Below are positions 1 through 64,000 of a stretch of 64,000 nt of DNA, one piece after another. The first letter of the stretch is position 1, and every line of letters starts with the position of its first letter. This DNA is from Gemmatimonadales bacterium. Its GTDB lineage: Bacteria > Gemmatimonadota > Gemmatimonadetes > Gemmatimonadales > JACORV01. Both the position numbers and the translations under genes were made by a program. The notes below the pieces were generated by a model that was not told the origin of the DNA, searched no databases, and worked only from the letters and a program-made list of their open reading frames with translations. Location of the stretch: the NCBI GenBank assembly GCA_049513575.1, contig JBEKVZ010000002.1:462186-526185 (forward strand), in the 5' to 3' direction.

Positions 1-342
1 AGCGCGTTCAAGCGGCCCTCCGAGGTGAAGCTCAACGAGGAAGAGTGCCTCCTCGCCCAGGGGGTGCTCTGCCTGGGAGCCGCCACCCGTGGCGGGTGCG
101 AGGCGCCCTGCATCAAGGGGAACATGCCGTGCACCGGCTGCTTCGGGCCCACCAGCCGGGTGAAGGACCAGGGCGCGAAGGCGTTGTCGGCGATCGCATC
201 CATGGTGGAGAGCAACGACGGCGCCGAGATCGAGCGTATCCTGAGCTCCATCCCCGACCCCGTCGGCACGTTGTACCGCTACTCGCTGCCAGCCTCGCTG
301 TTGCGCCGCAGGCGTCCGGCGCCTGTCGCGACCAAGGGGTGA
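1..342 (+). CDS. mvhG: [NiFe]-hydrogenase small subunit, MvhG/VhuG-like (3' part; begins before window)
   Basis: Frame open from base 1; CLLAQGVLCLGAATRGGCEAPCIKGNMPCTGCFGP is the C-terminal Fe-S Cys pattern of group 3 small subunits; large subunit and hyp genes lie downstream. Confidence 0.85.
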   Translation, partial: SAFKRPSEVKLNEEECLLAQGVLCLGAATRGGCEAPCIKGNMPCTGCFGPTSRVKDQGAKALSAIASMVESNDGAEIERILSSIPDPVGTLYRYSLPASLLRRRRPAPVATKG

Positions 343-346
343 GGAC

Positions 347-2233
347 GTGCTGAAGTCGATCGCGCTCCGGCTGATGTCGAGCTTCCTGGTGATCATCGTG
401 ATCATCAGCGCGATCTTCAGCTATGTGGGGATCCGTTTCATCGAGAACCGGGTCGTCACCGAAGCGCAGAACCGGGTCGCGGAGTCGCTGATGGCGGCCG
501 GGGAGATCTACGGGAGCGAGCTGCACGGCGTCCAGCAAGTGACGCGCCTCACGGCCGACCGGATCTTTCTCAAGGACGCGCTCAGGAGCGGCCGCGCCGG
601 GCAGGCCGCCGCCGTGCTGGGCGCCGTGCTGCGGCAGGAGCACCTCGACATCCTGGTGGTGACGGACGCGGCGGGGCGGGTGGTCTGGCGCCCGGCGAAT
701 CCGTCGCGGGTGGGGGATGCGCGGGGCGCCGATCCGCTGCTCAAGAGCGTGCTGACCCGTCGCGAGTCTGTGGCCGCGACGCAGCTCCTCTCCATCGGCG
801 ACCTGCGCCGGGAGTGCCCCGGCCTCGCGGTGCACGAGTTCGGCCCGGACTCGGCGGCGATGATGCTCGCTGCGGCCGCGCCGATCGTGGACGCGGGCCG
901 GCTGCTCGGCGCGGTCTACGGCGCCGTGCTGCTCAACGGCCGCTCCGAGCTGGTGGACAGGATCAAGCACGGCGTGTTCGAGGACGCCCAGTACCAGGGC
1001 CGGCCGGTCGGGGCCGCCACGCTGTTCCTGCACGACCTCCGGATCGCGACCAACGTCCTCAACCCTGAAGGCTCCCGTGCTCTCGGCACGCGCGCCGAGC
1101 CGGACGTGTACCGGGCGGTGGTCCTGGAGGACCGCCGTTGGGTCGCCGGGACCCTCGCGGGCGGCGAGCGCTACATCGCCGCCTACCGTCCGCTCAGGAG
1201 CGTCACGGGCGCGAACGTCGGGATGCTGGGCGTGGGACTCCTCGAGGCCCCATACCTCGATCTCAGGCGGCGCTCGACGCTCGTGTTCCTCGCGATCACG
1301 CTGACCGGCGCTGTGCTCACGATCGGCCTCTCGTACGGCCTGTCGCAGTGGCTGTCAGTACCGCTGCGCGATCTGGTGGCGGCCTCGCACCGCCTGGCAC
1401 ACGGCGACCTGAGCGCGAAGGTCCCGACGCCGGCGGTGACGGAGATCGCCGAGCTCGCCGAGAGCTTCAACGTCATGGCGGACGCGCTGCGGGCCCGTGA
1501 CGAGAAGCTCCGCGACTTCACCCGCCGCAAGATCATGGAATCGGAGCGGCTGGCGGTGATCGGGCAGCTCGCGGCCGGCGTCGCGCACGAGCTGAACAAC
1601 CCGCTGCAGGGCATCGTCGCGTACTCGCACCTCCTGCGCGAGAAGCAGGCCGGGGGTGGCGGGAACGGCACGGACGGCTGGGTGGAGAAGATCGTCACGC
1701 AGGCGGACCGCTGCTCCTCGATCGTCCGGGGCCTGCTCGATTTCGCGCGCCCCCGCACGCCGGTGATGAAGCCCACCGCGATCAACGCGCTGGTCAGCGG
1801 CTGCATCGCGCTGGTGGAGGACCAGGCGCTCTTCCACAACATCACGGTCGAGCGGCACTTCGGTGCGGACGTGCCGGAGGTTGTGGCGGATCCGTCGCTG
1901 ATGCAGCAGGTCTTCATGAACCTGATCATCAACGCGGCGGAGGCGATGCCGGACGGCGGGCGGCTCGTGGTGACCACGCGCCGCGATGCCGCGGAAGGCA
2001 TGGTCGAAGTGGAGTTCGCGGACACCGGCCACGGCATCGCCGAGGCGGACCTCGAGCGCATCTTCGACCCGTTCTTCACGACGAAGGCGGTCGGGCACGG
2101 CACCGGGCTCGGCCTGGCGATCAGCTTCGGGATCGTCAAGGAGCACCGCGGCACCATTTCGGTCGAGAGCGAGGTGGGGAAGGGGACGACGTTCGACGTC
2201 CGCCTCCCCCTGCGCGACCGGACGGAGGGTTAG
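347..2233 (+). CDS. Membrane sensor histidine kinase (TM-Cache-like-TM-HAMP-HisKA-HATPase)
   Basis: Two hydrophobic helices; H-box VAHELNNPL; N-box NLIINA; DTGHGI, FDPFFTTK, GTGLGL. Confidence 0.92.
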   Translation: MLKSIALRLMSSFLVIIVIISAIFSYVGIRFIENRVVTEAQNRVAESLMAAGEIYGSELHGVQQVTRLTADRIFLKDALRSGRAGQAAAVLGAVLRQEHLDILVVTDAAGRVVWRPANPSRVGDARGADPLLKSVLTRRESVAATQLLSIGDLRRECPGLAVHEFGPDSAAMMLAAAAPIVDAGRLLGAVYGAVLLNGRSELVDRIKHGVFEDAQYQGRPVGAATLFLHDLRIATNVLNPEGSRALGTRAEPDVYRAVVLEDRRWVAGTLAGGERYIAAYRPLRSVTGANVGMLGVGLLEAPYLDLRRRSTLVFLAITLTGAVLTIGLSYGLSQWLSVPLRDLVAASHRLAHGDLSAKVPTPAVTEIAELAESFNVMADALRARDEKLRDFTRRKIMESERLAVIGQLAAGVAHELNNPLQGIVAYSHLLREKQAGGGGNGTDGWVEKIVTQADRCSSIVRGLLDFARPRTPVMKPTAINALVSGCIALVEDQALFHNITVERHFGADVPEVVADPSLMQQVFMNLIINAAEAMPDGGRLVVTTRRDAAEGMVEVEFADTGHGIAEADLERIFDPFFTTKAVGHGTGLGLAISFGIVKEHRGTISVESEVGKGTTFDVRLPLRDRTEG

Positions 2234-2238
2234 GAACG

Positions 2239-3399
2239 GTGGAGGGGAACGCGCGGATTCTGGTCGTCGACGACGAGGAGATCGTGCTCGACTCCTGCAC
2301 CGAGATCCTGCGGGGCGAGGGGTACCAGCTCGCGACCGCCGCGGACGGGGAGCGCGGGCTGGCGCTCGTGAAGGAGTTCCGTCCGGACATCGTGGTGGTG
2401 GACCTCAAGATGCCGGGGCTCTCCGGGTTCGACGTCCTCGCACGGCTCAAGGAGTCCGACCCCACGATCGTCACCATCGTCATCACGGGGTACGCCACGG
2501 TGAGCTCGGCGGTGGAGGCGATGAAGCACGGGGCGTACGACTTCCTCCCGAAGCCGTTCACGCCGGAGGAGTTCCGGCTGATCATCCGGCGCGCCGTGGA
2601 GAAGCGTTCCCTGACCTTCGAGGCCATGGCCTTGCGCCGCGAGCGCGACCTGCTGCGGGAGCACTTCGCGGCGATCGTCTCCCACGAGCTCAAGGCGCCG
2701 CTGGCGGCCATCCAGCAGAACATCTTCGTGCTCGAGCGCCAGCTGGCTGCGGCCGCGACGCCGGACCAGCGCGAGCGGCTGGCGCGGGTGAAGGCCCGGA
2801 TGGCGGACTTGATCCAGATGGTGGACACCTGGCGGCATGGCGTGTCGATCGACATGGACGCCATCAAGGCGCGCCAGGTCCCCGTCTCGGTGCGGGTCCC
2901 GATCGACAAGGCGGTGGAGAGCGCGCTGGTCTACGCCACGCGCAAGGCGGTCACCATCGAGGTGACGGTGCCGGAGCCGGCGCCCCGGGTGCTGGGCGAC
3001 CAGGGGACGCTGACCGAGGCGGTGGTCAACATCCTCGGCAACGCCGTCAAGTTCTCGCGCGACGGCGGCCGGATCGAGGTGACCGCCGACGTGCGGGACG
3101 ATGACGTCCGCATCGCGGTCACCGATCACGGCGTGGGCATCGCGCCGGAGGAGCTGCCGCACCTGTTCGAAGCGTTCTACACCCAGCCCGGTGTCGGCGG
3201 CGAGCGCGGCTCGGGCCTCGGCCTGGCCGTGAGTCGGCGGATCGTCGAGGCGCACGGCGGGGGCATCACGGTACAGAGCACGCCGGGCCAGGGGAGCACG
3301 TTCGTGATCACGCTGCCCGCGCTCGGCGACGATGCACCCGGCGGGGAACGCCGGGAGGCTGAACCTCTGGCAGCATCTGCAAAGGACGGTCCCAGATGA
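2239..3399 (+). CDS. Hybrid REC-histidine kinase (receiver + HisKA + HATPase), cytoplasmic
   Basis: N-terminal ILVVDDE..VVVDLKMP..ITG..LPKPF; H-box VSHELKAPL; NILGNAVKF, DHGVGI, GSGLGL. Confidence 0.9.
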   Translation: MEGNARILVVDDEEIVLDSCTEILRGEGYQLATAADGERGLALVKEFRPDIVVVDLKMPGLSGFDVLARLKESDPTIVTIVITGYATVSSAVEAMKHGAYDFLPKPFTPEEFRLIIRRAVEKRSLTFEAMALRRERDLLREHFAAIVSHELKAPLAAIQQNIFVLERQLAAAATPDQRERLARVKARMADLIQMVDTWRHGVSIDMDAIKARQVPVSVRVPIDKAVESALVYATRKAVTIEVTVPEPAPRVLGDQGTLTEAVVNILGNAVKFSRDGGRIEVTADVRDDDVRIAVTDHGVGIAPEELPHLFEAFYTQPGVGGERGSGLGLAVSRRIVEAHGGGITVQSTPGQGSTFVITLPALGDDAPGGERREAEPLAASAKDGPR

Positions 3400-3818
3400 G
3401 CGAGCGCAAGCGGTTGATGATCATCGACGACGACCCCGATTTCGTCTCGGGGATCCGCGCCATTCTGGACGGCGCCGGCTACGACACCGAGGTCGCCTAC
3501 AACCCGAAGGATGGGTTCGCGGCGCTGAAGGCGCGGTCCCACGACCTGCTCCTCCTCGACATCATGATGGGGCGGGGCGCCGAGGGCGTCATGATGGCGC
3601 GCAAGCTCCGCAAGGACCCGGCGCTCAAGGATCTCCCGATCCTGATCATCACGGGGATCCGCGAGCAGATCGCGTTCATGTTCCCGGGCCAGGCGGTGCA
3701 CCCGAACTTCGTGGCGCTCAACGAGCTGATCGAAAAGCCCGTGGAGCCGGACCTCCTGCTGGAACGGGTGAAGGCGCTGCTCAAGGCGGCCGAGTCGCGC
3801 GGCCAGCCGGTGTCCTGA
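3396..3818 (+). CDS. Single-domain response regulator (REC)
   Basis: IIDDDPD, LLLLDIMM, IITG, IEKPV; ATGA overlap with upstream gene. Confidence 0.9.
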   Translation: MSERKRLMIIDDDPDFVSGIRAILDGAGYDTEVAYNPKDGFAALKARSHDLLLLDIMMGRGAEGVMMARKLRKDPALKDLPILIITGIREQIAFMFPGQAVHPNFVALNELIEKPVEPDLLLERVKALLKAAESRGQPVS

Positions 3819-3840
3819 CGACTGAGGAGGGGGAGGGCGT

Positions 3841-4404
3841 ATGTGGACGAAGCCCTCGTTCGCGGACGAGATCTCGAACGAGATGTACGCGACGGGCACG
3901 CGCGGCCTGAACTGCTGCATTCAGTGCGCGACCTGCTCGTCGGCCTGCCCGGCGGTCGAGTTCATGGATCACACGCCGCGCCGGCTCATCGGCATGATCA
4001 ACGCCGGCCTGCGGGACGACGTGCTGGCGAGCAACACGTTCTGGGTGTGCGCCTCCTGCTACGCCTGCTCGGGGGTCTGCCCGAAGGGGATCAAGCCGTC
4101 GGAGCTGATGTACGTGCTGAAGCGGTACTCGATCTGGAAGAACAAGTACCGCGATGACCTCGTGGGGCCGGAGTTCTCGCGGCGCTTCGTGAAGACCATC
4201 ATGCGCACGGGGAAGTCGTACGAGCCCGGGTACGCCCCGGCGTTCATCTTCGAGGGCGGCGTCCAGGGCATGCTGCGCGAGATGCAGTTCGGCATGAAGC
4301 TCATGGCCAAGGGCCGCATGCCGCTCATGCCGTCCCGCGTGAAGCGGGTGGACAACTTCCGGGCGATGCTGAGCCGGATCGTGCCACTGGAAGGCATCGA
4401 ATGA
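3841..4404 (+). CDS. hdrC: Heterodisulfide reductase subunit C-like 2x[4Fe-4S] protein
   Basis: CIQCATCSSACP and CASCYACSGVCP ferredoxin motifs; directly upstream of hdrB; SD GAGGAGG. Confidence 0.88.
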   Translation: MWTKPSFADEISNEMYATGTRGLNCCIQCATCSSACPAVEFMDHTPRRLIGMINAGLRDDVLASNTFWVCASCYACSGVCPKGIKPSELMYVLKRYSIWKNKYRDDLVGPEFSRRFVKTIMRTGKSYEPGYAPAFIFEGGVQGMLREMQFGMKLMAKGRMPLMPSRVKRVDNFRAMLSRIVPLEGIE

Positions 4405-5324
4405 AACGGTACGCGTACTTCCCCGGGTGCTCCGCGGAAACCGTGTCCGCGAGCTACCACCTCTCGACCATCGAGACGGGGGCCAAGCTCGGCGTGCAGT
4501 TCGAGGAGATCGAGGACTGGAACTGCTGCGGGGCCACGCCCTACACCAACATCGACGAGCTGCTGGCGCACACGCTGTGCGCCCGCAACCTCGCCATCGC
4601 CGAGCGGACCGGCCTCGACGTGGTGGCCCCGTGCAACGCGTGCTTCAAGAACCTCTACCACGCGAACCAGGACCTCAAGACGGATGCGGACCTCGCGGAG
4701 CACATGAACTTCGCGCTGGAGGCCGACGGCCTGCGGTACGGCGGGACCATCGGGGTCCACCATCTCATCCACGTGTTCGTGCGGGACGTGGGCCTCGATG
4801 CGATCAAGCAGAAGGTGACGCGCCCCCTCAAGGGCCTGAAGGTGGCGGCGTACTACGGTTGCCAGCTGGTGCGGCCCGACCGGCACGACGGCTTCGATCC
4901 GGCGGGTCCGCGGTACTTCGAGGATCTGATCGCGGTCCTCGGGGCGAAGCCGGTGGAGTTCGCGCACCGGCTCCGGTGCTGCGGCGCCTCCCTGATGATC
5001 GGGCACCGGCGCGCGGCCCTGGCCATGGTGCGCGAGCTGCTGCGCGGCGCCGCGCAGGCCCAGGCGGACGTGATCGCCACGGCCTGCCCGCTGTGCCAGC
5101 TGAACCTGGAGTGCTACCAGAAGGACGTGAACCGCGAGTTCGGGACCGCCTACGAGATCCCCGTACTCTACTTCACGCAGCTGATGGGATTGGCGATGGG
5201 GATCAGCGCGAAGAAGCTGGGCATCGGCACCGAGATGATATCGCCGAAGGCGGTGCTGGAGTGTGTGGCGCGCAAGCCGGCCGCAGCCGCGCCGGCCCAC
5301 AACGTGAAGGTGGGACAACCATGA
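4401..5324 (+). CDS. hdrB: Heterodisulfide reductase subunit B-like (two CCG domains)
   Basis: YAYFPGC, WNCCGA, PCNAC, YYGCQLVRP, RCCGA, TACPLCQ motifs. Confidence 0.92.
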   Translation: MKRYAYFPGCSAETVSASYHLSTIETGAKLGVQFEEIEDWNCCGATPYTNIDELLAHTLCARNLAIAERTGLDVVAPCNACFKNLYHANQDLKTDADLAEHMNFALEADGLRYGGTIGVHHLIHVFVRDVGLDAIKQKVTRPLKGLKVAAYYGCQLVRPDRHDGFDPAGPRYFEDLIAVLGAKPVEFAHRLRCCGASLMIGHRRAALAMVRELLRGAAQAQADVIATACPLCQLNLECYQKDVNREFGTAYEIPVLYFTQLMGLAMGISAKKLGIGTEMISPKAVLECVARKPAAAAPAHNVKVGQP

Positions 5325-6814
5325 CGCAGCCGACGACACCGGCCGCCCCGGCGGGGCGCCGGATCAGCATCGATCCGATTACCCGCCTCGAAGGTCACGG
5401 CAAGATCGAGATCTTCCTCGACGCGAAGGGCGGCGTCAGCCGCGCCTTCATGCAGGTCCCGGAGCTGCGCGGGTTCGAGAAGTTCGCGCAGGGGCGTCTG
5501 GCGGAGGACATGCCCCAGATCACGTCGCGCATCTGCGGCGTGTGCCCGACCGCGCACCACATGGCGGCGACCAAGGCCCTCGACGACCTGTACAAGGTCG
5601 AGCCGCCCCCTGCGGGGAAGGCGATCCGCGAGCTGGTCTACAACGCCTTCATGGCCGAAGACCACGCGCTGCACTTCTACTTCCTGGGCGGGCCGGACTT
5701 CGTCGTCGGCCCCATGGCGCCCGCGGCCGAGCGCAACATCCTGGGCGTCATCGCCAAGGTCGGCGTGGAGACGGGCAAGACGGTCATCGCGATGCGGCGG
5801 CGGCTGCGCGAGCTGATCGCGCTGGTCGGCGGCAAGGTCATCCATCCGGTGCTGGGCCTCCCCGGCGGCGTCGCCAAGCCGATCAAGCCCGAGGAGCAGA
5901 AGCAGTTCCAGGCTCTCGCCGCCGACGCGGTCGGCTTCGCCCAGTTCACGCTCAAGGTGTTCGAGGACGTGGTCCTCAAGAACGCCGAGTACGTGAAGCT
6001 CATCACATCCGACACCTTCACGCACCGGACCCACTACATGGGGATGGTGGACGAGAAGGACCGGCCCAACTTCTACGACGGGAAGCTTAAGGTCGTCTCG
6101 CCCGAGGGCAAAGAGATCGCGAAGTTCGCGGCGCAGCAGTACCTCGAGTACATCGCCGAGCACGTGGAGCCGTGGAGCTACATGAAGTTCTGCTACCTCA
6201 AGCCGGTGGGGTGGAACGGCTTCACGGAAGGTGCGGAGAGCGGGATCTACGCGGTGGCGCCGCTGGCGCGGCTCAACGTCGCTTCGGGGATGGCGACGCC
6301 GCTGGCGCAGCAGGCCTACGAGAAGATGTACCAGGTCCTGGGCGGCAAGCCGGTGCACCACACCCTCGGCAATCACTGGGCGCGGGTCATCGAGCTGCTG
6401 TACGCCACGGAGCGGTTGCAGGAGATCGCCGCCGACCCAGTGCTGGTGGACTCCAACGTCCGCACGCTGCCCACGGCCACGCCGCAGGAAGGCATCGGGG
6501 TCGTGGAGGCGCCGCGCGGGACGCTCATCCACCACTACACGACCGACGAGCGGGGCGTGATCAAGACGGCCAACCTCATCGTCGCGACGCAAGGCAACGC
6601 GGCGCGCATGGCGATGGGGGTGGAGAAGGCAGCTAGGGGACTGATCTCCGGCAAGGAGGTCTCCGACGGCCTGCTCAACATGGTCGAGATGGCCTTCCGC
6701 GCCTACGACCCCTGCATGGGGTGCGCGACGCACAGCCTCCTCGGCGAGATGCCGCTCGAGGTCGCCATTCGCGACGCGGATGGGCAGCTGATCCGCGTCG
6801 TGCGCCGACCCTAG
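5321..6814 (+). CDS. mvhA: [NiFe]-hydrogenase large subunit, group 3c (MvhA/VhuA-like)
   Basis: IDPITRLEGHG; L1 RICGVCPTAH; L2 RAYDPCMGCATH followed by a cleavable C-terminal extension; start ATG at 5321 overlaps hdrB stop. Confidence 0.93.
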   Translation: MTQPTTPAAPAGRRISIDPITRLEGHGKIEIFLDAKGGVSRAFMQVPELRGFEKFAQGRLAEDMPQITSRICGVCPTAHHMAATKALDDLYKVEPPPAGKAIRELVYNAFMAEDHALHFYFLGGPDFVVGPMAPAAERNILGVIAKVGVETGKTVIAMRRRLRELIALVGGKVIHPVLGLPGGVAKPIKPEEQKQFQALAADAVGFAQFTLKVFEDVVLKNAEYVKLITSDTFTHRTHYMGMVDEKDRPNFYDGKLKVVSPEGKEIAKFAAQQYLEYIAEHVEPWSYMKFCYLKPVGWNGFTEGAESGIYAVAPLARLNVASGMATPLAQQAYEKMYQVLGGKPVHHTLGNHWARVIELLYATERLQEIAADPVLVDSNVRTLPTATPQEGIGVVEAPRGTLIHHYTTDERGVIKTANLIVATQGNAARMAMGVEKAARGLISGKEVSDGLLNMVEMAFRAYDPCMGCATHSLLGEMPLEVAIRDADGQLIRVVRRP

Positions 6815-6824
6815 CGGGAAGGCG

Positions 6825-7358
6825 TTGGAAGGAGGCGCACGCGTGATGGGGCCGCCCCAGCGGATCGTCGTCGTCGGACTGGGGAATCCGCTCCTCACCG
6901 ATGACGCCGTCGGACTCCGCGCTGCCGCGCTGCTGGCCGAGCGGCTGGCCCAGGCGCCGGTGGACGTGCTCCAGAGCTCCTGGGGCGGGCTGCGCTTCAT
7001 CGACCTCCTCGCCGGGTACGAGCGCGCCATCATCGTGGACGCCATCGAATGGCGGCGCGGCCCGCCGGGGACCGTCTACCGGCTCACTCCCGACGCGGCC
7101 ATCCCGACCCTGCGGGCTGTTTCCTACCACGACGTGAGCCTCGGCACCGCCCTGGCGCTGGGGCGCTCGCTCGACATTCCGCTCCCGGTTGAGACCGTGT
7201 TTTTCGCCGTCGAGGCCCAGGACACGCACACGTTCGGGGAGGCGCTGACGCCCGCGGTCGAGGCGGCGCTCCCGGAGGTGGTACGGCGCGTGGAGGCACA
7301 GCTTATGCAATGGAACCTCCAGTGGGGGGATTCATGCACGAAGCCAGCATTGCGCTGA
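6825..7358 (+). CDS. Hydrogenase maturation protease (peptidase A31); start may be 6843/6846
   Basis: VVGLGNPLLTDDAVG, IVDA, SYHD motifs; follows large subunit. Confidence 0.88.
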   Translation: MEGGARVMGPPQRIVVVGLGNPLLTDDAVGLRAAALLAERLAQAPVDVLQSSWGGLRFIDLLAGYERAIIVDAIEWRRGPPGTVYRLTPDAAIPTLRAVSYHDVSLGTALALGRSLDIPLPVETVFFAVEAQDTHTFGEALTPAVEAALPEVVRRVEAQLMQWNLQWGDSCTKPALR

Positions 7359-7702
7359 ACCTGATCGAGGCGGTCGAGCAGCGTCTGGAGTCGCAGCCGG
7401 GGCATGTCACGGCGATCCACGTGCGCGTGGGAGAGCTGGCGGGCGTCTCCACCGAGGCGCTCGACTTCGCCTTCCAGTGCCTGTCCGCCGGCACGCCGCT
7501 GGCGAGCGCACGGCTCGTCTTCGAGGTGATCCCGCTGACGATGACGTGCGACGCCTGCGGCCGGACGAGCGGGGTCGAGGACCTGGTGTTTCGCTGCCCG
7601 GCGTGCGGCTCGGAGAACACGCGCATCTCCACGGGGCGCGAGCTCGAGGTGCGCACGCTGGAGCTCGCCGAGGAACCCGAGGTGGCCCATGCATCAAATT
7701 GA
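7334..7702 (+). CDS. hypA: Hydrogenase nickel incorporation protein HypA
   Basis: MHEASIA N-terminus; CDAC and CPAC zinc-binding motifs. Confidence 0.93.
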   Translation: MHEASIALNLIEAVEQRLESQPGHVTAIHVRVGELAGVSTEALDFAFQCLSAGTPLASARLVFEVIPLTMTCDACGRTSGVEDLVFRCPACGSENTRISTGRELEVRTLELAEEPEVAHASN

Positions 7703-8381
7703 CGTCAAGGCGGGGCTGCTCGAGCCCAACGACGCCATCGCCCGGGAGAACCGGGAGTTTCTCGCGGCGCACGGGATCTACGCCGTGGACATCATGAGCG
7801 CGCCTGGCTCGGGGAAGACGTCCCTGCTCGAGTGGATGATTCCCATCTTCGCGGAGCGCTACCGCCTTGCGGTGGTCGAGGGCGACATCGTCGGCAACGC
7901 GGACAAGGAGCGCCTCGACGGGTTCGGCGTGCCGGTCCACCAGATCAACACGGGCGCGGCGTGCCATCTCGACGCGCACATGGTGCATCCGACCCTGCAC
8001 CACGTGGCCGAGGAAGGGGCCGAGGTTCTGTTGATCGAGAACGTCGGCAACCTGGTGTGCCCCGCCGAGTTCGACCTCGGCGAGGACGACGTGATCATGC
8101 TGCTGTCGGTCACCGAGGGACACGACAAGCCGAAGAAGTACCCGCTGATGTTCCGGCGGGCGGGCCTGGTGGCGATCAACAAGCTGGATCTGCTGGACCG
8201 CACCAACTTCGACCTCCCGGGCGCGATCGCCGCGGCGCGCGACGTCCATCCCGGGGTGGCGGTGCTGACGACGTCGTGCCGCACCGGCGAGGGCATCGAC
8301 GACGTGGTCGCGTGGCTGGAGTGGCGCATCGCGGCAAAGCGGGCGGCGATGCAGCACCTGCAGGTGGGCGCCTCGCCGTGA
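7689..8381 (+). CDS. hypB: Hydrogenase nickel incorporation GTPase HypB
   Basis: SAPGSGKTS, CHLDAHM, IENVGNLVCPA, INKLD. Confidence 0.95.
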   Translation: MHQIDVKAGLLEPNDAIARENREFLAAHGIYAVDIMSAPGSGKTSLLEWMIPIFAERYRLAVVEGDIVGNADKERLDGFGVPVHQINTGAACHLDAHMVHPTLHHVAEEGAEVLLIENVGNLVCPAEFDLGEDDVIMLLSVTEGHDKPKKYPLMFRRAGLVAINKLDLLDRTNFDLPGAIAAARDVHPGVAVLTTSCRTGEGIDDVVAWLEWRIAAKRAAMQHLQVGASP

Positions 8382-10690
8382 GCGCAACGCTCGCGCAGGC
8401 GACAGGGCGGCGCGTCGCGGCGCGCATCACCGTACGGGGAGCGGTACAGGGGACGGGGTTCCGTCCCTTTGTTTTCCGCCTCGCGCAGGCGCTCGGCCTC
8501 GCGGGGTCGGTGCGGAACACGCCGTTCGGCGTGCTCATCGTCGCCGAGGGGGAGGCGGAGGCGGTGGCGGCGTTCCTCCGGCGGCTGCCGCCGGAAGCCC
8601 CGCCGGCCGCGGTCCTGCGCGGCGTGGAGGTCGAGGAGATCGCGCCGGACGGCGCCGAGCGGTTCGAGATCGAGGCGAGCGACCTGGCGGGTGAGCTGGT
8701 GGTCGCGATGCTCCCGGATCTGGCGACCTGCCCCGAGTGCCGTCAGGAGCTGTTCGACCCCGACGATCGCCGGTTCAACTACCCATTCCTCAACTGCACG
8801 GCCTGCGGGCCGCGGCTCTCCATCATCGAGGGGCTGCCGTACGACCGGCCGCTGACCGCGATGCGGCAATTCCGGATGTGTCCGGACTGCGCCGCCGAGT
8901 ACGGGGACCCGCGCGACCGCCGGTTCCACGCGCAGCCGGTCGCATGTCCACGGTGCGGGCCTCGCTTCTGGTTCGAGGGGCGCGACCCCACGGCGGGACC
9001 GTACGCGACCTATCCCCTCGAAGCGGCGGTCGCGATGCTGCGGTCGGGGCGGATCCTCGCCGTCAAGGGGATCGGCGGTTACCAGCTCCTCGTGGACGCG
9101 CGGGACGACGCCGCCGTGGCGCGCCTCAGGGCCCGCAAGGGGAGGGAGGCGAAGCCGCTCGCGGTGATGTTCCCGAGCCTCGAAACGCTGCGCCGCGTCG
9201 CGCGGGTCGGGGACGAGGAGGCGCGGCTCCTGGACTCCGCGTCGGCACCCATCCTCCTCCTGCCCCTGATCGACCGCAGCGCGATCTCCGCGGAGACGGC
9301 GCCGGGGCTTCATTCGGTGGGCGCGATGCTGCCCTACTCGCCGCTCCACCACCTGCTGCTGGCCCGGCTGAACTTCCCCGTCGTCTGCACGAGCGGGAAC
9401 TTCTCCGAGGAGCCGATGGCGATCACGGCCGAGGACGCCCGGGAGCGCCTGGGGCCCATCGCCGACGCGTTCCTGCACCATGACCGCCCGATCGTGCGGC
9501 ATGTGGACGACTCGGTCGCGCGGGTCGTGGACGGCAGCCTGCTCGTGCTGCGCCGCGCGCGCGGGTTCGCGCCGCTGCCGGTGGAGCTCACGGCGCATCT
9601 CCCGACGGTGCGGGCCCTGGGCGGCCACCTCAAGAACACGGTCGCGTGGAGCCACGGCAACCAGATCATCGCGAGCCAGCACATCGGCGACCTCGACCAC
9701 CCGCTCTCGCTCGAGGCGCTGCAGCGCACCGTGGCCGACTACGAGCGGCTCTACGGCCTGGGCCCCGTGGCCGTGGCGTGCGACCTCCATCCCGACTACG
9801 CGACCACCCGGCTGGCCGAAGCCAGCGGGTTGGAGGTGATTCGCGTGCAGCACCATCACGCGCACGTCGCGGCGGTGATGGCCGAGCACGATCTCGAAGG
9901 CGAAGTGCTGGGCGTCGCGTGGGACGGGACGGGACTCGGGACCGACGGCACGATCTGGGGCGGCGAGTTCCTGCGGGCCTCGGTCGTCGGCTACCGCCGC
10001 GTCGCGCGGTTCCTCCCCTTCTGGCTGCCCGGCGGCGAGGCGTCCGCGCGCCAGCCCTGGCGGTCGGCGCTCGGTGTGCTGCACGAGATCCACGGCGAGG
10101 GGCTGTGGGACCTCGACGTTCCGTCGGTGGAGCACGCCCGGCCGCGGCGGTCCATCCTCGAGGCTCTGTTCCGGCCGGGCGGCTACTCCGCGCGCACGTC
10201 GAGCGCGGGCCGGCTGTACGACGCGGTCGCCTCCCTGCTCGGGCTCCGCCAGGAGTCGAGCTACGAAGCCCAGGCAGCGATGCAGCTCGAGCAGATGGCG
10301 GAGCCGGGGGCGTCGGCGGGCTACCCCTTCCGTCTGCTCGAGCCGGTGGTCGCCGCGGAAAACGCGCCGGTCGAGGTGGACTGGCGTCCCGCCGTCACGG
10401 GCCTCCTCGCGGACCTCCGCCGCGGCGCGACACCTTCTGCCGCGGCCGGCCGGTTCCACCTCACGCTCGCCCAGATGATCGCCGCCGTGGCCGAGTGGCA
10501 CGGGCTCGCTCGCGTGGTGCTGTCGGGCGGGTGCTTCCAGAACGCCGCGCTCGTGACGCTGGCCGCGCGGGACCTCCGGGCGCGGGGCTTCCAGGTCTTC
10601 ACGGCCAGCCGCATCCCGCCGAACGACGGTGGGCTCGCGGTAGGGCAGGCGCTCGTGGCCGCCCATACCCTGCTCGAGCGGAGGCGCTAG
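8378..10690 (+). CDS. hypF: Carbamoyltransferase HypF
   Basis: Acylphosphatase [11 protein letters not shown]; zinc fingers CPEC/CTACGP/CPDC/CPRC; VQHHHAH; [11 protein letters not shown]. Confidence 0.95.
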
Positions 10691-10692
10691 CC

Positions 10693-10971
10693 ATGTGCCT
10701 CGGCGTGCCGGGCGAGATCCTCGAGCGCCACACCGGCCCGGGCGGCCTGCTGTACGGCACGGTCCGGTTCGGCGCGGCGGACCGGGAGGTCTGCCTGGAG
10801 TACGTCCCGGAGGCCGCGGTCGGCGACTTCGTGATCGTGCACGTGGGGCTGGCGCTCACGGTGCTGAGCCGCGAGGACGCCGAGGAAACGTTCCGTTATC
10901 TCGACGAGATGGAGGCTTCGGCCGAGCTGGGCCGCGAGGCCGATGCGCTCGAGCGCGAGGAAGTGCCGTGA
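10693..10971 (+). CDS. hypC: Hydrogenase assembly chaperone HypC
   Basis: MCLGVPG N-terminus; GDFVIVHVG. Confidence 0.95.
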
Positions 10972-12083
10972 GGTACCTGGACGAATACCGCGACGGGGCA
11001 TCGGCACAGCGCTACGCACAGACGCTGCGCGCGATCGTCACGCGGCCGTGGACGCTGATGGAGGTCTGCGGCGGCCAGACGCACTCCATCGTGCGGTACG
11101 GCATCGACGAGATGCTGCCGCCCGGCGTCACGCTGATCCACGGGCCCGGGTGCCCGGTGTGCGTGACGCCGGTCGGCATCCTGGACCGCGCCTTCCGCAT
11201 CGCGCGGCAACCGGGGGTCATCTTCGCGTCGTTCGGCGACATGCTCCGCGTGCCCGGCACCCGCGACGATCTGCTGCACGTGCGCGCCGAGGGCGGCGAC
11301 GTCCGCATCGTCTACTCGCCGCTCGACGCAGTCGCGATCGCGGAGAAGGAGCCCGAGCGGCAGGTCGTGTTTCTCGCGGTCGGCTTCGAGACAACGGCGC
11401 CCGCCAACGCGATCGCGGTGCAGCTGGCGGCGAAGAAGCGCCTCGCGAACTTCACCGTCCTGCTCGCGCAGGTGCGGGTTCCGCCCGCGCTCGAAGCGAT
11501 CCTCCAATCCCCCGACTGCCGGGTGCAGGCCTTCCTCGCCGCGGGCCACGTCTGCACGGTGATGGGGACGGCGGAGTACGACCCGCTGTGCGAGCGGTAC
11601 CGCGTGCCGGTCGTGGTGACCGGATTCGAGCCGGTGGACCTGCTGCAGGGGATCGCGATGGCAGTGCGCCAGCTGGAGGAGGGGCGCAGCGCGGTCGAGA
11701 TCCAGTACCGCCGCTCGGTGCGGCCGGAGGGGAACGCGCATGCCCGCGCCGCGATCGCGGAGGTGTTCGAGGTCGCCGACCGCGACTGGCGCGGCCTCGG
11801 CCGGATACCGCGCAGCGGGTTCGCCCTGCGCGCGAAGTACGCCGCGTTCGACGCCGAGCGGAGGTTCCCGGACTCGGAGCCGCTGGCGCCCGAGGACCCG
11901 GATTGTCTGGCCGGATTGGTGCTCCAGGGCCGCCTGCGACCGCAGGAGTGCCCGGTCTTCGGCACACGGTGCACGCCCGAGCATCCTCTCGGCGCGCCGA
12001 TGGTCTCCTCGGAGGGGGCGTGCGCGGCGTACCACCTGTACCGCCGCCGGAGGACCGCGGCGGCTGTGGCCGGAGCGGCGTGA
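10968..12083 (+). CDS. hypD: Hydrogenase formation protein HypD
   Basis: [39 protein letters not shown]. Confidence 0.95.
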
Positions 12084-13126
12084 TGGGCGAGATCATCTGC
12101 CCGGTGCCGCTCGGCGACGGCGGACGGATCCTGCTCGCGCACGGCGGCGGGGGACGGCTCACGCGCGACCTGGTCGAGCGGGTCTTCGTCCCCGCGTTCC
12201 GGAATGAGACGCTCGCCGCGCTGCACGACAGCGCGGTGCTGGAGCGGCCCGCGGGGCGGCTCGCCTTCACGACGGACTGCTTCGTCGTGCGACCGCTCTT
12301 CTTCCCCGGCGGTGACGTCGGCAAGCTCGCGGTGACCGGCACGGTCAACGACCTCGCGATGAGCGGCGCGCGTCCCCTCTACCTCAGCCTGGGGTTCATC
12401 CTCGAGGAGGGGCTGGCGGTGGACGACCTGCTGCGCGTCGTCGCGTCCATCCAGGCCGCCGCGCTCGAGGCGGCGGTCGCGGTCGTCGCCGGCGACACCA
12501 AGGTAGTGGAGCGGGGCAAGGGCGACGGGATCTTCATCACCAGCTCGGGCGTCGGCGTCGTCGTGGCGAAGCGGCCCGTTGCGCCGACCGAGGTGCGGCC
12601 GGGCGACGCGGTCCTCGTGAGCGGCCCGGTGGGCCAGCACGGCGTCGTCGTGATGGCGGTGCGCGACGGCCTGGCCTTCGCGTCGCCGATCCTGAGCGAC
12701 TGCGCCAGCGTCGCGGGCCCCGTGCTCGCGCTCCTGGAGGCGGGGCTGGACGTGCACTGCCTGCGGGACCCGACGCGCGGCGGCGTGGCCACGGTCCTGA
12801 ACGAGATCGCCACCCAGGCCCGCTGCGAGATCGCGGTGCACGAGAGCGCCATCCCCGTGGGCGAGGACGTGGCCGGGGCCTGCGAAGTGCTGGGCCTCGA
12901 TCCGCTGTACGTGGCGTGCGAGGGGCGCTTCCTGGCCTTCGTCGCGGCCGCAGAGGCGGACCGCGCGCTCGAGCTGCTCCGCTCGCGGCCGGAGACGGCC
13001 CGGGCGTCCCGCATTGGCACGGTGCGACAGGGCGGGACGCCGGGGCTGGTGGTGCTGAGGACGAAGGCGGGCGGTGACCGGGTGCTCGACCTCCTGTCGG
13101 GGGAGCAGCTGCCGAGAATCTGTTGA
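12083..13126 (+). CDS. hypE: Carbamoyl dehydratase HypE
   Basis: LAHGGGG, FTTDCFVV, GDTKVV, RDPTRGG, terminal QLPRIC. Confidence 0.95.
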   Translation: MGEIICPVPLGDGGRILLAHGGGGRLTRDLVERVFVPAFRNETLAALHDSAVLERPAGRLAFTTDCFVVRPLFFPGGDVGKLAVTGTVNDLAMSGARPLYLSLGFILEEGLAVDDLLRVVASIQAAALEAAVAVVAGDTKVVERGKGDGIFITSSGVGVVVAKRPVAPTEVRPGDAVLVSGPVGQHGVVVMAVRDGLAFASPILSDCASVAGPVLALLEAGLDVHCLRDPTRGGVATVLNEIATQARCEIAVHESAIPVGEDVAGACEVLGLDPLYVACEGRFLAFVAAAEADRALELLRSRPETARASRIGTVRQGGTPGLVVLRTKAGGDRVLDLLSGEQLPRIC

Positions 13127-13128
13127 GC

Positions 13129-13217
13129 AGGGTGTTAGGGTTTGGGGTGTAGGGTGTGGCAGACTGGTGCGCGCAGCCTTCTACACCCTGCACCCTACCC
13201 CCTACACCCTTTCTTTT
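13129..13217 (+). terminator. Fold-back of ~7-bp G-rich/C-rich repeats followed by a T-tract; probable terminator of the hydrogenase operon
   Basis: AGGGTGTTAGGGTTTGGGGTGTAGGGTGT (13129-13157) pairs imperfectly with CTACACCCTGCACCCTACCCCCTACACCCT (13181-13210), then TTCTTTT. Confidence 0.6.
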
Positions 13218-13248
13218 GGCATCACATCGCGTCATCATCCACCGCTCC

Positions 13249-14187
13249 ATGCTCACCAACTCCGTCGCCATTTCCTGTCGGCGCCTCGTCAAGCGCTACA
13301 AGGACGTGACCGCCGTCGCGGGCCTCGACCTCGAGGTGCGCGCCGGGGAGTGCTTCGGCCTGCTCGGGCCGAACGGCGCCGGGAAGACCACGACGGTCGA
13401 GATGCTCGAGGGGCTGCTCACGCACGACGAGGGCGACATCGAGATCCTCGGCCTGCGGTGGGATGGGCACGAGCACGAGCTGCGCGAGCGGCTCGGGGTC
13501 GCGCTCCAGGAGACCAAGCTGGCCGATCGGCTCACCGTGGCCGAAGTGATCAGCCTCTTCCGCAGCTTCTACCGGCGCGGGCGCACGGTGGAGGAGGTGC
13601 TGGACGTCGTCGAGCTGGGCGAGAAACGTGACGCCTGGGTCGAGAAGCTCTCCGGCGGGCAGCGGCAGCGCCTCGCGATCGCATGCGCGCTCGTAGGGGC
13701 GCCGGACGTGCTCTTCCTCGACGAGCCGACCACGGGGCTCGATCCGCAGTCGCGCCGGCAGCTGTGGGAGATCGTGGCCTCGTTCAAGCGCGGGGGCGGG
13801 ACCGTGGTCCTGACCACGCACTACATGGAAGAGGCGGAGCGGCTGTGCGACCGGGTCGCCGTGATGGACCACGGCAAGGTCATCGCGCTCGGGTCGCCGC
13901 GCGAGCTGATCGCCTCGCTCGGCGCCGATCACGTGGTGGAGTTCGCGCTCGCCGACGGAGCGGAGCCGCCGCCGGAGGCCGCGCTCGCCGCGCTGCCCGG
14001 GGTCAAGGCGGCGCGGCGGGACGGGCCGCGCTTCAGCCTGACCGTCACGGAGGCGCACCGCGCCGTGCCCGCACTGATGGTCGAGCTGGAGCGGCGCGGG
14101 GTGGAGATGACGGAGCTGGTCACGCACCACGCCACGCTGGAGGACCTGTTCCTCAGCCTGACGGGCCGGCACCTGAGGGATGAGTGA
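13249..14187 (+). CDS. ABC exporter ATP-binding subunit (NodI/DrrA-like)
   Basis: GPNGAGKTT, LSGGQ, LFLDEPT, LTTHYMEEAE. Confidence 0.93.
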   Translation: MLTNSVAISCRRLVKRYKDVTAVAGLDLEVRAGECFGLLGPNGAGKTTTVEMLEGLLTHDEGDIEILGLRWDGHEHELRERLGVALQETKLADRLTVAEVISLFRSFYRRGRTVEEVLDVVELGEKRDAWVEKLSGGQRQRLAIACALVGAPDVLFLDEPTTGLDPQSRRQLWEIVASFKRGGGTVVLTTHYMEEAERLCDRVAVMDHGKVIALGSPRELIASLGADHVVEFALADGAEPPPEAALAALPGVKAARRDGPRFSLTVTEAHRAVPALMVELERRGVEMTELVTHHATLEDLFLSLTGRHLRDE

Positions 14188-15221
14188 TGGGCAGCCACCA
14201 TCCGTTGTGGCAGCTGACGCTCGCGCGGTTCCGGGAGCAGCTCCGACAGCCGGAGGTGCTGTTCTGGGTCTTCGCGTTCCCGCTGCTTCTCGCGGTGGCT
14301 CTCGGCCTGGCGTTCCGGAACCGGCCGCCCGACGTGATCCGCGTCGGCGTGGAGGCCGGCCGCGGGGCCGACTCGGTGGCGTCGCTCCTCGCGCACACGC
14401 GGGGGTTCCGGGCGGCGGTGCTTCCACCCGCCGAGGCGGCCGACCAGCTGCGGAAGGCTCGCGTCGCCATCCTCGTCGTGCCCGGCGACACGGTGGTGTA
14501 CCGCTACGACTCCACTCGGACGGAAAGCCGGATGGCTCGACTCGCGACCGACGATGCGCTGCAGCGCGCTCTCGGCCGTCGGGACGTGCGGCCCGTGGCC
14601 GAGCAGAAGGAGATGGAGAAGGGCTCGCGCTACATCGACTTCCTCATCCCGGGGCTGCTTGGCCTCAACCTCATGGGCACAGGGATGTGGGGGCTGGGCT
14701 ACGCGGTGGTGGACGCACGGAAGAAGAAGCTGATGAAGCGCCTGCTCGCTTCGCCGATGCGGAAGAGCCACTACCTCCTCTCGTTCATCGTGGCGCGCCT
14801 GACGATGCTGGGGCCGGAGGTCGTGCTGCTCATCGGCTTCGGGATGCTGGCCTTCGGCGTCCCGATGCGGGGCTCGGTGGCGACCTTCCTCCTGCTGGCG
14901 GTCGTCGGCGCGATGTGCTTTGCCGGTATCGGCCTGCTGACGGCCAGCCGCGCGCGCACCATCGAGACCGTCTCGGGGCTGATGAATCTCATAATGATGC
15001 CGATGTGGATCCTGTCCGGCGTCTTCTTCTCCTCGGCGAACTTCCCGGCAGCGATGCAGCCGTTCATCAAGGTCCTGCCGCTCACGGCGCTGAACGACGC
15101 GCTGCGGGCGGTGATGCTCGACGGCGCGTCGCTGGCGGCGGTGGCCGGTCCGACGGCCATCTGCGCCGCGTGGGCGGTCGCCTCGTTCGCCGTCGCCCTC
15201 AAGATCTTCCGCTGGCTGTAG
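14184..15221 (+). CDS. ABC-2 type exporter permease
   Basis: N-terminal TM, extracytoplasmic loop, YIDFLIPG, ~5 C-terminal TMs, LSGVFF; coupled to ATPase. Confidence 0.9.
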   Translation: MMGSHHPLWQLTLARFREQLRQPEVLFWVFAFPLLLAVALGLAFRNRPPDVIRVGVEAGRGADSVASLLAHTRGFRAAVLPPAEAADQLRKARVAILVVPGDTVVYRYDSTRTESRMARLATDDALQRALGRRDVRPVAEQKEMEKGSRYIDFLIPGLLGLNLMGTGMWGLGYAVVDARKKKLMKRLLASPMRKSHYLLSFIVARLTMLGPEVVLLIGFGMLAFGVPMRGSVATFLLLAVVGAMCFAGIGLLTASRARTIETVSGLMNLIMMPMWILSGVFFSSANFPAAMQPFIKVLPLTALNDALRAVMLDGASLAAVAGPTAICAAWAVASFAVALKIFRWL

Positions 15222-15282
15222 CGTCGCGCGAGCGGGGCCGGGCGCGCATATTCCCCGTTGGACCGCTGACCGGAGACGTTCG

Positions 15283-16851
15283 TTGCTCAAAGTGATGCTG
15301 ATGCTGGCGGCCGCCGCTCTGCAGGCCCCGGACCCGCAGCCGCGCCCCACCCCCACGCTCGTCGTCCACATCACGGTGGACCAGTTCCGCGCCGACTACC
15401 TCGACCGATGGCGCTCGCAGCTCACCGGCGGGCTGGCCCGCCTGCTGCGGCAGGGAGCGGTTTTCACCGACGCCTACCAGGACCACGCGATGACGGAGAC
15501 GGCGCCGGGCCACGCGACGGTGCTCTCCGGCCGGAACCCGCACTCCACCGGTATCGTCCGCAACGACGAAGGCGTGCCCGATACCACGGCGACCGGTCGG
15601 CTGCTGGGGGCCAGGGGGCCGGGAGCGTCGCCGTGGCGCTTCCGCGGCACCGCGCTGTTCGACTGGATCGCGGCCCGCTATCCCGATGCACGGGCCCTCT
15701 CGGTGAGCCGGAAGGATCGCGCTGCGATACTCTCGCTCGGGAAGGCGCGCCAGCAGGTTTACTGGTACGTCTTCGGCATTTTCACCACGAGCCGCTACTA
15801 CGCCGACTCGCTCCCCGACTGGGTCAAGGCGTTCAACATCGCCATGGTCCCGGCCCGCGCTCCAGGACGGCGCTGGAACCTGCTCCTCAAGCCGTCCGCC
15901 TACCAGGAGCCGGACAGCGAGCCGTACGAGAACCACGGCAGGGGCGTCACCTTCCCGCACGATCTGCCGCCGGATTCGATCCCGGCGTCCATCATGGTGA
16001 TGGGCACGCCGTTCATGGACTCCCTCACGCTCGCCTTCGCCCTCGACGGCGTGAACCAGCTCCAGCTCGGCAAGGGGCCGGCGCCCGACGTCCTGGCCGT
16101 CAGCCTCTCGACGACAGACGCCATCGGCCACGCCTTCGGACCCAACTCGCGGGAGATCCACGACCAGGTCCTGCGCCTCGATCGCTACCTCGGGCAATTC
16201 CTCGATTCGCTCTCACGCCTGCGGGATCCGCGGCGCATCGTCGTTTCGCTCACCGCCGATCACGGCGTGACGTCGTACGTGCAATGGTCCCAGGCTCACG
16301 GCGATCCGGCGGCGCGGGAGGTGCGCGCCGACACGCTCGTGCGCGCCGTCGAGGCGGCGCTCGAGGCGCGGGCCGGGAGCGGCCGGTGGATCCGGTGGTT
16401 CGAGCTCGGCATGCTGGTGATGGACCGTGCGGGCCTCGAGGCGAAGGGCGTCAACGTGGACTCCGTCGTGGCGGACGTCGCGGCGCGGATGCGCGCCCTG
16501 CCGGGCGTGTGGCGGGCGGACACGCCCCGCGAGCTGGCCTCCGCCGACACGGCGCGGGAGGCAACCGCGCGGCGCTGGCTCAACACCATCCCCCCCGACC
16601 TCGACGTCGAGCTGTGCGTGACGCTGAAGCCGCACGACGTGTGGGGGCCCGCCAGCGACGCGGAGCACGGCCAGCCGTCGGACGACGACGCGCACGTGGC
16701 GCTGATCATCGCGGGCGCCGGCGTGCGAGCGGGGCGGTATGCGGGGCGGGTGCAGGTGGCGGACCTGGCGCCGACGCTGGCGCGGCTGCTGGGGGTGGCT
16801 CCGCTGGAGAAACTGGATGGGCGGGTGCTCTCCGAAGCGCTCCGCAAATAG
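15283..16851 (+). CDS. Alkaline phosphatase/nucleotide pyrophosphatase family protein (PafA-like), secreted
   Basis: Signal peptide; ITVDQFR, TETAPGHAT, STTDAIGH, TADHG, EHG. Confidence 0.85.
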   Translation: MLKVMLMLAAAALQAPDPQPRPTPTLVVHITVDQFRADYLDRWRSQLTGGLARLLRQGAVFTDAYQDHAMTETAPGHATVLSGRNPHSTGIVRNDEGVPDTTATGRLLGARGPGASPWRFRGTALFDWIAARYPDARALSVSRKDRAAILSLGKARQQVYWYVFGIFTTSRYYADSLPDWVKAFNIAMVPARAPGRRWNLLLKPSAYQEPDSEPYENHGRGVTFPHDLPPDSIPASIMVMGTPFMDSLTLAFALDGVNQLQLGKGPAPDVLAVSLSTTDAIGHAFGPNSREIHDQVLRLDRYLGQFLDSLSRLRDPRRIVVSLTADHGVTSYVQWSQAHGDPAAREVRADTLVRAVEAALEARAGSGRWIRWFELGMLVMDRAGLEAKGVNVDSVVADVAARMRALPGVWRADTPRELASADTAREATARRWLNTIPPDLDVELCVTLKPHDVWGPASDAEHGQPSDDDAHVALIIAGAGVRAGRYAGRVQVADLAPTLARLLGVAPLEKLDGRVLSEALRK

Positions 16852-16873
16852 AGGAGCGGTGTGAGGTGACGCC

Positions 16874-17854
16874 ATGAAGGCCGTCGTCATCACCAGGACG
16901 GGCGGGCCCGAGGTCCTCGAGACCCACGACGTGCCGGCACCCGAGCCGGAGGCCGGGGAGATCCTGGTGCGCGTTCGGGCCGCGGGGATCAACCGGGCCG
17001 ACCTGCTGCAGCGTCTGGGCCAGTATCCCGCGCCGTTCGGCGCGCCCGCGAACATTCCCGGGCTCGAGTATGCGGGCGAAGTGGCGGCGCTCGGGACCGG
17101 CGCCAGGGCGTGGAAGGTGGGCGACCGCGTGATGGGGCTCGTTCCGGGCGGCGCCTGCGCCGAGTTCCTCACCACGCACGAGGCGGTCGCGATGCGTGTG
17201 CCGGCCGCGTGGTCGTTCGAGCAGGCGGCCGCGGTGCCGGAGGTGTTCATCACCGCCTACGACGCGCTCATGCGCCAGATGCTCCTCCGGGCGGGCGAGC
17301 GCATCCTGATCCACGCCGTCGCGAGTGGCGTTGGCACGGCCGCGCTCCAGCTCGCCGCCTCGATCCACGCCCGGACCTTCGGCACGTCGCGCTCGGCGGC
17401 GAAGCTCGAGCGGGCCCGCCAGCTGGGGCTGGAGGTCGCCATCGACACCTCCCGCGAGGATTTTGTCGAGGTCGTGCGGCAGAAGACGGACGGCGCGGGC
17501 GTGGACGTCGTGCTCGACCTGGTCGGCGGACCGGCGCTGGCGGGGAACATCCAGGCCCTGGCACGCGCCGGGAGGATGATCGTCGTGGGGCTCACGGGAG
17601 GACGCAGCGCGCCGATCGACCTCGGCGCCGTGCTGAGCAAACGGCTGACGATCGTCGGCACCGTACTGCGCGCGCGGACCCTGGACGAGAAGATCGCCGT
17701 CACCGCCGCCTTCGTGCAGGACATCCTGCCGCTCCTGGAGGCGGGGATGGTCCATCCGGTCCTCGACCGCACCTACGCCCTGTCCGAGGCGGCCGATGCG
17801 CACCGGCGGCTGGAATCCAACGCCACATTCGGGAAGCTGGTGCTTACGGTGTGA
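16874..17854 (+). CDS. NAD(P)H-quinone oxidoreductase (PIG3/zeta-crystallin MDR family)
   Basis: GINRADLLQ, PGLEYAG, HAVASGVG, FGKLVL. Confidence 0.9.
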   Translation: MKAVVITRTGGPEVLETHDVPAPEPEAGEILVRVRAAGINRADLLQRLGQYPAPFGAPANIPGLEYAGEVAALGTGARAWKVGDRVMGLVPGGACAEFLTTHEAVAMRVPAAWSFEQAAAVPEVFITAYDALMRQMLLRAGERILIHAVASGVGTAALQLAASIHARTFGTSRSAAKLERARQLGLEVAIDTSREDFVEVVRQKTDGAGVDVVLDLVGGPALAGNIQALARAGRMIVVGLTGGRSAPIDLGAVLSKRLTIVGTVLRARTLDEKIAVTAAFVQDILPLLEAGMVHPVLDRTYALSEAADAHRRLESNATFGKLVLTV

Positions 17855-17899
17855 GGCGGAGGCGGTAGGTTACAGGTCGCAGGCCGCAGGAGGGGGATC

Positions 17900-18502
17900 A
17901 TGGCGCAGAAGCTGTCGGCGAAGAGCCAGGAGCTGGTCGACTACCTGGAAACGCTGATGAGGGAGATGGACCACTTCGCCGCTCTCGTGGAGCAGTTCGC
18001 GGGCGCGAAGTCGCGCGCCGACCAGTACTCCAGCCAGCTGTCGCGCGAGCTGGCGCAGCTCAGGCAGAAAGCGATGATGCGGAACGTGGGCTTCGTCGCC
18101 GACTCCGCGGGGCAGTTGAGCGTGGCCGCTTCTCGGGGCGGCAGCCCGATGATGAAGGCCCGGGTCCTGCGTGACGGCGTGGTGGCGCTGAGGGCGCTGA
18201 TCGAGCGGACGATCAAGGGAGTGGTCCAAGCCGACGAGGGAGAGAAGCGGGAGAAGGAATTCCAGGCGCAGAAGGCGGCGAAGGCGCAGGCCGAAGCCGT
18301 CAAGCGGCGGGTGCTCGAAGAGGAGGCGAAGGAGGCCGCGAAGAGCGCCGCCGCCGCGGTGCCGACGACCGAGGCCCCCGCACCGGCGCCCAGGCCGGCC
18401 ACGGCGCCACCGGCAGCTGGCGCGGCTCCGGCGTCCAAGGCGCCCGCCCCTCCGGCGAGGGTCGCGGTCAAGCCCGCCGGTCCGTCACCCGTCAAACCCT
18501 GA
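17900..18502 (+). CDS. Hypothetical protein: helical (Hpt-like, His-less) N-domain plus coiled coil and Ala/Pro tail
   Basis: SD GGAGGGGG; amphipathic helices; typical codon pattern; 23 bp upstream of pilT. Confidence 0.75.
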   Translation: MAQKLSAKSQELVDYLETLMREMDHFAALVEQFAGAKSRADQYSSQLSRELAQLRQKAMMRNVGFVADSAGQLSVAASRGGSPMMKARVLRDGVVALRALIERTIKGVVQADEGEKREKEFQAQKAAKAQAEAVKRRVLEEEAKEAAKSAAAAVPTTEAPAPAPRPATAPPAAGAAPASKAPAPPARVAVKPAGPSPVKP

Positions 18503-18525
18503 GGATGGAGAGCTAAGGACCAGGG

Positions 18526-20052
18526 ATGGCCACACTCGACAAGTTCATCCAGGTGATGTTCCAGCAGGGCGCGTCGGGGATGCGCCTGGCCAGCGGCGCG
18601 GCGGTCGTGCTGGAGGTGGAGGGAGCGGACCGCCCGGTGACCAAGGATGTCCTGACCAAGCCGAAGATCATGGCGCTGCTCCGCGAGATCGCCCCCGACG
18701 GGATGAAGGACCATCTGGACGCGGAGTCGCGGATGGCTTTCGGCTACGCGGTGGACGGGAAGCGGGTGGACGTCGAGATCCTGCACGCCGGCGACGACGT
18801 CACGGTCACCATCGGCCCCGCTAAGCCCCGCCGCTCGAGCGCCGCCATGTCCATGCCGATGGAGGCGCGGGCGCCCTCCGCGGCCCCGGCCGCTGCCGCG
18901 CCGGCCCGCCGCGTGGCCCCGACCGCCGCCGCCGCGGAGGCGTCGTCCGCCGCGGAGGAGCGGATCCAGGAGTTCCTGCACACGCTGGTCGAGTCGGGCT
19001 CCTCCGACCTGCACCTCCGGGTTGGCGAGCCGCCGATCATCCGCAAGCAGGGCGAGATGAAGCGCCTCGAGGGGAAGGAGAGCCTCAGCATCGACGAGAT
19101 GGAGGCGCTCCTCTTCTCGATCATGCCCGATCGCAACAAGAAGGAGTTCGCCGAGACCAACGACAGCGACTTCGCCTACGAGATCCTGGACCTCGCGCGG
19201 TTCCGCTGCAACGTGCTGCGGGACCGGAAGGGCCCTGCGGCTGTCTTCCGTGTCATCCCGACGAAGGTCCAGACCGCCGAGGAGCTGAACCTCTCCGAGG
19301 AGGTGCAGAAGCTCTGCTTCCTCACCAAGGGGCTGGTGCTGGTGACGGGTCCGACGGGATCCGGCAAGTCCACCACGCTCGCCGCGATGGTCGACCTGAT
19401 CAACCGCAAGCGCACGGACCACATCATCACGATCGAGGACCCGATCGAGTTCGTGCACCCCAACAAGAGCTGCGTCATCACGCAGCGGCAGGTCGCCCTG
19501 CACACCGAGTCCTTCAAGCGCGCCCTCAGGGCGGCGCTGCGCGAGGACCCGGACATCGTGCTGGTGGGCGAGATGCGCGACCTTGAGACCGTGGCCATCG
19601 CGATCGAGACGGCGGAGACCGGCCACCTCGTGTTCGGGACGCTGCACACCACCACGGCGGCCTCCACGGTGGACCGCATCATCGACCAGTTCCCGGCCGA
19701 CCGGCAGAGCCAGATCCGCGTGATGCTCTCCGAGTCGCTCAAGGGTGTGGTCGCCCAGATCCTCTGCAAGAAGATCGGCGGCGGCCGCGTGGCGGTCCGC
19801 GAGATCCTGCTGGCGATCCCGGCCATCGCGAACCTCATCCGCGAGGGCAAGACCTTCCAGATCCCCTCGATGATCCAAACCAACAAGAAGATGGGGATGA
19901 TCACGCTCAACGACGCGCTGATGGAGGTCGTCGAGAAGAAGCTCGTGGAGCCGGCCGAGGCTTACATGAAGTGCGCCGACAAGTCGGGTCTCGAGGCCAT
20001 GCTGAGGGCCAAGGGGCACGATATGAGCTTCTTGAAGACGCTGCAGGCGTGA
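18526..20052 (+). CDS. pilT: Type IV pilus retraction ATPase PilT/PilU family with an extra N-terminal PilT-N-like domain
   Basis: SDLHL, GPTGSGKSTT, TIEDPIE, LREDPD, VGEMRD, GHLVFGTLH, AIANLIRE. Confidence 0.9.
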   Translation: MATLDKFIQVMFQQGASGMRLASGAAVVLEVEGADRPVTKDVLTKPKIMALLREIAPDGMKDHLDAESRMAFGYAVDGKRVDVEILHAGDDVTVTIGPAKPRRSSAAMSMPMEARAPSAAPAAAAPARRVAPTAAAAEASSAAEERIQEFLHTLVESGSSDLHLRVGEPPIIRKQGEMKRLEGKESLSIDEMEALLFSIMPDRNKKEFAETNDSDFAYEILDLARFRCNVLRDRKGPAAVFRVIPTKVQTAEELNLSEEVQKLCFLTKGLVLVTGPTGSGKSTTLAAMVDLINRKRTDHIITIEDPIEFVHPNKSCVITQRQVALHTESFKRALRAALREDPDIVLVGEMRDLETVAIAIETAETGHLVFGTLHTTTAASTVDRIIDQFPADRQSQIRVMLSESLKGVVAQILCKKIGGGRVAVREILLAIPAIANLIREGKTFQIPSMIQTNKKMGMITLNDALMEVVEKKLVEPAEAYMKCADKSGLEAMLRAKGHDMSFLKTLQA

Positions 20053-20195
20053 GGGGTGAGAGGCCGGGAGGCGTGAGACGGCGACGTGAGAGGTGAGAAG
20101 ACACAGTGAGAGGTGAGGGGATGCGCCCCCTCACCTCTCACGCGTTTCACCCTCTCACGTCTTACGTCGCCATCTCACCCCTCACGTCTTGCTCC

Positions 20196-20198
<3 letters not shown>
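20050..20198. repeat. Intergenic fold-back element made of GTGAGA/TCTCAC units between convergent pilT and nifJ
   Basis: Left arm GTGAG-rich, right arm CTCAC-rich; GTGAGACGGCGACGT (20073-20087) vs ACGTCGCCATCTCAC (20164-20178). Confidence 0.8.
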
Positions 20199-23765
<3,567 letters not shown>

Positions 23766-23890
23766 TTCAATCTCCGTGTCCGGCGCCTCTGGTCCGCGCG
23801 CAGACCTGGTTGGTGGGTATACCTCGTCCCACCCTCGGTTCCGCAAGATGCGTTCCGGAATTAGGGTGTCTTCGACTTGCAATTGTAAGC

Positions 23891-23905
23891 CGTTGTGGCA
23901 CAACG
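23891..23905. promoter_or_regulatory. Perfect 7-1-7 inverted repeat upstream of nifJ; candidate operator
   Basis: CGTTGTG-G-CACAACG next to a TACAAT hexamer on the minus strand. Confidence 0.4.
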
Positions 23906-23959
23906 AGATGATGCCGGACCGGCAGTGGGTTGCCCGCCGGCCCGGCAGCGAGGATGGGA

Positions 23960-24370
23960 CTAGGCGGTCACCGGGCTTTCCAGAATCTCCACGGCGATGT
24001 CCGGCTGGTGCGTCAGCGTGTGGTGCACGGTGCACGACTCGGCCACGCGCTTCACCGCGTCCCGGTACTTCTCCGGAATGCCCTTCGGCACCGACACGGC
24101 GACCTCGAACATCCCGATGCGGTGCGGATTAGGCGCGGGCGCGGTGAAGACCTGCACTTCCATCCCGGTGGCGTCCAGGCCGCGCGTCACCAGGAACTGC
24201 TGGACGAACAGCGCGACGCAGGTGCCGAGCGCGGCGGGCACCAGCTCGAGCGGCGTGGGGGCGGCGTCCTGGCCACCCCCCTGCGGTGGCTGGTCGACGG
24301 CCACCTTGTGGCCGCGGATGTCGGCGGTGAAGTGGACCCCGCCGTCCCAGGTCACGGTGATCGGCTTCAC
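23960..24370 (-). CDS. OsmC/Ohr family protein
   Basis: PTPLEL, LGTC and ESCTVH two-Cys pattern; GTG start overlaps trxA stop. Confidence 0.88.
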   Translation of the reverse strand: MKPITVTWDGGVHFTADIRGHKVAVDQPPQGGGQDAAPTPLELVPAALGTCVALFVQQFLVTRGLDATGMEVQVFTAPAPNPHRIGMFEVAVSVPKGIPEKYRDAVKRVAESCTVHHTLTHQPDIAVEILESPVTA

Positions 24371-24738
24371 GACTGCGCCGCCGATTTCACGCCGGCCGGC
24401 TGCGTGCCGTTCGACTTCAGGTGCTTGTCGAGCATGTCGGTGAAGAAGGGCAGGGGAGCCGCGCCGAGCACACCGTCCACCACCTCGCCGCCCTTGAAGA
24501 GCGCCACAGTGGGGATGCTGCGGATCCCGTAGGCCATCGAGGTCTGCTGATTCTCATCCACGTTGAGCTTCACGACGCGCACGCGCCCGGCATACAGCTC
24601 GGCGACCTTTTCCAGGACCGGGCCGACCATCCGGCACGGCCCGCACCACGGAGCCCAGAAGTCCACCAGCACGGGAGCGTCGGCCTTCAGCACGTCGCTC
24701 TCGAACGTCGCATCGGAAACGACAGTCACGTTCTGCAT
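24367..24738 (-). CDS. trxA: Thioredoxin
   Basis: VLVDFWAPWCGPC, IRSIPT; SD GAGGA before ATG at 24738. Confidence 0.96.
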   Translation of the reverse strand: MQNVTVVSDATFESDVLKADAPVLVDFWAPWCGPCRMVGPVLEKVAELYAGRVRVVKLNVDENQQTSMAYGIRSIPTVALFKGGEVVDGVLGAAPLPFFTDMLDKHLKSNGTQPAGVKSAAQS

Positions 24739-24844
24739 CAGTTCCTCGTTCGATGAGATGGAGTCGTTGAGGCAGTCGAGCGGATCCGCTCGAGCGCCTG
24801 CTGCAGCAGGTCGGCGCTCAATCCGCACCGCAGCGCCTGCGGTT

Positions 24845-25186
24845 TCACGCGCCGTCCGTCGCGCCGAACTCCCCGGTCGCCGGGAGGTCGCAGTGGCGCA
24901 GGCAGTCGAGCATGCGGATCACCCGCGAGTCTGCGATGTGGTACCAGACGTTGGCGCCGCCCCGGCGGCCCGCCACGATGCCGGCGCCGCGCATCCGCGC
25001 CAGCTGCTGGGAAACCAGGGCCTGCGGTGCCTCGAGCGCCTCCTGAATCTCCTTGACCGTTCGCTCACCCGCTTCGAGCAGCTCGACGATCCTCAGGCGC
25101 ACAGGATGGCCCAAGACCCTGACCATCTCCGCCGCTTCGGCCAGCACCCGCGGATCGAGCGGGGCCCGCTGTAGTTCAGTAGCCAT
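24845..25186 (-). CDS. ArsR/SmtB family transcriptional regulator
   Basis: LGHPVRLRIVELL, VSQQLARMR winged HTH; C-terminal CLRHC. Confidence 0.92.
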   Translation of the reverse strand: MATELQRAPLDPRVLAEAAEMVRVLGHPVRLRIVELLEAGERTVKEIQEALEAPQALVSQQLARMRGAGIVAGRRGGANVWYHIADSRVIRMLDCLRHCDLPATGEFGATDGA

Positions 25187-25222
25187 GGTAGCTATAGTAA
25201 CATAGCGATTACGCTATGGCAA
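25187..25222 (-). promoter_or_regulatory. sigma70 promoter of arsR-trxA-osmC with palindromic operator in the spacer
   Basis: TTGCCA (25222-25217)-N17-TACTAT (25199-25194), 7 nt before ATG; CATAGCG-ATTA-CGCTATG at 25201-25218. Confidence 0.75.
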
Positions 25223-25288
25223 TCCCTCCAAGTTAGGTCGCGTTCCCGGTCCGCCAGCCCAATCTCTGGGCGTTCCAGGTTGTGCCTC

Positions 25289-25323
25289 TTGACAATAGTC
25301 GTGATAACAGATATAATGGTGCC
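25289..25323 (+). promoter_or_regulatory. Consensus sigma70 promoter of marR (leaderless)
   Basis: TTGACA (25289-25294)-N17-TATAAT (25312-25317), 6 nt before ATG 25324. Confidence 0.85.
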
Positions 25324-25791
25324 ATGACGAGACGCTTGCAGGAAGAGATCAAGCAGAGCCGGCCCTTCCGGAGCCTGGAGGAGGAAGTGACGCTGGGGCT
25401 GGCCCGCACGGCGGACGCGATGGCGCGGGCGGGCGAAGAGGTGCTCAAGGGCTCGGGGCTGACGGCGACGCAGTACAACGTGCTACGCATCCTGCGGGGC
25501 GCCGGAACCGCGGGGCTCTCGTGCGGCGACGTCGCGAGCCGGATGATCACGCGGGACCCCGACCTCACGCGGTTGCTGGATCGGCTCGAGGCCCGTGCCC
25601 TGGTGACGCGCGCGAGGGACGGCGAGGACCGGCGGGTCGTGACCACACGGATCACCCAAGCGGGACTCGAACTCCTGGCCCATCTCGACGAACCGGTCCA
25701 GGCGCAGCATCGGAAGTCGCTGGGCCACCTCGGCGAGCAGAAGCTCCAGACACTGGCCCAACTGCTGGACGAAGTTCGGAGCGGGAGTTGA
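25324..25791 (+). CDS. MarR family transcriptional regulator
   Basis: GLTATQYNVLRILRG, DLTRLLDRLE, EDRRVV..ITQAG. Confidence 0.93.
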   Translation: MTRRLQEEIKQSRPFRSLEEEVTLGLARTADAMARAGEEVLKGSGLTATQYNVLRILRGAGTAGLSCGDVASRMITRDPDLTRLLDRLEARALVTRARDGEDRRVVTTRITQAGLELLAHLDEPVQAQHRKSLGHLGEQKLQTLAQLLDEVRSGS

Positions 25792-25809
25792 GCGCTTTCG
25801 GCGGCCGAG

Positions 25810-25825
25810 TAGTCGTGATAACGAC
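25810..25825 (+). promoter_or_regulatory. Candidate MarR operator upstream of yceI
   Basis: TAGTCGTGATAAC identical to marR promoter spacer (25296-25308); GTCGT-GATA-ACGAC palindrome. Confidence 0.6.
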
Positions 25826-25879
25826 AGTCGTAAGGACAGATAGCAGGTACACACCACGAGGAACGAGGAGGACGGGAAC

Positions 25880-26443
25880 ATGACGAGCAACGCAGAGCTG
25901 CCCGTTTGGGCGCCGGATCTAGTGCATTCGAGCATCGGCTTCACGGTGCGGCACCTGGTCGTGTCGAAGGTGCGCGGGAAGTTCGGCCGGTGGACCGGGA
26001 GCATTCTGATGGACGAGCACGACCTGGCCAACACGCAGGTGGACGTCAGCATCGAGACGGCGAGCGTGGACACGGGGGTCGAGCAGCGCGACAACCACCT
26101 CAGGTCCGCGGACTTCTTCGACGTCGAGAAGTACCCGAAGATGGCGTTCACGAGCACACGCGTCGAGAAGGGGAAGGACGGAGAGCTGCGCCTGCACGGG
26201 ACCCTCACGCTGCACGGCGTGACGCGGCCGGTCGTGCTCGACGTCGAGTACGCCGGGACGCAGAAGGACCCGTGGGGTGGCATGCGGGCCGGGTTCAGCG
26301 CCCGCACGTCGCTCGACCGGAAGGACTTCGGTCTGACGTGGAACCAGCTGCTCGAGGCGGGCGGCGTCGCCGTCGGGGACAAGGTGGAGATCGACATCGA
26401 GATCGAGGGGGTGAAGCAGGTTCCGGCGCCTGCCGCCGTTTAG
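25880..26443 (+). CDS. YceI family polyisoprenoid-binding protein
   Basis: HSSIGFTVRH, RDNHLRSADFFD, GTLTLHGVT, RKDFG; SD GAGGAGG. Confidence 0.93.
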   Translation: MTSNAELPVWAPDLVHSSIGFTVRHLVVSKVRGKFGRWTGSILMDEHDLANTQVDVSIETASVDTGVEQRDNHLRSADFFDVEKYPKMAFTSTRVEKGKDGELRLHGTLTLHGVTRPVVLDVEYAGTQKDPWGGMRAGFSARTSLDRKDFGLTWNQLLEAGGVAVGDKVEIDIEIEGVKQVPAPAAV

Positions 26444-26490
26444 GCGGATCGCGCCGCACGATCGGGGGCCGCCGCGGCTATCTTGAAATG

Positions 26491-26967
26491 ATGAAAGCTG
26501 CGGCGGCCTCTGGCTTTTCGAAGGACCAGGTCGAGGTGCTGGATATGGTCAGGCGCTCGGGTGCATTGCCGCTCGACGCCCTGCTCGACCGGGTGGTCGA
26601 GGCGCTGCACGCGCGGTTCCCTCATTACACCGGTGTCTATCTCTACTGGATGGACGGCCCCGACGCGCTGGTCCTGCGCACCCACCGCGGCCGGCCGACG
26701 GAGCATACGCGGATTCCCGTGTCCGTGGGCATCTGCGGGCGCGCGGCACGCGAGAAGCACACGGTGATCGTGGATGACGTCACGGCCGACCCCTCCTACC
26801 TGGCGTGCAATCTCGAGACCAGGAGCGAGATCGTCGTGCCGATCCTGAGGGGCGACGTAGTGTTCGGCGAGATCGACATCGATGGGGACATGGCCAGAGC
26901 CTACGGCCCCGCGGATCAGCGATTTCTTGAGGAGTTGGCCCAACTCATCGCGACGCGGATCCCCTGA
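26491..26967 (+). CDS. msrC: GAF-domain protein, free methionine-(R)-sulfoxide reductase-like
   Basis: GICG, VDDV, YLAC, RSEIVVP, EIDID match the fRMsr pattern; in-frame ATGs at 26488/26491. Confidence 0.8.
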   Translation: MKAAAASGFSKDQVEVLDMVRRSGALPLDALLDRVVEALHARFPHYTGVYLYWMDGPDALVLRTHRGRPTEHTRIPVSVGICGRAAREKHTVIVDDVTADPSYLACNLETRSEIVVPILRGDVVFGEIDIDGDMARAYGPADQRFLEELAQLIATRIP

Positions 26968-27649
26968 TCCGAATCCGTCCGGGCCGCGCCGCAGCGGCGC
27001 CGTGCCGGCCACTGGCCCGAATGGCCGAGTATGGATCGCGCGAGGGCCAACTCGCCTCGGACCGTTCCACGGCGTGATCGGCCAGGCGTGGGCGCCCGAT
27101 GTCTCCAGCCTCCGTGTGCGCCCGTATCGGCGCTGCCGAGGGCCTCTGTAGGGGGCCGTGCGTCGGCTGGGCCAGGGAATACCTTCGGTGCCGAATGAAT
27201 TCGAGGACCAGGGCGGGACCAGGACGCGGGACGGAGCGCCAGCCGCCAGGAGTTGGCGCCACCACCTGCTGCGGTGATCGCCGCGCGTGGCCCGTCGCGC
27301 GCACCGGCGCTACACCCCGTGGACCGGCCGCTCTTTCGACCGGCGGGGATCCCGTCACGTTCACCGATGCAACGCACGTGTGCCCGCGATTAAGTTCGGC
27401 GCCGAACGAATTGCGCGCGCAGCCGGTCCGAACGGTCTGGATACGGCGCCAACGATGGGCTGAGTCGAGCGAAGTCTCGCAAGCGACAGGCCAGGCGCGG
27501 GCACAGCCGCGATCGCGCTCTGAGAGGCCGCTGGGGCGCTCGCTCAGGTGAACTCTCGGAAGGTGCCTTCCAGGGGATGGGTACTGCGCACCAGCGCCGC
27601 CAATTGGGGCGCGGGCATCGACCGGATCTGTTCGGTTGTCCTCCCGATC

Positions 27650-29341
27650 CTAGGTCGTCGTGTACTCGGGCCCGCTGCCCCCCTCGGGCGGCGTGAGCCG
27701 TCCGCCCTTGGCCGAGATCGCCCCGCACTGCACGCAGTTGGGCGCGTTGACCCGCAGCTTCTTCTTCCCGCCGGCGTCCGTGGTCCATTCGTAGACGCCC
27801 GCCGGGCACATGTTGACCCACGCGGTGCCCAGCGCGTCGGGAACGTCGTCCTTCACCAGCAGGTGGCTGGGCTGCGTGTCGCGGGTGCGGTTCCCCGAAG
27901 CGTAGACGCTGGAGAGCTTGTCGAAAGTCAGCTTGCCGTCGGGTTTGGGATACGTGCGCTTCAGAATGCGGACTGGACGGTCGGCGTCGGCGTGGCTCGT
28001 GAACTGCCAGCCGGGGAAGAGCCCGCGCGTCGCCGTCATCAGGCCGGCGAGCGCCGCGCCCGTCACGAGCCCGCCGCCGAACGCCTGCCGCATGTTGCGC
28101 ACGCGGTGGAGGTCGGCGTGGATGAAGCTGCTGCGCACGGCCCGGTCGTAGCCGGCCAACGCCCCCAGTGCGGTGGGGTCGCGCGCCTCTTTGAGCACGC
28201 CGAAGATCGTTTCCGCCGCAAGCATCCCAGACCACATCGCGTAGTGGATGCCTTTGAGCGCCGGCACGTTCACGAATCCGGCGGCATCGCCGGTGAGCAG
28301 CGCACCGCGCAGGCTGAGCTGCTTGGGCAGGGCATGGAAGCCGCCTTCGGGGATCGTCTTGGCGCCCCAGCCGACCCGCGAGCCGCCCTCGAGGATCGGG
28401 CGGATCAGCGGGTGCAGCTTGAGCTGTTGGAGCAGGTCGTGCACCGAGAGCGAGGCATCGGCCCAATCGAGGCCGACGACGAGGCCGATCGAAACCTGCT
28501 TCTCCCCCAGCGGATAGGCGAAGCTGCCGCCGAACTCGCCCGCCGCGCCGCTCCACCTGAGGGGCCAGCCCATTGTGTGGATCACGCGGTCGAGCTTCTG
28601 CGGGACGTCCCAGGTTTCCTTGACGCCGAGCGCGTAGATCTGCGGGTTCCTGCCGTCGAGCCCGAAATGGTGGCTCAGGGCAGCCGCGAGGTGGCCGTTG
28701 GATCCCTCCGATAGCACCGTGGCGCGCGCGTGGATCTCCACGCCCGGCTCGTGGTTGGGGAGCGGCGTCCCGTCGCGGTCCAGACCCTTGTCCCCGGTGA
28801 GCACGCCGCGCACCGCCCCGTCGAGGACGAGCGCTTTCACGGCCGACGTCTCGTTCAGGATGGTGACGCCGAGCCCCTCGGCCTTCTCCGCGAGCCAACG
28901 GCCGATCTCGCTGATCGAAGCGACAAAGTTGCCGTGGTTTCTCATCGTGGGCGGCAGGAGCGGCGCGCGGATCGCCCCGGTCTTGGTCAACAGGTAGAGT
29001 GCCTCGCCCGGGACGGCGCAGCGGAACGGCAGCTCGCTGTCGGCGAGGCCCGGGAACAGCTTCCGGAACGCGACCGGATTGACGACGGCGCCAGAAACGA
29101 GGTGCGCGCCCGGGTACTTCCCCTTCTCGACCACGGCGATGGGGACGTCCCCGAGGCGCTCCTTCACTTCCGGCGCGCCCTCCACCAGCTGGGCGAGCCG
29201 GATGGCGCCAGCCAGGCCGGCGGGGCCGGCGCCCACGAACAGCACGCCGACCTCGATCCGGTCATCGGGCCCGGCTTCGGGGACGTGCAGGAACTCCGTG
29301 TGGTCGATTCTGGGGCGGTAGTCGCCGGGTCGTACGGTCAC
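27650..29341 (-). CDS. ETF-ubiquinone oxidoreductase / FixC-FixX-like flavoprotein
   Basis: VGAGPAGL FAD motif, GAKTIPEGG, GDAAGF, KGIHYAM, DGKLTFDKLSSV, CPAGVY, NCVQC. Confidence 0.9.
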   Translation of the reverse strand: MTVRPGDYRPRIDHTEFLHVPEAGPDDRIEVGVLFVGAGPAGLAGAIRLAQLVEGAPEVKERLGDVPIAVVEKGKYPGAHLVSGAVVNPVAFRKLFPGLADSELPFRCAVPGEALYLLTKTGAIRAPLLPPTMRNHGNFVASISEIGRWLAEKAEGLGVTILNETSAVKALVLDGAVRGVLTGDKGLDRDGTPLPNHEPGVEIHARATVLSEGSNGHLAAALSHHFGLDGRNPQIYALGVKETWDVPQKLDRVIHTMGWPLRWSGAAGEFGGSFAYPLGEKQVSIGLVVGLDWADASLSVHDLLQQLKLHPLIRPILEGGSRVGWGAKTIPEGGFHALPKQLSLRGALLTGDAAGFVNVPALKGIHYAMWSGMLAAETIFGVLKEARDPTALGALAGYDRAVRSSFIHADLHRVRNMRQAFGGGLVTGAALAGLMTATRGLFPGWQFTSHADADRPVRILKRTYPKPDGKLTFDKLSSVYASGNRTRDTQPSHLLVKDDVPDALGTAWVNMCPAGVYEWTTDAGGKKKLRVNAPNCVQCGAISAKGGRLTPPEGGSGPEYTTT

Positions 29342-29413
29342 GCATCCTCCGCAGCGTGCACGAAAGTAGCGTGACCGGCTGGCAGCCGGGAGCCTGCCGG
29401 CGGCTTCGGGCTG

Positions 29414-32400
29414 CTAGTCAGGCCCTCCCGGTCGTCTCGCTCCGCGGAAGTTCGGTGTGGCCGTGAAGTTCTTCAGCGCCGCCGGCACCCGGTCCCACTG
29501 CTCGTCGCGCAGGAACGAGTGCACCTCGACGATCACGTGGGCCACATCGTCGCGCGCCGCCTGGAAGAGCGGCCTGAGCTGCGGCATCAGGGCCATCAGC
29601 TTGGTCGGGTCGGGGCTGGTGCCCAGCCGCTCGAAGACCCGCTTGAGGGAATCCACCTTCTCGGCCTTGCGGGCATCCAGCGAGTCGGCCACCGGCGTCA
29701 GCAGCGCGACCTGGCCCGAATCGAGCTTCAGGGAGTCGCGCATCGCGAGCACGATGCGGGCGGGGTTCGGCAGGGCTGAATCGATGCGGGCGATCAGCAC
29801 GGACGGCGTGATCTCGGGCCGGAACCCGCCCATCCCGAAGCCCGCCGCGCCGCCGCCCATGCCGCCTGTGAAGCCGCCGCCCGCCCGCATCGCGTCCAGG
29901 GCCTGGCGCACCCGGTCCGGCCCGATCGTCAGGCGCGCCTGGATGCCGATCTGGAACGGCGGACGGTACGCGGTCGCCGAGCCGTAGGTAGCGCCGAACC
30001 GCTCGTTCACCTGGTACGAGTAGCTGTTGGTCGCCGGATTGAAGCCGGTGACATAGAGCAGCGTGCCGTCGGGCCGCGTCTGCAGGCCCCAGCCCTCCGC
30101 ACCGTTCACGCCATGCAGCAGCTCGTCGAGCCCGCGCAGGAAGTTGAACGTCACGACCGAGATCTGGAGCCGGTGGTTCAGGCCCCAGAAGGCGGGACGC
30201 CAGTTCAGCTGGAAGTCGAGCGACCCCTGCCACGGGCCGGTGCACGAGTTGCGGCCCGCGATCTGGCCGATCTGGCTCATCAGGCAGGAGCGCACGCTCG
30301 GCGACGCGGTGGCGAGCAGCCGGGACATCCCCTGCGCCACGGCGGTGGTGTCGTTCGGCGCGAAGATGAACGCCCGATCGTTCCGCTGACCGTCGCCGTT
30401 CACGTCGCCGCCGACCATCGGGGTGAAAGGCTGGCCCGAGGTCAGGCGCCCGACCGAAGTGATCTCGAGCGCGGTGGAGAAGGGGTAGGTGATGGTGAGC
30501 ACGAGCTGGTGCCGGCGCTCGTAGTCGCTGCGTCCCCACTCGATGACGTCGGGATCGCCCGCCGTGGTGCCCCGCACGCCGGTCGTCTGATCGCGCGAGC
30601 GCTGCCAGGTGTACGACAGCTGGAAGACCACGGCCGGGCCGACGATGCCGCCCAGGCTCGCCGTCACCTGCTCCGAGGTGGTCTTGAGCCCCGAGAACGC
30701 CTCCACCACGCTGCTGAAGGCCGTATCCAAGCGCGAGGCGATGAAGCTCGGCGCGCCGGTCGCCGGGGCGATCGTGGTCGCCGGCACGTAGACGGGGCGG
30801 TTCCCTTCATTGGCCAATGTGAACTTCGGCGTGGAGTTCAGGTTGAGGTCGGTGTAGCCGGTCTGCTGGACGCCCGCCGCGACGCTCGCGTCCACATTGA
30901 ACCGCAGAAGTTGGTTCAGCCGGCGCTCGACGCCGAGCGAGGCGCGCCACGCGCGCGGCGTCTCGAAGCCGGGCGCAAGGACCGTCACGGTGGGCGCCCC
31001 AGTCAGTCCGCCCGACTGCGGGCCGCCACTGCCGCCCAGGCACCCGGACGGGATCGAGTCGGCGCTGCCGTAGTACGCCCCCCAGTCGGGGAGGGGCACG
31101 GCGGAGCCGATGCAGGTGACCTGCGATTGAGACTGCCCCAGGCCCGTCGCTGCCCGGGCCTGCGCCACGAGGGCGGTGGGCGGCTGGTTCCGGAACTCAC
31201 CGACGCCGCCGCGGATGACCCAGCTGGCCGGCTGGAAGAACCCGCCCCCGAAGCCGCCGGCCCCGCCGGGACCGAAGTTCGAGCCGCCGATCGTCCAGGT
31301 GAAGCCGGCGCGCGGCGAGACGTGCCATTCGCTCGGAAGACGATCGGTCCTGAGTCCGAAGGCCGAGTCCACCGCCGGGTTGTACGCCGGCAGGTCGCCG
31401 AAACTGGCGCCATCGAGCCGCACACCGTACGTGAGCTGGAAGGTGCGCTGGATCACCCACACGTCGGCCGCGTAGAAGCCGAACTGCTGATCGTTCGATC
31501 GGCGCTCGACGGCATCGAGAGTGCGGCGGAACATCGCCGCCTGACCGGAGTCGAGCGCGCCGAGGGAGTTGTAAGTGAACGTGCCGAGCGAGTTACCGCC
31601 GAACAGGTTATCGCTCCGCTCCGTGAGCCACGTTCCGCCCACCTTGATCCGGTGATGCCCGGCGCCGGGGAGCAACGACAGCTCGTCGGCCCCCTCGAAG
31701 CTGGACGAGGTCGAGTGCGTGGGCAGCCCGGCGTTGCCGCCGAAGACCAGCGTCGTCACGCTGAGCGTGGTGTCCGGCAGGGTGGAGGCGACCTGCACGC
31801 GCCCCTGCGGCAGCGTGCTGAAGGGATCGCCGTTGTTCCTGGCGCCCTGCCAGAAGCCGTGCACCTCGTTCAGCACCGTGGCGCCAAAATGCGAGGTGAC
31901 CGTGGCCATGAACCCGCCGCTCGAGTTGGTCAGGTCCCCGCCGGTCTGCGGGAGCGCGAGCGTGCCGACGCGCGCTGGATCCTGGCTCGTCCCGTTCCAG
32001 TTTCCCCGCAGGGTCAGCGTGTGCTCGTTGCTCAGGAGCCAGTCGAACCGCGCCAGCCCCGAGTAGTTGTTGCTCGCGCGGGTGGCACCGCCCGTCACGC
32101 TGTTGACCGGCACGCCCAGCGAGTCCACGATCTGCAGGAACCGGCTCACCGAGTCTGGTGCCACGCCAAGGTGGGTGAAATCGGTCGGGCTCCCCGACAA
32201 CAGCGTCTGCTGGGGATCGGAGCGCAAGCGCGCCATGCCCGAGACGAAGAGGAACGCCTTGTCCTTGACGATCGGCCCCCCGATGCCGGCGCTCACCTGG
32301 CTCTGCGTGTAGCCCTGGGTATAAGGAGAATCGCCAGGATTCACCGCGAAGTCCGGGTTCCGGTATGTGAACATCGAGGACCCCTGGACGACGTTGCTGC

Positions 32401-33148
32401 CGCTGCGCGTGGTCGAGGAGACGAGGCCGCCGGAGAACTGCCCCCGCGAGACGTCGTAGGTGCTGGTCACGACACGCGTCTGGCGGAGCCCCTCCTGCGG
32501 CACCGTGGTGTTGCCGAACAGGAGCCCGTCCAGGGTCACCGCGTTGGCGTCCGGTCCGAGGCCCGCCACGGAAAAGGACGAGGCGGTGGAGTCGGTCCCG
32601 CCGAGCGGGAGCACGCCGGCCACCAGCCCGGCGAGCGACGCGAGGTCGGTCGGGTCCAAGGGGAGCTGCGCCAGCTGGTCGGGATTGAAGGCGCGCTCGA
32701 GCGAGCCGGGCGTCGGCGCTTCGCCCCCGCGCAGGTTCTGCTGTCCAGTGACGTCGATCCCTTCCAGGGTGATGGGGCTTCCCCGCAGCTGGACGTTCCA
32801 GGTGAGGCGGTCCTCGTCTGCGTCCCGCTGGACGAGCTGGATGCGCGGGGTCATGCCGAGCACCCGCACGCTCATCCGGTACTGCCCGCCGCCGTCGGTG
32901 AAGAGGATCGTGAAGCGGCCGCGCGCGTCGGTGCGCGCCCGGCGCGTGACCTGCGTCTCCAGCGAGAACGCTTCGACCGTCGCGTCCGGGATGGGCGTGC
33001 CGTCGTCGGCCGTGATGACGCCGGTGATGATGTCGGTGCCCTGCCCGACCTGGGCGGCGGCGCGTGCAGGCGCCAGGAGCCACAGGGCCCCAAGGAACAG
33101 GAAAAGCGGCAGCCAGGGACGACGCTTCATGGGTGGCACCAGGATCAT
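29414..33148 (-). CDS. Oar-like TonB-dependent outer-membrane receptor with carboxypeptidase-regulatory N-domain and a helical C-terminal extension (start 33148 or 33130)
   Basis: Signal peptide; TDARGRF; plug-like NAVTLDG..YDVSRGQFSGG..TTRSG; amphipathic beta strands. Confidence 0.85.
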   Translation of the reverse strand: MILVPPMKRRPWLPLFLFLGALWLLAPARAAAQVGQGTDIITGVITADDGTPIPDATVEAFSLETQVTRRARTDARGRFTILFTDGGGQYRMSVRVLGMTPRIQLVQRDADEDRLTWNVQLRGSPITLEGIDVTGQQNLRGGEAPTPGSLERAFNPDQLAQLPLDPTDLASLAGLVAGVLPLGGTDSTASSFSVAGLGPDANAVTLDGLLFGNTTVPQEGLRQTRVVTSTYDVSRGQFSGGLVSSTTRSGSNVVQGSSMFTYRNPDFAVNPGDSPYTQGYTQSQVSAGIGGPIVKDKAFLFVSGMARLRSDPQQTLLSGSPTDFTHLGVAPDSVSRFLQIVDSLGVPVNSVTGGATRASNNYSGLARFDWLLSNEHTLTLRGNWNGTSQDPARVGTLALPQTGGDLTNSSGGFMATVTSHFGATVLNEVHGFWQGARNNGDPFSTLPQGRVQVASTLPDTTLSVTTLVFGGNAGLPTHSTSSSFEGADELSLLPGAGHHRIKVGGTWLTERSDNLFGGNSLGTFTYNSLGALDSGQAAMFRRTLDAVERRSNDQQFGFYAADVWVIQRTFQLTYGVRLDGASFGDLPAYNPAVDSAFGLRTDRLPSEWHVSPRAGFTWTIGGSNFGPGGAGGFGGGFFQPASWVIRGGVGEFRNQPPTALVAQARAATGLGQSQSQVTCIGSAVPLPDWGAYYGSADSIPSGCLGGSGGPQSGGLTGAPTVTVLAPGFETPRAWRASLGVERRLNQLLRFNVDASVAAGVQQTGYTDLNLNSTPKFTLANEGNRPVYVPATTIAPATGAPSFIASRLDTAFSSVVEAFSGLKTTSEQVTASLGGIVGPAVVFQLSYTWQRSRDQTTGVRGTTAGDPDVIEWGRSDYERRHQLVLTITYPFSTALEITSVGRLTSGQPFTPMVGGDVNGDGQRNDRAFIFAPNDTTAVAQGMSRLLATASPSVRSCLMSQIGQIAGRNSCTGPWQGSLDFQLNWRPAFWGLNHRLQISVVTFNFLRGLDELLHGVNGAEGWGLQTRPDGTLLYVTGFNPATNSYSYQVNERFGATYGSATAYRPPFQIGIQARLTIGPDRVRQALDAMRAGGGFTGGMGGGAAGFGMGGFRPEITPSVLIARIDSALPNPARIVLAMRDSLKLDSGQVALLTPVADSLDARKAEKVDSLKRVFERLGTSPDPTKLMALMPQLRPLFQAARDDVAHVIVEVHSFLRDEQWDRVPAALKNFTATPNFRGARRPGGPD

Positions 33149-33340
33149 GGGTCTCTCACGACTCATCTCTATGTACGGCGCAGAGGTAGACTGTGCTGAG
33201 CGGGGCGGCGTTAACCGTCCCGCGGCGGCCCCGTCGGCGGGGCCCGGCCGCCTCAACGGAAAGGGCGGCAGCGCGTATCTTTCTCGGGTAGTTGCCTCCC
33301 TTCGCCGTGCCGAGCTGTCCCCTTCATTCGCGAGATCCCC

Positions 33341-35758
33341 ATGCGTCGCGCCGCGTCCGCCCCGGTCCTCCTGCTCGCCGCCTTTCTCGCCGTGTTCGCC
33401 GGGCGGCTGATCGCCCAGGAGCCGTACCGTCTGCCGCCCAAGGTCGTGGTGGACATCCTCGACGCGCCGCCGGCTCCTTTGACCGCGCTGAGCCCGGATC
33501 GCACCTGGCTCCTTCTCGCCGACCGCGCGGCGATGCCGACCATCGCCGAGCTGTCGCAGCCGATGCTCCGCCTCGCCGGCAGCCGCATCAACCCGGCGAC
33601 CAGTGCGCCGTTCCGCGCCGCCACGTTCACGGCCTTGAGGCTCGTGCGCGTCGCCGACGGCCAGGTGCGCCAGATTGGCGTACCGGCCGGCGCGAGGATC
33701 GGCTGGCTGGAGTGGGCGCCCGACTCGCGCCGGGTGGCGTTCGCCACCGTCGGCCCGACGGGGCTCGCCCTCTGGGTGGCGTCCGTGGACAGCGCTGACG
33801 TGCGATCCTTGGCGGCGCCGCCGCTCAACGCGACGCTCGGCGCGCCGTGCGGCTGGATGCCGGATGCCTCCGAACTGCTCTGCCGCTTCATCCTGGAGGG
33901 TCGCGGTAGCGCCCCCGCGGCCTCGCGGGTGCCCCCCGGTCCGCACGTGCAGGCGGCGGAGGGCAGGGAGTCGCCGGCGCCGACGTACGAGGACCTGCTG
34001 CAGAACCCCGACGACGAGCGAGCGTTCGACTACTACTTCACCTCCAGGCTCGGCCGCGTGAACGTCGCGACCGGAAACGTCACGTGGCTGGGTGATCCGG
34101 GCATGTACGACGCGGCCGAGTCTTCGCCCGACGGCCGGTTCATCCTGGTGCAGCGCATCCACGCACCGTACTCCTATTCCGTCCCGGCGAGCCGCTTCCC
34201 GCTGTACATCGAAGTGTGGGATCGCGACGGACACGCGGTCCACCGCATCGCCGACCTGCCGCTGGCCGACCATATCCCGATCCGCGGCGTCCGCGCCGGG
34301 CCGCGCGCGCTCGAGTGGCGCCCCGACAAGCCCGCCACGCTGGTCTGGGCCGAGGCGCTGGACGGCGGAGACCTGCGCCGGCCGGCGCCCCAGCGCGATC
34401 GCATCGTCGCCGTCACGTTGCCTGACGGGGAGAACACCGAGATCATTCGCACCGAATTCCGGTTCGGCGGCCTGGTCTGGGGCGCGCGCGACGGCCTGGC
34501 GCTGCTCACCGAGTTCGACCGTTCGGCGCGGCGGACGCGGCAGTGGCTGCTCGACGCCGACCGCCCGGGCGCCGAGCCGCGGCAGCTCTTCGACCGCAGC
34601 TCCGAGGACGTCTACGGCGATCCGGGCCGCCCCGTGATGGCGCCGACGCCGGGCGGCGGGATGGCGATGCTCGAGTCGCCGGATGGCCGCGCCATCTATC
34701 TGGCCGGCGCCGGCGCGTCGCCTCAGGGCGAGCACCCGTTCCTCGACCGGCTCGACCTCCGGACGCTGAAGACGCAGCGCCTGTTCGTCTCCGCGGATCC
34801 GTATTACGAGACCGTGACCGCCGTGCTCGATCCCGCCGGCACGCGCATCCTCACCAGCCGGGAGTCGCAGACGGAGCCGCCCAACGTGTTCGTGCGCGAC
34901 CTCGGGCGCCGGCCTGCCATGCGGCAGCTCACCGACGTGCGCGATCCCGCGCCGCAGATGCACGGCGTCGAGAAGCGGCTGGTGACCGCTCAGCGGGCGG
35001 ACGGGGTCAGCCTGTCCGGAACGCTCTATCTCCCGCCGGACTATCAGGCCGGCACGAAGCTGCCGCTGATTCTGTGGGTCTATCCTGCCGAGTTCGGCTC
35101 GGCCGACGCGGCGGGCCAGGTGCGCGGCTCCCCCAACCGGTTCACGCGCCTGTCCGGCGGGTCCGAGCTGTACCTCCTGACGCAGGGGTACGCGGTGCTG
35201 GACAACCCCAGCCTCCCGGTGGTCGGAGGCGACACGGCGAATAACCACTACGTCTCCCAGGTGGTGGAGGGCGCGCGGGCCTGGATCGCGCGGATGACGG
35301 AGCTGGGCGTGTCGGATGGGTGGCGCGTCGGCGTGGGCGGGCACAGCTACGGCGCCTTCACGACGGCGAACCTGCTCGCCCACTCGCACCTCTTCCGCAC
35401 CGGCATCGCGGAGAGCGGCGCGTACAATCGCACGCTGACGCCCTTCGGGTTCCAGAACGAGGAGCGCACCTATTGGCAGGCGCCCGACGTGTACACCCGG
35501 ATGTCACCGTTCACCTACGCCGACAGCATCAAGGAGCCGATTCTCCTGATGCACGGCGAGGCGGACGACAACACGGGCACCTTCCCGATCCAGTCCGACC
35601 GGCTGTTCGCCGCGCTGAAGGGCCTCGGCGCCCGGGCCACGCTGGTGACCTATCCGTACGAGGCGCACGGGTACGCCGCACGCGAGACGCTGCTCGACCG
35701 CCTGGCGCGGATGATCGAGTGGTACGACCGGTACGTGAAGAGCGCGGTGAGGCCGTAG
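33341..35758 (+). CDS. S9 family (prolyl oligopeptidase-like) peptidase, secreted
   Basis: Signal peptide; GGHSYG, HGEADDN, EAHGY catalytic triad motifs. Confidence 0.92.
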
Positions 35759-35780
35759 CGCGCCTCGATATATTTGCAGG

Positions 35781-38468
35781 ATGACGACCAATTCCTTCGG
35801 CGCCCGCGCCCAGCTCCGCGTCGGCGGCCGCACGTACCGCGTCTGGCGCCTCGATGCGCTCGCCAAGGCGGGCTTCGACGTCGCCCGTCTCCCGTACTCG
35901 CTCAAGATCCTGCTGGAGAACCTGCTGCGCCTGGAGGACGGCGTCTCCGTCCGCGCGGGCGACATCGAGGCCCTCGCCCGCTGGGAGCCGAAGGCCGAGC
36001 CGTCGCACGAGATCGCGTTCATGCCGGCCCGGGTGCTCCTGCAGGACTTCACCGGCGTCCCCGCGGTCGTGGATCTCGCGGCGATGCGCGACGCGATGCG
36101 GGCGCTGGGCGGCGACCCGAAGAAGATCAACCCGCTCCTCCCGGCCGAGCTCGTCATCGACCACTCGGTCCAGGTGGACGCGTTCGGCGTGCCGACCGCC
36201 TTCCAGGTCAACGCGGACCTGGAATTGGAGCGGAACCGGGAGCGCTACGCCTTCCTGCGCTGGGGCCAGCGCGCGTTCCGCAACTTCCGCGTCGTGCCGC
36301 CGGACACGGGCATCGTGCACCAGGTGAACCTGGAGTACCTGGCGCGCGTGGTGTTCTCCACGGAAAACCAGGAGCCGCTGGCGTATCCCGACACGCTGAT
36401 CGGCACGGACTCCCACACCACGATGGTGAACGGCCTCGGGGTCCTGGGGTGGGGCGTCGGCGGGATCGAGGCCGAGGCCGCGATGCTGGGACAGCCGACG
36501 ACGATGCTGATCCCGCAGGTCATCGGCTTCAAACTCATCGGCCGTCTCGCCGAGGGCGCGACCGCGACCGACCTGGTGCTCACCGTGACGGAGATGCTCC
36601 GGAAGAAGGGCGTGGTCGGGAAGTTCGTGGAGTTCTTCGGGTCCGGCGTGGCGACGCTGCCGATCGCGGACCGCGCGACGATCGGCAACATGGCGCCGGA
36701 GTACGGCGCGACCTGCGGCATCTTCCCCGTGGACGCGGAGGCGCTGCGCTATCTCCGTTTCACGGGGCGGCCGGAGTGGCGGATCGCGCTGGTCGAGGCG
36801 TACGCGAAGGAGCAGGGGCTGTTCCATCACGGCGCGTCGCCCGAGCCGGCTTTCAGCGACACGCTCGAGCTCGATCTCGGCAGCGTTGAGCCGAGCATCG
36901 CCGGCCCGAAGCGCCCGCAGGACCGGGTCGGCCTCAAGGGCGCGAAGCAGGCGTTCGCCGCCGCGCTCCCCGGTCTCGTGCCACCCGGCTCGCCGAGCCG
37001 GCCCGTCCCCCTGACGCTCGAGGGCGCGGAGCACCAGCTGCAGCACGGCTCCGTGGTCATCGCCGCGATCACCAGCTGCACCAACACCTCGAACCCGTCC
37101 GTGATGGTGGCGGCGGGCCTGCTCGCGAAGAAGGCGGTGGAGCGCGGCCTCCAGACCCGGCCGTGGGTGAAGACGAGCCTCGCGCCGGGCTCCAAGGTCG
37201 TCACCGACTACCTCGCCGAGGCGGGGCTGATGCCGTACCTGGAGCGGCTGCGCTTCTATTTGGTCGGGTACGGCTGCACCACCTGCATCGGGAACAGTGG
37301 CCCGCTGCCGGAGCCGGTCTCTGCGGCGATCAAGGAAGGGCAGCTGGTCGCCCTGTCGGTGCTGTCGGGGAACCGCAACTTCGAGGGCCGCATCCAGTCC
37401 GAAGTCCGCGGCAACTACCTGATGAGTCCGCCTCTGGTGGTCGCGTACGCGCTGGCGGGGCGGATGGACCTCGATCTGCTCACGGAGCCCCTCGGCCACG
37501 ACCCCGGAGGGAAGCCGGTCTTTCTCAGGGACCTCTGGCCCACGGCAAAGGAAGTCGCCGAGACGGTCGAGAAGGCGCTCAAGGCCGACATGTTCAGCAA
37601 GGAGTACGGCAGCGTCTTCGAGGGCGATGCGCGCTGGAAGGGGCTGCCGGTGCCCGAGGGGGAGCTGTACGGTTGGGACGAGGCGTCGGCGTACATCCGG
37701 CGGGCGCCGTACTTCGACGGGATGCCGAAGAAGCCCGGCAAGGTCGTCGACATCACGGGCGCGCGCGTCCTCGCCTTCCTCGGCGACAGCATCACCACCG
37801 ACCACATCTCGCCAGCCGGCTCGATCCGCAGGGACGGCCCGGCCGGGCGCTACCTCCTCGAGCGCGGCATCGCGCCCCAGGATTTCAACTCGTACGGGTC
37901 GCGCCGCGGCAACCACGAGGTGATGGTGCGCGGCACCTTCGCCAACGTTCGGATCAGGAACAGGCTCGTGCCGGGGACGGAAGGGGGACTGACGCGCCAC
38001 CTGCCGGACGGCGAGCGGATGTCCATCTACGATGCGTCGGTCCGGTACCAGGCCGCCGGCGTGCCGCTCGTGGTGTTGGCCGGGAAGGAGTACGGCGCCG
38101 GCTCATCGCGCGACTGGGCGGCGAAGGGGCCGCGCCTGCTCGGCGTGAAGGGTGTGATCGCCGAAGGCTACGAGCGGATCCACCGCAGCAATCTCGTGGG
38201 GATGGGGGTCCTCCCGTTGCAGTTCAAGACGGGGGAGACTGCGGAGTTGCTGGGCCTGACGGGCGAGGAAGTGTTCGACCTGCTGGGCATCCCGGCCGCG
38301 CTCGACGGGAAGGGGGCGAAGGAAGTCACCGTGCGGGCGAAGCCCGTTGGCGGCGCCGTGAAGGAATTCCGCGCGGTGGTCCGGATCGACACGCCGATGG
38401 AGGTCGAGTACTACCGGCACGGCGGGATCCTGGAGTACGTGCTGCGGCAGCTCGCCGGCGTCGCTTGA
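35781..38468 (+). CDS. acnA: Aconitate hydratase AcnA
   Basis: [51 protein letters not shown]. Confidence 0.97.
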
Positions 38469-38475
38469 TTACTGA

Positions 38476-39345
38476 CTAACGGAGCCTGACGAGCTCCACT
38501 TCGGCGGCGATGAATCCGAACGCCGGCCACCCACCGCTCGCGACGGCCCGCCGGAAGTACGTCCGAGCCCGCACGGTGTCGCCAGCGACGAGGTACCAGT
38601 TGCCGATGCCGTAGGCCAGCGTGGCCAGCTGGATGTCGGCGGTGTCGGCGGGACTGATCAGGTTCTCGGGCTTGAGGCGGCCCTGGTAGAGGCGGAGACG
38701 CTGGACGTAGGCGTATCCAGCCGGCACCTGCAAGGAGTCACGCAGCGTATTCAGCACGGCCGCCGCTTCGTTTCGCCGGCCAGCGCGCGACAGAGACATC
38801 CAGAGCCAGTCGGTCGAGCCCGCCAGTTCGTTGTCGTTAGGCGCCATCGGCCGCGCCCGCGCGAAGGCTTGGGCGGCGGTGCCGAACTCCCCCCGCAGGT
38901 AGTGCACGACACCCAGGTGATACCAGATGTCGTAGTTGGTGGTATCGAGGCGCACGCCGCGCTCGAGATCGGCCAGCGCGTGAGGGAATTCGCGCACCGA
39001 GATGTAACGGTGGCCTCGGTAGCGGTAGAGCAGGGCGTTGTCGGGGGCGACGCCGAGGCCGCGCGTGTAGGTCTCGATCGCCTCTCGGTACTGCCGCACC
39101 GCGGCCTGCGCGAGGCCCAGCTGGATGACGCGGTTCACGTCGTGCGGGGCGAGCGCCAGGGCGCTCTCGGCCCGTGCGACCGCTCCGGTATCTGCCTGGG
39201 CGAAGTAACTGGTTCCGGCTGGTGAGACGTACTCGGGCCGCTGGGCCGCGGCCGGCGTCGCCGCAGCGCCGGCCAGGAGGAGCGACAGCGCCGCCCAACC
39301 GCGGGGGCGGCTCACGCGCGCCGGCTCGCCGGAGCCGAGCCGCAC
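38476..39345 (-). CDS. Tetratricopeptide repeat protein, secreted
   Basis: Signal peptide; several TPR-like repeats (YRYRGHRY, WYHLGVVHYL); GTG overlaps upstream TAG. Confidence 0.8.
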   Translation of the reverse strand: MRLGSGEPARVSRPRGWAALSLLLAGAAATPAAAQRPEYVSPAGTSYFAQADTGAVARAESALALAPHDVNRVIQLGLAQAAVRQYREAIETYTRGLGVAPDNALLYRYRGHRYISVREFPHALADLERGVRLDTTNYDIWYHLGVVHYLRGEFGTAAQAFARARPMAPNDNELAGSTDWLWMSLSRAGRRNEAAAVLNTLRDSLQVPAGYAYVQRLRLYQGRLKPENLISPADTADIQLATLAYGIGNWYLVAGDTVRARTYFRRAVASGGWPAFGFIAAEVELVRLR

Positions 39346-39614
39346 TAGTCGCCCGGCGGCAGGAGCCGGTCCCGCTGCGCCACGCGCACGCCGAAGCCCA
39401 CGCCCACGCCGAGCCCCACGGCCGTCAGCCCGGTGATGACCGGCAGGAGCGTGAATGGCGTCGCGACGAGCGCCGCCGCGGCGCCGGCGATCCAGGGCGC
39501 CGGCCTGGTGTAGACGGCGTCCACGAACCGCAGGCGCCTTCTCACGAATCCCTTGGCCCAGGCGTAGCCTCCACCCAGAGCCGCAGCACTGACCAACAGC
39601 GTCGGTAGGACCAT
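39345..39614 (-). CDS. Small hypothetical membrane protein
   Basis: SD GGGAGG; three hydrophobic Gly-rich segments. Confidence 0.75.
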   Translation of the reverse strand: MVLPTLLVSAAALGGGYAWAKGFVRRRLRFVDAVYTRPAPWIAGAAAALVATPFTLLPVITGLTAVGLGVGVGFGVRVAQRDRLLPPGD

Positions 39615-39701
39615 ACCTCCCTTACGATAACCGCGGGCCGGAGGATTCGCAGCCGGCGTCGCTTCCGCTCCCCCGCGCCGGAGCGCACATTAGGGAGCGC
39701 A

Positions 39702-41345
39702 ATGCCCCGCGGCGTCCGCAACCAGCTGGCAGTGTACCTTGGCGACCTCTTCGCCGTGGCCGGCGCCGCGTTGCTCGCCGCGGACCTGCTCCCCGCGTTG
39801 AGACATGGCGTCTCGCCCGGTGCGGTTGCCGACCTGGTGCTGGTGGCGACGGGACTGTTTGCACACCGGGTCGCCCTGGCGTCGCACCGCGAGGGGCCCG
39901 TGGTAGCTCTCGCCTTTCTGGTCATCGGGTCCCTGATCGTTGCGTGGCTCACGGAGCGGTGGTGGGTGCCGGCCGGTGCGGGCGCCGTGGTGGTGGCGGC
40001 GGCGCCACAATTCCTGCCGGCGAAGCGGGCCGTGGTCTGGAGCCTGGCCGGCGCGCTGATGGGTCTCGCGGGGATTGTGGCCGGGAGGGCGACCGCGGTG
40101 ATCGCGGCCGCCACCGTCGCCGCGGTAGGCGTGGTGTCGTTCCGGCTTGCGGCGGGACTGCGCGGGGCGGCGTCGCGCACCGCTGCCGAGCTGGAGCAGG
40201 CCCTCGAGCTGGAGCGGCTGCGGTCGGCGGAGATCCTGGCGCGGGTCAACCGGCTGGAGACTCGCGCGCAGGACGGTGCGAGGCGCCCGGTGCTGCGTGC
40301 GGTCTTGAGCCGGCGGCTGAGCGTGGTGCAGGCCGTGGCGTGGACCATCGCGCGGGACCTCAGGCGGGCGCTCTCGCTGGGCGCGGCGGAGGTCTCGACC
40401 GCGGCGAGCCGGAACGCCGCCCGGGCTGAGCAACTCGCGCACCTGGCTGCGGGCGGGGAGGCCCGGGAGCGCGAGACCACCCTCTCGCTCGTCTGGCCCC
40501 GCGTTCTCGACCATGTCGGCACCGCAGTCGGGGAGTCGCACCATTTCGAGGTATCGTTCCCGGATACGCTCCCTCCGATCGTGGGCGGGACCGAGGAATG
40601 GTCGCAGGTGCTCGCTGCCCTGGTGGAGAACGCGCTCGAGGCCATGCCGCGCGGCGGGGTCGTGGCCGCGAGCGCGGAGATCAGCGACCGGCCCGGGTTC
40701 GCACGGATCGTGGTCCAGGACAACGGTCCCGGGATCCCGCCCGCGCTGCTGCCCCACGTCCTGGAGCCGTTCTACACGTCGCGAGCCGAGCAGGGGGCCG
40801 AGGGGCTTGGCCTCGCCACGGTCGCTTCGCTCGTCGAGGCGCTGGACGGCGAAGTGCACGTGACGTCGTCGAGCGCGGGCACCAGAATCGAGATCGAGGT
40901 CCCGTTCTACGCGGCTGCCGCCCGCCCCGAGGCAGCGGCGCCGATGCAGCTTGAAGGAACGGTGCTGGTCGCGGAAGACGACAAGGACTTCCGCCGTAGC
41001 CTGGTCCGCCTGCTGGAGAGCTTCGGCTTGGAGACGCTCGACGTGGACAGCGGCACCGTGGCGCTGGCCCATCTGAGGGCTCGGCCCGAGCGGTTTCGCG
41101 CCGCGATCCTCGATCTGGTGATGGAGGGGACACCGGTGGCGGAAGTCGTTCTCGCGATCCGCGAAAAGCGGCCGGCGTTTCCGTGCCTGCTGATATCGGG
41201 GCTGACCACGGCGCGCCTGGTGGACAGCCTGCTGGCGCTGGGAGGCGTGCGCTTCCTGAAGAAGCCGTTCACGCGAGAGGAGTTGTTCTACACTCTCCGA
41301 GACCTGTTCACGGTCGAAACGCCGGCCGCCGGCGCGAAGGCATAG
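39702..41345 (+). CDS. Membrane hybrid kinase-like protein (TMs + degenerate HisKA + HATPase + REC)
   Basis: Multiple TMs; ENALEAM, DNGPGI, LEPFYT, GLGL; REC VAEDD..ILDLVM..ISG..KKPF; H-box reads IARDLRRAL. Confidence 0.85.
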   Translation: MPRGVRNQLAVYLGDLFAVAGAALLAADLLPALRHGVSPGAVADLVLVATGLFAHRVALASHREGPVVALAFLVIGSLIVAWLTERWWVPAGAGAVVVAAAPQFLPAKRAVVWSLAGALMGLAGIVAGRATAVIAAATVAAVGVVSFRLAAGLRGAASRTAAELEQALELERLRSAEILARVNRLETRAQDGARRPVLRAVLSRRLSVVQAVAWTIARDLRRALSLGAAEVSTAASRNAARAEQLAHLAAGGEARERETTLSLVWPRVLDHVGTAVGESHHFEVSFPDTLPPIVGGTEEWSQVLAALVENALEAMPRGGVVAASAEISDRPGFARIVVQDNGPGIPPALLPHVLEPFYTSRAEQGAEGLGLATVASLVEALDGEVHVTSSSAGTRIEIEVPFYAAAARPEAAAPMQLEGTVLVAEDDKDFRRSLVRLLESFGLETLDVDSGTVALAHLRARPERFRAAILDLVMEGTPVAEVVLAIREKRPAFPCLLISGLTTARLVDSLLALGGVRFLKKPFTREELFYTLRDLFTVETPAAGAKA

Positions 41346-41351
41346 CTCGCC

Positions 41352-41918
41352 TCAGTCGAGCCAGAGCGTCCGCTGCCCGGCGTCGGTCCGCTGCTTCGGT
41401 TCCTGTGGGCTGGCGGGATAGCCAAGGGAGAGGACGGCGACGATGCGGTGGCCGGCGGGGAGCCGGACCAACTCCTGGACGCCGGCATCGTCCATCATGC
41501 CTCCGGTGCGCAGGTAGCTCCCCAGTCCCTCCGCGGTGGCCGCGATCAGCAGGTTCTGCGCCGCCATCATCGTGGCGGCGTAGTCCTCCTCCCGCCGCAC
41601 GGGGTCGTCGGAGACGGCGCACATCACGACGACGAAGACGGGGGTGTCTAACGCCTCCCGGTACGTCTTCTCGATCGCCTTCGTCGCCTCGGGCGAGGCG
41701 GGGTCGGCGAACCTCGTCGCGCGGTGGGCGCGCTTTATTTCCGCGAACCGCACTGCGTTGCTGCGGCCCAGTACGGCGAAGCGCCACGGCTCGGTGAGCT
41801 TGTGGTTGGGAGCGCGCACGGCGGCCGCGAGCAGCCGCTCGAGCACGGCGCGCGGCACCGGCCGATCCGCGAAGGCCCGCGTCGAGGTGCGGGCCGCGAT
41901 GGCATCGTAGGCGTCCAT
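41352..41918 (-). CDS. Nitroreductase family protein (YdjA-like)
   Basis: RTSTRAF, RAPNHKLTEPWRF, AQNLLIAATAEGLG, LGYP. Confidence 0.9.
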   Translation of the reverse strand: MDAYDAIAARTSTRAFADRPVPRAVLERLLAAAVRAPNHKLTEPWRFAVLGRSNAVRFAEIKRAHRATRFADPASPEATKAIEKTYREALDTPVFVVVMCAVSDDPVRREEDYAATMMAAQNLLIAATAEGLGSYLRTGGMMDDAGVQELVRLPAGHRIVAVLSLGYPASPQEPKQRTDAGQRTLWLD

Positions 41919-42005
41919 GCTGCAATTCTAGCCGTCCGCCCTTGTCCGCGGCAGGCGCGCGCCATAGCGTTCCCCGGTCCTCTCTCGTCCTGGAAGGGCT
42001 ACGCC

Positions 42006-43001
42006 ATGCCGCGCACCGAGTTCATCAGCACCGGCTTCTACGTGCCGGAGCGCGTCGTCAAGAACGACGAGTTCACCCAGTGGATGGACACGTCGGACGA
42101 GTGGATCCGCACGCGCACGGGCATCACGGAGCGGCGCTGGGTGGCGGAGGGACAGTCCGGGGCGGACATCGCGTACGAGGCGTCCATGCTGGCGCTGGGG
42201 CGCGCGGGGCTCAAGCCCTCGGACCTCGACTGCATCATCTACTGCACGCTGTCCCCGGACTACTTCTTCCCGGGCACCGGCGTCTTCCTGCAGCGGAAGC
42301 TCGGGGTGCCGGAGATCCCGTGCCTCGACGTCCGCAACCAGTGCACCGGGTTTCTGTACGGTCTCTCCGTCGCGGACGCCTGGATCCGGACCGGCCAGTT
42401 CAAGCGCGTCCTCCTGGTGGGCTCCGAGGTGCATTCGACCGGAATGGACCTGTCCACTCGGGGCCGAGATCTATCGGTCCTGTTCGGAGACGGGGCTGGG
42501 GTCGCGATCCTCGGCCCGACTGGCGATGACGGGCGCGGTGTCCTTTCGACCCACATCTTCGCCGATGGGCGGTATGCGGAGCTGCTGTTCTCAGAGGCCC
42601 CCGCCTCGGCCCACCACCCGCGCATCTCGCACGAGGACCTCGATGCGGGGAAGCACTACGGCCGCATGCAGGGCAAGGAGGTCTTCAAGCACGCCTCCAC
42701 CCGGATGCCGGAGTCGGTGCAGCTGGCGCTGAAGACCAACGGGTTCACGCCGCAGGACATCAAGCTCCTGATCCCGCACCAGGCCAACCTGCGCATCTCG
42801 GAGATGGTGCAGCGACAGCTCGGGCTCCGGGACGACCAGATCTACAACAACATCCAGCGCTACGGGAACACCACGGCGGGCTCGATCCCGATCGCGCTGG
42901 ACGAGTGCGTGCAGGCGGGGAGGCTGGCTCGAGGAGATCTGCTGATGCTGACGGCGTTCGGATCCGGCTTCACCTGGGGGAGCGCGGCGATACGATGGTA
43001 G
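42006..43001 (+). CDS. fabH: 3-oxoacyl-ACP synthase III
   Basis: TGITERR, NQCTGF (Cys), FGDGAG, PHQAN (His), GNT (Asn), FGSGFTWG. Confidence 0.95.
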   Translation: MPRTEFISTGFYVPERVVKNDEFTQWMDTSDEWIRTRTGITERRWVAEGQSGADIAYEASMLALGRAGLKPSDLDCIIYCTLSPDYFFPGTGVFLQRKLGVPEIPCLDVRNQCTGFLYGLSVADAWIRTGQFKRVLLVGSEVHSTGMDLSTRGRDLSVLFGDGAGVAILGPTGDDGRGVLSTHIFADGRYAELLFSEAPASAHHPRISHEDLDAGKHYGRMQGKEVFKHASTRMPESVQLALKTNGFTPQDIKLLIPHQANLRISEMVQRQLGLRDDQIYNNIQRYGNTTAGSIPIALDECVQAGRLARGDLLMLTAFGSGFTWGSAAIRW

Positions 43002-43170
43002 ACGGTGAGAGGTTAGGGGGCAGAGGTGAGACGGCGACGTGAGACGTGAGAGGCGGAAAGGCGTGAGAGGTGAGATGGGCGATGTGCAGCGCGACCTCTC
43101 GCCTCTCACCGGATCTACTCACCTTTCACTTTTCGCCTTCTCACTCGTCACTGTCCCTCACCTCTCACCA
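43002..43170. repeat. Second GTGAGA/TCTCAC fold-back element between convergent fabH and phosphoesterase
   Basis: GTGAGACGGCGACGTGAGA at 43026-43044 is identical to 20073-20091; CTCAC-rich right arm. Confidence 0.8.
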
Positions 43171-45550
43171 GCATCGCCGAGTGTCTCGGCGCCGGCATGG
43201 GCGTCGATCTCGCCGACGCCCAAATCTCGCGATTCAAGACCTCCTCGTCGGCGAAGTCCGGCCTGAGGAACACCCTGGGGTTCAGCGAGGAACGGAAGCC
43301 CACGGGATTCCGCTCGTCGAGGCGCCACAGCGCGGGCAGGGCGGCAAAGGGCGCGGTGTCCGCTGCCGTGGTGAACGCCGCGAACAGCGGATCGGCGGAG
43401 GCATCGTACTGGCTCATCGGCTTGATGCCGAGGATCAGCTCGATCGTCCGCAGCACCGACGCCGTCGTGTAGAAACTGCTGTCCACCGTGCCGCGCCGCA
43501 CGTACGGGCTCATCACCAGAAGCGGCGAGCGGTGGGCGTCCACGTGGTCCGGCCCGTTCTGGGCGTCGTCCTCGAGGACGAAGACGGCCGTCTCCTTCCA
43601 GAACCGCGAGCGCGCGAGCCCCTCGATCATGCGCCCGAGGGCCCGGTCGTTCTCCGCGACCATCGCCCGCGGCGTGGGGCGTCCGGCCGCCCGCCCGTAG
43701 GTGTGATCGTTCGGCAGATCGAGGATCATCAGCTGGGGCAGGGTGCCACCGGCCTCAGCCTGGCCCAGCTCGCGCAGGAACTCGTCCACGCGCACGCTGT
43801 CCGTGATGTCCAGGTCCCAGCCGGTGAAGTGCACGTCGGTGACCGCCTCCAGGCCCTTGTCGTCCGCCCGGGAGATGTGGGCCGCCGTGTCCCACTGCGT
43901 CATCTCGCCGTAGTTGCGCACCGACACGCCGGCGCGGCGGGCCGCATCCCACAGGTAGCCGGCCAGGGGATCGAGGGCGGGGAGCCCGGCGAGGAAGTCC
44001 CACTCGCGGCGGCCGCTGTAGTTGGCGGGCCAGGTCTTGTCCACGTAGTCGCCCGCGTACGCGGCGTCGGACCACATGTGCCCGTCGGCGCTCACGTCGC
44101 CGTCCACGTAGAAGTTGTCGAACAGCGTGAACGCGCTCGCGAGCGCGTGGGCGTTGGGGGTCACGCTGTCGCCGAAGATCGCCAGCGATGCGTCGCCGTT
44201 GCCGCGGGCGACGTCGCCGAATACCTGGTCGTAGGTGCGGTTCTCGCGGATGACGTAGAGCACGTGGCGGATCGGCGAGGGCTGGCCCACCGTCGACGGA
44301 ATCGGCGAGCCGGCCGGCCACGCGGATCGCTCCAGCAGCGCGTTGCTGTAGGGAGAGTTGGCCAGCACCTGTCCCGTGTACTCGCGCAGCGCCGCGGCGT
44401 CGGGGACCCGGATCGCCGACAGGCTCCCCTTGAGGAGCGCCCCGATGTACTGGTCGCGCCCCCGCGCACCGGGCGCCGTCGGGCCGTTCGGGTTCGGGAG
44501 CGAGCCGCCCCCCTTGCCGTTGGCCACGTAGAGCGTCCGGCCGTCGCCGGAGAGCGCGACCGCGGTCGGGTACCACCCCGTGGGGATCAGGCCCGTGACA
44601 CGCGGCCCGTCCTCGCGGCCGAGCTCCACGACGGCGACGGCGTTGTTGTCGGCGTTCGCGACGTACAGCGTCCGGCCGTCGGGCGAGAGCGCGAGAGCGT
44701 TGGGGGTGCTGCCGTGCGGGGCCTGCGCCGTAAGCCCCAAGGCGATCGTCGCTTCGACCCGGCCTTCCGCGAGGTCCACCACCGAGACGGCGTCGGCCCC
44801 GGCGTGCGCGACGTACAGCGTGCGCCCGTCGCGGCTGATCGCCATCGCCGAGGGCCGTGGCGCCACGGTGACGCTGCCCTGCGGCCGGAGCCTCCCTTCG
44901 CCGACGGTGAAGCGGCTCACCGTGCTGTCGTTCCAGTTGGAGACGTAGAGCGTCCCTCCGTCGGGCGAGAACGCGGCCGTGTACGGGTGCCCTCCGGTGC
45001 GCGCGCCGGCCGTGCGGCTCAGCGTCGCGGCGTCGAGCAGGTAGACGGAGTCGGCGAGATTCCCCACCACCGCGAGGTAGCGGCCGTCGGGCGTCAGGGC
45101 GAGGCCTGCGGCGAACAGCGCCGCGCCCGAGTCGGCCAGCACCGCGCTGTCGGCGCGCTGCCACCGCCCGGCGACCTCCCGCAGCCGCCAGACGCGGTTG
45201 GTCGTGCCTCCCGACGCGAAGACGTCGCCGTTCCCGGCCACCGCGAGGCCGAGCCACGTCGCCGAGAGCGGCACCGAATCCGTCACCGCCCAGCGCTGCG
45301 GGTCCACGACGTCCAGCCCGTTCGCCGAGTAGCCGCTCAGGAGCGCCAGCACCCGCCCGTCCGGCAGCGTCGCCAGCGCGAGCGGCAGCGTCCCCACGGG
45401 GACCGACCGGCCCGCCGGGCTGATGCGCCAGCCGTTGGAGAGCAGGACCGTGCCGTCGGGCAGTCGGCCCGGCACGAGGCGCTTGGCGGCGGACCACGCC
45501 ACGAGGGTGGCGGCGGCGAGGAGAACGGGAACGGCGAGGCGAACGCGCAT
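43148..45550 (-). CDS. Secreted YVTN/YncE beta-propeller + phosphoesterase (alkaline-phosphatase-like) protein
   Basis: Signal peptide; repeats LALSPDGRTLYVAN; IRENRTYDQ, DVSADGH, PNDHT, EDDAQNGPDHVDAHRS. Confidence 0.87.
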   Translation of the reverse strand: MRVRLAVPVLLAAATLVAWSAAKRLVPGRLPDGTVLLSNGWRISPAGRSVPVGTLPLALATLPDGRVLALLSGYSANGLDVVDPQRWAVTDSVPLSATWLGLAVAGNGDVFASGGTTNRVWRLREVAGRWQRADSAVLADSGAALFAAGLALTPDGRYLAVVGNLADSVYLLDAATLSRTAGARTGGHPYTAAFSPDGGTLYVSNWNDSTVSRFTVGEGRLRPQGSVTVAPRPSAMAISRDGRTLYVAHAGADAVSVVDLAEGRVEATIALGLTAQAPHGSTPNALALSPDGRTLYVANADNNAVAVVELGREDGPRVTGLIPTGWYPTAVALSGDGRTLYVANGKGGGSLPNPNGPTAPGARGRDQYIGALLKGSLSAIRVPDAAALREYTGQVLANSPYSNALLERSAWPAGSPIPSTVGQPSPIRHVLYVIRENRTYDQVFGDVARGNGDASLAIFGDSVTPNAHALASAFTLFDNFYVDGDVSADGHMWSDAAYAGDYVDKTWPANYSGRREWDFLAGLPALDPLAGYLWDAARRAGVSVRNYGEMTQWDTAAHISRADDKGLEAVTDVHFTGWDLDITDSVRVDEFLRELGQAEAGGTLPQLMILDLPNDHTYGRAAGRPTPRAMVAENDRALGRMIEGLARSRFWKETAVFVLEDDAQNGPDHVDAHRSPLLVMSPYVRRGTVDSSFYTTASVLRTIELILGIKPMSQYDASADPLFAAFTTAADTAPFAALPALWRLDERNPVGFRSSLNPRVFLRPDFADEEVLNREIWASARSTPMPAPRHSAMLVRGEGQ

Positions 45551-45591
45551 TGGGTCGCTTGGCGATGAGGACGGCTGTAATTTGAGCACCT

Positions 45592-47631
45592 ATGCCCGCT
45601 CCCTTCAAGTCGACCGCGCAGGATCTCGATCTGCTCTGCGTCAACACCATCCGCACGCTGGCGATGGACGCGGTGCAGAAGGCGAACTCGGGACACCCGG
45701 GAACGCCGATGTCCCTGGCGCCGCTCGCGTACGTGCTGTACACGCGGCATCTGCGCCACAATCCGCGGCATCCGGAGTGGCCGGACCGGGACCGGTTCGT
45801 CCTGTCCGCGGGGCACGCCTCGATGCTGTTGTACGCCACGCTGCACCTGGCAGGGTACGACCTCTCGCTCGACGATCTGAAGCAGTTCCGGCAGTGGGGG
45901 AGCCGGACGCCGGGGCACCCGGAGCACGGCGTCGCCCCCGGGGTCGAGACGACGACGGGCCCGCTGGGCCAGGGGTTCGCCAATGGGGTGGGGATGGCGA
46001 TCGCCGAAGCCCATCTCGCGGCGCGGTTCAACCGGGCCGGCCACGCGCTCGTGGATCACCGGACGTTCGCGATCGTGAGCGACGGCGACCTCATGGAGGG
46101 GATCTCCCACGAGGCGGCGTCGCTCGCCGGCCACCTGAGGCTCGGGAAGCTGATCTACCTGTACGACGACAACCACATCACGATCGAGGGCTCGACGGAC
46201 CTGGCCTTCAGCGAGGACGTGGCGCAGCGGTTCGCCGGCTACGGGTGGCACGTCCAGCGCGTGGGCGACGGCAACGACCTTGCCGCGCTGGACGCGGCCA
46301 TCGGCGCGGCCACGGCCGAAGCCGCGCGGCCGTCGTTGATCATCGTCCGCACGCACATCGCCTGGGGGAGCCCGCACAAGCAGGACACCGCCGAGGCGCA
46401 CGGCGCGCCGCTCGGCGCGGAGGAGATCGCGCTGACCAAGGCCGCGTATGGGTGGCCCGCGGACGCGCAGTTCCTCGTGCCGGAAGAGGTGCGCGGGCAC
46501 TTCGGCCGCTGCGTGGAGCGCGGCGCGAAGCTGGAAGCGGAGTGGGACGCCCGGCGAACCGCGTACGAACGGCAGTTCCCCGACCTCGCCGCCGAGTGGC
46601 GCGCGGCGCTGGCGGGCGAGCTGCCTCCCGGCTGGGAGAGCGCGCTGCCGGCCTTCAAGCCGGAGGACGGCTCGCAGGCCACGCGCGCGTGGTCGCAGAA
46701 GGTCATCAACGCGATCGCGCCCGTCGTGCCCACCCTGGTGGGCGGCGCGGCCGACCTGGCGCCCTCCACCAACACGCTCATCAAGGGCGGCGGCGACCTC
46801 GAGCGGGGGAGCTTCGGCGCGCGCAACATGCACTTCGGCATCCGCGAGCACGCGATGGGCGGCGTGCTGAACGGGATGGCGCTGCACCGCGGCGTGCGCC
46901 CCTACGGCGCGACCTTCCTCGTCTTCTCCGACTACATGCGTCCGTCGCTCCGGCTGGCCGCGCTGATGGAGCTTCCGGTCATCGTGGTGTTCACGCACGA
47001 CAGCGTCGGGCTGGGCGAGGACGGGCCGACGCACCAGCCCGTCGAGCAGCTCGCCGCGCTGCGGGCGATCCCCGGGATGACGGTCATCCGTCCCGCCGAC
47101 GGGCCGGAGACGGTGGCGGCGTGGCGGGCGGCCCTGCTGCACGGGGACGGACCGACGCTCATCGTGCTCAGCAGGCAGAAGGTCCCGGTCATCGACCGCG
47201 CGCGGTACGCGCCGGCGGACGGTCTGCTCCGGGGCGGCTACGTGCTCGCCGAGGCGAGTGGCGGGACGGCGCGCCTGCTGCTGCTGGCCACGGGCTCGGA
47301 GGTGGGGCTCGTGCTGGCGGCGCGTGAGATCCTGGAGAAGGAGGGCGTGCCCACCCGGGTGGTCAGCATGCCGAGCCTCGAGATCTTCGCGCGGCAGGAC
47401 GCCGGCTACCGCGATGCGGTGCTCCCGCCCGCGGTGAGCGCCCGCGTGGCCGTCGAGACGGCGGCCGCTTTCGGTTGGCATCGCTGGGTGGGCTCGGCCG
47501 GCGACGTCCTGAGCATCGAGCACTTCGGCGCGTCGGCGCCGTATGAGCGGATCTTCCAGGAATTCGGCTTCACCGCCGAGAACGTGGCGAAGCGGGCCCG
47601 CGCCGTGCTGGCGCGCGTCCGCGGCGCCTGA
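45592..47631 (+). CDS. tkt: Transketolase
   Basis: [41 protein letters not shown]. Confidence 0.97.
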
Positions 47632-47640
47632 GGAGGCCCC

Positions 47641-50415
47641 GTGGGCCCAGTCGAGAAGCTGCTGCAGCTCGGCCAGAGCGTCTGGCTCGACACGATCGAT
47701 CGCGACCTCGTGACCTCGGGCGGGCTGAAGCGCCTGGTGGAGCAGGAGGGGGTGCGCGGCGTCACGACGAACCCGACGATCTTCGAGCAGGCCCTGCGGC
47801 AGGGCAACGCCTACGACGCGGACGTGGCCTCCCTCGCCGCGACGGAGCTCGACGCGGCGGCGCTGTTCGAGAGGCTGGAGGTGGAGGATGTCGCGGCGGC
47901 CGCGGACGTGCTGCGGCCGGTGTACGAGTTGTCGCGCGGCGCTGACGGCTTCGTTTCGATCGAGGTGTCGCCGACGCAGGCGTTCGACACGGCCGGGACC
48001 ATCGCCGAGGCGCGCCGGCTCTGGTACCGCGTGGACCGGCCGAACGTGATGGTCAAGGTGCCAGGCACTGCCGAGGGGCTGCCGGCGATCGAGCAGCTGA
48101 TCGCTGACGGCGTGAACGTGAACATCACGCTGCTCTTCTCGGTGGCGACGTATCAGCGCGTGATCGAGGCGTACTTCGCCGGGCTCGAGCGGCGGGTGCG
48201 CTCGCACGAGCCGCTCGACGCGGTGCACTCGGTGGCCAGCTTCTTCGTGAGCCGCGTGGACACGGAGGCGGACAAGCGGCTCGTCGCGGCGGCGCAGGCA
48301 TCGGCCGACCCCGCGGCGCGCGCGCGGATCGAGGGGCTGCTGGCGAAGGCCGCGATCGCCAACGCGAAGCTGGCGTACCGGACCCATCTCGCCGCAGTCG
48401 GGACGCCGCGGTGGAAGGCGGTTGAGGCCAAGGGCGCGACGGTTCAGCGCCCGCTCTGGGCGAGCACCAGCACGAAGAACCCGAAGTACCCCGACACGAT
48501 GTACGTGGACGAGCTGATCGGGCCGGACACGGTCAACACTTTGCCGCTGGCTACGCTGCGGGCCTTCGCCGATCACGGCAAGGCGGAGCGGACGATCGAT
48601 CGCGACGTCGATGGCGCGCTCCGGGCGGTGGCGGACATCGAGGCGGCGGGAGTCAGCCTCAAGGACGTGACCGATTTCCTGGTGGTGGACGGCGTCAAGA
48701 AGTTCTCGGATTCGTACCACGCCCTCCTCGCGGCGCTCGAGACCAAGCGGGATCGTCTCCTGGCGGAGCGGCCCGTGCGGGCGTCGCGCCGCCTGCAGAA
48801 GTTCGACGCCGAGATCGACGCGCTGCTGGTGCAGGACGGCGCGCGCTGCGTTCGCGCACTGCTCGCGCGGGATCCCGGCCTGTGGTCGCAGGACGAGGCG
48901 GCGCAGCGGGAGATCGCCCAGCGGCTGGGGTGGCTCGACCTGCCAGCCGGGATGGCGCCCAAGCTCGCGGAGCTCCAGGCGTTCGCCGAGCAGGTGCGCG
49001 GCGGCGGCTTCACGCGCGTGGTGCTGCTCGGGATGGGGGGCTCGAGCCTCGCGCCGGAGACCTTCGCGAAGGTGTTCGGGTCGCGCGCGGGCTTCCCGAC
49101 GCTCAGCGTGCTGGACTCGACCGATCCCGCGTACGTCGCGGCGGTCGAGCGGGCCGCGCCGCTGGACCAGACGTTCTTCCTCGTGTCGAGCAAGTCGGGC
49201 ACGACGCTCGAGACGAGCGATCTGTTCGAGTACTTCTGGCAGCGGACCGGCGGCAAGAGCGGCGGGCAGTTCGCTGCGATCACGGACCCCGGCACGCCGC
49301 TGGCGGCGCTGGCGGCGGAGCGGAAGCTGCGGCGGGTCTTCGAGAACCCGCCCGACATCGGCGGTCGCTACAGCGCGCTCTCGTACTTCGGTCTGGTGCC
49401 GGCCGCGCTCATTGGCGCGGACCTGAAGGGTGTCCTCGAGCGCGCACGAGCGATGGCGGAGGCCTGCGCGGCGGCGGACAAGGTGGCCGCCAATCCCGGA
49501 GCGCGGCTGGCGGCCGCGTTCGCCGCCGGCTTCGCGGCGGGCCGCGACAAGGTCACGCTCGTGACGTCGCCGGAGCTGGCGTCGTTCGGCGCGTGGGCCG
49601 AGCAGCTCCTGGCGGAGAGTACGGGGAAGCGGGGCAAGGGACTGGTGCCGGTCGCGGGCGAGCCGCTCGGCGCGCCGACGGCCTACGGCAGCGACCGGCT
49701 GTTCGTTGCGCTGCTGCTGGACGGGTCGCCCGACGCGCCGGTGCAGGCGCTCGCCGCGCTGCAAGCCGCCGGCCACCCCGTCGTCCGCCTCGCACTCAGG
49801 GACCGGCTCGACCTCGGGGCCGAGTTCCAGCGCTGGGAGGTGGCGACGGCGCTGGCGGGCGCCTGGCTGGGGATCAACCCGTTCGATCAGCCGAACGTGG
49901 CGGAGAGCAAGGCGAACACGGATCGGGTGCTGAAGCAGCTGTTGGAAGGCCAAACCCCGAGCGTCCCCGCGGCGGTCGAGAGCGCGCGCTTCGGCGACGC
50001 GTTGGCCGCGTGGGCGGGCGGGGTCTCTCACGGCGACTACGTGGCGCTGCTGGCGTATCTGCCGCCGTCGCCGGAGCACGACGCGGCGCTGACGGCGATG
50101 CGCACGGCGATCCGCGACGCGCTGGGAGTCGCGACGACGGCGGCGTACGGGCCGCGCTACCTCCACTCGACTGGACAGCTTCACAAGGGCGGCACGCCAC
50201 GGGGCGCCTTCCTCGCGCTCGAGGCGGAAGGCGGCCCGCAGCTGAAGGTCCCCTTCGAGGACTACGCGTTCGGCACGCTGGAGCGGGCGCAGGAGCTCGG
50301 GGACCTGATCGCGCTCGAGCGCCGGGGCCGGCGCCTGCTGCGGCTCCGGCTCGGAGCCGGCGGCCTGGACGAAGTGCTGACGGCGCTCAGGGGGGCGCTC
50401 AAGGCGCGGGCGTAG
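47641..50415 (+). CDS. tal: Bifunctional transaldolase / phosphoglucose isomerase
   Basis: GVTTNPTIF, VMVKVP (Schiff-base Lys), FFVSRVD, LWAST; SIS domain GMGGS, SSKSGTT, IGGRYS, NPFDQP. Confidence 0.94.
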   Translation: MGPVEKLLQLGQSVWLDTIDRDLVTSGGLKRLVEQEGVRGVTTNPTIFEQALRQGNAYDADVASLAATELDAAALFERLEVEDVAAAADVLRPVYELSRGADGFVSIEVSPTQAFDTAGTIAEARRLWYRVDRPNVMVKVPGTAEGLPAIEQLIADGVNVNITLLFSVATYQRVIEAYFAGLERRVRSHEPLDAVHSVASFFVSRVDTEADKRLVAAAQASADPAARARIEGLLAKAAIANAKLAYRTHLAAVGTPRWKAVEAKGATVQRPLWASTSTKNPKYPDTMYVDELIGPDTVNTLPLATLRAFADHGKAERTIDRDVDGALRAVADIEAAGVSLKDVTDFLVVDGVKKFSDSYHALLAALETKRDRLLAERPVRASRRLQKFDAEIDALLVQDGARCVRALLARDPGLWSQDEAAQREIAQRLGWLDLPAGMAPKLAELQAFAEQVRGGGFTRVVLLGMGGSSLAPETFAKVFGSRAGFPTLSVLDSTDPAYVAAVERAAPLDQTFFLVSSKSGTTLETSDLFEYFWQRTGGKSGGQFAAITDPGTPLAALAAERKLRRVFENPPDIGGRYSALSYFGLVPAALIGADLKGVLERARAMAEACAAADKVAANPGARLAAAFAAGFAAGRDKVTLVTSPELASFGAWAEQLLAESTGKRGKGLVPVAGEPLGAPTAYGSDRLFVALLLDGSPDAPVQALAALQAAGHPVVRLALRDRLDLGAEFQRWEVATALAGAWLGINPFDQPNVAESKANTDRVLKQLLEGQTPSVPAAVESARFGDALAAWAGGVSHGDYVALLAYLPPSPEHDAALTAMRTAIRDALGVATTAAYGPRYLHSTGQLHKGGTPRGAFLALEAEGGPQLKVPFEDYAFGTLERAQELGDLIALERRGRRLLRLRLGAGGLDEVLTALRGALKARA

Positions 50416-50623
50416 ATCAGCTGGCAGGCGGCAGAAGAGCGGTTGTCAGAACAGTTGCCAGACGGCAAGGAGGAAGTGGTTACCAGACGTCTGCATTCGG
50501 GGGCCAGCCCAGTTGTCAGTACTGTCAACTGGTCTGGCCCCCGATGTCTGGCAACTGAAAACCACTTCAGTACTTGCCGTCTGGCAACTTCCCCTATCTC
50601 CGATTCCTGCCACCTGACTCCTT
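50416..50623. repeat. Long imperfect palindrome (arms ~70 bp) between convergent tal-pgi and histidine kinase
   Basis: AGTTGCCAGACGGCAAG (50453-50469) is the exact reverse complement of 50573-50589; axis at AGT|ACT 50520/50521. Confidence 0.85.
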
Positions 50624-52519
50624 CTAGGCGACGGCGACGCTCGACTGGGGCCCCGTCAGGGGCAGCTCGATCCAGAAGGTGCTGCCGCGGCCCGGCGCCG
50701 AATCCACGCCGATCAGCCCTCCGTGCATCTCCACGAACCGGCGGCACAGCGCGAGCCCGAGCCCCGTTCCCTCGAAGCGCCGGCTGAGCGACGCGTCCAC
50801 CTGCGTGAACTCGGTGAAGAGACGCGGCAGGTCCTCGGCAGCGATGCCGATGCCGGAGTCCGTGACCGAGACCCAGACCGCGTCGCGCTCGACCCGCCGC
50901 CCGCCGGGGACCGGCAGCGGCGTGCGGCGCTGGCCCGCGCGCACCGTGATCTTGCCTCCCGCGGCCGTGAACTTCACGGCGTTGGAGAGCAGGTTGTAGA
51001 GGATCTGCCGCACCCGCATCTCGTCCGCGGTCAGCAGAAGCGCGTCGTCGCCGAGGTCCATGACGATCGCGTGGCCCTTGGCCTGGATCAGGCTCTCCAT
51101 GCCGGTGATCACGTCCCCGATGATCGCCCGCACGTCCGACTGCGTGAGGTGCAGCTCCATCCGCCCGGCCTCGACCTTCGACAGGTCCAGCACGTCGTTC
51201 ACGAGGCCGAGGAGGTGGCGGCCGTTGCGCGAGACGGTCTCGAGCGCTTCCCGCTGCTGGTCGGGGAGGGGACCGAGCGCGCCGATCAGGAGCATTTCGG
51301 AGAACCCGATGACGGAGTTGAGCGGCGTGCGCAGCTCGTGGGACATGTTGGCGAGGAACTGTGCCTTCATCCGGTTCGCGCGCTCGAGCTCCGAGATCTT
51401 GAGCGCCAGCTCGCGGCTCGTCTCCTCCGTGGAGCGGTACAGACGGGCGTTGGACACCGCGATGGCCAGCTCGCCGGCCACCTCCTGCACCAGGCCGACC
51501 TCCTCCCGCTGCCAGGGCCGGGCCAGCCCGACCTGGTGGAACGCGACGACGCCGATCGCCTCGCCCCTGAGGACGATCGGCGTCGCCAGCACCGCCAGCG
51601 GCTGCTCGGCGTCGGCGCCTTTCGGGTCGAGCCCTGGGAAGTGCCGCGCATCGGAGGTGTCGATCGTCCGGCGCTCGCGCATCGCGCTCACGAGGGCGGG
51701 CAGGGTGTAGTCGGGGCGCGCACCGCTGGAGGCAACCTCCGGCGCGTGCCACTCGCTGGAGGCGGGGAGCAGCTCGTTGCCGCGTCGCAGCCGCACGAAG
51801 CAGCGCGAGGCCCGAAGCGCCGTGCCCAGCTCGCGCACCGCGGCGTCCAGGATCGTCTGGAGGTCCAAGGACTGGCGGATGCGGCTGTTGACGGCGTTCA
51901 ACAGCTCGGCGCGGCGCTCGCGCTCGGCCAGCTCGCTCACTGCGCGGATGCTCTCGAGCACCAGGCCGGTGTGGTCGGCCAGCTCGCGCAGCAGCTCGAC
52001 GTCGCGCTCCTCGAATGGCCGGTCGTCCTTCGGGTTGTCCACGCCGAGGGTGCCGACGCAGCGGCCGCGCACGAACAGCGGCAGCGTGACGGCACGGCGC
52101 AGCTCGATCTTCTCGTGCAGGGATCGGAAGTGGCGCTCGTCGGACCCGGGATCGTTCAGCACCAGCGCCTGCCCGTGCTGCACGACCCAGCCGGACATCG
52201 TCGTGTCGATCGCGACGGCCGAGCCCACCAGCGGCTCGAGCGGGCCGGTGGCGGCCTCGAGCATCAGCGCCTTCTCGTCCTGATCCAGGAGCGAAACGCG
52301 AGCGGTGTCGGAATGGAGGAACCGCGCCGCCGCCTCGGCGACCAGTCGCAGGACCCCGCGTCGGTTGCGCTCGCTGAGGAGCACGCGGCTGATCTGGTTC
52401 AGCGCTTCGAGGTAGGCGACACTCCGCTCCAGCTGCGCGCGGGCGACCGACGCCCGCCAGAGCAGGAAGACCGCCAGCGCCAGCGCGACGGCGAGCAGGG
52501 CCAGCGGGGCAGCGGCCAG
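50624..52519 (-). CDS. Histidine kinase TM-GAF-GAF-HisKA-HATPase; start uncertain (CTG 52519 vs GTG 52384)
   Basis: FLANMSHELRTPL, NLLSNAVKF, DSGIGI, GTGLGL; two GAF-like segments; an in-frame TM helix upstream of the GTG. Confidence 0.85.
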   Translation of the reverse strand: MAAAPLALLAVALALAVFLLWRASVARAQLERSVAYLEALNQISRVLLSERNRRGVLRLVAEAAARFLHSDTARVSLLDQDEKALMLEAATGPLEPLVGSAVAIDTTMSGWVVQHGQALVLNDPGSDERHFRSLHEKIELRRAVTLPLFVRGRCVGTLGVDNPKDDRPFEERDVELLRELADHTGLVLESIRAVSELAERERRAELLNAVNSRIRQSLDLQTILDAAVRELGTALRASRCFVRLRRGNELLPASSEWHAPEVASSGARPDYTLPALVSAMRERRTIDTSDARHFPGLDPKGADAEQPLAVLATPIVLRGEAIGVVAFHQVGLARPWQREEVGLVQEVAGELAIAVSNARLYRSTEETSRELALKISELERANRMKAQFLANMSHELRTPLNSVIGFSEMLLIGALGPLPDQQREALETVSRNGRHLLGLVNDVLDLSKVEAGRMELHLTQSDVRAIIGDVITGMESLIQAKGHAIVMDLGDDALLLTADEMRVRQILYNLLSNAVKFTAAGGKITVRAGQRRTPLPVPGGRRVERDAVWVSVTDSGIGIAAEDLPRLFTEFTQVDASLSRRFEGTGLGLALCRRFVEMHGGLIGVDSAPGRGSTFWIELPLTGPQSSVAVA

Positions 52520-53575
52520 CTAGCCGACCTGCATCGAGGTCACCAGCGCGGCGAACGGCTCGACCAGAGCGGGGTCGAACTGCGTCCCTGCGCCCTTCCG
52601 GATCTCCGCGATCGCCTCCTGCGTGCTGCGGCGTGCGCGGTAGGGCCGCTCGGTGGTGATCGCGTCGAACGCGTTGCAGATGGCGAAGATCCGCGCCCCG
52701 AGCGGGATCTGCTCGCCTTCGAGGAAGTCGGGGTAACCCCGGCCGTCCCAGCGCTCGTGGTAATGCCGCACGATCTCGAGCGCGCGCCCGAGGCCCGGCA
52801 CGTTGCGGAGGATGTCGGCCGCGATTCCCGGCTGCCGCTCGAACAGCGCCCGCTCCTCCTTCGTCAGCGGCCCGGCCTTCCGCAGCAGCCCCTCGGGCAG
52901 CATCAGCTTGCCGATGTCGTGCAGGAGGAAGCCGCGGAACACGTTCGGATCGGCCGCGAGATCGGGGGCGATGCGCTCGCAGAAGAGCTGCGCGAGCCGC
53001 GCGGGCCGCTCCGCCTCGATCGGATCGCTCCCCTCCCGGCCCGCGAGCGCGAGGGTGAGCGCGGAGACCGTCCCGGTGTACGCGTTTTCGAGCTGCGCCA
53101 GCGCGGCGTTGAGCGCCGTCACCTTGTCCTGCAGCTTCGCCGCGAGTCGGTCGGCGTACGCGGCCGCGAACGTCTCCTTGAGGTGGGACCGCGGCTGCAG
53201 CTTCGGCCGGAGCATGCCCACGGCCTTCGCCACCGCGTCGAGCAGCTCCTGCGGCTCCATCGGCTTGGTGAGGTACGCCGCGGCCCCGAGCGAGATGCCG
53301 AACTCCCGGTCGGCCGGGTCGGTGTAGTCACCCGTGTAGAAGATGATCGGGATGTGGGCGAGGCTCTCGTCGGTCTTGATCGCCCGGCAGAGCTGGAAGC
53401 CGTCGAGGCGCGGCATCAGCACGTCGGTCACGATGAAGTCGGGGCGGTCCTTGCGCACCAGCTCGAGCGCGGCCTGGCCGTCCCCGGCGACGGCGACCTC
53501 GTACCCGGCGCTCTGAAAGATCGCCTTCAGGGTCCGCACGCCGTACGCCACATCGTCCACGACCAGTGCCTTCAT
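52520..53575 (-). CDS. Response regulator REC + HD-GYP domain (degenerate metal ligands)
   Basis: LVVDD..VTDVLMP..TKP; LLHDIGK, HERWDGRGYP, RPY; ATG at 53575 with SD GGAG. Confidence 0.9.
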   Translation of the reverse strand: MKALVVDDVAYGVRTLKAIFQSAGYEVAVAGDGQAALELVRKDRPDFIVTDVLMPRLDGFQLCRAIKTDESLAHIPIIFYTGDYTDPADREFGISLGAAAYLTKPMEPQELLDAVAKAVGMLRPKLQPRSHLKETFAAAYADRLAAKLQDKVTALNAALAQLENAYTGTVSALTLALAGREGSDPIEAERPARLAQLFCERIAPDLAADPNVFRGFLLHDIGKLMLPEGLLRKAGPLTKEERALFERQPGIAADILRNVPGLGRALEIVRHYHERWDGRGYPDFLEGEQIPLGARIFAICNAFDAITTERPYRARRSTQEAIAEIRKGAGTQFDPALVEPFAALVTSMQVG

Positions 53576-53649
53576 GTGCCGCTCCGCGAATGCCCGGAGT
53601 GAAGTTACGTGCCCTGTTCGGGGCGGCAAGCGGGCCGTAGCTTCGTGCC

Positions 53650-56376
53650 ATGCCCGTCACGGTGCACGTCGTCGCCCACACGCACTGGGACCGCGAGTGG
53701 TATCATCCTGCCGCGCGGTTCGGCCTGCGCTTGGTACGGCTCGTGGACGACCTGCTCGACTTCCTCCCGCGCCACCCCGACTTCCGGAGCTTCCTCCTCG
53801 ACGGCCAGGCCATCGTCCTCGACGACTACCTGGCGGCGCGGCCCGAGCAGGAGGAGCGCCTGCGCCGGCTCTTCAGCGACGGGCGCCTCGAGGCGGGTCC
53901 CTGGTACGTCCTGGCCGACGAGTTCCTGGTCTCGGCGGAGTCGCTGGTGCGCAACCTCCTCGCCGGTCAGCGGACCGTGCGGCGTCTCGGCGGGAAACCG
54001 ATGGCCGTCGGGTATTCGCCCGACGCGTTCGGCCACCCCGCGGCGCTGCCCACGCTGTTCCGGGGGTTCGGGCTCGAGGCGGCGGTCCTGTGGCGCGGGT
54101 TCGGGGGCGAGCGCGGGCAGGAGGGCGATCTCCACCGGTGGCGCTCGGCGGACGGGTCGGAGGTGCTGATGATCCACCTTCCGCCGCCCGGCTACGAGAA
54201 CGGGAAGAGCCTCCCGCGCGAGCCGCAGGCGCTGGCGGCGGCGTGGGAGAAGCTGCGCGCGGACCTCGAGCCGCGCGCCCGCTCGCCACACTGGCTCGTG
54301 ATGGCGGGCGCAGACCACCACGCGGCGCAGCACGACCTGCCGGAGATCGTCGCGGCCCTCAACACGCTCGTGCCGCGGATGCGATTCGCCATCGGCGCGC
54401 TCGAGGACTACGCCGCCGCCGTCCTGCGCCTGGCCCGGGAGCACGGGGACAGGCTGCCGGTCGTCACCGGCGAGCTGCGGCACGGCCACCGCCACGCCTG
54501 GGCGCTGCAGGGGACGCACGGCTCGCGGGTGTACCTCAAACAGGCGAACACGGAATGCCAGCGGCTGCTGGAGCGCTTCGCCGAGCCGCTCGCGGCGCTC
54601 GCCGTGGCGCGCGGCCGGAGCGACCGGAGCGGTGTCTCGCGGGGCGCGGGTGGCGTTGCGGGCGGCGCGCAGGATCGCTCCGGTGGAGCGGTCAATCCCG
54701 ATCGGCGCGCCGAGCTGGCGGCGGCATGGCGCGTGCTGCTGGAGAACCACCCGCACGACAGCATCTGCGGCACGAGCGCCGACCCGGTTCACCGGGAGAT
54801 GACCACGCGGTTCGAGCGCTGCCGCCAGCAGGCCGACGAGATCATCGCGCACGCCGTCGAGGACGTGGTGGGGCACGAGCGGCCGCGGGCGCGCGCCGCG
54901 GGCCGGGCGGCGTGGCGGCCGGCGCTCCTCGTCTTCAATCCGTCGCCGGCGTCGCGCAGTGCGGTGGTCGAGGCCGAGGTGGCGCTGTTCCGTGGCGATG
55001 TCTCGGTTGGGCAGCAGCGTGTGCGCCCCGCTCCACTCGTCACGCCGGGCCCATTCCACCTGGTCGGCTCGGGTGGGCACGAAGTGGGGTTCCAGGAGCT
55101 GGAGACGCGCGACGGGCACGACCTGGTCGAGAGCCCGGTGCACTACCCGCTCTCCTCGGCCGTCGAGTGGCGTCGGATCGCGCTGCTCGCGCGCGACCTG
55201 CCTCCGCTCGGCGTGGCGGCGCTCGAAGTCGTGGACGGCGCCGGGCGCTCCGAGGCGTCCCGCGGCCCGACGGTGAGTGCCGAGGGCAACGTGCTCCGGA
55301 ACGAGCAGCTGCTCGTGCGGGTCGAGGAAGAGGGCACGCTGGAGGTCATCGACCTGGCGTCGGGGGAGCATTACCACGGCCTGGGGGAGCTCTGGGACAA
55401 CGGCGACGCCGGGGACAGCTACACCTACTCCGCGCCGCGCCGGGACCGCGTGGTGCGCGTTCCCGACGCCGTGGCGGCGCGCGTGGTGCACGCGGGGCCG
55501 CTCCGCGCCGTGCTCGAGATCGCGCGGCGCTACGACGCGTCGGCGCTCGAGACCACGACGCGGGTGACGCTGGATGCGGGCGCCGGGTTCGTGCAGCTCG
55601 AGGTGGAGGGTGAGAACCGGCGGAAAGATCACCGCCTGCGCGTCGCCTTCCCGCTGGGCGCGAAACCGGTCCGCGAGGTCGCGGACGGTCATTTCGGGCC
55701 GGTGGAGCGGACCCCTGGCTCCGGATCCCGGAATCCGGCGGGCATCGAGCAGCCCGCGCCCACGGCGCCGATGCTGCGCTGCGTGACCGCGGCGAACGGG
55801 GGGCGCGGCCTGACGGTGCTGACCGACGGCCTGCCGGAATACGAGCTCCGGGCCGACGGCACGCTGCTGGTCACGCTGTTTCGCGCGTTCGGCCAGATGT
55901 CACGCGAGGACATGCCCGAGCGACTGGGGCACGCCGGGTGGCCGACGCCCACGCCCGACGCGCAGTGTCTTGGGCCGTTCCGCGCGCGTTTCGGCGTCTT
56001 CCCCTGCGCGGAGCGGGATCTCGACGATCGCGAGCGGATCGAGCGGACGGCGGAGCGCTTCCACTGCCGGCCGCTGGCGCTGATGCGGCGGTCGCTCCTG
56101 GAGATACCGGAGCCGGTGGCCGGGCCCGCGCTGGTCGGCGAGGGACTCGTGTTCTCTGCCATGAAGCCGCCGGAGTCGGAGAAGGGCGTCGTGCTGCGCT
56201 GCTACAACGCGCTGGCTCGAGCGGTCGCCGGCGAGTGGCGCGTGCCGTGGCCGGTCACGTCGGCCGAGCTGACGCGGCTGGACGAGACGCCGCTCGCGTC
56301 GCTCGAGATCTCCGCTGCGGGCACGATCCGCTTCGACGCGCCGCCGCGCGCTGTGGTGACGGTGCTGCTGCGCTAG
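53650..56376 (+). CDS. Glycoside hydrolase family 38 (alpha-mannosidase/MngB-like)
   Basis: HTHWDREW, LDGQ, AGPWY, DAFGH, NHPHDSICG. Confidence 0.9.
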   Translation: MPVTVHVVAHTHWDREWYHPAARFGLRLVRLVDDLLDFLPRHPDFRSFLLDGQAIVLDDYLAARPEQEERLRRLFSDGRLEAGPWYVLADEFLVSAESLVRNLLAGQRTVRRLGGKPMAVGYSPDAFGHPAALPTLFRGFGLEAAVLWRGFGGERGQEGDLHRWRSADGSEVLMIHLPPPGYENGKSLPREPQALAAAWEKLRADLEPRARSPHWLVMAGADHHAAQHDLPEIVAALNTLVPRMRFAIGALEDYAAAVLRLAREHGDRLPVVTGELRHGHRHAWALQGTHGSRVYLKQANTECQRLLERFAEPLAALAVARGRSDRSGVSRGAGGVAGGAQDRSGGAVNPDRRAELAAAWRVLLENHPHDSICGTSADPVHREMTTRFERCRQQADEIIAHAVEDVVGHERPRARAAGRAAWRPALLVFNPSPASRSAVVEAEVALFRGDVSVGQQRVRPAPLVTPGPFHLVGSGGHEVGFQELETRDGHDLVESPVHYPLSSAVEWRRIALLARDLPPLGVAALEVVDGAGRSEASRGPTVSAEGNVLRNEQLLVRVEEEGTLEVIDLASGEHYHGLGELWDNGDAGDSYTYSAPRRDRVVRVPDAVAARVVHAGPLRAVLEIARRYDASALETTTRVTLDAGAGFVQLEVEGENRRKDHRLRVAFPLGAKPVREVADGHFGPVERTPGSGSRNPAGIEQPAPTAPMLRCVTAANGGRGLTVLTDGLPEYELRADGTLLVTLFRAFGQMSREDMPERLGHAGWPTPTPDAQCLGPFRARFGVFPCAERDLDDRERIERTAERFHCRPLALMRRSLLEIPEPVAGPALVGEGLVFSAMKPPESEKGVVLRCYNALARAVAGEWRVPWPVTSAELTRLDETPLASLEISAAGTIRFDAPPRAVVTVLLR

Positions 56377-57243
56377 CTAGCCCGCGACCTCCGCCGCGAT
56401 CGCGCTCTCGAGCGCGTCGGCGAGGAGACTGAAGCCGAGGACGACCAGCGCGACGGCGAGCGAGGGCGCGAGCGCCACCCACGGCGCGATCATCAACGCG
56501 TCCCGCCCCGAGGCGATCATGTTCCCCCACGACGGCGTCGGCGGCTGCACGCCCAGGCCGAGGAACGAGAGGCCGGCCTCGAGCATGATCGCGCTGCCGA
56601 CGCCGAGCGCGGCGGCCACCAGGGCCGGCGTCAGCGCGTTCGGGAGCACGTGGCGCACGAGCACGCGCCGCGGCCTGAGGCCCAGGGCGTGCGCGGCCTC
56701 GACGAACGGCCGGCTCCTGGCCGCACGCACCTCGCTCCGCACCAGCCGCGCGACGGTCATCCAGCCCGTGACGCCCAGCGCCACGACCGTCATCACCGCT
56801 CCCGGCTCGACCAGCGCGACCAGGAGCAGGAGGAACGGCACCCGCGGGATCGCCAGCGCGGCGTCGGTCACTGCGACGATCGCGCGGTCCGAGGCGCCCC
56901 CGGCGTAGCCGGCCACCGCCCCCACCGCGATGCCCGCCAGCGTGGAGGCCAGGGCCGCGAGCACCCCGACGGCGAGCGAGATGCGGGCCCCCAGCAGCAG
57001 GCGGGCGAGGACGTCGCGCCCGAAGCGATCGGTGCCGAGCAGGTGGAGGACGCCGTCGGGCGTGCGGGCGAGGGGGGCCATGAAGCGGCGGGCGACCACG
57101 TCGGCCAGCTCGATGGGCGCGCGTCCCAGAAGGAGCGGCCCGGCGATCGCCCCCAGGACGAAGACGCCGACGAGGGCGCCGCCGATGCGCGAGCGGCGAT
57201 CGCGCCAGACGCGGCCGAGGAGACCGGGACGCGCGCCGCTCAT
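56377..57243 (-). CDS. ABC transporter permease DppC/OppC-like
   Basis: LGTDRFGRD, EAAHALG..RHVLPNA, GLSFLGLGVQPPTPSWG. Confidence 0.92.
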   Translation of the reverse strand: MSGARPGLLGRVWRDRRSRIGGALVGVFVLGAIAGPLLLGRAPIELADVVARRFMAPLARTPDGVLHLLGTDRFGRDVLARLLLGARISLAVGVLAALASTLAGIAVGAVAGYAGGASDRAIVAVTDAALAIPRVPFLLLLVALVEPGAVMTVVALGVTGWMTVARLVRSEVRAARSRPFVEAAHALGLRPRRVLVRHVLPNALTPALVAAALGVGSAIMLEAGLSFLGLGVQPPTPSWGNMIASGRDALMIAPWVALAPSLAVALVVLGFSLLADALESAIAAEVAG

Positions 57244-58232
57244 GCGCCACTCTCCGCGCGCGGGTCGGCGAGCGAGGCGAGCAGATCCGCGAGCAGGTTG
57301 CCCGCGATCACCAGGACCGCGAAGACGGCGGTGGACGCCATGACCACCGGATAGTCCCGCGCCAGGACCGCCTGCACGGTCACCCTCCCCATCCCGGGCC
57401 AGCCGAAGATCGTCTCGACGAACACGACCCCGGAGAAGAGCGCGGGCAGCTGGAGCCCCAGGAGCGTCAGCACCGGCACGAGCGCGTTGCGGAGCGCGTG
57501 CCTCAGGAGCACCCGCGCCTCGCCCAGTCCCTTCGCCCGTGCCGCCCGCACGAACGGTTGGCGCAGGGCGTCGAGCACGGCGCCCCGGACGAAGCGCGCC
57601 GTCCCCGCCGCGCCGACCATCGCCAGGGTCGCGACCGGGAGCACGAGGTGCCGGAGCGCGTCCACGAAGCGCGCCGACGGCGGGAGGAGATCGGCGCCGA
57701 CGCTCGCCGCGCCGAACGCCGGATACCGCAACCACGAGGGCCAGCGCCACAGCGCCCCCGCGTACGCGAAGACCAGGACCAGCCCCAGCGCGACGACGTA
57801 GGAGGGCAGGGCGTAGAGGAATGTCGTGACGCCTGTGAGGGCGGTGTCGAGCGCGGTGCGGCGCCGCGACGCCTGGAACGCGCCGATCAGGATCCCTGCG
57901 AGGTAGGTGAGGAGGAGCGACGTGCCGACGAGCACGAGCGTCGGCCCGAGGGCGTCCCCGAGCACGTGCGCGACCGGGCGCTGCTGCGCGATGCTCGTGC
58001 CCCAGTCGCCGGCGGCGAACCGCACCAGCCAGTCCGCGTACTGCTCCGCGAGCGGCCGGTCCAGCCCTTCGGCGTGCCGCGTCGCGGCGACGACGGCCTC
58101 GTCGGCCGAGGGCCCGAGGTAGAGGCGCACGGGATCGCCCGGCGCGAGGTGCAAGGCCGCGAAGGTCGCGGTCAGCACCAGGACGACCGTGAGCAGGGCC
58201 ACCAGCAGGCGGCGGAGCGGCACCGTCCTCAT
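57240..58232 (-). CDS. ABC transporter permease DppB/OppB-like
   Basis: APGDP, GDWGTS, ARAKGL..RHALRNA, ETIFGWPGMG, RDYP. Confidence 0.92.
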   Translation of the reverse strand: MRTVPLRRLLVALLTVVLVLTATFAALHLAPGDPVRLYLGPSADEAVVAATRHAEGLDRPLAEQYADWLVRFAAGDWGTSIAQQRPVAHVLGDALGPTLVLVGTSLLLTYLAGILIGAFQASRRRTALDTALTGVTTFLYALPSYVVALGLVLVFAYAGALWRWPSWLRYPAFGAASVGADLLPPSARFVDALRHLVLPVATLAMVGAAGTARFVRGAVLDALRQPFVRAARAKGLGEARVLLRHALRNALVPVLTLLGLQLPALFSGVVFVETIFGWPGMGRVTVQAVLARDYPVVMASTAVFAVLVIAGNLLADLLASLADPRAESGA

Positions 58233-58278
58233 TGCCGCCAATCTCGCGGCCGGCGCGCGAATTCTCTAGCTTCCGGCC

Positions 58279-59811
58279 GTGCGGTGCGGGTGGCTGATCT
58301 CAGTGGCGTTGGCCGGCTGTGCGCCGGCGGCGCCGCCGTCGTCCGTCTTCTTCGCGTCCGGCGCCGATCTCCAGTCCATCAATCCGCTCCTGACCAGCCA
58401 CCCGCTGGCCAAGCAGGTGGAGCGCTTCGCCCTGTTCATGACCCTCGCGCGCTACGACAGCGCGCTCCGGACGCAGCCCTATCTCGCCGAGCGCTGGAGG
58501 TGGTCCGCGGACCGCCGCGCGCTGGACCTCGCGCTCCGCCGCGACGTGCGCTGGCACGACGGGGCGCCGACCGGCGCCGCGGACGTCGTCTTCACGTTGA
58601 ACGCGGCGCGCGATCCGGCCACCGGCTACCCGCGCAATGCGGACCTGGCGTGCCTCACCGACGTGCGCGCGCTCGACCCGTTCACCGTGCGCCTCGTCTT
58701 CTGCCGTCCGCAACCGGCGTTTCCCGACGTGCTCGTGGAGTTGGCCGTGGTGCCCGCACACCTCCTGGCGGCCGTCCCCCACGCGGCCGTGAGGCGCGCG
58801 GCCTTCAACGAGCACCCGGTGGGCAACGGGCCGTATCGCTTCGTGTCGCACGCCCCCAACCAGCGATGGGTCTTCGAGTCCAATCGCGACTTCCCCACGG
58901 CGCTGGGCGGGCCGCCGGCGATCCGGAACCTCGTGATCGTCGTAGTGGACGAGGCAGCGACGAAGCTGGCCGGCCTCGTGGACGGCGAGCTGGACGTGGC
59001 GGGGATCGGACCGATGCACGCGAGCCTCGTGCGGCGCGACTCGGCGCTGGCGCTCGTGAGCTACCCGATCCTTCTCACCTACGGCCTGGTGTGGAACACG
59101 GCGCGCGCCCCGTTCGACGACCCGCGCCTGCGCCGCGCGCTGACGCTGGCCTTGAACCGCGAGCAGATGGTGGCGGCGTACCTGTACGGCTTCGGCGAGC
59201 TGGCCGACGGCCCGGTCCCGCCGTCCCACCCGCTCGCCGTGCCGGTCGAGCGAACGCCGTTCGACCGCGCGGCGGCGCGGGCCCTCCTCGACTCGCTGGG
59301 CTGGCGCACCGGCGCAGACGGCCTCCGGCGGCGCGGCGGCCGTACGCTGGCGTTCACCGTCCTGACGGTCGGCTCGTCGGACAACTCGCTGGAGCAGATG
59401 ATCCAGGCGGACCTGCGTGCGGCGGGTGCGGACGCGCGGATCCGCCAGCTCGAGCTGGGGGCGTTCCTGGCGGCGGCGCAGGGGCGCGCGCGGGATTATG
59501 ATGCCCTCGTGACGGGGATCTCGGGCGACCCGGCGCTGGGCTATCTCCGGAGCCTCTTCGACTCGCGCCGGCTCGCGGAGCCGCTGCAGTACGCGCGGTA
59601 CCGGAACCCCGCGGTAGACGCTGCGCTCGACGCGGGGGACTTCGCTTCCGTCCAGCGGATCGTTGCGCGCGACCTCCCGATCTCGTTTCTCTATCACGCG
59701 CGCGGCGTGCAGGGGATGAACCGGAGACTCAGAGGAGTCCGCATGGATCTCAGGGGCGAGCTGGCCACACTCCAGCGCTGGCACCTTTCGCCGGCGGGGA
59801 GCGCGCGGTGA
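58279..59811 (+). CDS. ABC transporter family-5 substrate-binding lipoprotein
   Basis: Lipobox LAGC; VRWHDG..DVVFT, PVGNGPY, PFDDPRLRRAL. Confidence 0.9.
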   Translation: MRCGWLISVALAGCAPAAPPSSVFFASGADLQSINPLLTSHPLAKQVERFALFMTLARYDSALRTQPYLAERWRWSADRRALDLALRRDVRWHDGAPTGAADVVFTLNAARDPATGYPRNADLACLTDVRALDPFTVRLVFCRPQPAFPDVLVELAVVPAHLLAAVPHAAVRRAAFNEHPVGNGPYRFVSHAPNQRWVFESNRDFPTALGGPPAIRNLVIVVVDEAATKLAGLVDGELDVAGIGPMHASLVRRDSALALVSYPILLTYGLVWNTARAPFDDPRLRRALTLALNREQMVAAYLYGFGELADGPVPPSHPLAVPVERTPFDRAAARALLDSLGWRTGADGLRRRGGRTLAFTVLTVGSSDNSLEQMIQADLRAAGADARIRQLELGAFLAAAQGRARDYDALVTGISGDPALGYLRSLFDSRRLAEPLQYARYRNPAVDAALDAGDFASVQRIVARDLPISFLYHARGVQGMNRRLRGVRMDLRGELATLQRWHLSPAGSAR

Positions 59812-60824
59812 TCGCGCACGGCCGGGCCCCGCTCCGGATCGACCTGGCCGGTGGATGGACGGACGTCGCGCCGTACAGCGCGCGCGCCGGCGGGGGGGGC
59901 GCGGTCGTGAACGTGGCGATCAGCCTGCACGCCCACGCGCAGGTGCGGCGCCGGCGCGGCGGCGTGGATCTGCGCGCGCTCGACCTCGGTGCGGCCGTGA
60001 GCGCGCGGCGGGCTGCGGACCTGAGGCCCGACGGCGAGCTGGCGCTCCTCAAGGCGGCGGCGCGGCGCCTCGGTCCCGAGACGGGTTTCGAGGTGACGAC
60101 CAGCAGCGATGCCCCGCCGTCCTCGGGGCTCGGCGGCTCCGGCGCGATGGGCGTGGCGCTGGTCGCGGCGTTCGCCGCCCTGGACGGGCGGCGGCTGCAG
60201 GCCGCGGAGATCGCGCAGCGGGCCCACCAGATCGAGACGGGCGACGCCGCCATCCTCGGTGGCAAACAGGACCAATACGCTGCGTCGCTCGGCGGCCTGC
60301 AGTTCCTCGAGTTCGGCGCGCAGAGCGTGGGCGCCACGCGCCTCGATCCTCCCGCGGAGCAGCTGCACGAGCTGGAGCGGCATCTGGTGCTCTGCTACAC
60401 CGGGGCGTCGCGGCTCTCCGGCGCGACGCATCAGCAGGTCTGGAGCCGCTACGCGGCGGGCGACGCCGCGATCGGCCGAGCGCTCGACGGGCTGCGCGCG
60501 TGCGCTTACGCGATGCGGGACGCGATCTCGAACGGCGACGTGGTGCGGATCGGCGAGCTGCTCACGCGGAACTGGGAGCTGCAGCAGGCGCTGGGGGAGG
60601 GGGTTCGCACGGCGACGATGGGCGATCTGGAACGCGCCGCGGCGGGGGCGGGCGCGGCGGGGTGCAAGGCCTGCGGCGCCGGCGCGGGCGGCTGCATGGT
60701 CTTCCTCGCGCGGGCGGGACGCGCCTTCGCCGTGGCGGAGGCGCTCCGCGCCGCCGGGGGCCAGGTCCTTCGCTACTCCTTCGATTCGGCGGGCGTCGTG
60801 AGCTGGCTCGCCGCGGACCACTGA
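59808..60824 (+). CDS. GHMP-family sugar kinase (HddA/fucokinase-like)
   Basis: APLRIDLAGGWTD, PPSSGLGGSG, GKQDQY, GAGAGG; GTGA overlap with the binding protein. Confidence 0.88.
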   Translation: MIAHGRAPLRIDLAGGWTDVAPYSARAGGGGAVVNVAISLHAHAQVRRRRGGVDLRALDLGAAVSARRAADLRPDGELALLKAAARRLGPETGFEVTTSSDAPPSSGLGGSGAMGVALVAAFAALDGRRLQAAEIAQRAHQIETGDAAILGGKQDQYAASLGGLQFLEFGAQSVGATRLDPPAEQLHELERHLVLCYTGASRLSGATHQQVWSRYAAGDAAIGRALDGLRACAYAMRDAISNGDVVRIGELLTRNWELQQALGEGVRTATMGDLERAAAGAGAAGCKACGAGAGGCMVFLARAGRAFAVAEALRAAGGQVLRYSFDSAGVVSWLAADH

Positions 60825-60825
60825 C

Positions 60826-63531
60826 GTGCGCAGCGTGCTCGTTGCTCCCGATGCACTGGAGCGGCGCCGCGTCGAGGTGGCCGCGTCGCCCGATCTCACG
60901 GCGCTGGACGCGCGTCTCCGCGCGGAGGTCGGGGAGTTCGTTACGCGGTCGCTGTACGTCCCCGAGGCCAAGGCCCTCCTGTCGCGGTGGGGGAGTCTCT
61001 GCCGCGACGACGGCGCCGAGCTGGCGTTCGACCCATGGTCGCCGCAGGCCCAGCGCTGCACGCGCTGCGGCAGGATCTGGGCGTCCGAGCAGACCCACCG
61101 CTGGTGGGTGTACTGGTACCAGCTCTGGCTGGCGGAGCGCTGCTGGGAAGCCGCGCTCATCGCGGCCCTGGACCGCGAACCGCGCTGCGAGGCCAGGGCC
61201 CTCGAGACGCTCGCGGCGCTGGCCGCCCGGTACCTGGAGTATCCCAACGCGGACAACGCCCTCGGCCCGAGCCGCCCGTTCTTCTCGACCTACCTGGAGT
61301 CGGTCTGGGTGCTGCAGCTGGCGGCCGCCGCCTCGCTGCTGGGCGAGTGCGGCCGCCTCCCGGCCGACCTCGAGCGCGATCTCGTCGAGCGGCTGTTCCG
61401 GCCCTCCGCGGCGCTGATCGCGGACTTCGACGAAGGCCTCTCCAACCGCCAGGCGTGGAACGCGGCGGCGCTGTACGCGCTCGGCGGCGTGCTGGGCGAC
61501 GCGTCCCTCTCGCGCTCGGCGGCCCACGGCGACTCTGGCCTTCTCGCGATCATGGAGAAGGGTGTGCTCGCCGATGGGCTTTGGTACGAGGGCGAGAACT
61601 ACCACTGGTTCACCCTCCGGGCTCTGGCGTGGGGCGCGGAGATGCTGCGGACGCGCGGCGACGTGGACCTTTGGGGCGCGCCGGACGCCCGCGCGGCGAA
61701 GTTCCGCGCGGCGTTCTGGGCGCCGGTGCTGACGAGCCTCCCGGACTTCACCTTTCCCGCGCGGCGCGACTCCAAGTTCGGCGTGTCGCTCCGGCACCGG
61801 CGGATGGCGGAGCTGTGGGAGCTCGCGCTCGCGCGCCACCCGCGCCCGGAGCTGTCCTCGCTCCTCGCCCACGTCTACGACGCGTCGGTGCCGGTGGTGG
61901 CGGAGGGCGCCGGCGCAATCACGGAGGTCGAGCGCAACGAGCCGGCCTCGGGCGTGCGCCGCTCCGGCCTCGGGTGGAAGGGGCTGCTCTGGATGCCGCG
62001 CGAGCTGCCGCAGACTGGGCCCGACGCCTGGCGCCCCGGCACCGTGCATCTGGAGGCGACGGGCCTCGCGGTCTTCCGCGACGACGGGGAGGGCGGCCGG
62101 CGCTACGTGAGCCTCGACTACGGCGAGTCCGGCGGCGGGCACGGCCATCCCGACCGGCTCAATCTCACGGTGCACGCCGGCGGCGTCCCGTGGCTCGTGG
62201 ATTTCGGCACCGGATCGTACGTCTCGCGGAAGCTCGCCTGGTACCGCACCACGTGGGCGCACAACGCGCCGCTGGTGGACGGCCTCTCCCAGTCGGAGGC
62301 GCGCGGCATCTGCGTGGGGTTCGAGGAGCAGGGCGAATTCGGCTGGGTGTGTGCGCAGCTCCCCGACGGGACCGCGTACGACGGGGCGGGAATGCAGCGG
62401 ACCGTCGTGGTGACCCCGTGGTACGTGCTGGACGTGGTACAGATGGCCAGTGCGGTGGGCGAGCGGTCGCTGGCGGTCCCCTGGCACGGGCTCGGCCGCG
62501 CGGCCGTGCACCAGGCGGGCGTGACCTTCGAGCGCGCCGAAGGCGTGCTGCCGATCTTCCTCGCGGGTCGCCAGCCGTTCCAGGTGCAGCTGACGACCGC
62601 GCCCGGGCCGCCGCCGGCCGCGGGGGAGCCGGAGGACCTCGACTTCGCGGTCGTGGCGTCGAGCGGCGAGGAGGTGACGCTCGTGGCGTGCGTCGGCGGC
62701 GACACCGTGGAGGAGGTCGAGTGCCACGAGGACGAGTACGTGGTGCGGCTCGCGGGTGGCGGGATGCACTCGCACGCACCGACCGACACCGGGTGGCGCA
62801 TCGATCTCGGCCGCGGCGACCCCATCGAGCTCGGCGGGGCGCGCGAGTTGCCGGAGGAGCCGCCGCCGAGCGCCCCGGCGAAAGCCGAGCCGCAGGTAGC
62901 CGCGGCGCGGAGCCTCGCGGTGCCGCAAGCGCCGGCGCTCGACGGCACGCTCGAGGGCTTCCGCCTCGACGCGCCGCTGGTCCTGGATCGCGCCGAGCAG
63001 TTCCGCCGCGCCGAGGAGCCGTGGGAGGGCCCGGAGGCGTTCTCGGCGCGCGCCTGGCTCAATCACGCGGGCTCGACGCTGTACCTCGCGGTCGAGGTGA
63101 ACGCGGCCGAGCCTGCGTTCCGCCGGCGCGGCGCGCCCGACCCGGAGTGGGAGAACGAGAATCCGGACATTCACTCCGACGGGATCCAGGTGTACGTCGC
63201 CGCGGTGACCTTCCTCGGCTGGCTCATCGTGCCCGACCCGGACGATCCCTCGCGGCTCAAGCTCTCCGCCGTCCCCGGCACCGACGCGGCGCCGGAGATG
63301 GTGGAGGGCGCCTGGCAGCCGACCGACCGCGGCTATCGCGTCACCTGCGCGATCGAGCTTTCGGACGACGTGGGGGACTTCGGGTTCGATCTCTACGTGA
63401 ACCGGATCCGCGAGGGACGGGAGCGGCGCACGGCGCAACTGGTCTGGTCCGGCGCCCAGGGCTCGCGGCTCTATCTCGCTGGCGACCGGCCGCTCACGCA
63501 CGACCTCCCGCTGGTGGCGGCGGAGCGCTGA
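60826..63531 (+). CDS. Heparinase II/III-like (polysaccharide lyase fold) protein with C-terminal CBM9/DOMON-like domain
   Basis: Helical N-domain with SNRQAW, WYEGENYH; GHGHPD, YRTTWAHN; C-terminal HSDGIQVYV segment. Confidence 0.78.
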   Translation: MRSVLVAPDALERRRVEVAASPDLTALDARLRAEVGEFVTRSLYVPEAKALLSRWGSLCRDDGAELAFDPWSPQAQRCTRCGRIWASEQTHRWWVYWYQLWLAERCWEAALIAALDREPRCEARALETLAALAARYLEYPNADNALGPSRPFFSTYLESVWVLQLAAAASLLGECGRLPADLERDLVERLFRPSAALIADFDEGLSNRQAWNAAALYALGGVLGDASLSRSAAHGDSGLLAIMEKGVLADGLWYEGENYHWFTLRALAWGAEMLRTRGDVDLWGAPDARAAKFRAAFWAPVLTSLPDFTFPARRDSKFGVSLRHRRMAELWELALARHPRPELSSLLAHVYDASVPVVAEGAGAITEVERNEPASGVRRSGLGWKGLLWMPRELPQTGPDAWRPGTVHLEATGLAVFRDDGEGGRRYVSLDYGESGGGHGHPDRLNLTVHAGGVPWLVDFGTGSYVSRKLAWYRTTWAHNAPLVDGLSQSEARGICVGFEEQGEFGWVCAQLPDGTAYDGAGMQRTVVVTPWYVLDVVQMASAVGERSLAVPWHGLGRAAVHQAGVTFERAEGVLPIFLAGRQPFQVQLTTAPGPPPAAGEPEDLDFAVVASSGEEVTLVACVGGDTVEEVECHEDEYVVRLAGGGMHSHAPTDTGWRIDLGRGDPIELGGARELPEEPPPSAPAKAEPQVAAARSLAVPQAPALDGTLEGFRLDAPLVLDRAEQFRRAEEPWEGPEAFSARAWLNHAGSTLYLAVEVNAAEPAFRRRGAPDPEWENENPDIHSDGIQVYVAAVTFLGWLIVPDPDDPSRLKLSAVPGTDAAPEMVEGAWQPTDRGYRVTCAIELSDDVGDFGFDLYVNRIREGRERRTAQLVWSGAQGSRLYLAGDRPLTHDLPLVAAER

Positions 63532-63532
63532 C

Positions 63533-64000
63533 GTGACGCGCGCCGGCGAGGCGGGCCGCTCCGACGATCTCGCGCGCCGCGCGGCGGAGGCGGTGGCAGG
63601 ATTCACTTCGACCGGCTCGAAGGCGCCGGAGGCGATGTTCGGAGGCCCGGGCGGTCCGACGCACCTGGTGCGCGCCTCCGGTGCGCGGGTTCGGACCGCC
63701 GACGGGCTCGACCTGCTCGACTGGACGATGGCGCTGGGGGCGGTCGCGCTGGGCTACGCTCACCCCAGGGTGGTGGAGGCGGCCGAGCGTGCGGTCCGGG
63801 ACGGTGCCGTGGGGCCGCTGCCGCACCGGCTGGAGGTCGAGGTCGCCGAGCGGCTCTGCGCCGCCTATCCCGGCGCGCAGCAGGCGCGCTTCCTCAAGAC
63901 GGGCGCGGAGGCTGTGGCAGCGGCGGTGCGGATCGCGCGGGTCGCGACCGGCCGGGACCGCGTGGTGCACGCCGGCTACAGCGGCTGGCTCGACGGGCCG
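63533..64000 (+). CDS. Class III aminotransferase (glutamate-1-semialdehyde aminomutase-like), 5' part
   Basis: Frame translated by hand: LDWTMALGAVALGYAHP, ARFLKTGAEAVAAAVRIAR; runs off window. Confidence 0.85.
   Translation, partial: MTRAGEAGRSDDLARRAAEAVAGFTSTGSKAPEAMFGGPGGPTHLVRASGARVRTADGLDLLDWTMALGAVALGYAHPRVVEAAERAVRDGAVGPLPHRLEVEVAERLCAAYPGAQQARFLKTGAEAVAAAVRIARVATGRDRVVHAGYSGWLDGP

Follow-up and report, generated by a model that had tools for sequence, protein, structure and literature searches.

What enzyme does the hydrogenase gene at the edge of this DNA belong to, and where would that enzyme send its electrons? The window, the whole 64,000-nucleotide stretch analyzed here, comes from an uncultured soil Gemmatimonadales bacterium and opens inside mvhG. 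An earlier note, drawn from the letters of the window, had proposed a complete Mvh-Hdr operon in a Gemmatimonadota host, and had read it as a sign of ferredoxin-based anaerobic H2 metabolism in a lineage mainly known from aerobes. The host and the operon were borne out; novelty for the phylum was not, and the metabolism was in part.

Twenty genes on one strand

We identified genes with Pfam and NCBIfam profiles. Positions 1-13126 of the window carry the 3' end of mvhG, three two-component genes, hdrC, hdrB, mvhA, a protease gene and hypABFCDE, all on the + strand and with intergenic gaps of at most 22 bp; every gene that the earlier note had named here (mvhG, hdrC, hdrB, mvhA, the protease gene and hypABFCDE) is present and intact. 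They make up the 3' two-thirds of a single-strand unit of 20 intact, tightly packed genes, between which no terminator-like sites were found. The order is hdrD1 - etfB - etfA - hdrD2(EMO/EtfD) - hdrA - mvhD - mvhG - [HK1 - HK2RR - RR - hdrC - hdrB] - mvhA - protease - hypABFCDE. The whole mvhG gene encodes 328 aa and starts 644 bp 5' of the window (G000 C2:461541); HK1 starts 4 bp past its stop, and hdrD2 overlaps etfA by 4 bp. The genes upstream of the window (G000 C2 coordinates), those within it and one context gene are:

G000 C2:453972-455339, +, hdrD1 (soluble HdrB3/EtfD-like), upstream
G000 C2:455336-456115, +, etfB, upstream
G000 C2:456129-457103, +, etfA, upstream
G000 C2:457100-459082, +, hdrD2 (membrane EtfD/EMO), upstream
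G000 C2:459063-461063, +, hdrA, 666 aa, upstream
G000 C2:461056-461544, +, mvhD, directly before mvhG; FlpD 178 bits
1..342, +, mvhG 3' end ([NiFe] hydrogenase small subunit), C-terminal 113 aa; VhuG 210 bits, Oxidored_q6 77 bits
347..2233, +, HK1, membrane sensor histidine kinase; sCache_3_3, HAMP, HisKA, HATPase
2239..3399, +, HK2RR, soluble receiver-HisKA-HATPase hybrid kinase; domain profiles
3396..3818, +, RR, stand-alone receiver, 140 aa; domain profiles
3841..4404, +, hdrC (two [4Fe-4S] ferredoxin-like subunit); 63 bits to HdrC of 8RVV
4401..5324, +, hdrB; 194 bits to 7BKB_B, both CCG motifs intact
5321..6814, +, mvhA, [NiFe] hydrogenase large subunit, 497 aa; VhuA 367 bits, L1 and L2 motifs
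6825..7358, +, HycI/HybD-type hydrogenase maturation endopeptidase; TIGR00072, 111 bits
7310..7702, +, hypA; profile match
7689..8381, +, hypB; profile match
8378..10690, +, hypF; profile match and start codon
10693..10971, +, hypC; profile match and start codon
10968..12083, +, hypD; profile match and start codon
12080..13126, +, hypE; profile match and start codon
20196..24035, -, NifJ-type pyruvate:ferredoxin oxidoreductase (PFOR), context gene; TIGR02176 1789 bits, cut-off 911

The small and large subunit genes, put about 5 kb apart by the earlier note, are separated by 4978 bp from the mvhG stop (342) to the mvhA start (5321), and the split consists of a five-gene cassette: kinase, hybrid kinase, receiver, hdrC and hdrB. 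The earlier note had listed neither the three two-component genes and the cassette nature of this split nor the etfBA, EMO and HdrD-like genes of the same conserved cluster.

The Mvh and Hdr subunits

MvhA has the features of a group 3c large subunit: both CxxC NiFe motifs (L1, RICGVCPTAHH; L2, DPCMGCATH), a 26-aa C-terminal extension predicted to be removed by a protease, and an adjoining HycI-type protease gene. Its best NCBIfam model is VhuA, with other hydrogenase models reaching at most 183 bits. In pairwise searches the top PDB match, A. mobile HydL (7T2R, 379 bits), is level with MvhA of 5ODC (373 bits). In the tree MvhA falls inside a 97-row clade (homologues retrieved with the query) of bacterial sequences plus one archaeal MAG, with SH-aLRT 100, while the Hox-3d/HydL clade is separate; members adjoin hdrA-mvhD-mvhG wherever flanking DNA was covered, and among named genomes Gemmatimonadales MAGs come nearest. 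The gene linkage typical of group 3c is found directly upstream of the window, where ATGA overlaps couple hdrA to mvhD and mvhD to mvhG; a lack of hdrA and mvhD would have refuted the proposal of the earlier note. We assign MvhA to the Mvh/Vhu type, within an Hdr-linked bacterial clade.

HdrA is of full length, with FAD and all [4Fe-4S] cysteine motifs: it aligns colinearly with methanogen HdrA (8RVU) over 651 residues at 724 bits, every Cys motif aligned, whereas the short sHdrA of 6TJR gives 169 bits over residues 309-579 only. HdrB scores 233 bits with TIGR03288, below the NCBIfam equivalog cut-off of 345. It has the two complete CCG motifs, and HdrC the two [4Fe-4S] motifs, of an HdrABC complex; we take the CCG motifs to be the sites for non-cubane clusters. 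By sequence, the metal-cluster and flavin motifs of methanogen MvhAGD-HdrABC are conserved in MvhAGD, HdrA, HdrB and HdrC.

Proposed fate of the electrons

HdrD2, with about five TM helices, matches both the membrane and the soluble parts of M. smegmatis EtfD (9OJN, 241 bits). It has a CCG domain and two [4Fe-4S] motifs beside a predicted cytochrome-b-like membrane domain, and its gene adjoins etfAB. We assign it as a membrane EtfD/EMO homologue and putative ETF:menaquinone oxidoreductase, and HdrD1 (164 bits to the cytoplasmic part of 9OJN) as a soluble version of its cytoplasmic part. In HdrD2 eight cysteines for two [4Fe-4S] clusters and four of the CCG site are invariant across 19 sequences, and the matching eight and four of HdrD1 are invariant across 17; each protein has one four-Cys CCG site and lacks the CxxC of EtfD. 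EtfB scores 77 bits with non-bifurcating Etf 1O94 versus 67 bits with bifurcating 5OL2, and its FAD/AMP-site motif, QAIDDLDGVVAP, is like neither the bifurcating (group 2) nor the non-bifurcating type. Because a second EtfA and a canonical ETF-QO exist elsewhere in the genome, the Etf and EMO of the cluster look like dedicated paralogues, and a dedicated Etf-EMO route is plausible.

We consider it fairly probable that the 20-gene unit encodes a flavin-based bifurcating (or confurcating) hydrogenase that couples H2 to ferredoxin and to an outlet of high potential, HdrBC and/or Etf-EMO-menaquinone. MvhAG would oxidise (or make) H2, and electrons would pass through the [2Fe-2S] cluster of MvhD to the FAD of HdrA, to be bifurcated there. 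One electron would go uphill to ferredoxin, in a pool common to PFOR and a nearby 2-oxoacid:ferredoxin oxidoreductase; the other would go downhill to HdrC-HdrB (thiol/disulfide) and/or through HdrD1, EtfAB and EMO to menaquinone. Under anoxia the flow may be reversed, and the enzyme would then evolve H2 as a confurcating sink. Counting against this reading are the EtfB scores and motif that fit neither Etf type, the single four-Cys CCG site and missing CxxC of HdrD1 and HdrD2, and the equal pairwise match of MvhA to HydL. PFOR, lying at 20-24 kb as the earlier note had it, is a likely partner of Mvh-Hdr through the ferredoxin pool, and the second 2-oxoacid:ferredoxin oxidoreductase is encoded about 15 kb upstream. 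A strictly anaerobic life is not supported: the genome has three full-length COX1-family oxidase genes (beside one short partial match) and the canonical ETF-QO.

Two independent enzymes might instead lie side by side under shared regulation, with no physical or electronic coupling: a canonical MvhADG-HdrABC reducing a soluble or protein disulfide, and an ordinary EtfAB-EMO which, with HdrD1, passes acyl-CoA electrons to menaquinone. Syntrophs and mycobacteria do have free-standing EtfAB-EMO units (PMC2702500, as 'hdrF3 with etfAB'; 9OJN; bioRxiv 10.1101/2024.08.04.606487), and since HdrCB is complete here and its CCG motifs are intact, another outlet would not be needed. In addition, three Acidobacteriota loci (L027, L032, L034) carry, next to a canonical hdrCBA-mvhDGA set, etf-hdrD genes that come with a second hdrA, and the etf-hdrD and mvh-hdr modules can therefore be separate enzymes. 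Against this, overlapping codons fuse the etf/hdrD genes to hdrA-mvhDGA in our locus, housekeeping EtfA and ETF-QO are encoded elsewhere, and the combination recurs in at least five phyla: hdrD1-etfBA-hdrD2-hdrA-mvhDGA is found in Acidobacteriota, Acidimicrobiia, Chloroflexia, Planctomycetota and Verrucomicrobiota. In several of these loci no hdrCB is visible within the flanking DNA covered, and HdrA there is therefore without any other visible high-potential outlet. On balance we regard two uncoupled enzymes as rather unlikely.

Far less likely still is a type II sHdr-like sulfur-oxidising system (shdrC1B1A-B3-etfAB-emo) with a recruited hydrogenase, its Hdr part oxidising protein-bound sulfane sulfur rather than reducing a disulfide. 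The parts named in the definition of type II shdr are indeed here (HdrC, HdrB, a fused HdrB3-like protein, EtfAB and EMO; PMC11094781), but HdrA is the full-length, 666-aa bifurcating type by its scores against methanogen HdrA and sHdrA, and MvhD and hydrogenase are foreign to sHdr systems. The tightly packed cluster has no space for lbpA, tusA or dsrE, which are also absent among the upstream flanking ORFs of at least 130 aa that were scanned; nor were a short sHdrA (~350 aa), shdrH, LbpA or sulfur transferases found in or beside the cluster, over the same upstream ORFs.

The sensor cassette and related systems

Positions 347-3818 encode two kinases, one a histidine kinase of the sCache-HAMP type and the other a receiver-kinase hybrid, and after them a stand-alone receiver; the expected His boxes and receiver Asp/Thr/Lys residues are present. 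HK1 carries a periplasmic sCache_3_3 domain and, besides its two TM helices, HAMP, HisKA and HATPase domains, with the H-box reading AHELNNPL; it is 48-55% identical to orthologues in the same cassette of other phyla. RR shows the strongest conservation of the three, with 91-95% identity inside the genus and 66-74% across phyla. Pfam and NCBIfam profiles found no output domain in either receiver protein, unlike a classical transcriptional two-component system. We suggest that this embedded phosphorelay of periplasmic Cache sensor, hybrid kinase and receiver-only protein probably tunes expression or activity, with an external small molecule as signal.

Seven loci from Verrucomicrobiota, Chloroflexia and Acidimicrobiia share the order HK1-HK2RR-RR-hdrC-hdrB, and at least four phyla have the cassette as a conserved unit. 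In those seven loci it lies upstream of the etf-hdrA-mvh genes; in the family of loci described here it has moved to between mvhG and mvhA. Independent MAGs from two genera (G001, G002, L012, L013 and G014, with L012 identical to G007 and L013 to G008) show the split order too, and it is therefore not an assembly artefact. That the hydrogenase senses H2 for the two-component system (like HupUV-HoxJ) rather than an energy-converting enzyme, as kinase genes between its two subunit genes might suggest, is extremely improbable: sensory hydrogenases are without a C-terminal extension and a protease of their own, both of which MvhA retains, HK1 brings a periplasmic Cache sensor of its own, in other phyla the cassette is found next to hdrCB and outside mvhGA, and MvhA groups with Hdr-linked enzymes.

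MvhA homologues were matched in at least 596 stretches of species-representative genomes from many phyla, the best 80 at 66-91% identity; orthologues occur in 11 of 12 genomes of the host's genus, though in only about 5% of 301 genomes of the phylum, and MvhADG of group 3c was reported from marine Gemmatimonadota in 2024 (PMC11316326). The enzyme family is thus common in bacterial genomes and already known in the phylum; for the extended version with Etf and a sensor cassette, we found no biochemical study in the literature.

All six subunits of the MvhAGD-HdrABC of hydrogenotrophic methanogens (H2:CoM-S-S-CoB, ferredoxin oxidoreductase; 5ODC, 8RVU) are present here with conserved cofactor motifs (HdrA 701-724 bits, MvhA 373, HdrB 170-194, HdrC 50-63; MvhD and MvhG match Vhu models). 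In contrast to that complex, the host is a bacterium with, we infer, no evident CoM/CoB chemistry, mvhG is separated from mvhA, and HdrD1, EtfAB and EMO genes and a phosphorelay are added. The large subunit of A. mobile NiFe-HydABCSL (7T2R) resembles MvhA in pairwise matches but groups with the 3d Hox enzyme, and its partner is a Bfu (HydABC) module rather than HdrA/MvhD. Type II sHdr (shdrC1B1AHB3-etfAB-emo; PMC11094781) likewise combines HdrCB, EtfAB and EMO with a fused HdrC/HdrB-like protein that has one cluster site, but has a short sHdrA, lipoate-binding protein and sulfur transferases and no hydrogenase. With EtfD/EMO (ETF:(methyl)menaquinone oxidoreductase; M. smegmatis 9OJN; 'HdrF' of Desulfobacterium autotrophicum) HdrD2 shares an N-terminal multi-helix membrane domain, two [4Fe-4S] motifs, a CCG domain and etfBA adjacency (PMC2702500); unlike EtfD, it has none of the cysteines of the first CCG-like domain, no CxxC in the second, and a gene within a hydrogenase operon.

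Bacterial hdrCBA-mvhDGA operons, the commonest layout among the best 80 of at least 596 loci and also present in related Gemmatimonadales (G006, G013, G038), encode the same enzyme family with a maturation protease downstream. They are without the kinase cassette and etf/EMO genes, however, the identity of their HdrC and HdrB to those here is only 31-47%, and their MvhA is a separate deep lineage. The same gene set as in our unit, at 45-76% identity, is found in the hdrD-etfBA-EMO-hdrA-mvhDGA clusters of Acidobacteriota, Verrucomicrobiota, Chloroflexia and Acidimicrobiia, the last three of which also share the cassette.

A complete group 3c Mvh-Hdr gene cluster

We determined the gene content of the start of the window and of the 18 kb 5' of it (L001) in a genome of 3.6 Mb and 20 contigs, where the window spans C2:462186-526185. 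At ~70% G+C the window has many spurious ORFs; reading frames were picked by domain matches and GC3. All genes that an earlier note had listed at 1-13126 were found on the + strand, and the separation of about 5 kb that it gave for mvhG and mvhA proved correct (4978 bp), 3.5 kb of it being three signalling genes absent from that list. hdrA and mvhD, which the note had left to the upstream flank, lie immediately upstream of mvhG on the same strand, so the first condition that the note set for refutation, their absence from the vicinity, does not hold.

Genes of the cluster and PFOR, in window coordinates (strand, description)
Upstream of window, +, hdrD1, soluble, two [4Fe-4S] motifs and CCG domains
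Upstream of window, between hdrD1 and hdrD2, +, etfB and etfA
Upstream of window, +, hdrD2, 660 aa, about five N-terminal TM helices, two [4Fe-4S] motifs, CCG domain
Upstream of window, +, hdrA, 666 aa, NCBIfam HdrA2 825 bits
Upstream of window, +, mvhD, FlpD 178 bits
Upstream of window, +, start of mvhG, VhuG 210 bits
1-342, +, 3' end of mvhG (last 113 codons), group-3 [NiFe] hydrogenase small subunit
347-2233, +, HK1, membrane sCache-HAMP histidine kinase
2239-3399, +, HK2RR, receiver-HisKA-HATPase hybrid
3396-3818, +, RR, receiver-only protein
3841-4404, +, hdrC
4401-5324, +, hdrB
5321-6814, +, mvhA, [NiFe] large subunit, start inside an ATGA overlap with hdrB
6825-7358, +, HycI-type protease
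Reaching to 13126, +, hypA, B, F, C, D and E
20196-24035, -, PFOR

Spacing between neighbouring genes at 1-13126 ranges from a 49-bp overlap to a 22 bp gap, and the stop and start codons of the genes directly upstream, all on the same strand, mostly overlap. An assembly artefact or chance ORFs are ruled out: the frames are all intact, GC3 is high, and independent MAGs from two genera share this gene order. A sigma-70 promoter scan of the region gave nothing usable, and terminator-like matches were all inside genes, with one exception before hdrD1; the strongest hairpin of the region (8448-8469, +; 9 pairs then a T-run) is within the 5' part of hypF, not intergenic. Farther upstream come genes for a CobW-like protein, citrate synthase, a beta-carbonic anhydrase and a 2-oxoacid:ferredoxin oxidoreductase of three subunits. 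The flank also encodes a 1090-aa protein in which a TLC/MFS-like transporter domain and HEAT repeats are fused to a cyclic-nucleotide-binding domain at the C-terminus (L001 3053-6325, -; G000 C2:447238-450510).

HdrA is colinear with methanogen HdrA over 651 residues (724 bits to 8RVU, 701 to 5ODC) and retains all cysteine motifs in the alignment to the solved protein. HdrB matched structurally solved HdrBs at 170-194 bits, with both CCG motifs complete, and HdrC scored 50-63 bits against solved structures. The top match of MvhA among solved structures was A. mobile HydL (7T2R, 379 bits), with three Mvh/Vhu large subunits at 373, 330 and 329 bits, a 3d Hox enzyme at 307 bits, and all else below 155 bits. 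Because HydL and Mvh were tied as top matches, we built a large-subunit tree of 108 sequences, five from the PDB plus homologues from fetched loci. MvhA fell within a 97-row clade (SH-aLRT 100) of homologues retrieved by the query, bacterial except for one archaeal MAG; wherever flanking DNA could be read, their genes adjoin hdrA-mvhD-mvhG. HydL and Hox-3d formed a separate clade (support 100). The tree and the NCBIfam scores (VhuA 367 bits vs at most 183 for any other model) support the group 3c class given in the earlier note, and the tree together with mvhD/hdrA linkage rules out a HydL- or group 3d-type enzyme, as the 7T2R match might suggest. We conclude that 1-13126 and its flank give this Gemmatimonadales genome a real Mvh-Hdr system of group 3c, with no part missing.

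A phosphorelay-hdrCB cassette and its relocation

Synteny of 16 proteins, mapped onto 91 loci and later onto additional regions, revealed three layouts. The commonest is hdrC-hdrB-hdrA-mvhD-mvhG-mvhA-protease, with HdrC and HdrB just 31-47% identical to those of the window. The second, hdrD1-etfB-etfA-hdrD2-hdrA-mvhD-mvhG-mvhA, with hdrCB in reach or not, is found in Acidobacteriota, Acidimicrobiia, Chloroflexia and Planctomycetota, and in permuted form in Verrucomicrobiota. In the third, HdrCB of the window type (50-66% identity) is always preceded, across the mapped loci, by the three signalling genes. Acidobacteriota loci L027, L032 and L034 have a tandem hdrA pair, an etfA-hdrD-like-hdrA unit being followed at once by canonical hdrC-hdrB-hdrA-mvhD-mvhG-mvhA.

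The full cassette, HK1-HK2RR-RR-hdrC-hdrB, occurs in seven loci from Verrucomicrobiota (L087, L110, L111, L113, L115), Chloroflexia (L112) and Acidimicrobiia (L114); an eighth contig with cassette genes, L042, starts at RR. In L110, L111 and L113 it immediately precedes the etf genes, and in L087 it is upstream of hdrA. Its position between mvhG and mvhA recurs in the window's genus (G001, G002, L012, L013) and a sister genus (G014), whose locus (L093, G014:C204) has the cassette without the membrane sensor kinase HK1, and HK2RR begins 19 bp after mvhG. Because the cassette is conserved elsewhere as a unit and shares this position in two genera, the mvhG/mvhA split is a rearrangement, stable in both, within a supercluster of ~15 conserved genes; insertion of unrelated genes and assembly error are ruled out by the same synteny.

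The His and Asp sites of the phosphorelay are intact, and a DNA-binding output is absent. RR is the best conserved of the three signalling proteins and always lies immediately 5' of hdrC, an arrangement that invites, and does not show, control by RR at the protein level. Across four phyla, evolution has kept the three-protein phosphorelay as a fixed partner to one type of HdrCB. Our literature search found no description of a kinase-hdrCB cassette; what is added here is this conserved cassette and its relocation between hydrogenase subunit genes.

Distribution, ancestry and physiology

Group 3c is already known in Gemmatimonadota, MvhADG with HdrABC having been reported in a 2024 survey of marine members (PMC11316326), and is not new for the phylum. 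The closest named MvhA matches are two "uncultured Gemmatimonadales bacterium" MAGs (91% and 88% identity), both in the window's genus. Of 12 genomes examined from that genus, 11 carry an orthologue, as does a second genus of the family. Among 301 sampled genomes of Gemmatimonadota, 18 match at E <= 1e-120, 15 of them at 55% identity or more; counted by genus, the figure is 13 of 127. The orthologue is therefore usual within the genus, but only a minority of the phylum has it. The enzyme is common across bacteria, with homologues in at least 596 matched stretches of the species-representative genome set; the best 80 of these (66-91% identity) come from Acidobacteriota, Verrucomicrobiota, Chloroflexota, Elusimicrobiota, Ignavibacteriota, Planctomycetota, Actinomycetota and others. 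In the tree, Gemmatimonadales MvhA of the window's type is nested in a mostly Acidobacteriota clade, and three genomes of the same family or order (G006, G013, G038) carry a distinct, deep-branching type, which points to lateral acquisition. MvhA homologues of three other Gemmatimonadota each have one in-frame TGA when aligned (G047:C34:5051-6520, G056:C254:4136-5599, G302:C22:1998-3434); these may be [NiFeSe] variants, or the TGA a natural stop ahead of a C-terminal tail.

PFOR, placed at 20-24 kb by the earlier note, was confirmed, and with the upstream 2-oxoacid:ferredoxin oxidoreductase would supply a pool of ferredoxin. Elsewhere the genome encodes three full-length oxidases of the COX1 family, with one further short partial match, and, outside the window, a second, group 3b-like hydrogenase (large subunit at G000 C1:63878-65170, -; ShyA 240 bits). 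Beside PFOR, these oxidases and the second hydrogenase make the organism look facultative, not strictly anaerobic. The ferredoxin-linked H2 metabolism that the earlier note proposed is reasonable, whichever way the enzyme may run. For Gemmatimonadota, the cluster is further evidence that H2 metabolism can be facultative and tied to ferredoxin, here in a soil genus equipped with oxygen reductases as well. The group 3b-type subunit ends exactly at the His of DPCISCAVH without a C-terminal extension, so its in-frame TGA codons are most simply a natural stop after the terminal His, read through in alignment, and selenocysteine is ruled out. A CCG-domain protein is encoded nearby (C1:68696-70303).

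Proposed electron outlets and known systems

HdrD2 matched the M. smegmatis EtfD structure 9OJN over both membrane and soluble parts (241 bits), and HdrD1 over the soluble part only (164 bits). Their matching 8 + 4 cysteines are invariant, in 19 HdrD2 and 17 HdrD1 sequences, predicting two cubane clusters and one CCG site in each protein. A second EtfA is encoded elsewhere in the genome, and a canonical ETF:quinone oxidoreductase (ETF-QO) at 27650-29341 (-), giving the genome both ETF-QO and an EtfD/EMO-type enzyme; the Etf and EMO of the cluster are therefore probably dedicated. The cluster's EtfB scored 77 bits against non-bifurcating 1O94 and 67 bits against bifurcating 5OL2, and its FAD/AMP-site motif fits neither type.

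Alongside the observed gene content, intact motifs, conserved synteny and unitary cassette, we propose a route for electrons. From MvhAG they would pass through MvhD to the FAD of HdrA, which would bifurcate them between ferredoxin and a high-potential branch: HdrCB with a putative disulfide, and/or HdrD1-Etf-EMO-menaquinone. Flow may be reversible. The main alternative, that Etf-EMO forms an enzyme of its own and only shares the operon, keeps some probability from three Acidobacteriota loci in which the Etf unit has its own hdrA. The predicted extended Etf/EMO wiring is widespread among genomes.

Bifurcation by HdrA might extend to a single membrane-docked, signal-controlled supercomplex of ~15 genes (phosphorelay, HdrCB, HdrD1, EtfAB, EMO, HdrA, MvhDGA) passing H2 electrons to ferredoxin and menaquinone, a reading that we consider unlikely. 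The gene set is conserved in Gemmatimonadales, Verrucomicrobiota, Chloroflexia and Acidimicrobiia, and RR would act post-translationally on the HdrCB branch, selecting the disulfide or quinone outlet. If true, this would identify the high-potential acceptor that bacterial Mvh-Hdr enzymes still lack, and would reveal two-component control of a new kind, exerted at the level of the enzyme.

Group 3c enzymes are among the commonest hydrogenases of soil and sediment metagenomes, and to our knowledge nobody knows the acceptor of their "easy" electron outside methanogens. The cluster offers a concrete, testable wiring, from HdrA through an HdrB3-like protein, Etf and EMO to menaquinone, beside HdrCB. 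A literature search found no description of an Mvh-HdrA-Etf-EMO cluster. HdrD2 corresponds to the "HdrF"/EMO proteins of anaerobes, whose genes adjoin etfAB (PMC2702500). The type II sHdr parts list of HdrC, HdrB, a fused HdrB3-like protein, EtfAB and EMO (PMC11094781) is common to the window cluster. Lipoate-binding and sulfur-transferase genes were not found in the cluster or beside it, among upstream flanking ORFs of at least 130 aa, which, with its HdrA, rules out an sHdr system: unlike type II sHdr, the cluster has HdrA of the full bifurcating type, with MvhD.

Follow-up and report, generated by a model that had tools for sequence, protein, structure and literature searches.

The window analysed here, a stretch of 64,000 nucleotides from a Gemmatimonadales bacterium, opens on the 3′ part of mvhG (positions 1–342, + strand), an ORF for the small subunit of a group 3c-type [NiFe] hydrogenase. 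Its start lies 644 nucleotides 5′ of the window, and the full gene was read from the bacterium's own genome; the product is VhuG-like by NCBIfam, and an Oxidored_q6 domain was found in orthologous loci. Three ORFs follow on the + strand, encoding a membrane sensor histidine kinase (HK1, 347–2233), a soluble receiver-controlled histidine kinase (RecHK, 2239–3399) and a single-domain response regulator of 140 amino acids (lone REC, 3396–3818). Next on the same strand come hdrC (3841–4404), for a heterodisulfide-reductase-type subunit with two [4Fe-4S] clusters (Fer4 dicluster families in Pfam; HdrC/QmoC-like in NCBIfam at a score under the cut-off), and hdrB (4401–5324), whose product carries two CCG domains (Pfam CCG ×2) and scores 232 bits, also under cut-off, against TIGR03288. 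They are followed by mvhA (5321–6814, +; start checked), for the [NiFe] hydrogenase large subunit (NiFeSe_Hases in Pfam; VhuA-like, 367 bits, in NCBIfam), and by a hydrogenase maturation protease gene of the HycI family in Pfam (6825–7358, +). The genes hypA and hypB lie 3′ of the protease gene, and the protease, HypA and HypB were mapped in relatives by tblastn; ORFs further 3′ (to about 13126) were assigned by eye only, as hypF, hypC, hypD and hypE. On the other side, hdrA and mvhD directly adjoin mvhG in the bacterium's genome, and 5′ of these lie an HdrD-like gene, etfB, etfA and a membrane HdrD-like gene.

The genes are closely packed. The mvhG stop codon (TGA, 340–342) and the HK1 start codon (GTG, 347) are 4 nucleotides apart, HK1 and RecHK are separated by 5 nucleotides, RecHK and REC overlap in an ATGA at 3396–3399 (an overlap present in 22 of 75 loci), and 22 nucleotides lie between the end of REC at 3818 and the hdrC ATG at 3841. 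An ATGA likewise joins hdrC to hdrB, a 4-nucleotide overlap common to 67 of 70 loci, and the mvhA ATG overlaps the hdrB stop. The original prediction, made from the DNA of the window, described a three-protein phosphorelay with these coordinates, domains and gaps (4, 5, −4 and 22 nucleotides), intact phosphoacceptor sites and no output domain. The ORFs, the Pfam matches and the sequence bear it out on every one of these points: the phospho-His and phospho-Asp sites are intact in the window and across 68–81 orthologous clusters, and Pfam and NCBIfam scans detected neither a helix–turn–helix nor any other output domain in HK1, RecHK or REC. The features of a HisKA-type two-component system were all recognized (H-box, N, G1 and G2 boxes; receiver pocket with phospho-Asp, Thr/Ser and Lys), and the underlying Pfam matches are above cut-off; no NCBIfam model matched any of the three proteins above its cut-off.

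HK1, assigned from Pfam, its transmembrane segments and an AF2 model, is ordered as transmembrane segment, double-PDC/Cache sensor, transmembrane segment, HAMP, HisKA (H414) and HATPase_c, with sCache_3_3 and weaker Cache matches in the sensor. Its two hydrophobic segments, at about 1–34 and 310–332, stand on either side of a sensor of ∼275 residues, modelled with a pLDDT of 92.8 (residues 33–310). The catalytic residues H414, N529 and D559/G561 are invariant in 68 of 68 orthologues, and the kinase core is AtoS/ZraS-like, at scores under the NCBIfam cut-off. Foldseek matched the sensor to those of vpHK1S-Z8, LuxQ and PctA, all of the double-PDC fold; with TM values of about 0.55, the ligand is not readable from structural likeness. 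One module of the modelled sensor resembles the formate-binding sCache domain 8py0 (22% identity), a lead only.

RecHK combines Response_reg (residues 7–116), HisKA (140–197) and HATPase_c (253–361) domains. Like REC, it has no transmembrane segment and is predicted to be soluble; with no other sensory domain, it fits the Rec–DHp–CA architecture of Rec-controlled kinases. Residues D55, T83, K105, H149 and N268 are present in 76 of 76 orthologues. By NCBIfam and PDB comparison, its receiver is NtrC1/AtoC/NtrX-like and its kinase core PhoR/TorS/WalK-like; solved structures gave generic matches only and were rejected as a guide to its identity.

The lone REC, characterized by Pfam, alignments and an AF2 model (pLDDT 83), consists of a Response_reg domain alone and measures 133–143 residues across 80 loci. 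D11–D13, D55, T86 and K114–P115 are intact in the window. D55 is kept in 79 of 81 sequences; the D55N substitution in the other two is the sole exception among the phospho-sites. Position 111, three residues before K114, is a leucine in at least 90% of the 81 sequences, so that the aromatic switch residue is absent, and a conserved insertion of ∼6 residues follows helix 4. The protein is PhoB/DivK-like in class and adopts a generic receiver fold; assignment through solved structures was ruled out, as identity to any of them is at most 29%. The family is discrete at 50% clustering. No fusion to an output domain was seen among its near relatives, and no REC–HdrC fusion among the best 120 matches of a query joining REC and HdrC.

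A search for the gene order across genomes, the check proposed with the original prediction, revealed that the HK1–RecHK–REC–hdrC–hdrB block is found in 157 of the 158 loci that could be tested, from at least six phyla (Gemmatimonadota, Chloroflexota, Verrucomicrobiota, Actinomycetota, Acidobacteriota and Zixibacteria) and that the HdrC+HdrB tree has the trio as its ancestral state, which disposes of a recent random insertion. We found no published description of this block in the literature searched. On the same strand, hdrC directly follows REC in 79 of the 80 genome loci, the sole exception (L046) being a contig that ends right after REC, and in all 78 testable metagenome loci, which had been picked through HdrC and not through REC. 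This arrangement is far beyond chance; apart from hdrC–hdrB, no junction is as strict as that between REC and hdrC. The positions of the mvh, hdrA and etf neighbours are phylum-specific. Placement of the trio between mvhG and hdrC, as originally described, holds in Gemmatimonadota-type loci, in one Acidobacteriota-labelled record and in one other, and does not extend to the remaining phyla: in Chloroflexota the block lies 3′ of the membrane HdrD-like gene and 5′ of hdrA, it comes first in the cluster in Verrucomicrobiota, and it is separate from mvh in Acidimicrobiia. The invariant partner of the trio is hdrC–hdrB, not the hydrogenase. Paralogous modules (30–41% identity) stand alone in Bryobacteraceae or surround a group 3b hydrogenase without Hdr, so that a module of this type has no intrinsic specificity for Hdr.

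Within the cluster, conservation is highest for the lone REC. Outside close relatives of the window, median identity to the window protein is 70% for REC, as compared with 59% for HdrB, 54% for RecHK, 52% for HdrC and 49% for HK1, and the identity of REC still exceeds that of HdrC (median +6.6 points) in loci chosen through HdrC. Columns conserved in at least 90% of sequences make up 49% of REC versus 27–35% of the other four block proteins, and include the β3–α3 loop MGRGAEG and the α4–β5 region with the insertion.

Homologous operons lacking the trio, which the original prediction had named as evidence against itself, occur in one nested Gemmatimonadales clade only, where both kinases are lost and REC is kept beside hdrC. 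On the HdrC+HdrB tree, this clade branches from within trio-bearing lineages, at a nesting depth of 11 levels and with a support of 100, a position which indicates that kinase loss was secondary and that REC was retained. REC is under purifying selection there: its dN/dS is 0.28, versus 0.21 in trio-bearing relatives, with corresponding values of 0.23 and 0.18 for HdrC. Both the kinase-docking helix and the α4–β5 loop of REC have changed in this clade; part of the conservation of REC is therefore due to the kinases and not to Hdr.

Retention of the block in at least six phyla suggests, at the level of sequence and gene order, phosphorelay control of an electron-splitting enzyme system via protein contacts. 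HK1 would read an extracytoplasmic ligand through its double-Cache domain and phosphorylate the NtrC-like receiver of RecHK, in the manner of LvrA and LvrB of Leptospira. The phosphorylated receiver would then turn on the RecHK core, as in LvrB, and RecHK would phosphorylate D55 of the lone REC; alternatively, HK1 may transfer phosphate to REC directly. As the lone REC lacks an output domain, its phosphorylated form would act by contacting a protein, presumably through the conserved helix 4/strand 5 face and the insertion loop. The most likely target would be the Hdr module, either HdrC/HdrB or the Hdr–Mvh–Etf assembly, and the relay would tune the activity or assembly of the electron-bifurcating system instead of binding DNA. 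The reading we favour, tentatively and at slightly under even confidence, is a conserved, self-contained phosphorelay travelling with hdrC–hdrB that works through contact with a protein, the Hdr module being the most plausible target. We find it rather doubtful that bacterial Hdr–Mvh–Etf complexes contain the lone REC as a regulatory subunit, switched by phosphorylation, through which an extracellular cue gates, at the protein level, flavin-based electron bifurcation; such gating could work through the docking or the activity of HdrBC, and would be a control mode not described for any electron-bifurcating enzyme.

The order HK1 to RecHK to REC is supported by class matching, the AtoS/ZraS-like core of HK1 pairing with the AtoC/NtrC1-like receiver of RecHK and the PhoR/WalK-like core of RecHK with the PhoB/DivK-like REC, and also by the RecHK/REC ATGA overlap and by the existence of a RecHK+REC variant without HK1. 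Residual covariation in mirror-tree/partial Mantel tests was higher for REC–HK1 (0.37) than for REC–RecHK (0.16), which does not fit a strictly linear cascade. The same tests gave 0.34 for REC–HdrC and none between the kinases and HdrC. The REC–HdrC value is a weak lead, confounded by adjacency and phylogeny; adjacency alone could yield it.

No DNA-binding regulator was present in any block neighbourhood examined. In Verrucomicrobiota and Acidimicrobiia the block is flanked by housekeeping genes with no relation to it, which rules out a conserved DNA-binding regulator beside it. This absence proves little, because the outputs of the Lvr system and of the Phc system of Ralstonia are themselves unlinked partners. 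A sigma-54 promoter, TGGCATATCCCTTGCT, precedes the cluster in some Gemmatimonadales relatives and was otherwise seen before the cluster of one Anaerolinea-like contig. General sigma-54 dependence of the cluster was rejected, with scores at background level in 37 HdrD2-upstream and 64 HK1-upstream regions. The bacterium's own genome has no detectable sigma-54 promoter before its cluster; it encodes about nine sigma-54 activators, none of them near the cluster.

The relay might instead end in gene regulation via a partner encoded elsewhere, its position in the operon serving only autoregulation and co-expression. Either RecHK or HK1 would then phosphorylate a response regulator or a protein of anti-sigma type that is unlinked to the cluster, or phosphorylated REC would bind a transcription factor or RNA polymerase component. 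We regard this as possible, though on balance doubtful. Precedents exist in LvrB, whose partner LvrC has its gene at another site and came to light only through phosphotransfer profiling, and in PhcS–PhcR–PhcQ, an equal three-part design without a DNA-binding domain that acts on the LysR regulator PhcA. Kinases with an AtoS/ZraS-like core such as that of HK1 normally serve sigma-54 activators, of which the genome has a supply; the promoters in Gemmatimonadales relatives and the paralogous modules that stand alone or beside another enzyme point the same way. Against this, sigma-54 signals are at background upstream of the clusters at large and missing from the bacterium's own, and distant phyla share a REC of ∼70% identity with no co-located regulator, so that an unlinked partner must be either universal or repeatedly recruited. 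Nor would such a partner readily account for a REC that stays beside hdrC after both kinases have been lost, at the strictest junction bar hdrC–hdrB.

The lone REC could also be a mere phosphate sink or buffer for HK1 and RecHK, without a target of its own, the output being the phospho-state of RecHK or of another regulator. Single-domain receivers are known as sinks or relays (PMC8578825), REC covaries with HK1, and it has no output domain. A sink, however, needs a kinase-docking face only, and here the α4–β5 face and the family-specific insertion are nearly invariant across phyla in the most conserved protein of the cluster, which is moreover under purifying selection where no cognate kinase remains to drain; we consider a sink improbable. 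Still further down the scale, to the point of being hardly credible, is an accidental or selfish insertion of a two-component system functionally untied to Hdr/Mvh. The placement between mvhG and hdrC is indeed unusual for regulatory genes, and some relatives lack the kinases, yet the five-gene block is near-universal among the testable loci, the trio is the ancestral state and all catalytic residues are conserved.

Bacterial Hdr–Mvh-type complexes occur widely in soils, sediments and digesters, and a relay locked to hdrCB across phyla offers a handle on both their substrate and their regulation: the ligand of the sensor would tell when the Hdr system is used, and the target of the lone receiver by what means it is switched. 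Should the receiver act on the enzyme itself, an electron-bifurcating complex would for the first time be seen under two-component control via protein contact. Should it work through an unlinked factor, the block would supply a widespread environmental example of Rec-controlled kinase relays (Lvr, Phc), a class that is small and newly understood.

All six subunit types of the methanogen MvhADG–HdrABC complex are encoded around the trio. Scores stay under the NCBIfam equivalog cut-offs of the methanogen enzymes, and CoM-S-S-CoB reductase function is not implied; unlike its methanogen counterpart, the bacterial version comes with etfAB and a pair of HdrD-like CCG proteins. To our knowledge, no signalling genes have been described inside methanogen Mvh–Hdr operons. 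Two-component systems dedicated to a [NiFe] hydrogenase gene cluster, as here, are represented by HoxBC–HoxJ–HoxA and HupUV–HupT–HupR, in which a regulatory hydrogenase senses H2 and an NtrC-type DNA-binding regulator responds. By contrast, the present system senses through a periplasmic double-Cache domain and lacks a DNA-binding protein; a regulatory (group 2b) hydrogenase and an NtrC-type regulator by the kinase are absent from the window's cluster and from 160 related loci. Single-domain receivers that work by protein contact include CheY (on FliM), DivK (on DivL/PleC) and CpdR (on ClpX). The lone REC resembles them in being a receiver domain only, with an intact phospho-pocket, and its nearest curated model is the DVU0259/DivK-like family (61 bits; cut-off 160); it differs from these receivers in the leucine that replaces the aromatic switch residue and in the insertion after helix 4.

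The closest parallels in design are two relays. The quorum-sensing operon phcB–phcS–phcR–phcQ of Ralstonia acts on PhcA post-transcriptionally, without changing phcA expression (PMC8578825). In architecture, which was compared in place of sequence, it agrees with the trio in being a single operon ordered as sensor kinase, receiver plus kinase, and receiver-only protein, with no DNA-binding domain. PhcQ is longer, at 336–337 residues versus 140 for the lone REC of the window, and neither the signal synthase gene phcB (a methyltransferase) nor the target LysR gene has a counterpart in the clusters studied here. In the Leptospira Lvr phosphorelay, LvrA signals through LvrB to LvrC (PMC13269768, PMC5863495), and phosphorylation of the receiver of LvrB, a Rec–DHp–CA protein, switches on autophosphorylation of its kinase core via the linker helix (PMC13269768). 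The trio has the same succession of an upstream sensor kinase, a soluble Rec–DHp–CA kinase and a third receiver protein, the first two without a DNA-binding domain, and RecHK matches LvrB in domain order and phospho-sites. The sequences diverge: among the best 25 NCBIfam rows, the LvrB model scores 118 bits against HK1 (cut-off 500) and the LvrA model 112 bits against RecHK (cut-off 1200), and no LvrB chain occurs among the PDB matches of RecHK at E≤1e-20. By sequence comparison, RecHK thus appears to share only the architecture of LvrB, not membership of its family. LvrC, finally, is unlinked and carries an anti-sigma (Bergerat) output domain, and the Lvr system has no tie to a metabolic enzyme, whereas the block described here ends in a bare receiver encoded within the operon, adjoining hdrC, and is tied to hdrCB.

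The window opens inside the 3′ part of mvhG (1-342). Downstream on the same (+) strand lie a membrane double-Cache/HAMP kinase (HK1, 347-2233; Pfam sCache_3_3/HAMP/HisKA/HATPase_c), a soluble REC-HisKA-HATPase kinase (RecHK, 2239-3399; Response_reg/HisKA/HATPase_c) and a lone 140-aa receiver (REC, 3396-3818; Response_reg and nothing else). These are followed by hdrC (3841-4404), hdrB (4401-5324), mvhA (5321-6814), a HycI-type protease gene, hypA and hypB, all on the + strand, and the + strand ORFs 3′ of hypB were assigned by eye to hypF, hypC, hypD and hypE. Two hydrophobic segments of HK1 enclose a sensor of ∼275 aa, while RecHK and REC are soluble. The junction gaps of the original prediction (+4, +5, −4 with an ATGA overlap, and +22 nt) were borne out by the ORF and start/stop coordinates. 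A separate ORF of 547 aa at 39702-41345 combines HATPase_c with a C-terminal receiver and has no HisKA match in Pfam.

In the genome that holds the window (3.6 Mb, 70% G+C), mvhG is preceded on its own strand by an HdrD-like gene, then etfB, etfA, a second, membrane-type HdrD-like gene (memHdrD), hdrA and mvhD. No promoter-like site was found in window positions 1-8000, and terminator-like signals were not in excess there. Four copies of TGTGCG/CGCACA, forming two inverted repeats, lie ∼8225-8115 nt before window position 1, within a 255-bp region that precedes the cluster's first gene and follows the terminator-like hairpin of the preceding gene. The genome average of this motif is 0.4 per kb, and the repeats may be an operator. 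A sigma-54-type promoter, TGGCATATCCCTTGCT, precedes the cluster in some Gemmatimonadales, including the clade that carries REC alone; such sites lie upstream of the HdrD-like gene in G001 (L015) and G007 (L019), with the version TGGCCTATTCCTTGCT in G008 (L017), and further sigma-54-type sites lie upstream of hdrA (L142:1835, L145:521 and L148:849). No such promoter was found before the cluster of the window's own genome or in most other phyla, and the comparison does not support a general requirement of such clusters for a sigma-54 activator. A perfect sigma-54 consensus, TGGCACGGCCCTTGCA, stands before a citrate-synthase-like gene 11005 nt before window position 1.

The original prediction placed the two kinases and the receiver (the trio) between mvhG and hdrC. 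Among 40 related genomes, eight encode full-length HK1 orthologues, and seven of these, six from the same genus and one from a sister genus, carry the complete trio precisely in the mvhG-hdrC slot; the eighth, G038, carries a paralogous set. One genome has RecHK and REC without HK1 in this slot, three have REC alone with a gap of ∼500 bp, and some of the remainder carry a different Mvh/Hdr type without a receiver. These kinase-poor variants indicate that the receiver, rather than the kinases, is the constant neighbour of hdrC.

Scanning species-representative genomes with the receiver alignment yielded 265 relatives, the best 80 of which were mapped. REC-hdrC, RecHK-REC and hdrC-hdrB were each adjacent in 79 of these 80 loci and HK1-RecHK in 78; the contig of the sole REC-hdrC exception (L046) stops after REC. 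According to the record titles of these metagenome-assembled genomes, a few of which are possibly mis-binned, 42 loci belong to Chloroflexota, 14 to Gemmatimonadota, 11 to Verrucomicrobiota, 5 to Actinomycetota and one each to Acidobacteriota and Zixibacteria, with 6 carrying no phylum label. Where the trio with hdrC-hdrB (the block) lies depends on the phylum: it stands between mvhG and mvhA in 11 Gemmatimonadota loci, one Acidobacteriota-labelled and one unlabelled record, between memHdrD and hdrA in Chloroflexota, and at the cluster head, before etfBA, in Verrucomicrobiota; in Acidimicrobiia it is detached from the etf/hdrA genes or runs divergently to them. One block-bearing contig (L104) carries the label Anaerolinea thermophila. 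Metagenome contigs were also scanned with an HdrC alignment, so that loci were not selected through the receiver, and REC lay immediately 5′ of hdrC in all 78 loci with sufficient upstream DNA. Cluster genes are split into adjacent frames in several long-read assemblies (L019 and L036 of G007, L098, L086 and L059); the breaks resemble assembly indels more than decay, since near-identical neighbours are intact.

REC is also the best conserved product of the cluster. Median identities to the window's proteins, close relatives excluded, were 70% for REC, 62% for MvhD, 60% for MvhA, 59% for HdrB, 57% for HdrA, 54% for RecHK, 52% for HdrC, 49% for HK1, 47% for both MvhG and Etf, and 42% for the membrane HdrD. 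In the trio-bearing loci of the HdrC-seeded set, the identity of REC was still a median 6.6 points above that of HdrC. Of the REC columns, 49% were at least 90% conserved, versus 27-35% in the block's other four proteins. Besides the acidic pocket, the conserved parts are the MGRGAEG loop between beta3 and alpha3, ARK 68-70, and the stretch spanning T86 to K114-P115, where ∼6 residues are inserted relative to PleD/CheY. The insertion, in loop 96-109, is the sole internal low-confidence loop of the AF2 model (pLDDT 83). Residue 55 is Asp in 79 of 81 receivers and Asn in 2 (L048 and L061, gene at 9001-9420), both kinases being present in both of these genomes. Residue 111 (window 3726-3728) is Leu in at least 90% of the 81 family members, whereas CheY-type receivers have an aromatic switch residue at this position, three before the conserved Lys. 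Every phospho-site and ATP-lid box of both kinases is invariant. When 1.8 billion proteins were clustered at 50%, the REC family reduced to a single full-length representative at 68% identity; the next-nearest sequences were at most 45% identical, and none of the near relatives bore an output domain.

To follow the direction of change, we used a tree of concatenated HdrC and HdrB from 119 loci, on which two changes suffice for the trio and partial-trio states. All REC-only loci fall in a single clade (support 100), nested eleven nodes deep within trio-bearing Gemmatimonadales, and the RecHK+REC type is an independent loss. The REC-only loci lack etf and memHdrD beside hdrA. In this clade REC has drifted further than HdrC (59-64% versus 76-79% identity), yet it retains all pocket residues, with dN/dS values of 0.28 for REC and 0.23 for HdrC, compared with 0.21 for REC of trio-bearing relatives.

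The HK1 kinase core is nearest to AtoS/ZraS and the RecHK receiver to AtoC/NtrX/NtrC1; for the RecHK kinase core the nearest classes are PhoR/TorS/WalK, and for the lone REC they are the PhoB- and DivK-type receivers. Together with the RecHK/REC ATGA overlap and the RecHK+REC variant, these class matches suggest that phosphoryl groups would flow from HK1 through RecHK to REC. RecHK shares its Rec-DHp-CA architecture with LvrB of the Leptospira LvrA-LvrB-LvrC relay (Lvr), in which receiver phosphorylation by LvrA frees the catalytic domains and starts autophosphorylation (PMC13269768). HK1 may also phosphorylate REC directly, as the covariation of REC is stronger with HK1 than with RecHK. For the HK1 sensor (residues 33-310), a double-PDC/Cache fold resembling those of vpHK1S-Z8, LuxQ and PctA is predicted with confidence (pLDDT 92.8). 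The best-identity structural match of one PDC module of this sensor (window 443-1276) is a formate-binding sCache, PDB 8py0 (22% identity, rmsd 2.6-3.0), a likeness that may serve as a ligand lead, not as evidence.

The lone REC has neither an output domain nor fusion relatives, and we hypothesize from sequence comparisons that it would act at the protein level on the Hdr module. This reading draws on the near-absolute REC-hdrC adjacency across all rearrangements, the persistence of REC beside hdrC once the kinases are lost, the extreme degree to which its output face is conserved and a partial Mantel correlation between REC and HdrC. The correlation (0.34, with 0.60 for the HdrC-HdrB positive control and none between the kinases and HdrC) lends it weak support, because adjacent genes share their history. 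No DNA-binding regulator was found in the examined neighbourhoods except a MarR-family gene between memHdrD and hdrA in one Gemmatimonadota lineage (L026:518-1162, L027 and L028), the only DNA-binding gene inside any cluster version seen.

Against an action on the Hdr module stand paralogous signalling modules (30-41% identity) that occur without Hdr. In other Gemmatimonadota, REC-RecHK-REC and HK1 flank four group-3b-type [NiFe] hydrogenase genes, encoding a Fer4_22 protein, an FAD/NAD protein, and the small and large subunits (L020:7528-15529, which is G038; L112:5580-13601; L113); the Mvh/Hdr genes of G038 lie at a separate location, without a receiver. In Bryobacteraceae, REC-RecHK-REC-HK1 (Cache/HAMP) has no adjoining redox enzyme (L114:6298-10479; L115). 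REC-HdrC fusions, whose absence also argues against such action, were not found among the best 120 matches to a REC+HdrC query. Moreover, the output partners of Lvr and of the Ralstonia PhcS-PhcR-PhcQ relay (Phc) are unlinked: LvrC is a Rec-anti-sigma protein (PMC13269768) and PhcA, on which Phc acts, a LysR regulator (PMC8578825).

A full-text literature search found no published description of a relay coupled to REC-hdrC-hdrB. Relays that combine a Rec-controlled kinase with a terminal receiver are of an already known kind, as in Lvr and Phc. What is new is that the terminal receiver is bare, at 140 aa, that its gene is fixedly linked with hdrC-hdrB throughout the Hdr/Mvh/Etf clusters of many phyla, and that no other gene of the cluster is as well conserved.
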